This document shows, piece by piece, positions 1 through 64,000 of a stretch of DNA of 64,000 bases (position 1 is its first letter; the number at the start of each line of letters is the position of its first letter). The notes below the pieces were generated by a model. That model saw nothing but the letters and a program-made list of their open reading frames with translations, was not told the origin of the DNA and searched no databases. The position numbers were made by a program, and so were the translations under genes. This stretch comes from Narcine bancroftii (taxonomy: Eukaryota): the NCBI RefSeq assembly GCF_036971445.1, contig NC_091477.1, forward strand, positions 123,008,001 to 123,072,000. Direction: 5' to 3'.

Positions 1-121
1 TTCTGGATGACCAGGGTGGTTCGCTCCATGTACACGTCCACAGCGTACCACACTGAGCCAACTGTGCCCAGGACCCCTGTGGGTTCAACACAGGCATTAC
101 TCACACCACACACATCAAGGG

Positions 122-1110
122 CTGAATCGAAAGTTGGAGGTGTTGTGGATAGTATAGAAGGTTGTCGTAGGCTACAACAGGATATAGGCAGGATACAGAA
201 TTGGGTGGAAACGTGGCAGATGGAGTTCAATCCGGTTCAGTGTGAGGTGATGCATTTTGGAAGGTCAAACTTTAAGGTGAGTACAGGGTTAATGGCAGGA
301 CTCTTAACAGTGTGGAGGAACAGAGGGACCTTGGGGTCCAAATCCATACATTCCTCAAGGTCGCTGCGCAGGTTGATAGGATAGTTGAGAAGGGGGTTGA
401 GTTCAAGAGCCATGAGGTAATATTGCAGCTCTATAAAACTCTGGTGAGACCACACTTGGATTATTGCGTACAGTTCTGGTCACCTCGTTACAGGAAGGAT
501 GTGGAAGCTTTGGTCAGAGTGCAGAGGAGATTTACCAGGATGTTGCCTGGATTGGAGAAAGTGTTTTATGAGGCAAGGTTCACAGAGCTGGGGCTTTTCT
601 CTTTGACCCGAAGAAGGATGAGAGGTGACTTAATAGAGGACTACACGGTTATGAGAGGACAGCCAGCACCTGTTTCCCAGAGCAACAGTGCAAACAGCAG
701 AGCACATCGGTTTAAGGTGAGTGGAAAAAAATTGAAGGAAAACTCTAGGCCATGGGGTATTGGGGAGGCTGGGGCCTTCCTGGAGGCAGAGGGGGACCTG
801 GTGGAGGTTTATAAAATCAAGAGGGGCATCAAAATAGTCACATCTTTTTCCCCAGGTTGGGGAGTCTAAAACTAGAGGCCATAGGTTTAAGGTGAGAAGA
901 GAAAGGATTTAAAGAGGGCCTGAGGGGCACCTTCTTTTCACAGGCGTGTGGAACGAGATGCAAGAGGAAGTGGTCAAGTTGGGGGTAATTGTAATGTTGT
1001 AGACAGGTACATGGATAGGAAAGATTTCGAGGGATATGGGTTGGATTTAGGCTGGTGGGACAAGCTTTGATGGACAACTTGGTCAGCATGGATGAGGTGG
1101 GCCGAAAGTC
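122..1110 (+). mobile_element. CR1-clade LINE 3' fragments (RT C-terminus and 3' UTR), degenerate, probably two pieces
   Basis: Translations WQMEFNPVQCEVMHFGR, QRDLGVQIH, LYKTLVRPHLDYCVQFWSP, RRMRGDLIE are typical CR1 ORF2 C-terminal motifs; frameshifted. Confidence 0.9.
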
Positions 1111-2849
1111 CTATACTCGTGTTACAAAACACAATGACATCAAAGGTTCTGAATTAGGGGAAGGTCAACTTCAATCACACTATGGGAGGGGCAGTACTGA
1201 GGGTGGGGAGAATTGCCAAGGGTTGGGTTGTTACTATCAGAAAGCCCACTCCCAATCGAGGACTTTCGCTCAGGTTGACTGGGAGACGGAGATTATTGAT
1301 GGCTCCTGGGATTCGTGAGGCTGGAGGAGATTCGGGCTGTCCTGGAGGTGGACATCTTTCCCTGTGCTCGAGAAGGACAGCGCTGCTGTCCTCATTGCAC
1401 AGATATTCCTGTGGAAACTCCCTTCCCTGCACTGCTCTTCTGGTAGCCTGATTCATTGTGTGCTCTGCTGTTAGAAGGAAGGTGTTTCATATCAGCAGGT
1501 GTGATCATTGCTGACTGTGTAGGATTTATGTCACGGATTTATGCCCCTCAGACCTACGGAGCAGTTGTAGCTCCTGGAGGTGGGACTCCTGCAAAGGTGT
1601 CTCCCTTCAGATGAATGACTTTGGACAATGCCGTACAATGTAATATTCCTCTGTCCATCAGTCTAGAAGGCGGTTTAAAAGCTCTGTCTCTGATTCTGGT
1701 GGGAAGGAAGGTATCTTCGTGATAGATAAAAGTCACAGAAGACTTTGTTTTTCTTGCGATCCACTAAAGAGGTGTCCCTGGCCTTGAGTAAGGGTCTGTC
1801 AGTGGGAGGGCTCTTCATGCCGTTGGAGACAATGATGCCCCCCCCCCCCATGCAGATGGGGGTCAGGACTGCCATGTGTCCCCATATTCCTGAATCATCC
1901 ATTCTCCCTCACTAGTGATCTCTGGGAGAGGTGAAATCGGTATCACCTCGATGCTGCGAAAGCCCGTACCTGGCTACAAGTCACTGCATGGCTTTTAAAG
2001 GCTTGTTTTTTTTGCAGTTGGCTTGGGGTGTGGATGTTGAGAGGCAGTTCGAGGTGGACGTTGAAGGGAATAATTACTGCATATACTGGGCCACGTCTGA
2101 GGTGTGGGGAATATAAGGGGTGGATGTCCCTTCTGTTGTGGGGGTGACAGGCACTGGGAAAGGGTGAAGGGTGGACAGTGGGGAGGGGTGGATTCCTGCT
2201 AAGGGGAGGAAGATGAAACACCGCCAGGCCCCTCCTCTGGAGCTGGCAGTTTCCTCCAGGCACGACTCAGATGACCTGATAGTCTCTGGGAGTTAACAGG
2301 AGCCTGAGAGAGTTAACAGGATCCTGAGAGAGTTGGGGAGAGTGATGCGGAGCCAGAAGCTGAGGTTTCCTCAAAGATGGAAGTGTCCCAGCTTCAGGAA
2401 GTAGGTGGAAAAAAAGCGTAGGGGACGTGTCTGCAGAAGAGGGAAAGGGAGCTGGTAAAGGCCGCAAGTATGGAGTGTGGCTTCCTGGAACTGGAGGGTG
2501 GCCCTGATTCATTAGGGTCACTTGAGAGTGGTGAACTGCCCTCCATCAGGGTGCACTTCCTGAACAAACATCTCCAGAGTCGGAGGGGGATTCTTCTGAG
2601 CGGGAGGGCAGGGACATACCCTCTGGTGGAGCTACCCACCCAGAGAGAGGGTCTCCCAGTGAGGTGGCTAGGCCCAGAAACTAGGGGTTACCTGAGGGAG
2701 GAGGGTCACCCATTGGGGTGGTATCCCAGATGGTGGCCTGCATCAAGACAAGGGGTACTGTGGAGGGACAGCTGGTCCCTGGATCACCCGTCGCTCAGTT
2801 CATAGGTCAGCAGCCCATTCTGTGAAGAAGGGTGACCAGGATGAGGAGG

Positions 2850-4970
2850 TGGGCATGACTTATACAATGTGTTCCCTTCGTTCGGGCTCCAGGAGGGTCT
2901 GAGAGCCTCCTGTCCTGGGAAATGGTGGGCACAAGCCATGCCACGCCTTGGGTCAAGGGGTGTCAGGGTCTCTCTCGGTCGCTGCCAGGTGGACGGGGGC
3001 GGGTATGGCGGGCGGTTGGGGTGCCTGCCCGGATGAGGACAAGGATGTGGGATTTGATGAGGAGGACTCCTTTGATGCAGAGCTGGCAGACTTCTTTGTC
3101 CCCAGTTCTGGGTTCATGGCCGTCACTGTGGGGGAGGTGAGGGAGTTCCTGGAGGACACCTGGGGGAGTGGCTGCCGCCTGCTGGTTGGATTTCCCTGGG
3201 GTAGCTCAGTCCTTGCATAACATCCTTAGAAAGACAGGGAAGGAGTGGGGATTAACCAGAAATGAGTGGAGCAAATTCAAGGAGCTCCTGCAGGCCTTGC
3301 TGCTGGCAGAGTTATGGTGGAGGGAGGCTCTGCAAAGAGCTCGACTCCCTCCACCCAGGGCTTTGGTGACGGAGTCTCCAGTGACTTGTTGTGAAGTTTA
3401 CCGTCGTCAGTCTGAATGTCAGTGGCGGAGGAGGGTCTCTCCGTCAGTTCCACCATTTCTCGCTCCTTATGCGGTGAGTTTCCTGCACCATTCCAGGAGA
3501 CTAATGCAGCTGGAATCCAGCTCCACGTCGAGCGGGTGGCTGCCTTGTTGGCCCCGATCTTCCAGGCCATTTGCTCCATCTGGCCAGGATGGCAGATTGT
3601 TGCACCATGTCAATGTTTATGCCCTGGAGCCCAGCCCGACGCAGACGCGCCTGTTCCACGATGTGTCTGCGGTGCTGGTTTCTATGAACCAGGGCAAGTG
3701 GATCATCCTTGGGGGGTTTAACTGCACCCTCGGGGACAGGGATTGTTCCGGCTCCTGGTTTTGCCTCAGTGAGGCTGCTGAAAAAGCTGGTGGGTTGAGG
3801 TTTCCCCCGGCCGCCTGTTCACCGACCCCCGGCCGCCTGTTCACCGACCCCCGGCCGCCTGTTCACCGATCCCCGGCCGCCTGTTCACCGACCCCCGGCC
3901 GCCTGTTCACCGACCCCCGGCCGCCTGTTCACCGCCCGGCCGCCTGTTTACCGACACCCCGGCCGTCTGTTCACCGACCCCCGGCCGCCTGTTCACCGAC
4001 CCCCGGCCGCCTGTTCACCGACCCCCGGTCGCCTGTTCACCGACCCCCGGCCGCCTGTTCACCGACCCCCGGCCGCCTGTTCACTGACCCCCGGCCGCCT
4101 GTTCACCGCCCGGCCGCCTGTTTACCGACACCCCGGCCGCCTGTTCACCGACCCCCGGCCGCCTGTTCACCGACCCCCGGCCGCCTGTTCACCGACCCCC
4201 GGCCGCCTGTTCACCGACCCCCGGCCGCCTGTTCACCGACCCCCGGCCGCCTGTTCACCGACCCCCGGCCGCCTGTTCACCGACACCCCGGCCGCCTGTT
4301 CACCGACCCCCGGCCGCCTGTTCACCAACACCCCGGCCGCCTGTTCACCAACACCCCGGCCGCCTGTTCACCGACCCCCGGCCGCCTGTTCACCGACCCC
4401 CGGCCGCCTGTTCACCGACACCCCGGCCGCCTGTTCACCGACCCCTGGCCGCCTGTCAATTCTGTGGATGGGAGCAGATGGTGTAGCAGGTCTCTGTAGA
4501 GTATGTGAAGTTGTAGCCCCTCTTCACTTACCTGAAGGGACTGTCCTCGAATTCTTGTTGCACTTCAGCCCCATGCACCTGATCCACGGCCACCCGATGT
4601 GGAAGGGGTCCTGGTGTTCAGTGGATCTCCTTGTGGGGTTACTGTTGGGGTTGGTGAAACTGGCCATTCATGGATTGAGTAGGCAGGTGGTCAAGAGGGT
4701 GGGGTGGTCTGACCGCCTGCCTGCCATTTGGGGTTTCGACCAGGCCCATGAGGTGTTGAAACAGGAACCTGCGTGTCCTAGGGGATGGAGGCCAAATTCT
4801 GAAAACATTTGGGCCTCTGGGGATTGCCTGTGAGGTTGATGGTGAGAGGCATTGGTTCTCACGGTGGTTTGCCACATGGTGGATTTTAGTTGTAGCTCTG
4901 TGTGTGTTTTTGTGTCTTGTAATGTTGTAGTTGTAGTTTTAAATGAAGTTTGTATATTATATAAACGAGG
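2850..4970 (+). mobile_element. Tx1-like non-LTR retrotransposon remnant (ORF1 end, ORF2 endonuclease, ORF2 C-terminus; RT absent)
   Basis: APE-like motifs FQETN, GRLLHHVNVYA, WIILGGFNCTL near 3490-3740; C-terminal segment FLLHFSPMHLIHGHP...DLLVGLLLGLVKLAIH at about 4550-4680 resembles Tx1 ORF2 ends. Boundaries approximate. Confidence 0.65.
3803..4457. repeat. Minisatellite, 22-bp unit CCCCCGGCCGCCTGTTCACCGA, about 30 copies
   Basis: Directly visible tandem array with minor variants; CpG-rich. Confidence 0.97.
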
Positions 4971-5133
4971 GGCTGAATTGGGGGATCTTCCTGTGCCTGC
5001 ATGTAGCCACAGTGACCATCATTCAGGTGATAGACTGAAGGATTTGGCCATGAACTGGCTCTCTGCCAAATGAGCAATGAACCCAGCCCAGCATCACTGT
5101 CACTGATTGGCCCAGTGGTGTGATGCCTCCCAC

Positions 5134-5298
5134 CTCCAATCAGCTGCATGATCCCAGCCACCAAACAGATCTTGGCCTTTAAGGCCACCTCTTCGTCGAG
5201 GAGTTTAACACAATCCAGGCCCAGAACCAGGAGGATAAAGGAGAAGCAGGCCAGGATGTCTGCAACGATCATCAAGGAGCGGGTCACCACCAGCTTCA
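5134..5298 (-). CDS. CLDN16: Claudin-16 coding exon 3 (165 nt)
   Basis: Encodes (L)[54 protein letters not shown]; acceptor ccccacAG, donor GTggga; phase matches exon 2. Confidence 0.95.
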
Positions 5299-5796
5299 CT
5301 GTGGGGACAAGGAGAGGCATCAGTAAGGGAGGGAATGGCTGGTCTGACCTGGCCCTGTGTATAGAGCTGCCTGTGCTTCACCCAGTGGGGTAGTTCATTC
5401 CCATCACTGCCCAGGCCAGTGTTCAGCTCCACCCAGGCCATGGGATGTTTGAACCCTTCCATAATCTGTCCACTACACGACGCTCTTGTCCACGCAAGGA
5501 TCCAAGCACACTGAACCCTCCCATCATCTCTAACCCCAGAACCCCAATCATGTCAAGTTTATTGTATCGAAAGGATGGGCAGGTAAGCAGAGGGGTGGCG
5601 TGGTCCTGTTGATAAGGAACAACGTTAAATCATTAGAAAGAGGTGACATAGGATCTGAAGATGTGGAATCACTGTGGGTCACATTAAGAAATGGCGAGGG
5701 TAAAAAGACCCTGTTGACAGTTATATTCAGACCTCCAAACGGTAGCTGGAATGTGGACAACAAATTACAACAGCAGCAAATGTTATGTAGTCATGT

Positions 5797-6606
5797 AGGT
5801 TTGCAGATGACACTAAGATTGGAGGGGTAGTGGACAGCGTGGAAGGTTTTCAAATCTTGCAGAGGGATCTGGACCAGCTGGAAAATTGGATTGGAAAATG
5901 ACCGATGGAATTTAATACAGACAAGTGTGAGGTGTTGCATTTTGGAAGGAAAAACCAAGAAAGGACGTACACGGTAAATGGTCGGGCACTGAGGAGTGGG
6001 ATAGAACAGAGGGATTTGGGAATACAGATACATAATTCCCTGAAAGTGACATCACAGGTGGACAGGATTGTAAAGGGAGCTTTTGGCATCTTGGCCTTCA
6101 TAAATCAAAGTATTGAGTACAGGAGTTGGGATGTTATGTTAAAGTTGTATAAGACATTGGTGAGGCCAAATTTGGAGTATTGTGTGCAGTTTTGGTCACC
6201 AAACTACAGGAAAGAAATCAATAAGATAGAAAGAGGGCAGAGAAGATTTACTTGGATGTTGTCTGGACTTCAGGAACTGAGTTACAAGGAAAGGTTCAAC
6301 AGGTTAGGACTTTATTCCCTGGAGCTTTGAAGAATGAGGGGAAATTATGAGGGGGAGAGGTAGAATAAATGTAGGTCGGCTTTTTCCACTGAGGGTGGGT
6401 GAGATACAAACCAGAGGACATGGGTTAAGGGAGAAAGGGGAAAAGTTTAGGGGGAACATGAGGGGGAACTTCTTCACACAGAGAGTGGTGGGGTGTGGAA
6501 TGAGCTGCCAGCTGAGGTGGTGAATGTGGGCACAGTTTAAGATGAATTTGGACAGGTACATGGATGGGAGGGGTATGGAGGGGTATGGGCCGGGTGCAGG
6601 TCAGTG
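5797..6606 (+). mobile_element. Better-preserved CR1 3' fragment nested in the older CR1
   Basis: FADDTKIGG-like start, ORF 5905-6330 MEFNTDKCEVLHFGRKN...LVRPNLEYCVQFWSPNY, 3' UTR; interrupts the EN region of the host copy. Confidence 0.85.
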
Positions 6607-7259
6607 AGATTCTGCACAAATGAGTTTGACACAACCAAGAAATGCTAAAGTGCTTGTTTCTGGTCTGCAATGTCCTATGGGGGATTTTAACATGCAAGTC
6701 GATTGAGAAAACCAGGTTGGGACTGGATCTCAAGAGAGAGAATTTGTGCAAAGCCGATGTGATGGTTTTTAGAGCAACTTGTTGATGAGCCCATGAGGGG
6801 ATCGGCTGTACTGGACTGGGTGTTGTATAATGAACCCGAGGTGATGAGAGAGCTGAGAGTAAAGGAACCATTAGGGGGGCAGTGATCACAATATGACTGA
6901 GATGAATTCGAGATTTAACAAGGAGAAAATAGTCAGATGTGTCGGTTCTTCAGTGGAGTAAAGGGAATGACAGCATGAAAGAGGAACTGGCCAAAGGGGG
7001 CATTAGCAGGGAAGACGGCAGAGCAGCAACGGATGGAGTTTCTGCAAGAAATGGGGAAGGAGCAGGATGAATATAGACCAAAACAGAGGAAATATTAGAA
7101 TGGAAAAATGTCACAACTGTAGCTGATGAGGGAAGTCAAAGCCAACGTGAAAGCAAAAGAGAGGGCAGACAAGGAAGCAGAAATTACTGGGACGATTGAG
7201 GACTGGGAAGTTTTTAAAACTTGCAGAAGGAAATGCTGCACGGTTAGAACCCCGATTTG

Positions 7260-7495
7260 TGCAACACCGTTACAGTGTCAGCAACTGGGTCTGGGGTTCA
7301 AATCCCGCGCTGTCTGTAAGGAGTTTGTATGTTCTCCCTGTGTCTGCATGGGATTTCTCCAGGGTCTCCACTTTCCTCCCACTCTTTAAACATATGGGGG
7401 TTGTAGGTCAATTGGGTGAGATTGGGCAGCACGGGTTGGTGGGCTGAAAGGCCTGTTACTGTGCTGTGTCTCAATTCAAAATAAATAAAAATGTA
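7260..7495 (+). mobile_element. tRNA-derived SINE (HE1/V-SINE-like)
   Basis: B-box-like GGTTCAAATCC, core GGAGTTTGTATGTTCTCCCTGTGTCTGCATGGG, A-rich tail; related copies near 21790, 45640 (minus), 52185 and 53600. Confidence 0.75.
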
Positions 7496-8414
7496 AAAAA
7501 TTTTGAAAACTCATTAGGAGGGAAATGATGGTCTGAAAGTAGACTAGCAAATAATATCAACGAGGATCCAAAACACTTCTGCAAGTTTATTAAGAGTTGA
7601 AGGGAGGTGAGAGAAGATATAGGGCAACTAGAAAATGAAGCTAGAGAAATAATAACGGGAGATGAGGAGACGGCGGAGGAACGGATTGAGTATTTTGCAT
7701 CAGCGTCACTGTGGAGGGTGCAGCATCGTGCCAGAGGTGGAAGGGAGTCAGGGAAGGGAAGTGAGTGCAGTGACTATTTCAAGGGAGAAGGTTCTCAGAA
7801 AGATGAATAAGGGTGGGTAAGTTTCCTGGACCAGATGGATCGCACCCTCGGGTACTGACCGAGGTAGTGGTAGAGATTGTGGATTCATTGGTAATGATCT
7901 TCCAGGAATCAATAGATTCTGGTGTGGTCCCGTAGGACAAGGAAATCACAAAATTCACATCCATATTCATGAAGGAAGGGAAGCAACAGAAAGGAAATTA
8001 TGGACCAGTTAGCCTGGAATCAGTGGTTGGGATGATGTTGGAGCTGATTGTAAAGATTGAGGTTATGGAGAACTTGGAAATACATGACAGGATCGGCTAA
8101 AGACATCATGGTTTACTGAAGGGAAAATCTTGCTTGACAAACCTATTGGAATTCTTTGAGGATGTGACCAGGCGGCTGCATAAGTGAGATGCAGTGGGTG
8201 TTGGGTATTTGGATTTTCAGAAGGCCTTTGACAAGGTGCTGCACATGAACAAGGTAAGAGCCCGTGGTAGAACAGGAAACATACTAGCATGGGGAAAGCA
8301 TTGGTTGATTGGAGGAAGCAGAGAGTTGGAATATAGGGATCATATTCTGATTGGCTGCCAGTTGCTTGTGGTATCCACAGGGGTCGGAGTCGGGACCACT
8401 TCTTTGTATGTTGT

Positions 8415-9005
8415 TCGGCATGCTGGCCATTTTAAAGTGGCCCATAAAACATAGTCTCTAACAATAAATTGGACTGCATGTACATTGCAATTTTCAGTTT
8501 CAACGCTAGATGCTGCTGCTATTTTGAAAAATTACTAGACCAATTGTTGCAATGTTTCTTCATGTTGAAAACGTTTATCTGTTTAAAAAAAAGTTTACCC
8601 CAGTTGATTAAACCTGGTGAAACCGAAAAGATGTAAAATAACAAAGGAGTGCAGAAATCTTCAGACAGGGTGGAGAAATGAATTCTTTTTTACAAAAGTC
8701 AAGGGGAAGTGCATTTTTTTTGGAATTGCAAGGAATCTGTTAACTTTAACAACCTCTCAACAGATTTACACATTGTATCATAATCATTGAGATGGACTTG
8801 GGTCATGAAACGTGTTCACTGAGAGTCGTGGAAGAATGTTGGAGACGGCCTGGTCCCTTTTTTCATCTTTTGTCCTGTTCTTATTTTGCACCCAGGTTTT
8901 TAGTTTACACTGTTTTTTGAATGAGAGTTTTAAAAATATTGTCTGGCCCGTGACTCTTTATATTTTTGAAAATGACCTACAACCAAAAAAGCTTGGCCAT
9001 CCCTG
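8415..9005. mobile_element. AT-rich DNA transposon remnant with hAT-like terminus
   Basis: Insert in the CR1 ends in AAAAAAGCTTGGCCATCCCTG (reverse complement CAGGGATGGCCAAGC), resembling hAT/Charlie termini; the other end was not recognised. Confidence 0.5.
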
Positions 9006-10498
9006 ATTTAGATGATGGAATGAATGGGTTTGTGGCTGAATTTGAGGATGATATGAAGGTCAGTGGAGGAGCAGGGAGTGTGGAGGAATCATGGAGGCTG
9101 TAGAAGGACTTGGTTAAGTTAGGAGAATGGGCAGAAAAGTGGGAAATGGAATACAATGTCGGAAAAGTGGACAGTCATGCAGTTTGATAGAAAAATAAAT
9201 GGGAAAACTATTTTCTTAATGGGGAGGAAATTGAAAATCCCCAGATGCAAAAGGATCTGGGAGTCCTTGTGCAGTTCGACCTGAAGGTAAAAGTGCAGGT
9301 TGAGTTGGTGATGAAGAAGGCAAATGCGATGCTGGCGTTTATTTCAAGGGGAATAGACCAGGGATGGGATGTTGAGGCTTTATCAGGCACTGGTGAGGCC
9401 TCACCTGGTGTATTGTGAGCAATTTTGGGCTCCTCATTTAAGAAAGGCAGTGCTGATGTGAGAAGGTTCCGAGGCGGTTCACAGGGATGATTCTGGGAAT
9501 GAAAGGGTTATCATATGAGGAGCGTTTGACAGTTCTTGGCCTGGACTCGTTGGAATTTAGGAGATCGCACTGAAACATTTTGAATGTTGAAAGGTGTGAA
9601 CAGAGTAGATGTAGAAAGGTTGTTTCCCATGGTGGGAGAGTCTTGGACAAGAGGGCACAACCTCAGGATTGAAAGGAGATGTGGAGGAATTTGGTGAATC
9701 TGTGGAATTTGTTGTAACGGGTGGATGTGGGGATGTGGTGGCCGGGTCGTTAGGTGTATTTAAAGCAGAGAGTGATAGGTTCTTGATTAGCTAGGGCATC
9801 AAAGGTTATGGGGAGAAGGCTGGGCAGTGGGGCTGAGCGGGAAAATGGATCAGCTCATGATTAAATGGTGGGGCAGAATTGATGGGCTGAATGGCCTATT
9901 TTTGCTCCTACGTCTTATGGTCTATTGGTGCATGTACCATAACAATTGTTGTTCTGTGTGGAGACCAGTCGATATCTCATATATAGTTCAAGGAAGACAC
10001 AGAGCAGAAAGGCAAGGTCCAAGGTCTGAACACAGGAGGCTGAGGAGCACATCTGTGGAGGACAGGCCCAGTTCGAGGTGGAGGAGAGTCCCAACACCAC
10101 AGTTGACTATCCCCTCAGTCTGTGGGGTTCGAGACCATCAGAGAAACCCTATCCTCATCCCTAGGGTCCAAGCCACTCAGCGAAGCCCCCCCCCCACACT
10201 TCCACAGGGTCCACAACCCTTAGTGGAACCTCTTTGAGGTCCCTCAGTGAAGCCCCCCATGTTAATGGGATCTATCCTATCATGAAGACCCCAATCCCCA
10301 GGGTCAGAGACCCTCAGTGACCTCCCCTCTCCACAGGATCATGTGTGAGGGTGTCTGCACCCTTGGGCAGAGGTCGAGGCCCACACCTTGAGCCAGGAGG
10401 CAGGGGGTTGAAGGGAGGGGCTGGTGAACAGCTAGCCCTCCCCCCAGGAAGAACCCTGGGCTTCTGGGACCATTGATAGACTCCTAGTTAGTACTCAC

Positions 10499-10601
10499 AG
10501 GGAAGCTCAGACAGAATGGAGTCATAGTCATCACAGGTTCGGATCCCGTCCACAGTGCTGGTCACACATTCCCACCACAGACCCCGGCACTTCTCACTCA
10601 C
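10499..10601 (-). CDS. CLDN16: Claudin-16 coding exon 2 (103 nt, extracellular loop 1)
   Basis: [34 protein letters not shown] with the claudin GLW-C-C signature; acceptor tctctccAG, donor GTgagt. Confidence 0.97.
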
Positions 10602-10639
10602 CTGGAGAGATACAAGGGCAGGTGGGATGTGGCCAGAGA

Positions 10640-10955
10640 ACCCCAATTCTGACCCTGACCTTGACCCTGACCCTTCCCCTAACCTTAACACCAGCCCCAA
10701 CCCTGATCTTGACCACTCCCACTCTCACCCCTTACCTTCAACCCTCATCCCCATCCTCACCCCCACCCTACCCCTACCCCTTCCATTTGACCCTGGCCCT
10801 AACCCTCACTCCCTAACCCTCATCCTCACCCTCAACCTGCCCCTGACCCTGGCTGACTCTTACCTAACCGTAATGCCGAACCCTGACCCTAAGCCTATCT
10901 CTATCTCTACACCTAATGCTCACTCCCTTCCTGATCCTGACCCTACCCCTAACTC
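10640..10955. repeat. Degenerate hexamer repeat (CCCTRA-like)
   Basis: Runs of accctg/accctc/ccctaa next to the CLDN16 exon-2 acceptor. Confidence 0.75.
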
Positions 10956-11329
10956 AGTCACCTCCACAAGGCCCTACCAGCAGAGATCGGGTGGTACAGA
11001 GCGGGGAAAGGAGTTTCGATGAAGGGTCTTGACCATTTCCCTCCACAGAAGCTGCCGGGCCTGTTGCTCCCTGGGGAGTTGAGTCTTCATCACGGGTTGG
11101 GGGGAGGTGAAACAGGGTGCCCCCTGAGCTTGGTTGAACCCATGGGAAGGTTGGAGAGAGTGAGGCGGAAAAAGGGGCCCTCGTGCTCTGACCACACAAA
11201 CATCCATGTGTTTGGTGCCTCCAGTCGAGGAGCTGAGATCCCAGTAGTGGAATGGATGAGGTGAAAGGGGCCAAGGTTGGTGCAGACGGAACCAGGAATT
11301 CCCAGGTAACATGTACTGCATGGAAGGTT

Positions 11330-12270
11330 TGTCAGGAAGGTTCAGTCGCTCGGTATTTGTGATGAAGTAGTGAACTGGATTCGACATTGTCTGTACAGAA
11401 GAAGCCAGAGAGTAGTGGTGGATGATGCCTCTGAGGCTTGAGGCCTGTGACTAGTGGTGTGCCTCAGGGATCAGTGCTGGGACCATTGTTGTTTGTCATC
11501 TATATCAATGATCTGGAGGATAATGTGGTAAATTGCAAGTTTGCAGATGACATGCTGCAGATAGAGATAAAAGCGATCTGAGAAATCTGAATCCGTACAC
11601 TGACAGCTCCACTTCCAGCTCCACTGAACTTGCTCTGACATCATTAACCATCCCCCTTTCGGGCCGCTTTCAGTGGAAATCCTTTTACATAGGAGGTGGA
11701 GCGACTTCGCTCCACTTCTGATACTACCACCCTTGGTGGAGGAAGCCCAGATCGGAACGGACCCACCAATCCACCTTTTCTACGTTTACACTAACCCTAA
11801 CCTTACACAGGTAGGTGGAGTGAATAAAAGCCAGGGGAAAGCTGTCTTGAAGGTTCTATGTAAAAGGGGCTTAAGATTGGAGGGGTTCTGGACAGCGAGG
11901 AAGGTTTTCAAAGCTTGTAGTGGGATCTGGACCAGCTGGAAAAATGGGCTGAGAAACTGCAGATGGGATTTAATGCAGAAGAGTGTGTTTCATTTTGGAA
12001 GGACAGAACTGGAGGACATGGGGTAAAGGTGAGGGGTGAGATGTTTAGGGGGAACATTTGGTGGAACTTCTTCACTCAGAGGTGGTGAGAGGGTGGAACG
12101 AGCTGCTAGAAGAGGGGTGGATATGGGTTCAATTTTGACATTTAAGAGATAGGTACATTGATGTGAGGGGCATGAAAGGCTCTGATCTGGATGGGATGAG
12201 GCAAAATAATAGTTTGGCACAGACTAGAAGGGTTGAAGGGCCTCTGCCTGCACTGCAGTGTTCCATAGTT
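11330..12270 (+). mobile_element. CR1 LINE RT and 3' fragment with internal deletion and nested insert
   Basis: [21 protein letters not shown] and KFADD motifs at about 11450-11550; CR1 resumes at 11871. Confidence 0.85.
11553..11870. mobile_element. Putative non-autonomous PIF/Harbinger-like insert
   Basis: Interrupts CR1 between GATGACA and TAAGATTGG; ends in CTATGTAAAAGGGGC followed by TTA, consistent with a Harbinger-type terminus and TWA target. Confidence 0.4.
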
Positions 12271-13634
12271 GTGGATTGGGAGGGAGGGGTCTCTGCGTGT
12301 CCTGGGAGGTGATAGAGATTATACAGCGAGGTCTGTTGGATGTGGAGACTGTGGGGTAGAGGCGCAGGCAAGCCTGGAAGGGTTTCACCAAGAAGGTCTG
12401 GATGAACATGGTCTCCCAGTCAGGGCCCAGTCCCGGGGAGAACCAAGTCTGGTGAATGGGCAGAGAGATGGACAAGGACAATGAGGGCAAACCTGGCTGG
12501 GAAACCCCATGATCCTCTTGGGCCCCTCCTGCACCATTTGATGGGGTGGTACTAGGTCGTGTATCTTAGCACATTTTCCTGTGCTGGGAGAGTGGAGAAC
12601 AACAGGACCGACATGCAGGCCAGGAAGGAAGACCTCTCACAGGGTGAGGGATGTGCACTGAAGGCAGGTTCCAGTGGGATGAGGACTTTATAAGAAGGCA
12701 GAGGTGTGAAAGGAATTGTCCTGTGGCAGAGCATAGGAAGATGGTTGCCTGCAGCAGGTCCGGGGAGGTTGTGGCTGGTCACTGAGGTAATGTGTGTTGA
12801 GTGGGGTTAATTATTGGCAACATCGTTCGGGGACTGAGGGCAGCCCAGTGTGCCAGGCAACGGTGCACCACACTCTCCTAACCCGGACACACCCTCTTAT
12901 TACACTCGATACGCACAATTAACCTCTCAATGATTGTCCTCAAAGTCAGACACTGCATCAAACCTGCAATGCACAAACAGGCCATTCAGCCCACTGGATT
13001 TGCAAGCCCCAAGAGACACACTCTCAACTTGGTCAAAGTGACAGGTAAAATGCAGTCTGCGCCCCGAATGCCTCCCCTTCAGGCGATACTAACCTGTGGG
13101 CTTCCAGCTCTGTCCAAACTGATTCTATTCGATTTTCTGAGCTACAATCCAATTAATTTGGGTGGGGGGAGACCCCTCTGCCCATTGAGCTGGCCTTTCA
13201 TGCCTTAAGATCGTGGGTGATCCGATTGCAAGCTGAACCACATTCCCACACGTCCCTATACTTATCGGGAATCCATCCAGTTCTGTCGAGCAACACCTGA
13301 AGGCTCGATTCTCATCTCCCCTTTGAGGGAGATAGTGGCAAAGACTGAGAGAAAAAAAGATTTGCTTTGTTTCCCTTCAAAGGGTTCCGCACATTATTAA
13401 GCAGTGTCTTCAGTGCTGCATCTTCCTGCAGGAGATATCGTCTCCACACCCACCCAAAACCTAGAACATTCCAGGCCCCTCTCCCTTCCCCACTCCAGCA
13501 GATTCAAGCCCAGCCAGACCAACTCTCCCTAGAAGTCCTGTAAATCCTGTGTCCCAACATGTGCCCCCAGGCACAGCCTCACCCCCTAACTGTCCCACTG
13601 AGCCCATGTTGGGACTAACTCCCCAAGTCTGTTG

Positions 13635-13960
13635 GCCAGCTCACCAGCAGGAGCTGTGCTGGGAATCCCCCCTCTCCAACAGGGGATAAGGTAGGAATCT
13701 CCCCTCTTGCCAGGTAGGGCCCAATTGGGAATGCCCCTGTCACCAGCAGGAGCTCTGCTAGGAATTTCCCCCACCTCCTCCTCACTAGGAGGGCCCTGCT
13801 GGGAATCTCCCCCTCACCAGCAGGCACTTTGCTGGGAATAGCCTTCCCTCACCAGCAGGGGCTGTGCTGGGAATGGTCCCCACCCCCCTCACCAGGAAAA
13901 AGTTGTGCTGGGAACCTTCCCCTCACCAGGAGGGGCCCTGCTAGAAATCCCCATTTCCCC
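13635..13960. repeat. Degenerate ~35-40 bp tandem repeat in CLDN16 intron 1
   Basis: Recurring CCCTCACCAGSAGG...TGCTGGGAAT units. Confidence 0.8.
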
Positions 13961-13965
13961 CTCAC

Positions 13966-14082
13966 CTCCAAGCTGTCGTCAGCATTCACCATCCAGCAGT
14001 CAGTGGACGTGGCCACTACGAGGAAGGCAGCAGAGAGCAGGGAGATGAAGACCCTCCCGAGCTGCATCTCCGGCCTCATCAT
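13966..14082 (-). CDS. CLDN16: Claudin-16 coding exon 1 (117 nt from first ATG)
   Basis: [39 protein letters not shown]; [13 protein letters not shown] is characteristic of CLDN16; donor GAG|GTGAGG, phase 0. Alternative ATGs at 14079 and 14067. Confidence 0.95.
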
Positions 14083-14301
14083 AGCCCGAGAGACTGAGTT
14101 CCAGGGATGGGCGTGGAGAACAGCCCGCCCCACAGCCTCCTGCCCCAGGTGACCCTCTCCTGAACGAGGTGCTGGCCAATCACATCACCATAAGCAATAC
14201 CAACTCCACACCCTGTTCATGGGACTGGCACTGGGTCCAGCACAGCACACAGGAAGGGGGGGGGGGGGTGGGGTGTTGGGGGGTTGGGTGGAGGGCTGTG
14301 T

Positions 14302-14552
14302 GCAGTAAAAACACGATGCTGGAGAAACTCAGCAGGTCAAACAGTGTCCTTTATACAGCAAAGATAAAGGTAAATAAGCAACGTTTCAGGCCTGAGCCCT
14401 TCATTAAGGCATCTTCAGGAAGGGCTCAAGCCCAAAACGCTGGTTCTGTATCTTTCCCTTTGCTGTATAAAGGACACTGTTTGACCAGCTGAATTTCTCC
14501 AGCATCATGTTTTTACTGCAACCACGGTGTCTGCAGAATTACGTGTTTTACT
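14302..14552. mobile_element. Palindromic Penelope-like-derived element with degenerate hammerhead-like cores
   Basis: Arms about 14302-14410 and 14415-14520 are reverse complements; each carries a variant of CCTTGATGAAGGGCTCAAGCCCGAAACG. Confidence 0.65.
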
Positions 14553-14887
14553 TCAGAGCGATGTGTGGGTCAGAGTGTGGGTGGGAATGTCGGGATGTGT
14601 GTGGGGCAGGGCGTTGCATTCGGCTGTGAGTGGGGTGGGGCAGTGCATTGGGCTGTGTGTGGGGCTGTGTGTGGGCTTGTGCAGGCCATGTATGAGGGCC
14701 TGCAGTCTGCCCAGAGCTGTGTGCTTTTCCCATGGCCCTTTCATGGGATATTTTAATCCAGAAATTGCCTGCTCATTGATACCTTGAAGAAGGGCTAAAG
14801 CCTGAAATGTCATTTTTTAAAATCTTTATCTCCTATGGACACCGTGAAACCTGCTGAATTCCTCCAGCATCTCTGTATTTGTACCAT

Positions 14888-15195
14888 TGAATCTTCAGGC
14901 TCCTGGACTTCCTTCCTGATGGTATCAGAGTGAAGAGGGCATGGCCTGGGTGATGAGGGTCCTTGAGGGTAGAGGCTGCTTTCTTGAGACACATGTCCTA
15001 TCGACGTCCTCGATGGAGTGAAGACTGATGCAGTTCACAAATCTCTGTAGTCTATTCCTGTCCTGAGCGTTGGCACCTCCGTCTCAGATAGAGATGCAAC
15101 TGGTCAGAATGCTCTCCACAGTACACCTGTGTAAGGGATTTACCCACCTCCTGAAGTACACAATCAATTCTTTAGTTTTACTGACATTGAGCGCA
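14888..15195 (-). mobile_element. Rex1/Babar-like LINE 3' fragment
   Basis: Reverse strand gives HPGHALFTLIPSGRKSRSLK, resembling Rex/Babar C-termini; similar pieces at about 21130-21490 and 46250-46640. Confidence 0.6.
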
Positions 15196-15196
15196 T

Positions 15197-17180
15197 GAAC
15201 ATAGAACAATGCAGCACACTACAGGCTCTTTGGCCCCTGATGTTGTGCTGACCCATTTATTCCTTCCTAAAAAAAATCTGATCCATCCACCCCGAAACCC
15301 TCTATTTTTCTTTCATCTATGTGTCTAAGAGTCTCTTAAATGCCCCCAATGTTCTGGCCTCCACCATCATCCCCGGCAAGGAATTCCAGGCCCCCACAAC
15401 TCTCTGGGTAAAAAAAAATCCAAATTCTTGTAGGGCTTATATACAAAATAATGGAGAAACTCAAGCATTTTACAAGCGTTCTGAACATACATGAAAGACA
15501 GGAGGATGGCTAAAGAGAGGGTAGGATCGATTAGGGATAAAGGAGGCAACATGTGTCAGGAAACAGGAGGTAGGGAAAGACCTAAATGAATAGTTGCTTC
15601 AGTGTTTACCAGGGAGAGGGACCTTAGTCAACGTGAGGTCAATGTAGAATCGCCAATTGTACTGGATCATTTTGAGGATAAGAAGGAGGAGTGCTGGATC
15701 TTCTCAATATTCAGATCGATAAATACCTAGGACCACATGAGATAAATCCTAGGTTATTACAGGCAGTGAAGAAAGATATTGCTGAGGCATTCACAATGAC
15801 CTTTGCATCATCCCCAGCCACAGTGGAGGATCGGAGAATGGAAAATGTAGCTTCTTTACTTAAAAAAAGCTAGGAGGGAGAATCCAGGGAATTGTAGACC
15901 AGTGAGCCTAACTATTGGAGAGGATTCTTAGGGGCAGAGTTTACAAGCATTTGGAGAAACATAGTCTCCTCAGGGATAGTCAGCAGGGCTTTATAAGAGG
16001 CAGTTCATGCTTCATGAGCCTAATTGAGTTTATCAAGTTGTTGACAAAAGAAAATGATGGAGGTAGGGTGGACCATGAGGGGTATGTAGATTTCAAAAAG
16101 GTGTTTGTCTAGATCCCCTCTGGTAAACTCATTCAGACAGACGTGAAGCATGGGAAACTTGGATCTGTCTAGACATGAAGCATGGCGTCCTTGGATCCAT
16201 CCAGATATGGTATGGGGTCCTTTTCGATCCATCCAGACATGAAGTATGGGGTCCTTGGATCTGTCCAAACATGAAGAATGGGGTCCTTGGATCTGTCCAG
16301 ACATGAAGCATGGGGTCCTTGGATCCATCCAGACATGAAGCATGGGGTCCTTGGATCCATCGAGATGTGAACCATGGGGTCCTTGGATCTGTCTGTTTAG
16401 ATTCAGAATTGATTTGCCTGCAGAAGTCAGAGGGTAGTAGTTGATGTAATGTATCTGCCTGGAGGTCAGTGACGTGGAGTTCTGCAGGGATTTACTTTGT
16501 GATTTTTATAAATGACCTGGATGAAGAAGAAGAGGGGTGGGTTGGTAAGTTTGCAGATGACATGAAGGTTGGGGAGTTGTGAATAGTGTTGAAAGTTGTC
16601 ATAAGTTACCACAGGATATAGACAGGATGTAAAGTTGGGCAGAGAAGTGGCAAATGGAATTCAATCCACATAATCTGCCAGGGCCTGACCTGGAGGGAGG
16701 CATTTTATTCAGGTGCCTGCCAGCTTTTTGCTCATATCTGGACAAAGTGATCAGGTCTGAAACATTGGTTACCCTTTACTTTCTACAGATGTTGCGCGAC
16801 CTGTTAAGTTTCTCCAGCACTTTTGTGTGTTCCTCTATTGAGTACAGGAGTTGGGATGTTATGGTGAAGTTTTATAAGATATTGGTGAGGCCAAATTTGG
16901 AGTATTGTGTGCAGTTTTGGTTACCTAACTACAGGAAGGATATCAATAAGATAGAAAGAGGGCAGAACAGATTTACTAGGATGTTGTCTGAACTTCAGGA
17001 ACTGAGTTGCAGGGAAAGGTCCAACAGATTAGGACTTTATTCCTGGAATGCAGAAGAATGAGGGGAGATTTGACAGGGATTTACAAAATTATGAGGGGGA
17101 TAGACAGTAAATACAAGCAGGATTTTCAACTGAGAGATGGTGAGACAAGAATAGAGGAGATGGGTTTAAGAGTGAAAGGG
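15197..17180. mobile_element. Cluster of CR1 fragments (15197-15410 minus; 15470-17180 plus)
   Basis: GPHEINPRLL, DSQQGFIRG, YVDFKKVF, KFADD and LVRPNLEYCVQFW motifs. Confidence 0.85.
16145..16395. repeat. 32-bp tandem repeat CATGAAGCATGGGGTCCTTGGATCTGTCCAGA, about 8 copies, inside CR1
   Basis: Directly visible; period 32 (for example 16270 and 16302). Confidence 0.9.
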
Positions 17181-17493
17181 GAGGGAGGAAGGGTGTGGAG
17201 GGGATGTGGGTGAGAGAGGAAGGGTGTGGAGGAGATGGGGGTGAGGGAAGGGTGTGGAGGAGATGGGGAGAAGGGGAAGGGTGTTGAAGGGATGGGGTGA
17301 GGAGGGGACGGGGGTGAGAGGGGGAAGGATGTTGTGGGGATGGGGTGAGGAGGGGACGGGGTGAGGGGATGTTGCGGATGTGGGGGCTGCTTCTTCTTTC
17401 AGACAGTTTGTGGGATTTGATATGAGGATACCCCACTCCTTAGAAAGGAAAGCGTGTGCCTGAATGGATTGAGGTGAGTAGGGGGGGGGGGTT

Positions 17494-18075
17494 GCCTGTA
17501 AGGGGCGGGCCGTGATTGGGCGGTGCCTGTGAGGGGCGGGCCGTGATTGGGCGGTGCCTGTAAGGGGCGGGCCGTGATTGGGCGGTGCCTGTAAGGGGCG
17601 GGCCGTGATTGGGCGGTGCCTGTGAGGGGCGGGCCGTGATTGGGCGGTGCCTGTGAGGGGCGGGCCGTGATTGGGCGGTGCCTGTAAGGGGCGGGCCGTG
17701 ATTGGGCGGTGCCTGTGAGGGGCGGGCCGTGATTGGGCGGTGCCTGTGAGGGGCGGGCCGTGATTGGGCGGTGCCTGTAAGGGGCGGGTCGTGATTGGGC
17801 GGTGCCTGTGAGGGGCGGACCGTGATTGGGCGGTGCCTGTGAGGGGCGGGCCGTGATTGGGCGGGCCGTGATTGGGCGGTGCCTGTAAGGGGCGGGCCGT
17901 GATTGGGCGGTGCCTGTGAGGGGCGGGCCGTGATTGGGCGGTGCCTGTGAGGGGCGGGCCGTGATTGGGCGGTGCCTGTGAGGGGCGGACCGTGATTGGG
18001 CGGTGCCTGTGAGGGGCGGGCCGTGATTGGGCGGTGCCTGTGAGGGGCGGGCCGTCATTGGGCGGTGCCTGTGAG
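17494..18075 (+). promoter_or_regulatory. 31-bp tandem array at the putative CLDN1 promoter; each unit has GGGGCGGG (GC box) and GATTGG (reverse CCAAT)
   Basis: Unit GCCTGTRAGGGGCGGGCCGTGATTGGGCGGT, about 18 copies, ending about 35 bp before the ATG at 18111. The repeat is certain; promoter function is inferred. Confidence 0.75.
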
Positions 18076-18110
18076 GCCATCCACGTCCCGCTCCTATTCC
18101 CGCTCCGGAC

Positions 18111-18333
18111 ATGGCAAACGCCGGCTTTCAGCTGCTGGGCTTCGCGCTCGCCCTCCTCGGCTGGGTCGGGGTGATCACCAGCACGGCGCTGCCCCAGTGG
18201 AGGACCTCGTCCTACGCCGGGGACAACATTGTCACTGCCCAGGCCATCTACGAGGGGCTCTGGATGTCGTGTGTGGCTCAGAGCACCGGCCAGACGCAGT
18301 GCAAGGTGTACGACTCCATGCTGCAGCTCGGCC
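18111..18333 (+). CDS. CLDN1: Claudin-1 coding exon 1 (223 nt)
   Basis: [20 protein letters not shown]...[41 protein letters not shown]; donor C|GTGAGT; synteny with CLDN16 and P3H2 supports CLDN1 over CLDN7/19. Confidence 0.95.
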
Positions 18334-18364
18334 GTGAGTCCAGGGTGGTGATGGTGGGCGGGAT

Positions 18365-18586
18365 GGGACCGGGGGTCGCGGGGCGGCTGGGAGGGACCGG
18401 GGGTCGCGGGGCGGCTGGGAGGGACCGGGGGTCGCGGGGCGGCTGGGAGGGACCGGGGGTCGCGGGGCGGCTGGGAGGGACCGGGGGTCGCGGGGCGGCT
18501 GGGAGGGACCGGGGGTCGCGGGGCGGCTGGGAGGGACCGGGGGTCGCGGGGCGGCTGGGAGGGACCGGGGGTCGCGGGGCGGCTGG
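18365..18586. repeat. 28-bp GC-rich minisatellite GGGACCGGGGGTCGCGGGGCGGCTGGGA, about 8 copies, CLDN1 intron 1
   Basis: Directly visible; part of the CpG-rich region about 17490-18970. Confidence 0.95.
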
Positions 18587-18924
18587 CGTGGAGGGGCCAT
18601 GAAACGGAGCTGGAGACGGGACCGGGAATTTGGGTGGGTCGGGGGGAGGTGGAGGTGAAGGGGTCGGGGTGGGGAGTGTCCATGGAGCGTCCGCGAGAGT
18701 TGGCTGGGGAGAAGTAGGGAACAGGGCTGAAGACGGGTCCTCGACCGAAGGGGCAGACGCCGCCCGGTCTGGGAGTGGGTCCCGGTCTGGGAGCGGGTCC
18801 GGGTCCGGGCCGTGGATGCCCGGGTGTTGGCGTCGTTACAAACGTCGTGGTGCAGCCGGCAGGGTGGTTCTGTTGGTGGGGCCCCGCCACTGCCGCCTGT
18901 AGCTGCCGTGGATGAAGGCTCAGA

Positions 18925-20130
18925 GTCGTACAGCACCGTAACACGCCCTTCGGCCCAACCAGGCGATACCGACCGTTAACATTCAGGGCAGTCCCCTTAT
19001 CCTAAAGCCTTCATGTATCTGTCCACATGCCTTTGGGACATTGCCATCTCTCGTTCCCTCTGGCAGCTAATTCCAGAATCCAGCACCGTCTGTGGAAAAA
19101 GTTGCACTTAAGGTCCCTCTTAAATCTTCCCATACCTTAAACCTTTGCCCTCTAGTTCTAGAACAATCTACCATGGTGAGTAGACTGAGCATTCACTTCA
19201 TCCATGCCCCTGATGATATGAATATAGATCACCCCTCATCTTTGACTCTTGGAACAAAGAGCCAGCCACCCAGGATAAGTGGTGGTGTAGGAAGTGTGAA
19301 AGAAACCGAAAAGTTGCAGAGAGCCTTGGACAGTTTAAGAGAGGGGGCCGAGCAATGGCAGATGAGAAATGTACAGTTGGACATTTGGGAAAAGGAAATA
19401 GGCAGATTATTATTTGGATGGGGAGAAAATTCAAAATTTGGAAGTGCAAAGGGACATGGGAGTCCTCATGCAGGATGACCTAAAGGTTAATCTCCAGGTT
19501 GGATTGGCAGTAAAGAAAGTGAATACTACGCTGACACATTCATTTCGAGAGGAATAGCGTACAAGAGTAAAGAGGTGTTGATGAGGCTCTGTGGGGCTCT
19601 CATTTGAAGAACTGTGTGCAGTTTTGGGCCCGTCATCTTGGAAAGGACATAATGATGTTGGAGAGAATACAGAGAAGATTTACCAGGATAATTCCTGGAA
19701 TCCAAGGGCTCACCTATGAGGAACATTTAGTGGCTCTTGGACTGTATTCATTGGAGTGTAGAAGAATGAGAGGGTGTCTCATAGAGACATTTTAAATGCT
19801 GAAAGGATTGAATGGAGTAGATGTGAATAAGATGTTTCCTTTGGTGGGTGAATCCAGGACAAGAGGACACAGTCTTAGAATTAGAAGGGACCTATTTAAA
19901 ACAGAGATGAGGAGAAATTTCTTTAGCCAGAGGATAGTGGATTTGTGGAATTCATTGTCGCGTACAGCTGTGGAAGCCTGATCAATATGGGAGATTGACA
20001 GGGATCTAAATTAGTCAGGGAATCAAGAGATATGGGGAAAAGTTGGAATTTGGAACTAGATGTGAGAACAGTTTCGCTCAGGGTGGAGCAGATTCGATGG
20101 TGTTCTTTGATCTTGTGGTAATTCAGTCCT
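18925..20130. mobile_element. CR1 fragments (18925-19260 minus; 19270-20130 plus)
   Basis: NCVQFWARHL, RRMRGCLIETF and SRTRGHSLRI...RRNFFSQRIVDLWNSL motifs. Confidence 0.85.
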
Positions 20131-21789
20131 GGCACTATCCTGGTGAATCCCCTCTGGACCCTTCCATGGATTCAGTCACAATAAAGGGTCCTGACCTGAA
20201 ATATTGGCTGATGATTGTACCCATGGACTCTGCCTGACCGCTAAAGCCATCAGCCTCTCAATGTGTGCTCCTCTTGAGCCCTTCCTATGGCTGGGAGTTG
20301 AGAACAGCACAGAGTGTGCCCAGCGTGGGCTCATTAACGACTTGTACAGGTCAAAGGTGCGGATGTAAATATATTAATGACATGAATGTAAGTTGTAAAG
20401 AGGATGTAAGACATCACCAGAGGGATGGAGAAAGGTTCACTGAGTTGACCGAGATCTGGCAAGTGGAGCGTGAGGTGGGGAAATGAGCAATTGTGGATGT
20501 TGTTGGCAGTGCCTTGTGAGAGTGGGCCGTGCTGGGAGTGCAGAAGGGCTGGTATGTTCCAGAGGCAGTCAGGACACTGGTTATGTCAATGCCAGCAGGA
20601 ACAGGGCTGACCACATGAAAGGTTGAGAACAGTGGCCCATGTCCCCGATCTCCATGTCAGTTTGGCCAATTGACAGGGCTCTGGCCAGATAATGATCCAC
20701 CTTCTGATCTTCTTACTGAAGCACCTGATCTCACTCTTCCCTAATGTCATGCTCCATTGGGCACAGTTTCAGTCTCTCTGGCTCTCTCTCTCTCTTCCCC
20801 GCCCACCACCCCGGCCCAACCATTGGAGAATCACACCATCCCCTTCTGCCCATTGGCAAACTTGAAAACCTTGGTTCCCTCCTACAGATCATTAATGTAA
20901 ATAGTGGCCGACAGAGGGAGACTGATCACCAATGGGATCATAGTTAGGCAACATGGAAACAGGCCCTTTAGTCCAACAAATCTGATGCCTCGCACAATGG
21001 GAAGGGTTCTTCTGCAAACTGACCAACCAGTTGTCTGTAATTGTTCATACAGCCATGTACAGAACATGGTTAACAGAGAGAAGAGTTATGCTGAGAAGCA
21101 AGATGGATTAACACCAAGGAAGGGGAGCACTATTGTGGGGTTCCTTCAAGAGCCTGATGGCTGCGGCGAAGAAACTGTTGGTGCACGATTTCACACTCTT
21201 GATCCTTCTCCCAAAGGGGAGAGGGAGAAGAGAGTGTGTCCAGGGTCCTTCGACTGTCTTTCCCAGTTAGTTGAAGATGTAGACAGAGTCTGTGGAGGGG
21301 AGAGAGGTTTGAGTGATGTTCTGAGCTGCTTTCATCACCTCCTGTCCTTGAGCAGAGCAGCTCCTGTCCCAGCAATTCTGCTCTTGATGGTGGACTGTTA
21401 GGAGTTGTTGAAGGATTGGGGATGGGGATGTGGGGAAAATGCCTAACTCCACACCCACAAAGGAGATGCCTTTGTGACCATCGCATTAGCAGGCTTGTCC
21501 CAGGTCAGGACAGTATTTCTCTTCGCAACTTGAAGCTTCCTCCTCATTTAACTTCTGTACCGTTAATGGGGACTTCATCTCCTTCAACTTACTGATTATG
21601 GAGTGACAGGTTCTTGACACCAGCCCCATTTGCCTATGATTGGCCCATATCTTACTTGCTATGAACTTTACTGGTATCATTCAGAAGGTTGCTAACATGT
21701 TGGATACAGGAGACATGACAAACACCAGGGTGGTGGGAGGGGTGACGAGAGCAAAGGTTGGGCAGGCTAGATGTGGAGAGAATGGAAAA

Positions 21790-22215
21790 GGGGTGTCAGT
21801 GCCTCAGTGATAGAGCTGCTGACCTCGGTGCCAGGAATGTGGTTCCAATCCCAACCCCAACACTCCTGTTGGGAGTTTTTATTTTCTCCCTGTGGCCACG
21901 TGGGATTCTTCCCATACCCCAGAGACCCGCAGGATGTCACAAGTTGTCAGCCAACCTGCCTTGGTTGGGGGGGGTGGGGGGGGGGGGGGAGAGAGTGAAC
22001 ATTGTTACATTGGCAGATTTCCAGAAGCAACGTGACACCCTGCATGTTTGTTTTATAGTTGTGCTTCTGGCTGTAGATGTGTTAACCTGCCTGGATAGCG
22101 GGCAAAACAAAGCTTTGGACTGCATATTGGTACACATGACCAAAAAAATACCTGGTAGAAGTTAATTGGGTGTAAATTGGGCTTAAATATCCTGTTATGC
22201 TGAATGTCTAAATTA
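21790..22215 (+). mobile_element. Degenerate tRNA-derived SINE with internal insert
   Basis: GGTTCCAATCC B-box-like motif and GGGAGTTTTTATTTTCTCCCTGTG core as in other SINE copies; A-rich end near 22215. Confidence 0.55.
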
Positions 22216-23304
22216 AAAAAAACATTCAATGAATTGGTCCTGATGTGGTAGGCACATCAAAACGGGGAGGGAGGGGTGGGGGGGAAGGGTATGTTTTCTG
22301 GCCATGAGAGATAACAAGGACACAAGGAAATTTGGGGACTTGTCTCTCCACAAACCTGAAAGCCATGAACACTTTATCTCATGGAAGTTCCAGTTGGATT
22401 CAGTGCCTCCAGAGTTCTGATGTTTCAGAAGAGGACATGTTAGGGGAAGTTGCTGAGTTATCCAGAAAGTGGGTGATGTGGGGCTTTGTGGTAAAGCTGG
22501 TGTGTGTTCCATTCTTTAAGGCAAGAGGTCCTGGAGGGGTTAAGTTAATGCAGGATTTGTCTATAGAGTTTGTTTGCTTAACTACTGATGGTGATCTCAC
22601 TGTCAAGGGCAGGTTGGAACAGGGCAGATCACCTCACTGGTGTACTTGGCTGCTCTAATTCCAGTAATGATACGTGTTTGATAACAGCCTGGCTGTGAGC
22701 TGGAGGGAAGGTTGCACACTCCATAGGAGTCATGGAGAGGCAGTCTCCGGACCTCGTGTTGCACATCGTTCATGGAGATTTTCCTCCCTACCCTTAGCAC
22801 ACTCTCCTTCATACAGGAGCAGGGTTCACATACTTCCCTGAGAGGAGGGCATTTCTGACACGTCAAACTGCCAGAGTCCAATGATCCCTGCATTCTGTGC
22901 CCACATTCCTGACCTCTATGAAGGGTACATCCTCTCGTTTGGTTGAGAATGTGTCCATCATTTCAGTCATCCCTCTTGTCATCTACCTTCTGGGTTGGTT
23001 CCTGTCTCTCTGAGCAGTGCCTGCCATATTTCTCTTGTTAAAGGCATCATCTAAATGTAGGTAGTTGTTGATGCACCAGCCGAGAGGCAAGAGTGGGACA
23101 CCCCCTTGCTTTTTGCCCCCCGCTCTGTCGGATGTGACCCAGTTAGCTGAGATGCACTCTCTTGGCTGCATTGTGGAAGAGATTACAATGGGACAGATTT
23201 AGCAGCAGGATAACTGCAGCCATCTGGGCTGGGGGCGACTGTTCACAAAAGGAAACAGGAGCAAGAATAGGTCATTCAGCCCTCTGATGTGCTCCACCAA
23301 GTAA

Positions 23305-24470
23305 TGCATTTAGAAGGTCGGATTGGAAGGCTGAGTACAGGGTTAATGGGAGGATTTTTATCAATGTGGAGGGACAGAGGGGCCTTGGGGTCCATCTCTT
23401 AAGTTTGCTATGCAGGTTGATAGGGTGATAAAGAAGGTTTATCTTTTACTGGCCTTCATTAGTCATGGGATAGAATTAGAGTCAAGAGGTACCATCCATA
23501 TATATCCAACTTCTCCTTAACTGCTAATATCGAGCCTGCCTCCGCCACTTTGTCTGGAAGCTCATTTCACACACCCACTACTCTCTGAGTAAAGAAGTTC
23601 CCCCCCCCCCCATGTTTCCTCTAAACTTTTTCCCCATACTCTCAGCTCATGTCCTCTCATTTGTATCTCCCCTTCCTTAAAGGAAAAAGCCTCTCCGCAT
23701 CCACTCTTATCGATACTCCTAATAATTTTAAATACCTTAATCAAATCCCCCCACAACCTTCTATGCTCCAAAGAATAAAGATCTAACATTTAACCTTTCC
23801 CTATAACTCAGACTCAGTAGCCCTGACAACATTCTAGTAAAATCATCTCTGAACTCTCTCCAATTTGTTGATATCTTTCCTATACTTTGGTGACCAAAGC
23901 TGTACACAGTACTCCAAGTTTGGCCTCACCAATACCCTGTACAATTTTAACATAACATCCCAGCTCCTGGACTCAATGCTCAGAAACCTGTACTTCATGC
24001 AGCAAATGTCAGTGATGGATCTTTATCTTTGCTACATGAAGGAGACTGTTTGACCTGCTGAGTTTCTCCAGCATTGTGTTTTTTTACTTGGAATATTTTG
24101 TTCAGTTCTGGTCGCCTCATTAAAGGAAGGATGTGGAAACTTTGAAGAGGGTGCAGAGGAGATTTACCAGGATGTTGCCTAGATTGGAGAACAGGTCTTG
24201 AGGCAAGGTTAAAAGAGATGGGGCTTTTCTCTTTGGAGTAAAGAAGGATGAGAGGTGACTTAGAGGTCTACAAGATTCTGCGAGGCATAGGTAAGGTAGA
24301 CAGCCAGCACCTTTTTCCCAGGGAGACCACAGGGATCTGTTTAAGGTGAGGGGAAGGAAGTTTAGGGGAGATGTCAGCAGTAATTTTACACACAGAATAG
24401 TGGATGCCTGGAAGGCATTGCCAGGGTAGTGGTGGAGCCTGCTACAATAGGGACATTTAAAAGACTCAGT
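23305..24470. mobile_element. CR1 3' fragment (plus) with nested minus-strand CR1 (about 23495-23975) and a Penelope-like piece
   Basis: Same family as 122-745 (GAGTACAGGGTTAATGG); nested reverse copy encodes LYSLEHRRLWGDLIKVFKI. Confidence 0.8.
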
Positions 24471-24534
24471 CACAAAAATGCGCCTCCCACTCTGTGTGGG
24501 AGATTTCTCATTCTGCCACCTCTCTCCCTTGCAG

Positions 24535-24699
24535 GCACCCTCCAGGCGACCCGTGCCCTCATGATCATCAGTATTCTTCTGGGAACCCTGGCCAGCCTGG
24601 TCTCCACTGTTGGGATGAAGTGCACTACCTGCTTTGGAGATGAGCCAGTGAAGAAGGCGAAGGTAGCAGGGGCTGGCGGAGTGCTCTTCATTGTCTCAG
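24535..24699 (+). CDS. CLDN1: Claudin-1 coding exon 2 (165 nt)
   Basis: (R)[54 protein letters not shown]; acceptor tcccttgcAG, donor GTacac. Confidence 0.96.
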
Positions 24700-25691
24700 G
24701 TACACAGCAGGGTCTAAATGTGTGTTCCGGGGGCATCAGCAACTCTGGAAATGGGGTGCCTGGTTGGTGAAACGTGTTGGTCTTCAGATTCACAGTGGAA
24801 TATTGGAGAAACCACCAGAGACCTGACAAGTCCGTTCACTTGGCAGCTGCGCTGTCCTGACAGTGGGATCCAAGGACGAGCAGAGAGGGCCATCTCCTGA
24901 CCAGGGAATCATGGTAAAACCATGCAGGATGTCTGGACTTTAGTGTGGATCTTGTGGAAAAGGGCAGAGCTGCCAAGTGTTTGAACAGAGAGGTCACCAG
25001 TGACATAGTCAACAGCAATAATCAATCTGCTGGTGGAACCTTCAGTAGGGAAGTTACAGGATGGGCAAACTCTCTCATGGATCTGACAGATTGCCAGGCA
25101 GGCACACAGGTGGGAGAAACGAACATCAGAGCTTGTTGAACTTCAACACTTTCTGTCAGAGCAGGTCCCTTCCCCAACATCCTGCCGCACAGTTCATCTG
25201 TCCCACCTGTAAAACTGTGAAGATATCCTCTGCTTATTGATGTGTTTTGGAATTTCACTGGCCTTTCCCAGAATTTCATCCTCAATAAATGCTATCAGTA
25301 ATGTTGATGAGACTTCACCTATGCTCTCTGTCACCACACACTCACTGCCTCAACATGGGCCCCACTCTTCCCCTCCATTCCTTGCTGTGATTGGCCAGGG
25401 TCAAGTCTGGGTAGGGGTCTGATTGGCCCGGCTCAGTTAGGTTGCTCCAATGGTTCTTGGATTGGCCAGATCTGCGTTAGGTCAGTGGGTCTCTGTTTGA
25501 ACGTGGTTTGAATAATTGGATCAGATTGACCGGATCTGGGTTGCTCCAGATGGAATCTCTGATTGGCCGGCCCTGGACCGGGATCTCTGATTGGCCGGAT
25601 GTAGGTTGGACTAAAGGGTAGTTGGAGTTTGCCAACCTTTCACCTCCTGTGAGATGGGGTCCTGAGCATGCACTCTCCTCGTTTCCCACAG

Positions 25692-25776
25692 GTCTCCTTA
25701 CGTTGATTGCAACGGCATGGTTTGGAAACAATATTGTGCGGGAATTCTATGACCCTTTTACTCCGGTCAACACTCG
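25692..25776 (+). CDS. CLDN1: Claudin-1 coding exon 3 (85 nt)
   Basis: (G)[27 protein letters not shown](R); acceptor ttcccacAG, donor GTAAGT; found by manual translation, not in the ORF track. Confidence 0.96.
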
Positions 25777-26319
25777 GTAAGTTCTGAATGGATCTTCAAT
25801 ATGGCCTGGCTCAGTGAACAATTCTCCATCTATGGCCTGCAGGTTATAGACCGTAGAACAGACCAGCACAGAACCAGTCCCTTTGGCTCATCTGATTCAT
25901 GCTGAGCTATTGTGTGTTGGAATCTTAATTGTCTCTTGGACATTAGCACAGGTCTGTAGGCTGCAGGTCTCAATGAAGATGCACATTCCTCCTCTCTCTG
26001 TTCTCCAGTCCAAGGCTTTTTGCTTCACAACCCTTTTGTCAAGAGGTATCTGGGAATGCACATGTGCCAATGGACACCCACATACAGCACAAAAACAGGC
26101 CCTTTAGCACACCTTGGCCTTGCTGACCATCCACACCAATCCCATTTGCCTCTAGATTCTCGACCAAGACACTCAGGCCCAAGACGTTGACTGCCTTTTA
26201 CTTCCCGTGGATACTGTGTGGCCTGTTGAGTTTCTCCAGTGCTTTGTGTCCTGCACTTGACCCCAGTGCATGCAGACTTCATGTTGATCTCCCTTCTACC
26301 CTGGCAACTGGAGCGCTTG

Positions 26320-27150
26320 TCTTGCTGGTTGTAGTGAGAGGTGCCAGGGTAGTGATTGAAGCAGATACAATGTTAGCATTGGAAAGGTGGGCACATGAAT
26401 GTGGAGGGGACGGTATACTACATTTCTCCCCTCTTCCAGATCACTTGTGTATATCGTGAATCTGAGGAACATCTTCCCTCTTAGGTGGTGGGTGTGTGTA
26501 ATGAGCTGCCAGAGGAGGTTGTGGAAGGAGACACTTGCAACATTTGGATGGGTCTGTGGATAGGAAAAGTGTAGAGGGATGTGGGCTCAATGGAGGAAAT
26601 GGGATCAGCTTAGGACAGCACCTTGGCTGGCATGAAGAACTGGGGCTGAGGGCCTCTGTGTGCATATTGACTCTGTGGCTTTGAGGAGGTGACTGCTGAG
26701 GCTGGGATGTTGAAGCAGAGACTCTGCTGGTGGAGCAGCATCTGCAGGGAAGAAAAATGGTCAAGATTTTGGGCCAGAGCCTTTTGTTAAGGCTTTTCCC
26801 ACTGCTGCTCGAGTTGCTGAGTTTCCCCCAGCAGAAGGTGTGTTGACTCAACACGTGGGGCATTTGCAGGAAGTTCTCACTCTGTTCTGGTGAGATGCCG
26901 TCACGATACATACCAGAGGACATGGGTTAAGGATGAAAAGGGGAACATGAGGGGGCGTGTGGATCAAGCTGGCAGCTGAAGTGGTGAATGTGGGCCCAAT
27001 TTTAACATTTAAGAAGAATTTGGATGGGTGCGTGGATGGGAGAGGGATGGAGGGCTATAAGCTGTGTGCAGGTCAGTGGGATGTGGCAGATTAATAGTTG
27101 GGCACAGACTAGAAGGACCTGTTTTTCTGTCCTGTAATGTTCTATGTCTC
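26320..27150 (+). mobile_element. Degraded CR1 3'-end fragments
   Basis: GAGCTGCCAGAGGAGGT and CCAGAGGACATGGGTTAAGG 3' motifs shared with other CR1 copies here. Confidence 0.65.
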
Positions 27151-27619
27151 AATGTGGCATGTGTTTTGACAGATAGTTGTGTTTTGTTTGAAAGCCTTGC
27201 AGCAATCTGATGCTGAGTCTGACTTATCAGTGGGTTTGGCACAGGCTTATTAGATGCAGGCAGTGCAAGATGCAACAGGCAGAGGAATGTTCTGGAATGG
27301 AGACATGTTGGTTCTAGCCCCGGATGTCTACTTTTCCTTGCACACACACCAGTGCCTGCCCTCGGAGGCCTATTCTCATGGCCAGCGAGGGTCTGAGTTG
27401 ATGCACACAGGGACTGGGGCGCCATCATGGATAATGTACTGGGTGTCAGGGGGGCGGAGGGAGAGCGCAGGCAGTGGTCAGGCTCAATGAACGGTGACCC
27501 CTTTCTGGCTGTATGTTGTGTTGAGACCCATCCTCCATATGAAAGCATTCTCTGGGTAGGTAAACCCCTCAGCTTCTGGCAGGTCAGAGACAGTTACTGA
27601 TGTGCTCTTTCCCTCGCAG

Positions 27620-27773
27620 GTTCGAGTTTGGCCAGGCCCTGTTCATTGGCTGGGCCGCAGCAGCCCTTTCCATGCTCGGCGGAGCCTTCCTCACCTGCTC
27701 CTGTGCCAAAGGAGGGTCCCAGGGCCGTTCCTACCCACGCTCCAATCCATCTGCTGCCAAGAACTACGTGTAG
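27620..27773 (+). CDS. CLDN1: Claudin-1 coding exon 4 (154 nt including TAG)
   Basis: [50 protein letters not shown]; C-terminal YV PDZ motif; total CDS 627 nt, 208 aa. Confidence 0.96.
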
Positions 27774-28935
27774 GCTTGGCCTGTGGGTCAGACATGCCTG
27801 CTGGCACCTCTTCCACTGAGGGAAGCCAGGGGTTGCCTTGATGACGGTTCCTGCATGACTGGCAGGGAGTGAAGGGGTTTTATTGGTGGGTATTGTCGTG
27901 AGATTGGATAGGGATGTGTGCACACCCAGCAGTGGTCCTTGCATTTCCACCGTCAGGTGTGACCAAATCACCCATCTCCAATTTCACTGTCAGTACCTTC
28001 TCTACACACTTATTGTCAGTTGCATATCAAATAATCGTGAATAGTTGTGCATTTCATTAGTTAGAGTGTGATGTTAAGCTTTTCCTGCAACTTCTAACAT
28101 TTGGGAGGAGAGTTCTTATGGTGTGCATCCAGTCGGATGGTGGGGAACTTCCTATTCCAGTCTCCCACCCAGTATAGTGTGATGCAAGCTTCCACCTGTT
28201 TCCACCCCCCCCCCCCCCCCCGCAAAAACACTGGAGAACAAGCAAATGTACACATTTTAGCTTTTGTTGCCCTGTCTGTGAACCTCAGGAAATGGCTGGT
28301 GTAAGAACACAGCAAAGGCCTTGTTCTGCAGTGAGGGATCCTTCAGAGGATCCCTGGACACTGGCTCCTTCTGTGTCAGAAGATCCCACTGGCCATCCTG
28401 GGGCAGCCGCTCGAGGATTGGGCTGTGGGCTCGTCCTCCCGATGTACTGTGGCCGGGACGTGGCTCTAACAAATCCCAGTGCGATGAAAGTCAAGGTCAG
28501 TGCAGTTACTGCATCTTAACTGCTCCTGGGCTTGCTCCTGCGTTCCAGTGGTTTGATTCTGCAAATGACCGGCCCAACATTGCCACAGAGCCACTGCAGT
28601 GTTGCATTCCTTCATCTGGAATAGAGACAACTGTTTCAGCATTGCTCAATGCATTGCTACGCCTCATTTAACGTGGCACTATTCAACCTCTGGCTCACGT
28701 TACACTCACAACCTTCTTCCCGTTACATCTCAGAAAATGTTTTGAGCCTTCCCATTTTCTACATGCTGCAACATACTATGTGGGCTGTGATTTCAGGGCA
28801 TACTGCAGTGGTCTGTTGGTACAGAAGGTGTATGTGAGCCTGCCTCCCCCAGGCACCAGGGCACCTTATCCATCCTGCTCATGCTCCAGGCCATTCCTTC
28901 AGCTTTTGGTTCTTTGCTTGTTCGCTTAATTTTTC

Positions 28936-28941
28936 AATAAA
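28936..28941 (+). terminator. Candidate CLDN1 polyadenylation signal AATAAA
   Basis: First AATAAA noticed after the stop, preceded by T-rich sequence; implies a 3' UTR of about 1.2 kb. Confidence 0.5.
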
Positions 28942-31299
28942 TGGAGATGTTTTAAATGAGAGCTGGTGTCTATTTGGAAGTTTTCAGATTTGACCCTTTG
29001 ATGGTTGCAGTATGTGCTTTATCCAACGACATTGTTCTGGTGGTGTGGAAATGTTGGGGGTGGGGAGGCCACAAACTCCGTCTGTGGGCTCTATTGCTAC
29101 TGGAATCCTGCAAGACAAAATCCTTCAACTGGATGGCTTTAACGTGGCCAAATTCCTCCAGCATTTCTGCTTTTTTCATGGAATCCTGCAGTCCAGTTCT
29201 GGGCCGAGACGCGTTGCCGGTTGGTACCCATTCCGACCTCTGTCAACATCCTGCGGTGTTCACTGCGAGCACCTCCCTCCCAACTCTCTTCTTGCCTCTC
29301 ACCCCTCCTCAACACACTCCTCTCTTTCCTTTCCTCCATCTCCTCCTACCCCTACTTAGTTCTCTTCACTCTCCCTCCCACCATTCATCCCTGTGCACTC
29401 CCCTTCCCCTCTCCTCATTCCAATGCACTCCACTCTTTCCACCCCACCCCCCCCCCCCCCCGCCTCCACCTTTTAATTCTCTGCCTTCTAGATGTTCTTG
29501 GAGTAGTTCTCTGTGCTTTGGCAGTGTTTGGTGAATGTTTTTGGAAGGAAGTATTTTTGTTGTGGAGTTTAAATCTCGTCATCATGTTGTGCGCCAGCTA
29601 CTCCCAGTGAGAGTTCCAAGCCTGTGTTATTGATCCCTCAATGGTGATCCATCTGAATGATTTATACGATCTTTATTTTAATATTGTCCTTGATTTTTTT
29701 TCCTCAGTAATGTGATCACTATTGCCCCAATGTTCCCCTACTTTCTCCGTTGATTGATGGTTTCCTTAATTTGAGCTAGTTCTACATTTCCATGTGTTTT
29801 ACCTGTGGGAATGGAATGATTCCTGTTTATCTGCTCCATGCTTAGTTCCTTCTGCTGGTGGGTTGAACCACGTGATTTTGTTGCTTGAAGCTTATTATTC
29901 CTTCACCTCCGATCCCTGCTGGCTGTCAGCTTTACCTTATTCATGCACATCTTTTCACACAGATTCTCTTTTATCCATAGCAGTGACACTGATCCCAAAC
30001 CACTTGTCTCTAATTCAGCCTGTTGCAACTTGCTGGCCAAGGCCTCGTGCCTGAAGTTGCAGATGGGGGAGGGACAGTGTGACTACTGCTCTTCCCACCT
30101 CTCCTGGGCTCTTGGCTGGGGAGCTCAGGCTAAGGGCCAGTTTTGAGTGAGTAGGGATGATGGGGGCTGATTATCAAAGCCTGTCCCTGTTTGTGGTGGG
30201 TTTAGAATGAGGGAGATGTTGGGGGTTTGGGCTTGGATTGGGATAAGGGTGAGGGGTCACTTGGAACACTGGGACAGAGGATCATGGTGGAAGCTCGAGA
30301 TGGGTCAGGCAGAGGTTTGCAGTGGGGTGTCAGGGGGGGATTAGTTCCAGAGTGCTGCCATTTACTGAAGGCTGGCCATTCTCTGGAGATTGGGCTGTGG
30401 GTTCCTCGCCCCTTCCCCTGCCAGAGAGCTCATAGTCCACTGAGGGGGCACATAGACAGGATTTGAACAGGGATTCCTGGAATGAACTCCACCCAGTGGA
30501 AATGTTTGTGGGGAATGTTCATCAGCTGTCTCCCACACCCATGAACCCACCACATTGCTTTGACTCAGGTCAACTTTTAACAAGCACCACTCGAGTGCAA
30601 TAAAGATAGGCTGTGACTCATCGCCCCAGCTTCAGAACAAGCAGCAGGTAAGCGTGTCCGGGCAAGACACTGAAGCTTGGCTCATCTCCTGGAGGCTGGG
30701 TCCATTTGGAGTTTGACCATTCCCAGCCTCCCCTTCAGATTTCTAACCTCTGATGGCTTCAATGTCCTCCAGTTCCCCCCCCCCTCCCCCCCCACACACA
30801 TGTGGTTGCTATAATTTTCCCCCAGGTGTGGGTGAGCGGCAGAGTCTGGGGAAAAATTCACTCATTCCATGAGAGTTATTAGCCTGCTCTCTAGGTGGGG
30901 GAAAGAGAAGAATAAAAAGGGAGTTGGGAAGGTGGGAAAGGGATGGAGGGGGGAAAGGGATGGAGGGGGGAAAGGGATGGAGGGGGGAAAGGGATGGAGG
31001 GGGGAAAGGGATGGAGGGGGGAAAGGGATGGAGGGGGGAAAGGGATGGAGGGGGGAAAGGGATGGAGGGGGAAAGGGATGGAGGGGGGAAAGGGATGGAG
31101 GGGGGAAAGGGATGGAGGGGGGAAAGGGATGGAGGGGGGAAAGGGATGGGGAGGGGAGGGGGAAAGGGATGAAGGGATAGAGTGGATGAGGAAGGGAGGA
31201 GGGGAGGAGGAAGGGATGGGGAGGAGGGGAAGGGAGGAGGGAAGGGAGGGGGGGAAGGGAGGGGGGAAGGGAGGGGGGAAGGAGGGGGGGAAGGGAGGG

Positions 31300-31465
31300 N
31301 NNNNNNNNNNNNNNNNNNNNNNNNNNNNNNNNNNNNNNNNNNNNNNNNNNNNNNNNNNNNNNNNNNNNNNNNNNNNNNNNNNNNNNNNNNNNNNNNNNNN
31401 NNNNNNNNNNNNNNNNNNNNNNNNNNNNNNNNNNNNNNNNNNNNNNNNNNNNNNNNNNNNNNNNN
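31300..31465. other. Assembly gap (166 N)
   Basis: N run. Confidence 0.99.
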
Positions 31466-32430
31466 GGAAGGGAGGGGGGGAAGGGAGGGGGGGGAAGGGA
31501 GGGGGGGAAGGGAGGGGGGGAAGGGAGGGGGGGAAGGGAGGGGGGGAAGGGAGGGGGGGAAGGGAGGGGGGGAAGGGAGGGGGGAAGGGAGGGGGGGAAG
31601 GGAGGGGGGGAAGGGAGGGGGGAAGGGAGGGGGGGAAGGGAGGGGGGGAAGGGAGGGGGGGAAGGGAGGGGGGGGAAGGGAGGGGGGAAGGAGGGGGGGA
31701 AGGGGAGGGGGGGAAGGGAGGGGGGGAAGGGAGGGGGGGAAGGGAGGGGGGAAGGAGGGGGGGAAGGGAGGGGGGGAAGGGAGGGGGGAAGGGAGGGGGG
31801 GAAGGGAGGGGGGGAAGGGAGGGGGGGAAGGGAGGGGGGGGGAAGGGAGGGGGGGAAGGAGGGGGGAAGGGAGGGGGGGAAGGGAGGGGGGAAGGGAGGG
31901 GGGGAAGGGAGGGGGGGAAGGGAGGGGGGAAGGGAGGGGGGGAAGGGAGGGGGGGGAGGGAGGGGGGGAAGGAGGGGGGAAGGGAGGGGGAAGGGATGAA
32001 GGAGGGAGTGGATGAGGAAGGGAAGGGAGGAGGGGAAGAGAGGGGGGAAGGGAGGAGGGAGGGGATGAGGAAGGAAAGGGATGGAGGGGGGAAAGGGATG
32101 AGGGGGAAGAGGATGGGAAGGGAAGGAGGAGGTGAGGGGATGAGGAGGGAAAGGGATGGGAGGGGGAAAGGGATGAAGGGAGGGAGTGGATGAGGAAGGG
32201 GAAGGGAGAAGGGGAAGGGAGGAGGGGAAGGGAGGGGGGAAGGGAGGGGGGGAAGGGAGGGGGAAAGGGAGGGGGGAAGGGAGGGGGGGAAGGGAGGGGG
32301 GGAAGGGAGGGGGGAAGGGAGTGGATGAGGAGAAAGGGGGATGGGGAAGGGGGGAAGAGGATGGGAAGGGGAAGGAGGAGGTGAGGGATTTTGAGGGAAA
32401 GGGATGGGGAGGGGAGGGGGAAAGGGATGA

Positions 32431-32727
32431 NNNNNNNNNNNNNNNNNNNNNNNNNNNNNNNNNNNNNNNNNNNNNNNNNNNNNNNNNNNNNNNNNNNNNN
32501 NNNNNNNNNNNNNNNNNNNNNNNNNNNNNNNNNNNNNNNNNNNNNNNNNNNNNNNNNNNNNNNNNNNNNNNNNNNNNNNNNNNNNNNNNNNNNNNNNNNN
32601 NNNNNNNNNNNNNNNNNNNNNNNNNNNNNNNNNNNNNNNNNNNNNNNNNNNNNNNNNNNNNNNNNNNNNNNNNNNNNNNNNNNNNNNNNNNNNNNNNNNN
32701 NNNNNNNNNNNNNNNNNNNNNNNNNNN
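32431..32727. other. Assembly gap (297 N)
   Basis: N run. Confidence 0.99.
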
Positions 32728-32767
32728 GCAAGGATGAGGGGAAGAGGAAGGAGGAGGTGAGGGGATA

Positions 32768-32967
32768 NNNNNNNNNNNNNNNNNNNNNNNNNNNNNNNNN
32801 NNNNNNNNNNNNNNNNNNNNNNNNNNNNNNNNNNNNNNNNNNNNNNNNNNNNNNNNNNNNNNNNNNNNNNNNNNNNNNNNNNNNNNNNNNNNNNNNNNNN
32901 NNNNNNNNNNNNNNNNNNNNNNNNNNNNNNNNNNNNNNNNNNNNNNNNNNNNNNNNNNNNNNNNNNN
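32768..32967. other. Assembly gap (exactly 200 N, likely an unsized scaffold join)
   Basis: Round-number N run; sequence character changes across it. Confidence 0.95.
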
Positions 32968-33262
32968 TGAGTAAGTGCAGACTAAAGATAATGCCACACG
33001 TGAACAGTTCTGACGGATTTAACCAGACCCTGGGGTCTGTCTGTGGAGAGTTAGAACTGGCATTGGGAACTTCTTGGGGAACAAAGTAGAGCATGGCTGG
33101 TGAGAGGTGTGGCAGGAACAATCGGCATGGAAGGGAGAATTGAATTGTTCATTATCACGTGCACCAAGATACAGTGCAAAGCTTTGTTTTGTGTGCTATC
33201 CGGGCAAGGAGGCTGAAGAGGGTTCCTGGTGTGGAGCAGAAGGCTTCGATATCGAAGAGACC

Positions 33263-34540
33263 CAGAAGACCAGGCAAGAGGAAAAGCGAGCGATGAGTGA
33301 TTTTTAGGTGAAGTTTATTTGGGATGAGCTCGATCTTTGTGTGCTACCCTTTGTAGACATCATCGATGGCCTTGCAGACATCAGACTTGTGAGGAGGCAG
33401 ACAGGAGGTGCAGGTTCAGCCGGAAAAGGCCCTCCCTTCTACTCGTGCCTCAGGAGGAAGCTGGTGTATCGCAGGCAGTGCTGAGAGTATGGGAAGGGTT
33501 GGGGAAAAGCGACCAGATTTAAGGGAAGGTTGCTGAGTGTTTGGAGAAGGAAGGGACTGATGGGAGGAGTTTGAGGGAGCAACGATGGTGAGATTGCTTG
33601 GACTGATGCCTCCTGTGCAGAAGAGTTACAGGGGCAGGTGATTATCAGAGTTGGAATCATGTCCTGACCATGGAGGCATGGAGCCTAACATTTGGTGGGG
33701 ACGTTGGGTCCTCACAGACCCTGGCAAGGGGGGGGGGGGTTGTCCACAGGGTTATGAACCTGAAAACTCCATTCCTTGGAGTAGGGCTGGATTGTCTTCA
33801 TTTAACGGGTGGGGGGGATGTTGGACCCCCTATGTGGAGGGTCTCTCTGAGGTGGTTTGGACCCTGGCCAGGCCAGGAGCCTGGCTGGGTTCTCCTTGCC
33901 GTGCAGTCCTCAGCAACCTTGAGTGTATGGTGAAGAGAGCAGGAGTGGACATCAGGAGATGTGAGGTGGACACTGCAGGTACCAAGCCCAGCTTCGTGAC
34001 CAGGCCTTGTGTCGGGCCCCGGTCCTCATCCCTTCTGGTAGCAGAATAAACCATGGATTGAGTTGTGAGCTCTGACCAGCTGCACATCGCTCTCAACATG
34101 TTCAGGGTCCTGAACAAATGTTGGTCCCTGGTGCTGGGCTTGACCTCCTTGTGCCTTGAGTGCTGGACTCCGTAAATATTCATCCTCCTAATCCAACCAG
34201 AAGGACATTTCTCCCATGAGTAGGACCTCTTTGACCTCTCTCCATATGAATGTTGAGGAAATTTGTAAACCAGTGTGGGACAAGCTCCCTGAGTTGATCA
34301 CTCTTATCCTCTCTGGTGCTTGGAGCTAGGACACACTTGTACTTGGCATGCTGAGACACGAGTAGAAGGGAGGGCCTTTTCCAGCCTGAACCTGCACCTC
34401 CTGTCTGCCTCCTCACAAGTCTGATGTCTGCAAGGCCATCGATGATGTCTACAAAGGGTAGCACACCAAGCTCGAGCTCCTCGTCACAAATAAACTTCAC
34501 CTAAAAATCACTCATCACTTTTCCTCTTGCCTGTCTTCTG
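33263..34540. repeat. Inverted repeat: arms 33263-33453 and 34351-34540, spacer about 900 bp
   Basis: TGCTACCCTTTGTAGACATCATCGATGGCCTTGCAGACATCAGACTTGTGAGGAGGCAGACAGGAGGTGCAGGTTCAG occurs on plus in the left arm and on minus in the right arm. Confidence 0.93.
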
Positions 34541-35571
34541 AGGGTTCACAACTTCAAACAAAAAGGCTCCCTCTTACTGGTGTTTGCCAAACTCGAGCAT
34601 CGAATGGAACCTGAGTAGTGGGGGATCAGAGGATCCTATTTGTCCATTCCTTCCAGATTTGCATTAATTTAGATCTAGGTTTTGGCGTTCCCTTCTCCTC
34701 GAGAGGGCTCCTGCATTCCTCCATTCTTCTGGCACATGTTTGGGCTTCTGTCATCGATGCAACGTTCACTACTGGTGGCAAGGCATTTTTGTTGGTGTTC
34801 ATTTTGAGGTCACATCTTCTCTGACTAACCTCCCAATAAAAAGAACCTGCATTTGGCATTTGAGCATCGAGTATGAATCTCTCGTCAGGCAGAAGTTTGA
34901 AAACTATTTTCTCCTCTTGCTGATATCGGCAACCTGCCCCCTGGTGATTTCTATCAATCCGAGGGAGTTTGTGGAGGCCAGGTTTATTCAGCTCAAGTCA
35001 CCGCCTGCCTCCCCCTCCTCATCAAATGTAGCGACTCACAAATGTGGCTTCTGTAAACGTTTACCTTCTGTAAACATCTTTTCTGGAGTCTTAATCTAAA
35101 TGTTTTTAAAGGGTCCAGGAAGGAGCGAATTTGTGCTTATACTTTGTAACAGGGTGTTGGGAGGGGGTGGTTTGTGGTCCTTGTACAAGTGAAAGCAGTT
35201 TTCGATGCAGAGCTTCTGAAACAGAGAGAACTAATGGGAAAATGGGCTGAGCGAGGGCAGAGGTCACACGTTGGGAGGTTAAAGCAGGGCAGGACTTGCA
35301 TGGTGAACGGTAGGGCCCTGGGGACTGTTGCAGAACACAGAGACTTGAGGGAGTTGTACGAGCTGGAGAACACTGACAGCATGAATGGTCTTTTCTGTCT
35401 CCATGACTTGATCCACAGGGGAGGCTTCTTCCCCCTGTTCTGAAACTGTAATGTCACCTCTCACCTTGACCCCACACCATCTCACTCCCTCTACCCAAAA
35501 TCTGCCCACCACACAATGTTCATATCCTGTAATGAAGCCTCCACCACCCCAGAGGCAAAGAGAAGGATAGA

Positions 35572-36392
35572 GAGAGGGGACAGGGAAGCAGAGAGAGGGG
35601 ACAGGGAAGCAGAGAGAGGGGACAGGGAAGCAGAGAGAGGGACAGGGAAGCAGAGAGAGGGGACAGGGAAGCAGAGAGAGGGGACAGGGAAGCAGAGAGA
35701 GGGGACAGGGAAGCAGAGAGAGGGGACAGGGAAGCAGAGAGAGGGGACAGGGAAGCAGAGAGAGGGGACAGGGAAGCAGAGAGAGGGGACAGGGAAGCAG
35801 AGAGAGGGGACAGGGAAGCAGAGAGAGGGGACAGGGAAGCAGAGAGAGGGGACAGGGAAGCAGAGAGAGGGGACAGGGAAGCAGAGAGAGGGGACAGGGA
35901 AGCAGAGAGAGGGGACAGGGAAGCAGAGAGAGGGGACAGGGAAGCAGAGAGAGGGGACAGGGAAGCAGAGAGAGGGGACAGGGAAGCAGAGAGAGGGGAC
36001 AGGGAAGCAGAGAGAGGGGACAGGGAAGCAGAGAGAGGGGACAGGGAAGCAGAGAGAGGGGACAGGGAAGCAGAGAGAGGGGACAGGGAAGCAGAGAGAG
36101 GGGACAGGGAAGCAGAGAGAGGGGACAGGGAAGCAGAGAGAGGGGACAGGGAAGCAGAGAGAGGGGACAGGGAAGCAGAGAGAGGGGACAGGGAAGCAGA
36201 GAGAGGGACAGGGAAGCAGAGAGAGGGGACAGGGAAGCAGAGAGAGGGGACAGGGAAGCAGAGAGAGGGGACAGGGAAGCAGAGAGAGGGGACAGGGAAG
36301 CAGAGAGAGGGGACAGGGAAGCAGAGAGAGGGGACAGGGAAGCAGAGAGAGGGGACAGGGAAGCAGAGAGAGGGGACAGGGAAGCAGAGAGA
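35572..36392. repeat. 21-bp purine-rich minisatellite GGGGACAGGGAAGCAGAGAGA, about 39 copies
   Basis: Directly visible, nearly perfect. Confidence 0.98.
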
Positions 36393-37029
36393 GTGGGGCA
36401 TGATGGGGGAGAGAGGGAGAAGAAAGAAGACGATAGGGCACAAAGGGATGGCCAATTCATCCCGAAATCCAAACTCTTAGCATGTCTCTGTCCATCCTTC
36501 ACCCTGCGCAGAATTCCGTATCTCCCGGAGACCTGCTCGTGGTTCCACACAGCGGGGAGCACGACAGGATGGAGACCTGCTCGTGGTTCCACACAGCGGG
36601 GAGCACGACAGGATGGAGACTGGCCAGGCAGTGGTTTCTGGGACTGAACAGTGAGCTCCTGTGGTTTTAGGTCGAGAGTCAAGGTCCTGAGTGATCGTCG
36701 TGCCTCCAGAGTGGCAGGGAGTCTCCTTTCTTGGGTGAGACATCAGTCCCTCAATGAAGGCAGCATTGTGGACGAGAAGCTGGTCACCATCCCCTCTTGA
36801 ACAGACTCAGTCTGTCCACCACTTGCAGAGTGTTTCTGTCTTCTCTCTGACCTCACCCAGTCTGAGGTAAACCACATCCTTGCACTGCTGGCAGGTAGAT
36901 AAGCAAGCAGCACTTCAACTCCCCACCATCCCCTCTTCGTCACTCACTCCACTGGAACCATTCCGTATGGAGACAACCCACCTGACCCCCACCCCTGGAC
37001 TCACCTGTACCGACTCCGACCCCCTACAC

Positions 37030-37225
37030 CCGCCCGTACTGACCCCATCCCCTACACCTGCCCGTACTGACCCCCACCCCCCTTAATCCGCCCGTACTGA
37101 CCCCCACCCCCCCTAATCCGCCCGTACTGACCCCCACCCCCCCTAATCCGCCCGTACTGACCCCCACCCCCCCTAATCCGCCCGTACTGACCCCTACCCC
37201 CCCCTAATCCGCCCGTACTGACCCC
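37030..37225. repeat. About 30-bp minisatellite CCGCCCGTACTGACCCCCACCCCCCCTAAT, about 6 copies
   Basis: Directly visible. Confidence 0.92.
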
Positions 37226-38439
37226 ATCCTCTACTTCCACCCATGTTATGTGGCGATGTGGGAACGTGTCGTGTCTGTAGACAGTTTCGCGGCGAGGTGC
37301 GCACCTACCTGACCCCAGGATAACTCGTCCGTGGAATCCTCCATCTGTGTTCAAAGTGGCAGCGGGGCCCTTGGTGCTGTGGAGATGCCTCTGACTGTGT
37401 GGCACTCCCTCACCACTGCAGATTTCTGTGCTCATGAGCCCTTGGCCTTGGCTGGGTTCCTACAGTGTGGCTTGGCCTCCTTCAGTGTGACTGTACTTGG
37501 CTGTTACCGAGCGGTGTTGCACTCACGGCTTCCTCTGCTTCAGGCCCCCACTGAGAAGGCTGACTAGCGGATTCCATTCTGTGATTGCTGGTGAATGAAG
37601 CATTTCTGATTCTCGAAAGCTGTAGTCAGTGCTCAAAAATCTTCATCACCGGGGCTAATTTTTAAAACTCTGGGCATTTTGCTGTTTGATCTCCTTCATT
37701 GGAAAATGTGAGTTGCTGTTTCTGTGGGCATCTCATTCAGTGAGAGTACTCGGGTTTGACTGGGCCCCAGTCAAGGGGTAGCCCATCCCATACCCCTTCC
37801 TTCGCCTGGTGCCTGTGGCCTTTCTGGTGTCAGAGATCACCTGTATTTCTGCTCGAGCCAGGGTCTCCAATTCTCTGGTCCTTGCTCCTGCTCTTCACAG
37901 CAGCCCAAACTACTGCTGGACACCCCACCCTACCCCTTGCAGCATGTTGTGGGGAGGGGGGGAGCTCATGGAAGGGGCTGAAGGGTTAAATTGTCAACAG
38001 AGATGACCAGTGGGAGGGGTGGGGGGGAACAGTAGGGTTCATGGTCCAGTGAAAGAGGTGGGGGAAACAGTGGGGTGGATGGACCGGTGGGGTGGGTGGG
38101 GTGGGGTGGGGGGAATGGTTGATGGACCAATGGGGAGAACGGTGGGATGGACTGACTAGTGGGTGGGGTGGGGGAAATGGTGGGGTGGATGGACCAGTGG
38201 GTGCAGTGGAGGGAATGGTGGGGGGAACAGACTGGTGAGTGGGGTGGGGGAATGGTGGAGTGGATGGTCCAGTGGTTGTGGTTGGGGGAACAATGGGGTG
38301 GATGGAGCATTGGGTGGGGTGTGGTCAGTACTGCTTCCACTTGGTTTCTATTTGTATTAACTATTTGGATGACAATATAGTTGGCAGGGGTAGGAAAGGT
38401 TTCGTGGCGTGTGGACAGAAACACTGGAAAATGGGCCAA

Positions 38440-38572
38440 GCCCAGGCAGACACCACCATGTCTGTCCATGGTTTCACGCACGGCCAGACTGAGACAACCC
38501 GCAAATGAGGACCTACACCATCTTCTGTCTGGGCCCCTCCAACCAGATGGCATTAACATTGACTTCTCCTTA
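38440..38572 (+). mobile_element. Penelope-like element GIY-YIG C-terminal remnant
   Basis: MSVHGFTHGQTETTRK then frameshifted LQPDGINIDFS, resembling the end of Penelope-like GIY-YIG ORFs. Confidence 0.6.
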
Positions 38573-41500
38573 ATCCCCCCCTCCCCACCATCTATCCCCC
38601 CCTCCCCACCATCTATCCCCCCCTCCCCACCATCTATCCCCCCCTCCCCACCATCTATCCCCCCCTCCCCACCATCTATCCCCCCCTCCCCACCATCTAT
38701 CCCCCCTCCCCACCATCTATCCCCCCCTCCCCACCATCTATCCCCCCCTCCCCACCATCTATCCCCCCCCTCCCCACCATCTATCCCCCCCTCCCCACCA
38801 TCTATCCCCCCCTCCCCACCATCTATCCCCCCCTCCCCACCATCTATCCCCCCCCTCCCCACCATCTATCCCCCCCTCCCCACCATCTATCCCCCCTCCC
38901 CACCATCTATCCCCCCCTCCCCACCACTATCCCCCCCTCCCCACCATCTATCCCCCCCTCCCCACCATCTATCCCCCCCTCCCCACCATCTATCCCCCCC
39001 TCCCCACCATCTATCCCCCCCTCCCCACCATCTATCCCCCCCTCCCCACCATCTATCCCCCCCTCCCCACCATCTATCCCCCCCTCCCCACCATCTATCC
39101 CCCCCTCCCCACCATCTATCCCCCCCCTCCCCACCATCTATCCCCCCCCTCCCCACCATCTATCCCCCCCTCCCCACCATCTATCCCCCCCTCCCCACCA
39201 TCTATCCCCCCACCCCACCATCTATCCCCCCCTCCCCACCATCTATCCCCCCCTCCCCACCATCTATCCCCCCCTCCCCACCATCTATCCCCCCCTCCCC
39301 ACCATCTATCCCCCCCTCCCCACCATCTATCCCCCCCTCCCCACCATCTATCCCCCCCTCCCCACCATCTATCCCCCCCTCCCCACCATCTATCCCCCCC
39401 TCCCCACCATCTATCCCCCCCTCCCCACCATCTATCCCCCCCTCCCCACCATCTATCCCCCCCTCCCCACCATCTATCCCCCCCTCCCCACCATCTATCC
39501 CCCCCTCCCCACCATCTATCCCCCCCTCCCCACCATCTATCCCCCCCTCCCCACCATCTATCCCCCCCTCCCCACCATCTATCCCCCCCTCCCCACCATC
39601 TATCCCCCCCTCCCCACCATCTATCCCCCCCTCCCCACCATCTATCCCCCCCTCCCCACCATCTATCCCCCCCTCCCCACCATCTATCCCCCCCTCCCCA
39701 CCATCTATCCCCCCCTCCCCACCATCTATCCCCCCCTCCCCACCATCTATCCCCCCCTCCCCACCATCTATCCCCCCCTCCCCACCATCTATCCCCCCCT
39801 CCCCACCATCTATCCCCCCCTCCCCACCATCTATCCCCCCCTCCCCACCATCTATCCCCCCCTCCCCACCATCTATCCCCCCCTCCCCACCATCTATCCC
39901 CCCCTCCCCACCATCTATCCCCCCCTCCCCACCATCTATCCCCCCCTCCCCACCATCTATCCCCCCCTCCCCACCATCTATCCCCCCCTCCCCACCATCT
40001 ATCCCCCCCTCCCCACCATCTATCCCCCCCTCCCCACCATCTATCCCCCCCTCCCCACCATCTATCCCCCCCTCCCCACCATCTATCCCCCCCTCCCCAC
40101 CATCTATCCCCCCCTCCCCACCATCTATCCCCCCCTCCCCACCATCTATCCCCCCCTCCCCACCATCTATCCCCCCCTCCCCACCATCTATCCCCCCCTC
40201 CCCACCATCTATCCCCCCCTCCCCACCATCTATCCCCCCCTCCCCACCATCTATCCCCCCCTCCCCACCATCTATCCCCCCCTCCCCACCATCTATCCCC
40301 CCCTCCCCACCATCTATCCCCCCCTCCCCACCATCTATCCCCCCCTCCCCACCATCTATCCCCCCCTCCCCACCATCTATCCCCCCCTCCCCACCATCTA
40401 TCCCCCCCTCCCCACCATCTATCCCCCCCTCCCCACCATCTATCCCCCCCTCCCCACCATCTATCCCCCCCTCCCCACCATCTATCCCCCCCTCCCCACC
40501 ATCTATCCCCCCCTCCCCACCATCTATCCCCCCCTCCCCACCATCTATCCCCCCCTCCCCACCATCTATCCCCCCCTCCCCACCATCTATCCCCCCCTCC
40601 CCACCATCTATCCCCCCCTCCCCACCATCTATCCCCCCCTCCCCACCATCTATCCCCCCCTCCCCACCATCTATCCCCCCCTCCCCACCATCTATCCCCC
40701 CCTCCCCACCATCTATCCCCCCCTCCCCACCATCTATCCCCCCCTCCCCACCATCTATCCCCCCCTCCCCACCATCTATCCCCCCCTCCCCACCATCTAT
40801 CCCCCCCTCCCCACCATCTATCCCCCCCTCCCCACCATCTATCCCCCCCTCCCCACCATCTATCCCCCCCTCCCCACCATCTATCCCCCCCTCCCCACCA
40901 TCTATCCCCCCCTCCCCACCATCTATCCCCCCCTCCCCACCATCTATCCCCCCCTCCCCACCATCTATCCCCCCCTCCCCACCATCTATCCCCCCCTCCC
41001 CACCATCTATCCCCCCCTCCCCACCATCTATCCCCCCCTCCCCACCATCTATCCCCCCCTCCCCACCATCTATCCCCCCCTCCCCACCATCTATCCCCCC
41101 CTCCCCACCATCTATCCCCCCCTCCCCACCATCTATCCCCCCCTCCCCACCATCTATCCCCCCCTCCCCACCATCTATCCCCCCCTCCCCACCATCTATC
41201 CCCCCCTCCCCACCATCTATCCCCCCCTCCCCACCATCTATCCCCCCCTCCCCACCATCTATCCCCCCCTCCCCACCATCTATCCCCCCCTCCCCACCAT
41301 CTATCCCCCCCTCCCCACCATCTATCCCCCCCTCCCCACCATCTATCCCCCCCTCCCCACCATCTATCCCCCCCCTCCCCACCATCTATCCCCCCCTCCC
41401 CACCATCTATCCCCCCCCTCCCCACCATCTATCCCCCCCTCCCCACCATCTATCCCCCCCTCCCCACCATCTATCCCCCCCTCCCCACCATCTATCCCCC

Positions 41501-42360
41501 CCTCCCCACCATCTATCCCCCCCTCCCCACCATCTATCCCCCCCTCCCCACCATCTATCCCCCCCTCCCCACCATCTATCCCCCCCTCCCCACCATCTAT
41601 CCCCCCCTCCCCACCATCTATCCCCCCCTCCCCACCATCTATCCCCCCCTCCCCACCATCTATCCCCCCCTCCCCACCATCTATCCCCCCCTCCCCACCA
41701 TCTATCCCCCCCTCCCCACCATCTATCCCCCCCTCCCCACCATCTATCCCCCCCTCCCCACCATCTATCCCCCCCTCCCCACCATCTATCCCCCCCTCCC
41801 CACCATCTATCCCCCCCTCCCCACCATCTATCCCCCCCTCCCCACCATCTATCCCCCCCTCCCCACCATCTATCCCCCCCTCCCCACCATCTATCCCCCC
41901 CTCCCCACCATCTATCCCCCCCTCCCCACCATCTATCCCCCCCTCCCCACCATCTATCCCCCCCTCCCCACCATCTATCCCCCCCTCCCCACCATCTATC
42001 CCCCCCTCCCCACCATCTATCCCCCCCTCCCCACCATCTATCCCCCCCTCCCCACCATCTATCCCCCCCTCCCCACCATCTATCCCCCCCTCCCCACCAT
42101 CTATCCCCCCCTCCCCACCATCTATCCCCCCCTCCCCACCATCTATCCCCCCCTCCCCACCATCTATCCCCCCCTCCCCACCATCTATCCCCCCCTCCCC
42201 ACCATCTATCCCCCCCTCCCCACCATCTATCCCCCCCTCCCCACCATCTATCCTCCCCTCCCCACCATCTATCCCCCCCTCCCCACCATCTATCCCCCCC
42301 TCCCCACCATCTATCCCCCCCTCCCCACCATCTATCCCCCCCTCCCCACCATCTATCCCC
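38573..42360. repeat. 21-bp minisatellite CCCCCCCTCCCCACCATCTAT, about 180 copies (3.8 kb)
   Basis: Directly visible; very homogeneous; G-tracts on the minus strand. Confidence 0.99.
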
Positions 42361-42889
42361 TTACCAATTAACCCTGTGTCTCCCCCCCCCACCCCACATA
42401 GCCATCAGGCTCCTGAATGATCCCCACATCAGTGGTCTTGTGCTGTTCTTGCTTGATGCTAATTGATCTTCCTTTTCATGGTAATCCTGCACGGTAGAAA
42501 TTGTGTCCCTTCCACGTGTGTAGTGTTAGAGATGACCAGTTAGACTGCTCTCAGAAGAACCCATCTCACTGGACTAGGCATTCTGTGATAATTAGAATGT
42601 GGAAGAATGAGTGGAGATCTTGTCAAGATGTATGAAGTTCTCTCAGTGCTGGTGGGGTGGATGTAGGGAGGTGATTCGTCTGCCATGGGTGCTGGGACAG
42701 CAGTGGCAGTCTTGGAATGAGGTCTGCGACAGGGAGGAAAGGACTGTGAATCTGGGGATTCACAATCAGCATCACCTTGCTGCGTGACAGCACAGTCAAG
42801 GGGCAGAATGGTCTGCTCAATTGGCCTTTGGAGGGATTAGTGGGCCAGATGGTGGGGAGGGTTCTCGCAACACACTGCCTGATAGATGA

Positions 42890-43430
42890 CATAGGATCAG
42901 AAAAAGGCTATTCAGCCCATCGAGCCCACCCCACCATTTAATCATGGGCTGATCTATTTTCTCCTCTCAATGCCTGGCCTATCCCCATAACATTTGATGC
43001 CCTATCTAATCAAGAATCAATCAATCTCTGCCCAATGACCTGGCCTCGACAACTGCCTGTGGTCATAAATTCCACAGATTCACCTCCCTCTGGCTGAAGA
43101 AATTCCTCCACATCTCTGGTCTAAGTGGATACCCTTCAATCCTGAAGTTGTGTCCTCTTGTCCCAGACTCTCCCACCTTGGGAAACAACCTCTCTACATC
43201 TACTGCATCTAGGCCTTTCAACGTTTGAATTGCTTCAATGAGATCCACCCTCATTCTCTTAAATTCCAACGAGTCCAGGCCAAGATCTGTCAAATGCTCC
43301 TCATAATCCTTTCATTCCCAGAATTATCCTTGTGAACCTCTTCTGAACCCACTCCAATGTCAGCAGCCCTTTAAATGATGAGCCCAAATCTTCTCACAAT
43401 AGTCCATGAGGTCTCACCAGTGCCTTAGAG
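42890..43430 (-). mobile_element. CR1 3' fragment
   Basis: LGLDSLEFKRMRVDLIE...TRGHNFRIEG...RNFFSQREVNLWNL. Confidence 0.9.
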
Positions 43431-45639
43431 CAGTCATTGATCCCATAAATTATGACAGTGAGATGGTCTTCCTGCTGAGACACTGCAGAAAGAGGGAGGT
43501 GGTTGAGGGTCTCCTGTAAATGAGATGGGACGTTGGAGGTGAGAGCATGGCTTAGTAACAGAGTGCTGGGCATGGGGTAGAGATTCAGGCTGTGGAGGAG
43601 CTGGTTCAGAGAAGGAAGCTGGCAGAGCAACATTGACTGGAAGGCGATTTCCTCACGTCCGCCCATCGGGCGCAGCCTGACGATTTCCAGTGTGTGGTGA
43701 TATGGCAGAGCTGGGGGTGGGGTCGCAACAGGAGATTTGTGCAAGGATTGGCCCCTGAGGGACTCTACTATGGATGGGGTGACGTGCAGGAGAAGACTGG
43801 AGTCCTCAGTGATTTGGAGTTAGGGCTGTAAAATCACAATCCTAAACACAGCTGGTCAAACAGAGTGCATTATATGTATCTATCCTCGCTGTATAAAGTG
43901 GGCTGTTTGACGAGCTGAGTTTCTCCAGCATTGTAATTTTACCACAGTGTCTGCAGGCTCGTGTTTTACTGCGGTTCGGACTGTGTTGTTCTGAATTACC
44001 TTGAGAGAGGTGTTGTGAGAGAATGCAACAAAAATGTGACTGTTACGTGGGTAGGTACTTGTGTTGTGTTTGAGCCTGTCGAGGACACACTGATAGGATT
44101 AGCTGGAACTCTGCCTTGTTAGTCACCCATCTCCAGAATAATGATGAGTCTGTCCTTGGTCACAGTGAGTTGGTGCACGATCAATGCCTAAATATATGTA
44201 ACGCCGAGAGCCTTTGGCAGGTGAAGCTCAGCAAATCCACACACTTCTCAACAGCTGGAAGAGGTGTCACCCATTAAATTCTAGCATTGCCAAGCTCCAA
44301 CAGCCGCAGCAGGGATATACTTCTGGCCCAACACAGCTTCATCAAAACATTCCTGCTGTTCTGTTAGTTCTGTATTGGGACAGGGGGTATAATGGGGATT
44401 AGTCCCTGAGCGGGGACGGGGGAGATTAGTTCCTGAGTGGGGATGGAGCAGGGGAGATTAGTTCCTGAGTGGGGATGGGGGGGGGGAATTAGTTCCAGAG
44501 TGGGGACGGAGTGTGGGGGGATTAGTTCCAGAGTGGGGGATTTGTCCTAGAGTAGGCTGTGTGGGATTTGTCCTAGAGTAGGCTGTGTGGGGGTGGGGGA
44601 TTAATTCCAGATAGGGACGTGGAGAGTTACCTGTGTTACCCTACTGTGATATCACCATCTGCTGATCCCATGTGTGGGCTGCTTTGCCTGGATCGTTTGT
44701 GTTTATTGTTACTGAAATGATTGGGGTTATTCTGTGAGCAGACCAGTGCACATCTTGAACATAGTACAAGCCAGAGAGTGCAAAGTTATAGAGTGTGATG
44801 AGTAGGTAGGTACAGAGTAAAGATCACGTAGTTTCACTGTTCTGTGATTGACTCAGGTCTCTGATAACGGTGGGATGGAAACTCCTTGAATCTGGTGGAA
44901 CACACACCATTAAACACCGCTCTATCTCCCTACTCATGACAGAAAACAACTCAATTCACCGTTTCTTCACCACTGCCCCAGTACCTTGCTCTCTCACTTC
45001 ATAGCAATCATTCTGAAATACCCCCACTCATTCCCCCTTACAGCCCTGAACATTCCAACCGATTCCTGAAACCTCTCCCCATTTCATAAATCCAGGTTGC
45101 TCTCCCGAGTCCTGGTATTATTTTCCATTCCCATTTCCTACACTCTCTCCATCCCCCTCTTGTCGGCAACAAGCTCGGCCCCACAAATCTGTTTTCTTTA
45201 TTAAATCACAGGTTCTTTCTGCTACTTCCAAGCCGGAGAAATAATTTCAGGTCCGACTTCATGTGGAACAAACTTCAGAAAATTGTTGCCGTAGCCAAGC
45301 CTTCAGAAGAGGCACAGTGTCTGCATGGATTGTAGTCGTGTGCCAAAGTCTGCTGGTCGTTTTGCCCCAGGAGAGGGAAGCAGAGTAAACGAGCAGAACT
45401 TTATCCCATTTAATCGGGGTGTTGCCTGTTGCAAGCAGCTGCTCTCAGCTCCCCCCCCCCCCCAAAGGAATGGGAGAGAAAGAGTTTATTGTCAAATACC
45501 TCTGTGCAGTGTTCCATGTCCATATACATGTTCTGCTTGCTGTAGCTTCCAGTCACACAAAACACAAGGCAGCAAAATATCAAGTCACCGAGAGGGGAAA
45601 GACTAATAAATATAAAAGGAAGAGAAAATACAATATTTA

Positions 45640-45875
45640 ATTTTTAAAAAAATGAAACAACACAATAGAAAGCCCTTTTGGCCATTTAAACCCATGCTGC
45701 CCAATTACTACCCCCCCCCCCCCCCATGAACCTACTGACCACGTGCATTTGAACGATGGGAGGAAACTGGAGCCCCCGGAGATAACCCACACAAACATGG
45801 GGAGAATGTACAAATTCCTTACAGACAGTGCTGGATTTGAACCCGAGTCACTGATGTGGTGATCGTGTGGCGTCA
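45640..45875 (-). mobile_element. tRNA-derived SINE
   Basis: Reverse complement of GGGTTCAAATCCAGCACTGTCTGTAAGGAATTTGTACATTCTCCCC matches the 7260 copy. Confidence 0.75.
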
Positions 45876-46641
45876 AAAATTCCTCCTTTTTTTTGCAGTA
45901 ACGGAAAACAACACTTTTGCAGAAAAAGTGATCTGTCAGTTACGCACTCGGATGCTTTGGTAGGACCGGAATAATTCATGGTGAGGTTCAGGGAAGTTCA
46001 AGACTTCAGTGCTCTGTGGTTAGTAAGGGATTAGATGGTATGTGAATGGAAGAAAAAGGTGGAGAACCCACTGGTTTAGGAAAATAAAAACACAAAGCTG
46101 GAGAAATTCAGAAGGTCAATCTGTGTGCTTTATACAGCCCACATTTTGTCACACCTTGATGAAGAGCTCAAGCCAAAATGTTGGTTATGTATTCAACCAC
46201 GGTGTCTGCAGACTTTGGTGTTAACCACTGTTCTGGAGCCAGATAGCTGTTGGTAAGAAACTGTTCTTGAACCTAGAGATGCTGGCTTCAGGCTTCTGTA
46301 TCTTCTGCCTGAAGATAGCAGCGAGAAGATGTTGTGACCAGGGTGATGGAGGCCCTTCTTGAGGTTTCACCTCACATCGATGTCTGCAGAGGATGGGAGG
46401 TTGGAGCTTGTGACGGAACTAGCTGGCTTGCTACGTAAGGCAATCGAATTTCCAAACCAGGCTTTGATGCAACCAGTTGGTTTACGTTGTTCCAGTAGTG
46501 CACTGCAGAATTTTGATGGCGTATCCAAAGATGTGCCAAATTTCCTCAGACTTTCCTTAGGAGGTAGAGATGCCAGTGTGTCTTCTTCACGCTTGCCTCT
46601 GTGTTGGCTCCAGCAGAGGTTCGCTGAAACATGGACTCCCC

Positions 46642-47330
46642 GGATTGAAGGCAGATAAATCCCAAGGGCCTGATAATCTACATCCTAGGGTACTTAAGGA
46701 AGTGGCCATTCAGATAACAGATGCTTTAAGAATTATTTTCCAGAACTCGATAGACTCAGGATCAGTACCCATGGATTGGAGGGTAGCTAATGTTACCCCA
46801 CTATTTAAAAAGTGGGGTAGAGAAAAAGCGGGGAATTATAGGCCGGTGAGCCTTACATCAGTAGTGGGAATGACTTATGAGGAAAGATTGCGCAAATTGG
46901 GATTGTACTCGCTGGAGTTTAGAAGATTGAGAGGGGATCTCATAGAGACCTATAAAATTCTGGCAGGACTGGACAGAATGGATGCAGATGGGATGTTTCC
47001 AAGGATGGGAAAATCCAGAACCCGGGGCCATGGTTTGAGGATAATAGGCAATCCATTTAGGGCCGAGATGAGGAGGAATTTCTTTACCCAGAGGGTGGTG
47101 AATCTGTGGAATTCATTGCCACAGAGGGCAGTAGAGGCAGGTTCATTAAATCTATTTAAGATGGAATTAGATCTGTTTCTTCAGTATAAGGGTATTAAAG
47201 GTTACAGAGAGAAGGCGTGGACGGGGTACTGAACTTTAAGATCAGCCATGATCTCGTTGAATGGCGGAACAGGCTCGAAGGGCCGAATGACCTACTCCTG
47301 CTCCTATCTTCTATGTTTCTGTGTTTCTAT
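46642..47330 (+). mobile_element. Well-preserved CR1 with in-frame deletion of the RT core
   Basis: KSQGPDNLHPRVLKE...GNYRPVSLTSVVG fused directly to MTYEERLRKLGLYSLEFRRLRGDLIETYK...; stop at 47232; TTTCTATG-like 3' tail. Confidence 0.9.
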
Positions 47331-48084
47331 TAAGCCTCTAAACATCTCTGCCTCCGTCCGATCAGTGCAGATAGATGTGTGCTCCCTCAGTCTCTCCTCC
47401 CTAAAATAACAATGGAGGGGCATTCAGCATCAAAGGGTCATTGTGTGGGTGATCTTCCCGTGTCCCCTTCACTCCCAGCCTGGGAATGGCCCAAACTCTT
47501 GGCTGTTCGGATCCCAACTGGCCAACACCGTGGGTGGGTGGGGGATGGACCCTTTGAAACCACTTACTTTAGTCCTGCACCGATCATGAACATTACAGTC
47601 TCTCCAAGGATCTGTGATGTGGACCATTTGCTGGCAGTACCAGGACAGCGATGGTGGGAGTCCCCAGAGCAGGGCAGGTCCTTGCTAGATCTGGGTCGGC
47701 ATTGGGGCCAAATCCGGAAACAAGTGTTGGAAAGTATCAGGTGTCCCTGGTCTGAGCCGCAGTATCCAAGCCAGGGGTCCAGTCTGAGCTTCAAGGTCCG
47801 GCCTTTGGCGTCCAGTCTGAGCTGTGGGGTCTGGTCTGATCCTCAGGTCTAGTCTGTGGGATTTGGTTTGAGCCACAGGGTCTAGTATAAGCCTCAAGGT
47901 CCGGTCCGTGGGGTCTGGTCTGAGCTGCAGGGTCCTGCACAGGAATGTGTGTTTGAGAGACTCAGTGTGAGAAGTACAGTAATGCTGGAGTCACTGACTC
48001 ACCTCGTTCCCAGTCACTCCAGTACAATGGTGCAGAAATCCCAGATGTGTGTCACTGAGAATGAACCAGTTGTCCGGGTGGTGT

Positions 48085-48318
48085 GTCTGCACCTCTATGA
48101 AATCATCGCAGGTAGGACGTCCATTCCCAGCACTGCCTCCAGCAGGTCATGTGGATGGTGGCTGAGCTCTGCCCTTTGTCACAGTTTCCTGCACCATCCT
48201 CATTGCCTTCGGCCCCTTCGTGTCCAGAATCTTCCAATCTCTGGGTTGAATGCCTTGTTCATTATCACATGAACCGAGATACAGTGACTATTTCTGTTTT
48301 GTTTACTATCCAGTGAAG
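48085..48318 (+). repeat. Near-identical dispersed copy of 54907-55139 (P3H2 exon-3 end, donor site, start of intron 3)
   Basis: 234 vs 233 bp; one indel and one substitution seen by eye. Confidence 0.95.
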
Positions 48319-51300
48319 CCTGACCATGACCACACTGTGACTGTCACCGACGAAGGTGTGTGTGAAGATCTCTGATATTTTCTGGCTTTGGAGAGCGGAC
48401 AGGCAGCTCCCTGCCAAATGCACTGCTGTGTGAGCTACTGCCTTTCCCAGAAAATCAAAGGCCAGCTGTTCCCCATTCCAACTTCCCTTCCGAGTTTGGC
48501 AGCTCTCCACAGCGTGCGGAATGTGATCCTAGAATGTGCATGGGGACGAGGGGGAGGGAGAGGGGGCTCACTGAGGCAAGGAGGAGGAGCAACAGTGGAC
48601 AGGACTCACCATGACAGGAGTGGGTCAACCAATGGACACCATCCTCTCACCAAGGGGCTGTGGCCCTTGTTCCCATGTCCCCCAGCACTGAGCTCACTGT
48701 TGGAAGAGTGCCGCAGGACCCACTCCTTCAGCTGAGACTGATGTGGTGGTGGAGGCTGAGGGAGGCTCTGCTCATTGGCCATGGGCAACCATTGGCATGT
48801 AGTGGCTCAGTTGAGGTCACCACATCGCCAGGAGGTTGAGGGGTGGACCAGGACTGGACACAGCATACTGGGGAGGATTCAAGCAGTAGAACGGAAGTGG
48901 CTGTGGGCCAATTTGAACCCTGCGGGTCAAACACCTGGGACAGGAATTGGCTCGAGGGGAGAGGAGCAAAGAGCAGGCAGGAGGAAAATGATCCCCCAGA
49001 GGGAGTAGTGGGACAAAGGAGAGACATATCCTGTGGGCATGTCGAAGAGCAGTGCTGACGTGATTCAGCTGATCCCCACTGCCTTCCCCCTCCCAACTCT
49101 CTCCCCCCACTGCCCTCCTCCCTCCCACTCCCCCCACTGCCTTCCCCCATCCCCACTCCCCCACTGCCTTCCCCTTCCCTCTCCCTCCACCCACTGTCTT
49201 CCCCTACTCCTCTCCTATTGCCCCTCCACTACCTCCCCACTCCCCCCAATCCCATCCCAGTGCCCCCATCCTTCCCCACTTTCCCTTCACTGCCCTTCAC
49301 CCCACTCCCCTGCACCCGCTGCCCCACTCCCCCTCTTCCCCCCCCATGTCGTGCCTCAGATGGTACCAGTGGGATCTCCAAGCGCTGCCTGTGGAGTGTG
49401 GGATGGGGGCTCTGCTGTCCCTGGGATCCACAGTGTGGAGAATGGTTTGACAAGCAGCTTTTGTAAAATCACTGGTCTCGAGAACATTGCCTCGTTTTAA
49501 TTCTGTGGCACTGCTTTGCTGTGTGATGTTAAAGCAACAATCTGATACCTGTACATTGTACAAGACGTATGACAATATGTGGCAGTTCTGCCTGGGACTG
49601 CTCCTGTTCATTGACTGTGATGTAAGGCCACACCCTGCAGCTCATGGCATTTTCAGCCAAGGGTTGACCAACACAGCTTTGGGCTGGGGTGGGGGGGGGG
49701 GGGGTGGTAAGGGTTAGATTGTTGTGGATAGGTTTATGACAGTTGGCACAATGCTGTGCGCTGAAGGTACTAGTCCGTACAAATTGGAAGTACCCCCTTG
49801 CCCAGGTGAATGTGCCCTATACCCAGGCAGAGGTTCACTGTGAGGTTGACAGTTGTCTCTCATCACAGGGCTCAGACTGTGAGTTGGTCCTCATTGGCTG
49901 TGATTTACCAGCCTGTAGGGTCGCAGAACCATGGCAATTCTGCGTGCCTCACCAAACCACAGTTTTACCTCGTGGCATCATTTGAAGGCCAGAGCCTTGG
50001 CCTCACAACTGTAGGAGCTGGTTGGGAGAGGTGGTGAGTCAGGGATTGGCTGTGGACAGGGTCCAGGCACCACGCATCAAGGAAATGTTCACAGTGTCCC
50101 TTCCAGCAGGCACCAGATGCCTCTCCATCTCCGGTGACCCCACGCCAATTCCCGGTGGTGAGTGAAGCTGGGGGTGGGTGAGGAGGGTCAGATCCACCTG
50201 GATTCCAGGTGGTAATGAGGAAGCATCCTCAGACTCAGCGCTTGCAAAACAACGTTGGAAGAAGGTCTCTCCTACCTCGGCCAGAGTGGAATCTGGTGTT
50301 CTAGCCCAGCGCCTGCTGTGACTGTGAAGATTCCCATCAGAGTTTCTCAGTGACATTCCTGTCAAGGGGGAAAAATTTCATCAAAATCTGGCTAGGAATC
50401 ATTCCTTTGAAAGCTCCCGATCGAGTTGGAACGCGCCGGCTGAGTTGGAATCGGAATGAAAGGTCTGACTCTCCCCTTCCCCTCAGATGTGTGAGAGTCC
50501 TGGCACGATCTCGCCCTCACCTCGGTCAATCTGGGGTCAGTAGTTCCCACAGGTGCAAGGACTTGCCACTGGCCCTGTGTTCACACCTCACTGAGGAGTC
50601 ATTCATCTGGAAAGGAAGTGGACACAGGGGGAGAGAACACTCAGCAGCAGTTTGTGGCTCCACTCTCGGCATCTTTGAGGATGGTGCCAGCAGTGGAAGG
50701 CATCTGAGATGCATTTGTCAGCCCTGATCAGGAATCTGCTCTTGGGACATTCTGCCAAGCACACGGCCCAGTTCTGCCGATAACGTTGGACCTGTGCCCC
50801 ACCTGGTGAAAGGTCCCATTCAGATGTTTGCAGGACGCGGGACTTGCTGAGCTGCTGTGAGAGCACTCCCTTTTGAAGGGGAGTTGGCAGGAGGAGGATG
50901 AGAAGAGGCTGCCTCCTGAGAGGTGGGACGTTGGGATCGAGTGTGGTGTGGAGCTCCCTGCCTTGTCAGGGACCAGCTCATGGGGCAGCCTGTCCTCGTC
51001 TCCCTCCTTCCCTTGTGCCTTTGTTTCCCTCCCCTCCCTCTCCCTCATCTCCTACCCTCATCTCCCCTCCTCCCTCCCTGTCCCCCTCTCCCTCCTAGTC
51101 CCCCTCTCGTACCTCTTTCCCTCCCCCTGAGGGATTGAATGTGTCCCCTCGGTGTAGATAGCTGGATAGCTCCAGGTTGTGAGACCACGTCACAGAGAGG
51201 GACCCTGGGGACAAAGTGTGAGTGGCCGATTAACTCTCCCACTGACTTTCAACCCACACTCTAGACCCCTCCCTGCACTCATCACCCTGTTGTTGCTGAT

Positions 51301-51605
51301 CTGTGGGTCCAGATCTGCCATCCACCTCCCTGCCTCTCCTGGTGGTCTTCCAAGTGGGTGACATGGTGTCGGAACAGTGTCGGGCATCAGGATGGGGAGG
51401 GGGATGGGTTTGGATGGCATGGAGTTGGGGTGGGGTCAGGACAGAGGAGGGACATTAGTGATATGGGGTTGGGGGTCAGGAGTGAATGGGTGAATGAAGT
51501 GGTTTCAGGACAGGGTTACAGCCAGGGTTTAAATGGTGGTGGATGGTTGGGAGGGTTTCTGGCCTCTGTTAGGGCCGATGGTTGGACTTCAGGGATACGA
51601 GTGAG

Positions 51606-51843
51606 GTGCACTTTATATAGCAGAGATAAAGGTATGTAACCAATGTTTTGGATTTGAGCTCTTCATCAAGGTGTGGAAAAATGTCAGCCGATGCTTGAAA
51701 TCAGGTGTGCGCTGACATTTTGCCAATCCCTTGATGAAGGGCTCAAGTCAGAAACATTGGTTCTGTATCTTTACTACATAAAAGCCACTGACCAGCTTTG
51801 TGCTTTTACTTCAAACACGGTGTCTGCAGACTTGTGTTTTACA
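51606..51843. mobile_element. Palindromic Penelope-like-derived element with hammerhead-like cores
   Basis: Arms about 51606-51688 and 51711-51790; right arm CCTTGATGAAGGGCTCAAGTCAGAAACATTGG; tail CACGGTGTCTGCAGA shared with the 14302 copy. Confidence 0.65.
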
Positions 51844-52184
51844 TCTGAGTTAAGGTCTGGCTGGGAAAGGGTTAATTCACCCCTGCAAAACTGGAATGTT
51901 GATTGTAAAAACATTTCCATTGGGCTGTGGGCCTATGCGAATTCTTTCACAATGATCCAACCATCTTCCTGTTGCCACAGAAACAGAAGGTTGAGGCAAC
52001 CCTTAATTGCGTAGGCCCGGTGTGGTGGGAAGGGGGCTCAGCCTGCAACCTGGTACCCGGTGGCCATTCATTGGTCCAGGCTGGGGAATTCTAGGCCTGG
52101 GAGCAGGGCGTTCCAAGCCGGGAGAGTCCACTAGACAGAGATTGACTCCGGCCTGAGGAACACTGTCATGTGGTCACAACAGAC

Positions 52185-52425
52185 TGAGCAGTGGCACAGT
52201 TGGCGCAACGCCGTTACAGCGCCAGCGACCCGTGTTTGAATTCGGCGCTATCTGTCGGGAATTTTCTCGTTCTCCCAGTGTCTGCATGGGTTTCCCCGGG
52301 GGGTCTGGTTGCTTTCCTCCCTTTAAAAATGTAACAGGGTTGTATGTCAATTGGGGTATTTGGGCAGCATGGGTTTCAGTAGCTGAAATTGGTTTCAACC
52401 ATGTTGTAAATTAAAAAAAAAATTT
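52185..52425 (+). mobile_element. tRNA-derived SINE
   Basis: A-box-like TGGCGCAACG, B-box-like GTTTGAATTC, conserved core, A-rich tail. Confidence 0.75.
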
Positions 52426-52604
52426 AAATGAAAATCACCCCGGAGGGAGATCAGGCTGAGACATCCCAGCAGTGGTGACTGTCCTGTGGGAGTCAGTGTC
52501 ACTGAAAGTCCTGGTGGGTAATCGATGGCTCGTGCCTGAATCATGTCTAGCCTTGCCGCACACCACCTCAGTTGATTCACATGCTGAGTTGTTTAGGCTC
52601 TGGT

Positions 52605-53110
52605 CACACAGCGCAGAAACACGCCCTTCGGCCCAACCTATCTGTGCTGACCAAGTTGTCTTCCTGCGCATCCAATTTGCCTGTGTTCCGCCCATCTCCC
52701 TCTAAACTGTTCCGGTCCAGGGAAAATTCCAACTGTCTTTTAATGTAATTTCCCCCTCTGTTCCCACTTCCTCTGGCACCTCATTCCACAGACCCACCAC
52801 CCTCTGTGTGAAATGCCTCTTACCTTTAACGTCTCCCCTAAACTTTCCTCCACTCACCTTGTACAGATGTCCTCTGGTGTTTGCTGTTCCCACCCTGGGA
52901 GAAAAGTGCTGGCTGTCCACCCTCTTGAAGCCTCATCCTTTATCGCTCCAAAGAGAAAACTCCCAGCTCAGTCAACGTTGTCTCATAGGACATGTTCTCC
53001 TATCCTGGCAACATCCTGCACCCTCTACTTAGCTTCCACGTCCTTCCTGTAATGAGACAATCAGAACTGAACACAATACTCCAAGTGTGGTCTAACATGA
53101 GCTGCAACAC
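52605..53110 (-). mobile_element. CR1 3' fragment
   Basis: ANTRGHLYKVSGGKFRGDVKG...FTQRVVGLWNE. Confidence 0.85.
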
Positions 53111-54049
53111 TGAGGGAAGATCTCAGATGGCTGTGCTCAGAGACTTCCCTGGGGAGGCCTGCCACGTTTCAATAGAAGGTGGACACGACTGGTGATCACA
53201 TGACCCATCAAAAGAGTGACGGGGAGATTTGTGGGTTGAGTGAGCTCCCATGTACAGTTTATGGGTGATGTGCCAGCGGGTGATCACGTGTCCTCAGGGC
53301 TCGGTGACTTGGCCTCTCCCCCATTTCCCTTAGTAATGAGTCTGTGCCCAGGTCTGACACCTGGGCCTCATCGTACTGGGTTCTTTGGCAATACAAAGCA
53401 TCAGATTGAACCCACGATGAGCTTTGGCCGGTTTGCTGACACTATTGGGCTACTGAGGGGAGGTGCCCGTTTGATGCTGGCTCAGAGGGAATGGCCACCT
53501 CTGCCAGGGTCCTGAAGCGGCCCTGACTGTGTGGGCAGGGTCTGGAGGTGTGGGACAGTCTCCGTATCACCCTTGTCATGGGCTCATTTCAGTTACAGGG
53601 CAGTGGGTCACAGTGTCTAGAGACCCAGGTTCAATACTCTGTCTGGGTGGAGTTTGCACACTCTCCCTGTGCCCAAGTGGGTTTGTTCCAGTTCTCTAAT
53701 TTGACCTACTTGCCCAGGAGGTGTGGTTGCGTGGTGTGCTTGGTGGCAGGGAGAATCAGGAAGAGGTGTGGAAGAGATGCAAGGTATGGCAAAGGGAGCT
53801 GCTCTGAGAACTGGCAAGGGAGCTGAGTGGGAGAGGGAATGGGCAGGAGTGGGGATGGATGGGAGGGGAGATGGGAGTGGGAATGTGGGGGATGGGTGAG
53901 GATGAGGGGATGGCTGGGTGGGAGAGGGGATGGACAGGAGGAGGATATAGGGGGGATGGGCAGGAATGGGGATTGGGGGATGCGCAGTTCGGAGGTGGGT
54001 TTTGAGAGAATGATGAGGGTTACAGGGCTATGTGGTTTCTGACCCACAG

Positions 54050-54202
54050 CTGAACGAGCTGCAGAAGGCCGCCGCTGCTGCCCACACCTTCTTCATGGCC
54101 AACCCCGAGCACACAGAGATGAGGCAGAGCCTGGAGCGCTACAAGCACATGGATGGAGTGGAGCAGGAACACTTTATTGACCTGGAGCAGAGGCCCTACA
54201 TG
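54050..54202 (+). CDS. P3H2: Prolyl 3-hydroxylase 2 coding exon 2 (153 nt)
   Basis: LNELQKAAAAAHTFFMANPEHTEMRQSLERYKHMDGVEQEHFIDLEQRPYM; acceptor cccacAG; donor is GCAAGT (non-canonical). Confidence 0.92.
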
Positions 54203-54314
54203 GCAAGTGGGGCCAGGGAAGGGGGAGGCAAGGGAGGTGATTGGAGGGGAGGGTCTGGGGTGGAGACTCCGCATGATGAGGGTGAGACCCCGTGACCGGG
54301 ATGATGCTCCTTCC

Positions 54315-54676
54315 CCGTGCCCGGGTGGGACCTCCGTGCCCGGGTGGGACCTCCGTGCCCGGGTGGGACCTCCGTGCCCGGGTGGGACCTCCGTGCCCGG
54401 GTGGGACCTCCGTGCCCGGGTGGGACCTCCGTGCCCGGGTGGGACCTCCGTGCCCGGGTGGGACCTCCGTGCCCGGGTGGGACCTCCGTGCCCGGGTGGG
54501 ACCTCCGTGCCCGGGTGGGACCTCCGTGCCCGGGTGGGACCTCCGTGCCCGGGTGGGACCTCCGTGCCCGGGTGGGACCTCCGTGCCCGGGTGGGACCTC
54601 CGTGCCCGGGTGGGACCTCCGTGCCCGGGTGGGACCTCCGTGCCCGGGTGGGACCTCCGTGCCCGGGTGGGACCTC
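54315..54676. repeat. 19-bp minisatellite CCGTGCCCGGGTGGGACCT, about 19 perfect copies, P3H2 intron 2
   Basis: Directly visible; fills about two thirds of the 541-bp intron. Confidence 0.98.
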
Positions 54677-54743
54677 TGCAGGCTACTCCCTCAGATGTGA
54701 GCTGGTGTCGATACGATTGCTGACCCTTGCCTGTGTGTTATAG

Positions 54744-54933
54744 GAAGCGTTCAACACCGGACTGGGGCACTATGAGAAGGACCAGTACGCTATGGCCATA
54801 CGCTCATTCGAGGAGGCCCTGAGGCAGTTCTGGCAGGCAGAGATGGAGTGCCGTGCCTTCTGCCAGGGACCGCAGCATTTCGATGGTAGCCGTCAGCCAT
54901 CAAGGGGTCTGCACCTCTATGAAATCATCGCAG
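54744..54933 (+). CDS. P3H2: P3H2 coding exon 3 (190 nt)
   Basis: EAFNTGLGHYEKDQYAMAIRSFEEALRQFWQAEMECRAFCQGPQHFDGSRQPSRGLHLYEIIA; CxxxC motif; acceptor ttatAG, donor GTAGGA. Confidence 0.94.
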
Positions 54934-55865
54934 GTAGGACGTCCATTCCCAGCACTGCCTCCAGCAGTCATGTGGATGGTGGCTGAGCTCTGCCCTTTGT
55001 CACAGTTTCCTGCACCATCCTCATTGCCTTCGGCCCCTTAGTGTCCAGAATCTTCCAATCTCTGGGTTGAATGCCTTGTTCATTATCACATGAACCGAGA
55101 TACAGTGACTATTTCTGTTTTGTTTACTATCCAGTGAAGTCACCCTGTTCTTAAGGGCATCAGGTCATGCAAAATAAACCCAGGTATCATGTTCCAGAGA
55201 ATAGCTCCGATTAGGCCGTGAAAGGGTTGGTTTAGTGGTGATGGGTTCATTCAAACTGTATCTCTGCACAGTAGAAGGGAGGAGAGAGAGTAACTGGGGA
55301 GGGATGGGTCCTTTGGTAGCTTTCCGGGACAGTGGGAGATGTGGGTGGAGATGGTGGACAGTACGAGAGTTTGTGTGATGTTCTCCGCTGTGCACACCAC
55401 TCATGGAGATGAAACCTGCTCAGACTCACCCCTGCAAGTGTTGCTGCACACCCGTTAAATCCTCCCTCAGTCTCCACGGTTTCTGACAAACCCAGCTCCT
55501 CCTCATGACCGGACTTAAGGTTACAACTGCAGGGTGTGAGCTGCTCTCTCACTGTTGCAGGTGGGGTAGGTCACCAAAGAGAGTGTGCAGAAGAGATGCA
55601 CTTGGAATGGAAGGCTGTGGTTATAAGGATGGGTAGGGTATGGGGTCTCAAAGTTCCGGGCTATTGGAGTGTGGGTCCTCGGTGTTGGGGTGTGGGGTCT
55701 TGCAGTGTGGGTTTGTTTCAGGGTGCAGGGTGTCATTTTGTGGGGACTTGGGGTAAGGGGGTCTAGCAGCGTGGAGTGCTTCAGGATCTCGGGGTGTAGG
55801 GTGTCAGAGTGTGGGGTTGCGGGGTGTAGGTCTGTTACCCTGGACTGACTCTTCATCTCCTACAG

Positions 55866-55997
55866 ATCACTACCTGCAGGTGGTCCAGTGTGAACACGGC
55901 TGTGTACGGGAACTGGCCACACGGGCTGGCCGCCTCTCCCCCATCCACAACTACCTGCCCATGCATTACGACCTCCTGCAGTACTCCTACTACAAGG
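55866..55997 (+). CDS. P3H2: P3H2 coding exon 4 (132 nt)
   Basis: (D)HYLQVVQCEHGCVRELATRAGRLSPIHNYLPMHYDLLQYSYYK; RELATR-GRLSP favours P3H2 over P3H1; acceptor ctacAG, donor GTGAGA. Confidence 0.95.
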
Positions 55998-56244
55998 GTG
56001 AGAATGACACAAAGGTTTACCCGCAGGTTTTGTCCATAATTGCTCCATGTCTATCCTGTGTCCATGTCTATCCCGTGTCCATTCCATCTGCATCCCGTGC
56101 CCATGTTCATTATGTCTCCATCCTGTGTCCTTGTCCATCCCGTGACTACTATCTCTATGGCCCCTGTAGCTGACCCTGGGGCCTGGTCCTACACCCTATC
56201 CCCCTCTGGCCAGGAGGGGTTGACAGTGAGTCCATAATACATAC

Positions 56245-57922
56245 AGTATGTGGAAATAGGCTATTGATCCCATCGAGTCTGCCCCACTATTTAATCATGA
56301 GCCAGTTCATTTCCCCACTCAGCCCCACTGCCTGGCCTACTCCCTATAACCATTGATGACCTGACTAATCAAGAACCTATCAATCTCTGCCTTAAATACA
56401 CCCAATGACCTGGCCTCTACCTTCGGCTGAAGAAATTCCTCCACATCTCTGTTCTATGTTGTCATCCTTCGATCCTGAAGTTGTGGACTCTTGTTTCTCC
56501 CACCATGAGAAACAACCTTTCTACATCCACTCAGTCCATACCTTTCAATGTTTGAAGTGTTTTAATGATATTCCCCCAAATTCTAACGAGTACAGGCCGA
56601 GAGCTGTCAAATGCTCTTCATATAATAACCCTGGAGTCATCCTAGTGAACCTCCAATGAACCCTCTCCAATGTTGACACATCCTTTCTAAGATGTAGAAT
56701 CATCAGGTCACAAATAGTTCCTGATAAAACCTCAACATCCTCTTATATTATATTTCTCCTGAAATGAACCAGCATCACATTTGGCTTCTTCACCACTTCA
56801 CCCAACCTGCAAATTTACCTTCAGACGATCCTGCACGAGGGTTCCTAGGTCCCTTTTCGTCTGGGAATTTTCAATTTTCTCCCCATTTAGAAAATAAAGA
56901 TTGTGGATTCATTGATAATGATCTTTTAGGAATCAATAGATTCTGGTGTGATCCCAGAGGACTAGGTCTGCCTGTTTATTTTTTCTGCCAAAGTGCATGA
57001 CGTTCACTTTCCGACAATGGGCTTCTGCAGTGGCAAATGAAATACATTCTCTTAATCTGTTTAAGTCCTTCTGCAGCCTCCGTGTTCCCGCAACACTCCT
57101 TGCTCCTCCACCTACCTTTGTATCATCTGCAAACTTGGCCACAAAGCCATTCATTCCAGAATCTAAATCATTGATATACAACATTAAAAGAAGCGGTCCC
57201 GGCCCCTGTGCACGCCACTAGCAACTGGCAGCCAATCAGAATATGATCCCTGTATTCCAACTCTCTGCTTCCTGCCAATCAGCCAATGCTCTTCCCACAC
57301 TAGTATATTTCCTGTTATACCGTGGACTCTTGTTAGATAGCCTCATGTGCAGCACCTTGTCAAAGGTCTTCTGAAAATCCAAATACCCAACACCCACTGC
57401 ATTTCCCTTATGCAGCCGGCTTGTCACATCCTCAAAGAATTCCAATAGGTTTGTAAGGCAAGATTTTCCCTTCAGGAAACCTTGTTGGCTTTAGCTGATC
57501 CTCTCATGTATCTCCAAGTTCTCCATAACCTCAATCTTTACAATCAGCTCCAACATCATCCCAACCACTGACTCCAGGCTAACTGGTCTATAATTTCCTT
57601 TCTGTTGCTTCCCTTCCTTCATGAATATGGATGTGAATTTTGTGATTTTCTAGTCCTCCGGGACCACACCAGAATCTACTGATTCCTGGAAGATCATTAC
57701 CAATGAATCCACAATCTCTACTGCAACCTCTGTAAGAACCTGAGGGTGCAATCCATCTGGTCCAGGAGACTTACCCACCCTTAGACCATTCAGCCTTCTG
57801 AGCACCTTCTCCCTTGAAATAGTAACTACACTCGCTTCCCTTCCCTCATGCCCTTCAACATCTGGAACGCTACTGCATCTTCCACAGTGATGACTGATGC
57901 AAAATACCTATTTAGTTCCTCT
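56245..57922 (-). mobile_element. CR1 RT and 3' region, same subfamily as about 7690-9915
   Basis: LYINDLDSGMNGFVAKFADDTKVGG; EFFEDVT...YLDFQKTFDKV. Confidence 0.9.
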
Positions 57923-57924
57923 GA

Positions 57925-58880
57925 CCATAGAACACTATAGCACAGAAAACAGGCCATTTAGCCCTTCTGGTATGTGCCAAAATCATTATTCTGCTAGTCC
58001 CACTGACCTGCACCAATTCTATAACCCTCTCCCATCCATGTACCTATCCAATTTATTCTTAAAACTTGAGTGAGCCTGCACTTACCATGTCAGATGGCAG
58101 CTTATTCCACATTCCCACCACTCTCTGAGTGTAGAAGTTCCCCTAATGTTCCCTCTAAAACTTCCCCTTTCACCCTAAAGCCACATATTTATCTCTCCTA
58201 ATCTAAATGGAAAGAACCTACTCGCATTTACTGTCTATACCTCTCATAATTTTGTAAACCTCTATCAAATCTCTCCTCATTCTTCTACTCTCCAAAGAAT
58301 AGAGTCCTAACCTGTTTAATCTTTCCCTGCAACTCAGTTCCTGAAGACCCAACAACATCCTAGTAAATTTTCTCTGGACTCTTTTCTATCTTACTGATAT
58401 CCTTCCTGTAGTTTGGCAACCAGAACTGCACACAATAATCCAAATTTGACCTCACCAATGTTTTATACAACCTCACCATAACATCCCAACTCCTGTACTC
58501 AATACATTGATTTATGAAGGCCAAGATGCCAAAAGCTTTTTTTACAATCCTATCTACCTATAACATCACTTTCAGGGAATTATGTATCTGAGTTTCCAGA
58601 TCCCTTTGCTCCTCCGCACTCCTCAGTGCCTGACCATTTACTATTGTGTCTTAACTTGCTTTGTCCTTCCAAAATGTAACACCTCACACTTGTTTGCATT
58701 AAACTCCATCAGCCCATTTTTCTAGCTGGTCCAGATCCCTCTGCAATCTTTGAAAACCTTCGCTGTCCACAACGCCTCCAATCTTAGTCTCATCAGCAAA
58801 CATGTTGATCCAATTTTTACATTATCATCCAGATCATTAATATTGATGACAAACAACAATGGGCCCAGCACCAATCCCTT
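57925..58880 (-). mobile_element. CR1 3' fragment (5797-6606 type)
   Basis: [17 protein letters not shown] and 3' UTR similarity. Confidence 0.88.
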
Positions 58881-58884
58881 ACTT

Positions 58885-61800
58885 TTGAATATTTTATTTA
58901 AATGTTCTCTATACATGCAGTAATCTAAACTAATATAATAGATTGTAAAAGAAACAAATAAAATGTTCCATACATGATGGTATTCACCCCCCTCTCAAAA
59001 CCCCTCCTTTGCAACCCCCTCCCTCAAAATAGTCAACATAAAAAATAATATAGCTATATAGATGTAGAAAGAAAAGAAAGAAGGAAAAAAATAATTTTCA
59101 GGATTGCACAGAGAGATGTCTAACTCACGTTAAAAATATTCTTTATTACAGCTTAGATGAAAATCTTGCAGGTCAAGAGGAACAGAATGGACATTATTAC
59201 GAATTTAAGCCTAATATTTGGGTTTACGGGTGCCAAATTTGCAAAAAAAAACACAGGATATATATTTCTCAAGCTGTATGTGATTTTTTTTTTCCCAAAG
59301 GAATACAACTTGGAATTTCTGCATGCCATCTTGGCATACCTAAAAATATATCTGATTTCCAAGTAACTGCAATACATTTCCTCACCACCACTGATGCCAA
59401 TTTAACAAATTCCAATTGATAGTTTAATTTAGGCCTTGTTCCTTCAATATTTCCCACTAAAAATAAGTCCGGATTTTGCCAAAAAAACAACTAGTGTAAC
59501 TTGTTCCAAAAAATTTTGTAAATCTACCCAAAAAATCTTACATTAGGACAAAGCCAAGTTGAATGCAAGAAATTTCTACATCTTCACCGTACCTAAAGCA
59601 TTGATCCAATAAATCTGATTTTATTCCATTCAATTTCTGTGGTGTAAGATATAACTGATGTAAAAAAAATATACTGCACTAATCTATACCTTACATTAAT
59701 TGTCATACAATCCCTATATAGATCTGCCCATCTTTGCTCATCAATTACATATTCAGATCTATTTCACACCTTTGTCCTGACTAATGAACTCCTCGTTTAA
59801 AAGTTCCTACTTGTAATAAAGAGTATATCATAGATGTAATTTTTTTAAAAATTCCCCTCCTAATAAGAAGTTCTCTTTCAGTTCAACGAGGCAACAACAT
59901 GGTTGGTCTTAACTTATCTCTTAAATATGCTCTTAGTTAAAAATAACAAAAACGAGTGTTTTGAGTTATTCCATATTTGTTTCTCATTTGCTCAAATGAC
60001 ATTAATTGGCCCCTTTCATAACAACCTTCAACATTTATAATCCCTTTACAAAACTAACTATCCAGAAATTGATTATCTTTAGAAAAAGATTTGAGAAATT
60101 TGAGTCAAAGGCATTTTAGGTGATACACGTCCTCTTACACCAATTTCCTCATTTATTTTATTCCAAATATTAATCAAATGTTTCAATAATGGTGCTTCTT
60201 TATCAACAACCATTAACCTTTATTCCTATTTGAATATATATTCTTTCGATTTTCTCCTATTTTATTCAATTCCATATTAACCCATGCTGATTTTTCCCTT
60301 TCAAAAAAAAAAGCAAGAAATCACATTTGAGCTGTTGGATAATAATATTTAAAATTAGAGAGCTGCAGACCTCCTGATTCATATTTCCATGTTAACTTCT
60401 CTATAGAAACTTTACATTTTACCTTTCAAAAGGAATTTCCTTACATATTTATTCAATTCTTGAAAAATGTTTTGAGGTATTAAAATATGTAATGTTTGGG
60501 AATATATTCATCTTAATACAATTAACTCTTCCCATCAAAGTTATAGGTTAATTCATACAATTAAAAAAATCTTCCTCATATTTTTAAGTAATAGAAAATA
60601 ATTCAATTTGTATAGATTTTTCAAATTATTATCTGTACAAATACCCAAAGTTTTAATACCCTCTTTAGGCCATTTAAACTTAGTATCCCTCTGACACTGA
60701 GTATAATCACTTTCAGGGAATGGCAAAATTTCACTTCTATCCCAATTTATTTTATAACCAAAACTTTCCCATATTATTTCAATTTAACATATAATTTTCA
60801 TAATGATGTATTGGATTCAGTCAAATATATTTAAACATCATCTACAAATAAACTAATGTTCTTCTCCACCTACCCTAAATCCAAATCTCTCCAAATTGCT
60901 TGAGGAAGAGGTTCTATTGGTAAAATAAGCAAAGCTGGGAATAGAGGGCATCCTTGTCTACTTGATCTCGCTAATTGAACCGATGTCGATATTTGTCCAT
61001 TAGTCACTACTTTAGGTACAAAGGTACAAGGACTGCCTAAAGAAATCTCTTGGTGCCTGCCACATTGACCACCGCCAGTGGGCTGATAACGCCTCAAACC
61101 GTGCATCTTGGCGCCTCACAGTTTGGCGGGCAGCAACCTCCTTTGAAGAAGACCGCAGAGCCCACCTCACTGACAAAAGGCAAAGGAGGAAAAACCCAAC
61201 CCCAACCAACCAATTTTCCCCTGCAACCGCTGGAATCGTGTCTGCCTGTCCCGCATCGGACTTGTCAGCCACAAACGAGCCTGCAGCTGACGTGGACTTT
61301 TTACCCCCTCCATAAATCTTCGTCCGCGAAGCCAAGCCAAAGAAAAGAAGAAGAAACTACTTTAGCTTTATAATCACTATTGAGTGCCCTAATCCAATTT
61401 ACAAATTTCAATCCATATTTTTCCAACACCTTAAAAATTCCCACACCAATCTATCAAACATTTTTTCTGCATCTAAAGTCACTGCAGCACTCAAACCAGC
61501 TCATTTTTGGGCTAAATGAATTATACTAAGTAATCTAGCTGCATTTTCTGATGACTGTCTCTTTTTATACAAAATCTGTTTGATCATCTATATTTATTAA
61601 TTTAGGTAGCAATTTAGTCATTCTATTTGCCAAAATTTTCACAACAATTTTATAATCCACATTTAATAAAGAAATAGATGAGAGTTTTAAAGGATCTCTA
61701 TCCTTTATAGGAATCTCTGTCATTATTGGCATCAAAAATGATTCTGGGAGAATATGGGTTTCCAAAGCCTGATATAATACTTGCATAAATATAGGAGCTA

Positions 61801-64000
61801 ATAAATCTTTACATTCTTTATAGAATTCAGGTGGAAATCCATCTACTCTTGGAGATTTATTATTCTGTAGTGAACCCTTGGCTTTCTTCACCACTAGCTC
61901 TGTAAAAGGAACATTCAGCTCAATCTGCTCTTCCAAACTTAAACTAGGCAACATTATCTGTGATAAATAACTGTTTATTATATTTTTGTCTTTTAAAGAT
62001 TCCAAACTATATAATTTCAAATAATTTTTTTGAATGATTCATTTAATTCTTGAGGCTTGTAAGTGACTACATTAGTATCTTTTTTAATTGCATTAATTAT
62101 TCTTGGGGTCTGTTTCACCTTTAATTGCCAAGTTAATTCTTTACATGATCTCTCACCTAATTTGTGATATCTTGTTTTGTTATTATAATTGCTTTTTCAA
62201 TTTTATGTTTGGAATGTGTTATACTGGTATTTTGTAAATAAATTGTCTACATTTATCTTCAGAATCTTGTTTTTGAAGATCCTTTTCTAAAAAGTTATTT
62301 CTCTTTCTAACTGATCAATCTCTCTCATATACTCCTTTTTAATTTTAGAAGTAAAACATAATTTGACCTCTTAAATATGCTTTCAAAGCCTTTCATATAA
62401 TAAACATCTTTTACTGAGTTCAAATTTGGGAATAGAATTTTCACTCTGACAAACTCACAAAAATCTTTTCAATAACAAAGAATTCAATTTTCGTCTCTTG
62501 TCTTTTCCTTTTCAGGCATTTCCACCGTTATTAACAAAGGCGAATGATCAGATAAAATCATCGTTTTATAATCAGCTGCAGAATCCGAGGTTGCATTTGT
62601 GCTGAAATCAAAAATAAATCAATTCTAGAATAAGAATCATGCCGACTTGAATAAAATGAATAATCTTTCACTCTAGGATGAATCCTCCTCCGTACCTCTA
62701 TTAAATTCAAATCTCCCATCAAAACCGAAGTAGCTTTAGCTGCTTTTGTTCTCATCATTACTGAAGTAAATTTACCTAACAACGGATCTAAACAAAAATT
62801 AAAATCTCCTATTAAAATATTCTCATGTGCCTCTGCTAGATGAAGGAAAGTTTCTTGAATAAGCTTCATAATCAGTATTTGGAACCTACAGATTTTAAAA
62901 AGTCCACAATTCAGAAAATATTTGACAATGCACCATTACATATCTCCTGAATGGGTCTGTCACATTTTGAATTGGAAGATTCTTTTTTTTTTAATCAAAA
63001 TTGCCACACCTCTTGCCTTAGAATTAAATGAAGGAATTGCATGTCCAACCCAATCCCTTTCTAATTTCAAATGTTCTTTTTCAGTTAAATGTGTTTCTTG
63101 AAGAAAGCCCACATCAGTTCCCATTTTCTTAATATATGTTAACACTCTCTTCATTTAACCCATAAACATTACAATTTACAAACTTCATTATCTTACTCAT
63201 CTCGATAAAACATACTCAATCTCCCTCATCACCCCCACCACCCACCCCCCCCGCAAGTCTCCTCACATTCCAATAATTAATATTTCATTTGCCAGGACGC
63301 ATCTCCTCCAGCAATCCAGATAAAGGGAAAATACAAGTAAAAATATACAACTCCCATATTTATAACTACATTGGTATAAATTGAACCCATCTTTGTAAGT
63401 GATGTTTAAATATCCTAGCTACAGGTAGTGTCCAAAGTCACAAAAACACACACAATTCTGCAATGATCAGCACTCCCCTCTTCTCCCAACTCCCTTGCTA
63501 CGCTTTATAGATCATTTTAATTAACCACATTTAAAATAGCTTCCCAGAAATCAAAAAGGAAGAGAGAAGAGAAAAAGAAATAGTTCATCCCATCAAAGAT
63601 GCAGTTTCTTCTTAGTGTTGCACTCTAGGGAGACTTGGAGCAAATTCTTCCACTTGAGCAAAGTTAGAAAAGAATTTTCTATTTTGGTCTCCAGGCACAA
63701 AAATCTTCAAAGTCGCAGGGTAATGTAGGAAAAATTTATAACCTTTATCAAAAAGAACTTTCTTAACCAGGTTGAATTCTTTCCTTCAATATATCTTCAC
63801 TCATATCAGGATAGAATAATATTTTATCTCCTTCCCATTGAAGCAGGCCTTGGCGTTCCTTTTCCCCTTTCACAGCAAGACTTAAAACCTTCTCTCTCAT
63901 GATAACATAAAAATTTAATGATTATAGGACATGGTCTCTGATTGGGAAAAGGTTTTGGTCTCAGAGCTCTTTTAGCTCTTTCAATTTCAATTGGAATTTC
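58885..64000 (-). mobile_element. Degenerate AT-rich L1-clade LINE (ORF1 end, ORF2 EN and RT), continuing past the window edge
   Basis: FLQETHL, SKARGVAILI, IGDFN, YSRIDLFLIS, KSPRVDGFPPEFYK, ISLLNVDYKIVVKILANR and RQGCPL motifs; many frameshifts. Confidence 0.92.
61016..61355 (+). mobile_element. 5'-truncated RTE-clade LINE inserted in the L1, with 10-bp target-site duplication ACTACTTTAG
   Basis: RYKDCLKKSLGACHIDHRQW...SRIGLVSHKRAC C-terminus, (GAA)n tail; TSD at 61006-61015 and 61356-61365. Confidence 0.85.

What the first reader, a model, noticed from the sequence alone, without database searches (positions are those of the whole stretch)
17494..18075. Putative CLDN1 promoter is a helically phased tandem array of GC-box plus CCAAT-box modules
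Seen: about 18 copies of a 31-bp unit, each with GGGGCGGGC and GATTGGGC (reverse CCAAT), ending about 35 bp before the CLDN1 ATG, so the promoter and probably the TSS lie in or upstream of the array. Known: GC boxes bind Sp/KLF factors, CCAAT boxes bind NF-Y, and promoters with several CCAAT boxes often space them about three helical turns apart. Inference: a 31-bp period keeps all sites on roughly one DNA face, so copy number could tune claudin-1, and possibly the divergent CLDN16, expression as a VNTR.
Basis: partly seen in the sequence, partly recalled or inferred. Interest (0 to 1): 0.72.

Follow-up and report, generated by a model that had tools for sequence, protein, structure and literature searches.

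The report
Amplified promoter minisatellite of ray claudin-1
In an electric ray, a 31-letter piece carrying two common promoter signals is repeated 18 times just in front of the tight-junction gene claudin-1; it likely arose by ordinary repeat expansion, as similar arrays likely did at several other gene starts in this genome, and nothing yet shows that its spacing or copy number controls the gene.

Summary
The array is real: 18 units (17 of 31 bp, one of 46 bp) at 17493-18076, with 19 reverse CCAAT and 37 GGGCGG cores, ending 34 bp before the ATG of a true CLDN1 orthologue. Contigs of public runs hold the tandem unit, and a related organism holds a diverged version with the same period. It is most likely the amplified proximal promoter module. 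Selected phasing is not supported. The unit is a dimer of 15/16-mers, so GC cores alternate faces, and the 46-bp unit breaks phase. Nearby array periods are not enriched for whole turns (6 of 25). Eight other promoter-like CCAAT arrays in this genome have periods of 30-40 bp, none within 1 bp of 31.5. In favour: 31 bp is a published preferred CCAAT spacing, and simple CCAAT pairs here prefer 30-32 bp (11 of 19). CLDN16 starts 3.4 kb away with its own CCAAT and GC box. Start site, binding, polymorphism and dosage effect are untested. Closest known: ABO NF-Y minisatellite, ERV-9 LTR repeats. The scan noted such arrays before on other DNA (elephant-shark HPF1; RFX and YY1 arrays in this genome).

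The parts
17493..18076 (+). 31-bp minisatellite, 18 full units plus a partial one; each unit has GGGGCGGG-type GC box, reverse CCAAT (ATTGG) and a second GGGCGG core; likely the amplified proximal promoter of CLDN1
   Evidence: GC 0.72, CpG o/e 0.93
17834..17879 (+). 46-bp unit: one extra 15-bp sub-unit, giving two CCAAT boxes 15 bp apart and a phase shift of about 154 degrees
   Evidence: 15 bp is below the 19-24 bp minimum for two NF-Y trimers quoted in PMC4889920 and PMC4982600
18035..18065 (+). last full unit, with a private variant base at 18056 next to the CCAAT box; the same branch point appears in contigs of runs X3 and X4
18077..18110 (+). 34 bp of unique sequence between array and ATG; no TATA[AT]A match in 17480-18115
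18111..18333 (+). CLDN1 coding exon 1 (followed by GTGAGT donor)
   Evidence: (100% identical over 74 aa to P0016, named claudin-1-like of an electric ray by its source)
18360..18586 (+). second CpG-rich minisatellite (28 bp x 8.1) at the start of intron 1, with one GGGCGG core per unit and no CCAAT
24535..27773 (+). CLDN1 coding exons 2-4 (about 24535-24701, 25690-25777, 27620-27773; edges approximate)
   Evidence: tblastn with P0016; sequence
17396..17485 (.). fragment of a dispersed high-copy repeat directly left of the array; family not identified
   Evidence: many contigs of all 4 runs laid match it at 85-95% with shared loose ends; no second copy in the other 664 kb tested at E 1e-5
13966..14082 (-). 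first coding exon of the divergent CLDN16-like gene (name from recalled sequence and synteny; no call returned a CLDN16 protein)
   Evidence: later exons near 10509-10586 and 5132-5293
14124..14180 (-). CLDN16-like gene's own single reverse CCAAT (14180-14176) and GC box (14131-14124), about 98 and 45 bp above its ATG

Best explanation
The array is an 18-fold tandem copy of a GC-box plus reverse-CCAAT module directly above the CLDN1 start codon, likely the gene's own proximal promoter expanded by the general minisatellite-forming process of this GC-rich chromosome end. Shown: the unit is a diverged dimer of a 15-bp and a 16-bp sub-unit, only one of which completes ATTGG, so CCAAT boxes recur every 31 bp and GC cores every 15/16 bp. 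Inferred: NF-Y and Sp/KLF factors would bind the last few units and start transcription near the 3' end of the array, as a CCAAT box usually lies about 80 bp above a start site; the further units would be redundant sites and CpG-island filler with at most a weak, saturating effect. Inferred: the 31-bp period was fixed when the dimer was first amplified. It is compatible with adjacent NF-Y binding and may have been inherited from a normal two-box spacing, but it is likely not maintained by selection for a long phased platform.
For: Region makes arrays freely: 25 in 464 kb around the window against 2 in 200 kb of the same contig's interior; 7 of 14 CpG-island-like segments overlap an array; 6 of 25 periods lie within 1 bp of n x 10.5 against 24.6% expected, p 0.60. 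The same 10-mer GATTGGGCGG is tandem at 6 other loci with periods 23, 35, 35, 35, 40, 35, one inside an intron. Natural control: of two adjacent mannosyltransferase (PF03901, PIGZ-like by recall) paralogues, one has 8 CCAAT boxes in a 35-bp array about 60 nt above a CAGGTAAT donor, the other a single GCCAATCAC about 75 nt above a CAGGTAAG donor. Of 11 further CCAAT-array loci fetched, 7 look promoter-like by sequence, with periods 37/40, 36, 30, 30, 36, 35 and about 34; the three in-phase ones (42, 43, 21) do not. In equal 3-bp windows, arrays of 3 or more strong CCAAT boxes number 2 (30-32 bp), 4 (35-37 bp) and 1 (25-27 bp), p 0.74 for an excess at 30-32. The phase-breaking 46-bp unit is present. 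In humans about 6% of tested regulatory VNTRs were tied to expression, about twice that within 100 bp of a start site (PMC8024321 passages). CCAAT at about -80: PMC3730095 passage.
Against: 31 bp is exactly the main peak of CCAAT direct-repeat distances in human NF-Y/c-Fos promoters (PMC4982600 passages). Simple strong CCAAT pairs in this genome also favour 30-32 bp: 11 of 19 pairs across the three windows, p 0.024; 13 of 26 loci, p 0.058; 8 of the first 15 loci listed are in phase, p 0.02. A related organism (run X9) holds diverged units with a joint going back 62 bases, so the period has likely persisted across a species split. Only 2 of 19 claudin first coding exons have an array within 1.49 kb above the ATG, so this is not the default state of a promoter. 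Promoter status of this and of the comparison arrays rests on sequence only, and the comparison loci were picked through chosen spacing windows.
Confidence: 0.6

Rival explanations
1. Selected phased platform: the 31-bp period keeps NF-Y trimers in helical register with Sp/KLF between them, many units are bound at once, and copy number tunes CLDN1 output as an expression VNTR.
For: 31 bp is the published main CCAAT-pair peak, read as same-face binding with a gap for another factor (PMC4982600); GC-rich Sp1 sites between paired CCAAT boxes are described (PMC4889920); simple pairs in this genome favour 30-32 bp; only every second sub-unit has CCAAT; period likely shared with organism B; ABO four-repeat alleles gave higher reporter activity (PMC2988417 passage).
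Against: Eight other promoter-like CCAAT arrays have periods 30, 30, about 34, 35, 35, 36, 36 and 37/40; PMC4889920 reports peaks at 24-28 and 35-37 bp instead, so published preferences cover most periods; drift and the 46-bp unit spread sites over several faces; an inherited minisatellite keeps its period without selection; the ABO repeat effect in vivo is called controversial (PMC7187371 passage); polymorphism not shown.
Confidence: 0.2
2. Each unit can act as a promoter for the sequence below it, so starts are scattered at 31-bp steps through the 3' part of the array and copy number mainly changes 5' leader length and structure, not promoter strength.
For: The last CCAAT is only 54 bp above the ATG and no TATA match was found, so starts set about 80 bp below boxes 15-17 would fall in or just after the array; a run guessed to be RNA (X4) holds a 61-nt contig that is one full cycle of the unit, which needs sequence from 17995 or further up; the unit has no ATG, so a longer leader would be tolerated.
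Against: X3 and X4 are only guessed to be RNA and may hold DNA; contigs cannot show a start.
Confidence: 0.12
3. The array is a chance GC-rich subtelomeric minisatellite whose motifs are incidental and unbound, or its length is inflated in the assembly; the real promoter lies elsewhere.
For: The same 10-mer is tandem in an intron and at CpG-poor sites; the CCAAT has C, not a purine, directly 5' of the core (purine preference recalled, no call); no laid contig spans the array, so 18 copies rests on the assembly.
Against: It is the only one of 25 nearby arrays with both motifs and it sits at -618 to -35 from the ATG; the 400 bp above it are CpG-poor (o/e 0.32) and repeat-derived; tandem units are present in contigs of three studies.
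Confidence: 0.08

Closest known systems
Human ABO CBF/NF-Y minisatellite (43-bp unit, 1 or 4 copies; PMC7187371 and PMC2988417, passages read)
   Same: Tandem unit with a CCAAT motif upstream of a gene; the same question of whether copy number changes transcription.
   Different: ABO repeat lies about 3.8 kb upstream as an enhancer, has at most 4 copies, and binding and polymorphism are shown; this array has 18 copies, abuts the start codon, adds GC boxes, and has no binding or allele data.
ERV-9/LTR12 U3 repeats (5-17 repeats of 37-41 bases with CCAAT and CCACC motifs bound by NF-Y; PMC3769647 and PMC3730095, passages read)
   Same: Long homotypic run of CCAAT plus GC/CACC-type modules with comparable copy number.
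   Different: Those are parts of a dispersed retroviral LTR family; this unit was found at one locus only and appears to come from the host promoter itself.
Paired CCAAT boxes 31 bp apart in human NF-Y/c-Fos promoters (PMC4982600, passages read; different peaks in PMC4889920)
   Same: Direct CCAAT repeats at exactly 31 bp with a GC box between them.
   Different: Those are non-repetitive pairs with unrelated spacers; here whole units are near-identical copies, 19 boxes long, with one 15-bp spacing.
Human promoter eVNTRs (PMC8024321, passages read)
   Same: Minisatellite within 500 bp of a gene start carrying factor-binding motifs.
   Different: eVNTR status needs genotypes and expression across individuals, which are not available here; the median eVNTR allele was 48 bp against 584 bp here.

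Membership tests
Minisatellite | Head-to-tail units of about 10-60 bp with high identity | tested here: met
   31-bp unit, 94-95% matches, 18 units
Minisatellite | Tandem state exists outside the assembly | tested here: met
   Full unit cycle as a 61-nt contig in X4; joint going back 62 bases in X9. Shows two or more units, not 18.
VNTR / eVNTR | Copy number differs between alleles or individuals | not testable with these tools
   All listed runs are kept as contigs; none laid spans the array
VNTR / eVNTR | Copy number associated with expression | not testable with these tools
   No genotype-expression data
CCAAT/GC-box proximal promoter | CCAAT core and GC boxes in a CpG-rich stretch directly above the first exon | tested here: met
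   19 ATTGG, 37 GGGCGG, CpG o/e 0.93, 34 bp above the ATG
CCAAT/GC-box proximal promoter | CCAAT about 80 bp above a mapped start site | tested here: inconclusive
   Contigs cannot place a start; geometry allows a start between about 18045 and 18105 (inference from PMC3730095 passage)
CCAAT/GC-box proximal promoter | NF-Y and Sp/KLF binding | not testable with these tools
   Motif match only
Phased multi-CCAAT promoter | Neighbouring boxes about three turns apart | tested here: met
   17 of 18 spacings are 31 bp, one is 15 bp
Phased multi-CCAAT promoter | Spacing under selection (whole-turn periods enriched among comparable arrays) | tested here: not met
   6 of 25 local arrays in phase, p 0.60; CCAAT arrays 2, 4 and 1 in the 30-32, 35-37 and 25-27 bp windows, p 0.74; 0 of 8 other promoter-like arrays within 1 bp of 31.5. 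Small numbers.
Bidirectional promoter shared with CLDN16 | Divergent starts within about 1 kb (criterion recalled) | tested here: not met
   ATG to ATG 4.0 kb, array to CLDN16-like ATG 3.4 kb; separate CCAAT and GC box at CLDN16. Start sites themselves unmapped.
LTR or transposon-borne CCAAT repeat (ERV-9 type) | Unit dispersed at many loci with an element | tested here: not met
   One locus by DNA search; the 6 other loci with the tandem 10-mer have unrelated spacers. The DNA search skips common words.

The most novel reading that the evidence does not exclude
Electric rays routinely expand their proximal promoter modules into long runs of factor-binding sites, and at CLDN1 this has built a lineage-conserved, three-turn-spaced NF-Y/Sp platform of 18 units whose copy number acts as a dial for tight-junction claudin-1, giving a natural panel of promoters (periods 30-40 bp, single-copy paralogue controls) in which the effect of site number and helical phase can be read directly.
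Probability: 0.12. Interest if true: 0.7.

Novelty: new member of a known kind. Interest (0 to 1): 0.33.

Why it matters
As a single locus it is a new example of a known kind: a CCAAT-bearing promoter minisatellite like the ABO NF-Y repeat or ERV-9 U3 repeats, here unusually long and directly above the start codon. The wider point is the class. At least nine promoter-like CCAAT arrays with different periods exist in one genome, one with a single-copy paralogue beside it. That set would let someone test whether site number and helical phase matter for NF-Y promoters in vivo, a question the ABO case left unsettled. If copy number did tune claudin-1, it would be a simple heritable dial on epithelial barrier strength; nothing here shows that.

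Tried and rejected
Expression and start site: no RNA holder listed on record; X3, X4 and X7 are only guessed to be RNA. In one search the bin depths resolve into a short contig holding the full unit cycle and a contig that begins at the position matching 18026 and runs past the stretch (arithmetic); their depths differ widely (2.87 and 755.7 in X4, 10.9 and 145.3 in X3), but one depth per contig cannot rank parts of a gene, so I draw no start site from it. No reads or contigs were laid on the leader and exon 1, so the relatives' orthologous promoter sequence was not seen. The flank-to-array junction had almost no cover in any run; no conclusion. X1 may be the assembly's own sample and is not independent. 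Summed depth is not a copy number. Dispersed-element origin of the unit: rejected. The left-flank repeat could not be named. Shared control with CLDN16: rejected on distance and separate motifs. Hairpin or G-quadruplex role: four units fold at -21.4 kcal/mol with DNA parameters, three G-runs per unit, no shuffle control, not pursued. Control pentamer search (CCATA): 241 matches, first 100 rows are 5 loci with periods 37, 42/21, 26, 28, 27; too few for a test. Pfam gave no family for the reading frames below two comparison arrays (L137, L138) or for two short exon pieces, so those gene names are recalled. Look-alike stretches in other scanned genomes: none. Paper searches with no hit or no relevant listing for promoter minisatellites in sharks and rays: (listings only); for CCAAT spacing wording: (no hit); for claudin-1 promoter with Sp1 and CCAAT: (15 of 29 listed, none on point by title or abstract start). 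No supplements were opened; those of PMC4982600 and PMC4889920 may hold the full distance tables. PMC4973313 (BORIS minisatellite): abstract and outline only, not used.

Full report
Observation. The array is as described. It runs from 17493 to 18076 and has 18 full units and an 11-bp partial unit. Seventeen units are 31 bp; unit 12 is 46 bp. ATTGG occurs 19 times, GGGGCGGG 16 times and the GGGCGG core 37 times at 15/16-bp spacing. The 31-mer is a dimer of two related sub-units that both start with GGGCGG; only the 15-bp one ends so that ATTGG is formed with the next core. The 46-bp unit is an extra copy of that 15-mer. The array is 72% GC with CpG o/e 0.93; the 400 bp above it have o/e 0.32. 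A DNA search of the own genome returned only this locus.

The genes. The ATG at 18111 opens a claudin exon that is 100% identical over 74 residues to P0016, named claudin-1-like of an electric ray by its source. P0016 maps to four exons ending at 27773. In a tree of 24 full-length proteins chosen from the 120 listed, the ray and shark proteins group with claudin-1 rows apart from the 6 claudin-7 rows at 100/100, and the prolyl 3-hydroxylase part of P0105 hits six exons 6-14 kb beyond the window's end on the same strand. A CLDN16-like gene (name from recall and synteny) lies on the minus strand with its ATG at 14082. It has its own reverse CCAAT and GC box within 100 bp of that ATG and is 3.4 kb from the array, so shared control is not indicated.

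Is the array real outside the assembly? Twenty-three runs hold part of the region, all kept as contigs, none on record as RNA. I laid 4 of them on the left flank plus two units. X4 has a 61-nt contig that is one full cycle of the unit and ends just before the base where unit 18 differs; bin depths in X3 and X4 fit a second contig that starts at the position matching 18026. X9, a different organism holding 0.07 of the words, has four listed contigs with 2-8 differences over 59-62 nt and one joint going back 62 bases; one 428-nt contig continues 365 nt downstream, which I infer, without seeing it, to be its CLDN1 leader and exon. So tandem units are real and likely older than a species split. 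Copy number, polymorphism and the start site were not obtained. The same call showed that 17396-17485 is a piece of a dispersed high-copy repeat.

Base rates. In 464 kb around the window there are 25 high-identity arrays (TRF, at least 88% matches, at least 4 copies, period 10-70), against 2 in 200 kb of the contig's interior; 7 of 14 CpG-island-like segments overlap one; 6 of 25 periods are within 1 bp of a multiple of 10.5, against 24.6% expected (p 0.60); this array is the only one with both CCAAT and GC box. Among 19 claudin first coding exons, 2 have an array within 1.49 kb above the ATG: this one and a claudin-7-like gene.

Sister arrays. The 10-mer GATTGGGCGG is tandem at six other loci with periods 23, 35, 35, 35, 40 and 35. 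One is intronic. One, 35 bp x 7.8, is CpG-rich and lies above a splice donor upstream of a PF03901 gene whose adjacent paralogue has a single CCAAT box at a similar distance from its donor. A search for pairs of strong CCAAT boxes 20-50 bp apart gave 451 matches, of which the first 100 rows cover 15 loci, 8 in phase (p 0.02). Complete lists for three equal windows gave 13 loci at 30-32 bp, 6 at 35-37 bp and 7 at 25-27 bp (counted by eye; one degenerate cluster appears in two windows and was counted as a pair in each). Simple pairs split 11, 2, 6 (p 0.024) and arrays of three or more boxes 2, 4, 1 (p 0.74). I fetched 11 multi-box loci from these lists. Seven look promoter-like by sequence (CpG-rich downstream side with an ATG exon or donor close by; one of the seven only weakly), with periods 37/40, 36, 30, 30, 36, 35 and about 34; four do not, with periods 27, 42, 43 and 21. 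So ordinary CCAAT pairs in this genome lean towards three turns, as in human promoters, while amplified arrays do not. Numbers are small, loci were picked through chosen windows, and no gene models were available.

Phase within the array. At 10.5 bp/turn each unit drifts 17 degrees and the 46-bp unit shifts about 154 degrees; the resultant of the 19 CCAAT angles is 0.65 (0.62 at 10.4, 0.24 at 10.6). Neighbouring boxes are near one face; the array as a whole is not. The two GC cores per unit lie about 1.5 turns apart, on opposite faces.

Mechanism. Shown: an 18-fold copy of a GC-box and CCAAT module fills the stretch from -618 to -35 relative to the ATG, in a region and genome where such expansions are common. 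Inferred: it is the amplified proximal promoter; NF-Y and Sp/KLF factors would bind the last units and start transcription near the 3' end, since CCAAT is usually about 80 bp above the start (PMC3730095 passage); extra units would be redundant or weakly additive; the period was set by the 15+16 dimer. I give this 0.6, a selected phased dial 0.2, staggered starts with variable leader 0.12, and incidental motifs or inflated length 0.08.

Comparison with what is known. PMC4982600 (passages) reports a main CCAAT-pair peak at 31 bp, read as same-face NF-Y binding, and a 24-bp minimum. PMC4889920 (passages) reports peaks at 24-28 and 35-37 bp, GC-rich sites between the boxes and none closer than 19 bp. 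Published preferences thus cover both this period and those of the sister arrays. The ABO gene has a 43-bp NF-Y-bound minisatellite of 1 or 4 copies with a reporter effect but a disputed effect in vivo (PMC2988417 and PMC7187371, passages). ERV-9 LTRs carry 5-17 repeats of 37-41 bases with CCAAT motifs (PMC3769647, passage). About 6% of tested human regulatory VNTRs were eVNTRs, about twice as many within 100 bp of a start (PMC8024321, passages). Searches found no paper on promoter minisatellites in sharks or rays (listings only; the library lacks most subscription papers). Earlier notes of this scan describe a 36-copy CCAAT module above elephant-shark HPF1 and RFX and YY1 arrays at other promoters of this genome; I did not check those loci.

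Verdict. Observation confirmed; promoter reading likely; selected phasing and CLDN16 co-control not supported; VNTR tuning untested. New member of a known kind, interest 0.33. Its best use is as one member of a natural panel of amplified CCAAT promoters.

Noticed in passing
L067:8671-8944 and L068 about 8920-9010 (G000:C21 near 108.22 and 108.23 Mb): Two tandem PF03901 (PIGZ-like by recall) paralogues; one has an 8-box, 35-bp CCAAT array above its likely first donor, the other a single CCAAT box at a similar place. A natural copy-number control.
   Followed up: partly
L134:2808-3288 (G000:C1 near 149.30 Mb): 37/40-bp CCAAT array of 12 units in a CpG island ending about 37 bp above an ATG exon with a donor: same geometry as CLDN1, out-of-phase period. 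Gene not identified.
   Followed up: partly
L139:2719-3290 (G000:C27 near 23.757 Mb): Higher-order CCAAT array (36-bp spacing inside a 183-bp unit) above a short ATG exon that resembles a BLTP3/UHRF1BP1 start (name recalled).
   Followed up: partly
L137:2897-3069 and L138:2877-3032: Two 30-bp CCAAT arrays (5-6 copies) above CpG islands; downstream frames resemble TMEM177 and STXBP5-type starts (names recalled, Pfam gave nothing).
   Followed up: partly
L140:2497-5394 (G000:C1 near 480.14 Mb): 69 near-perfect copies of a 42-bp unit with a consensus CCAAT box, four turns apart, in CpG-poor repeat-derived sequence, followed closely by a CAGGTAAG donor-like site.
   Followed up: no
L023, about 230 to 13 bp above the ATG (G000:C5 near 199.14 Mb): The claudin-7-like gene has a 26/27-bp (53-bp dimer) array between a CCAAT/TATA-like motif and its ATG, probably in the 5' leader.
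   Followed up: partly
window 14082-18111: The CLDN16-like and CLDN1 start codons are only 4.0 kb apart; the human gap is recalled as tens of kb.
   Followed up: partly
window 3804-4456, 35569-36393, 38573-42360, 54315-54676: Other long, high-identity minisatellites (22 bp x 30, 21 bp x 39, 21 bp x 180, 19 bp x 19); two are CpG-rich without being above a known ATG.
   Followed up: no
L038:1402-1580 (G000:C11 near 191.97 Mb): 23-bp array with CCGCCCAATC inside a short intron between exons that resemble an insulin-receptor-family gene (name recalled; Pfam gave nothing).
   Followed up: partly
window 17396-17485: Fragment of an unnamed high-copy dispersed repeat directly left of the array, present in many contigs of all four runs laid.
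   Followed up: partly
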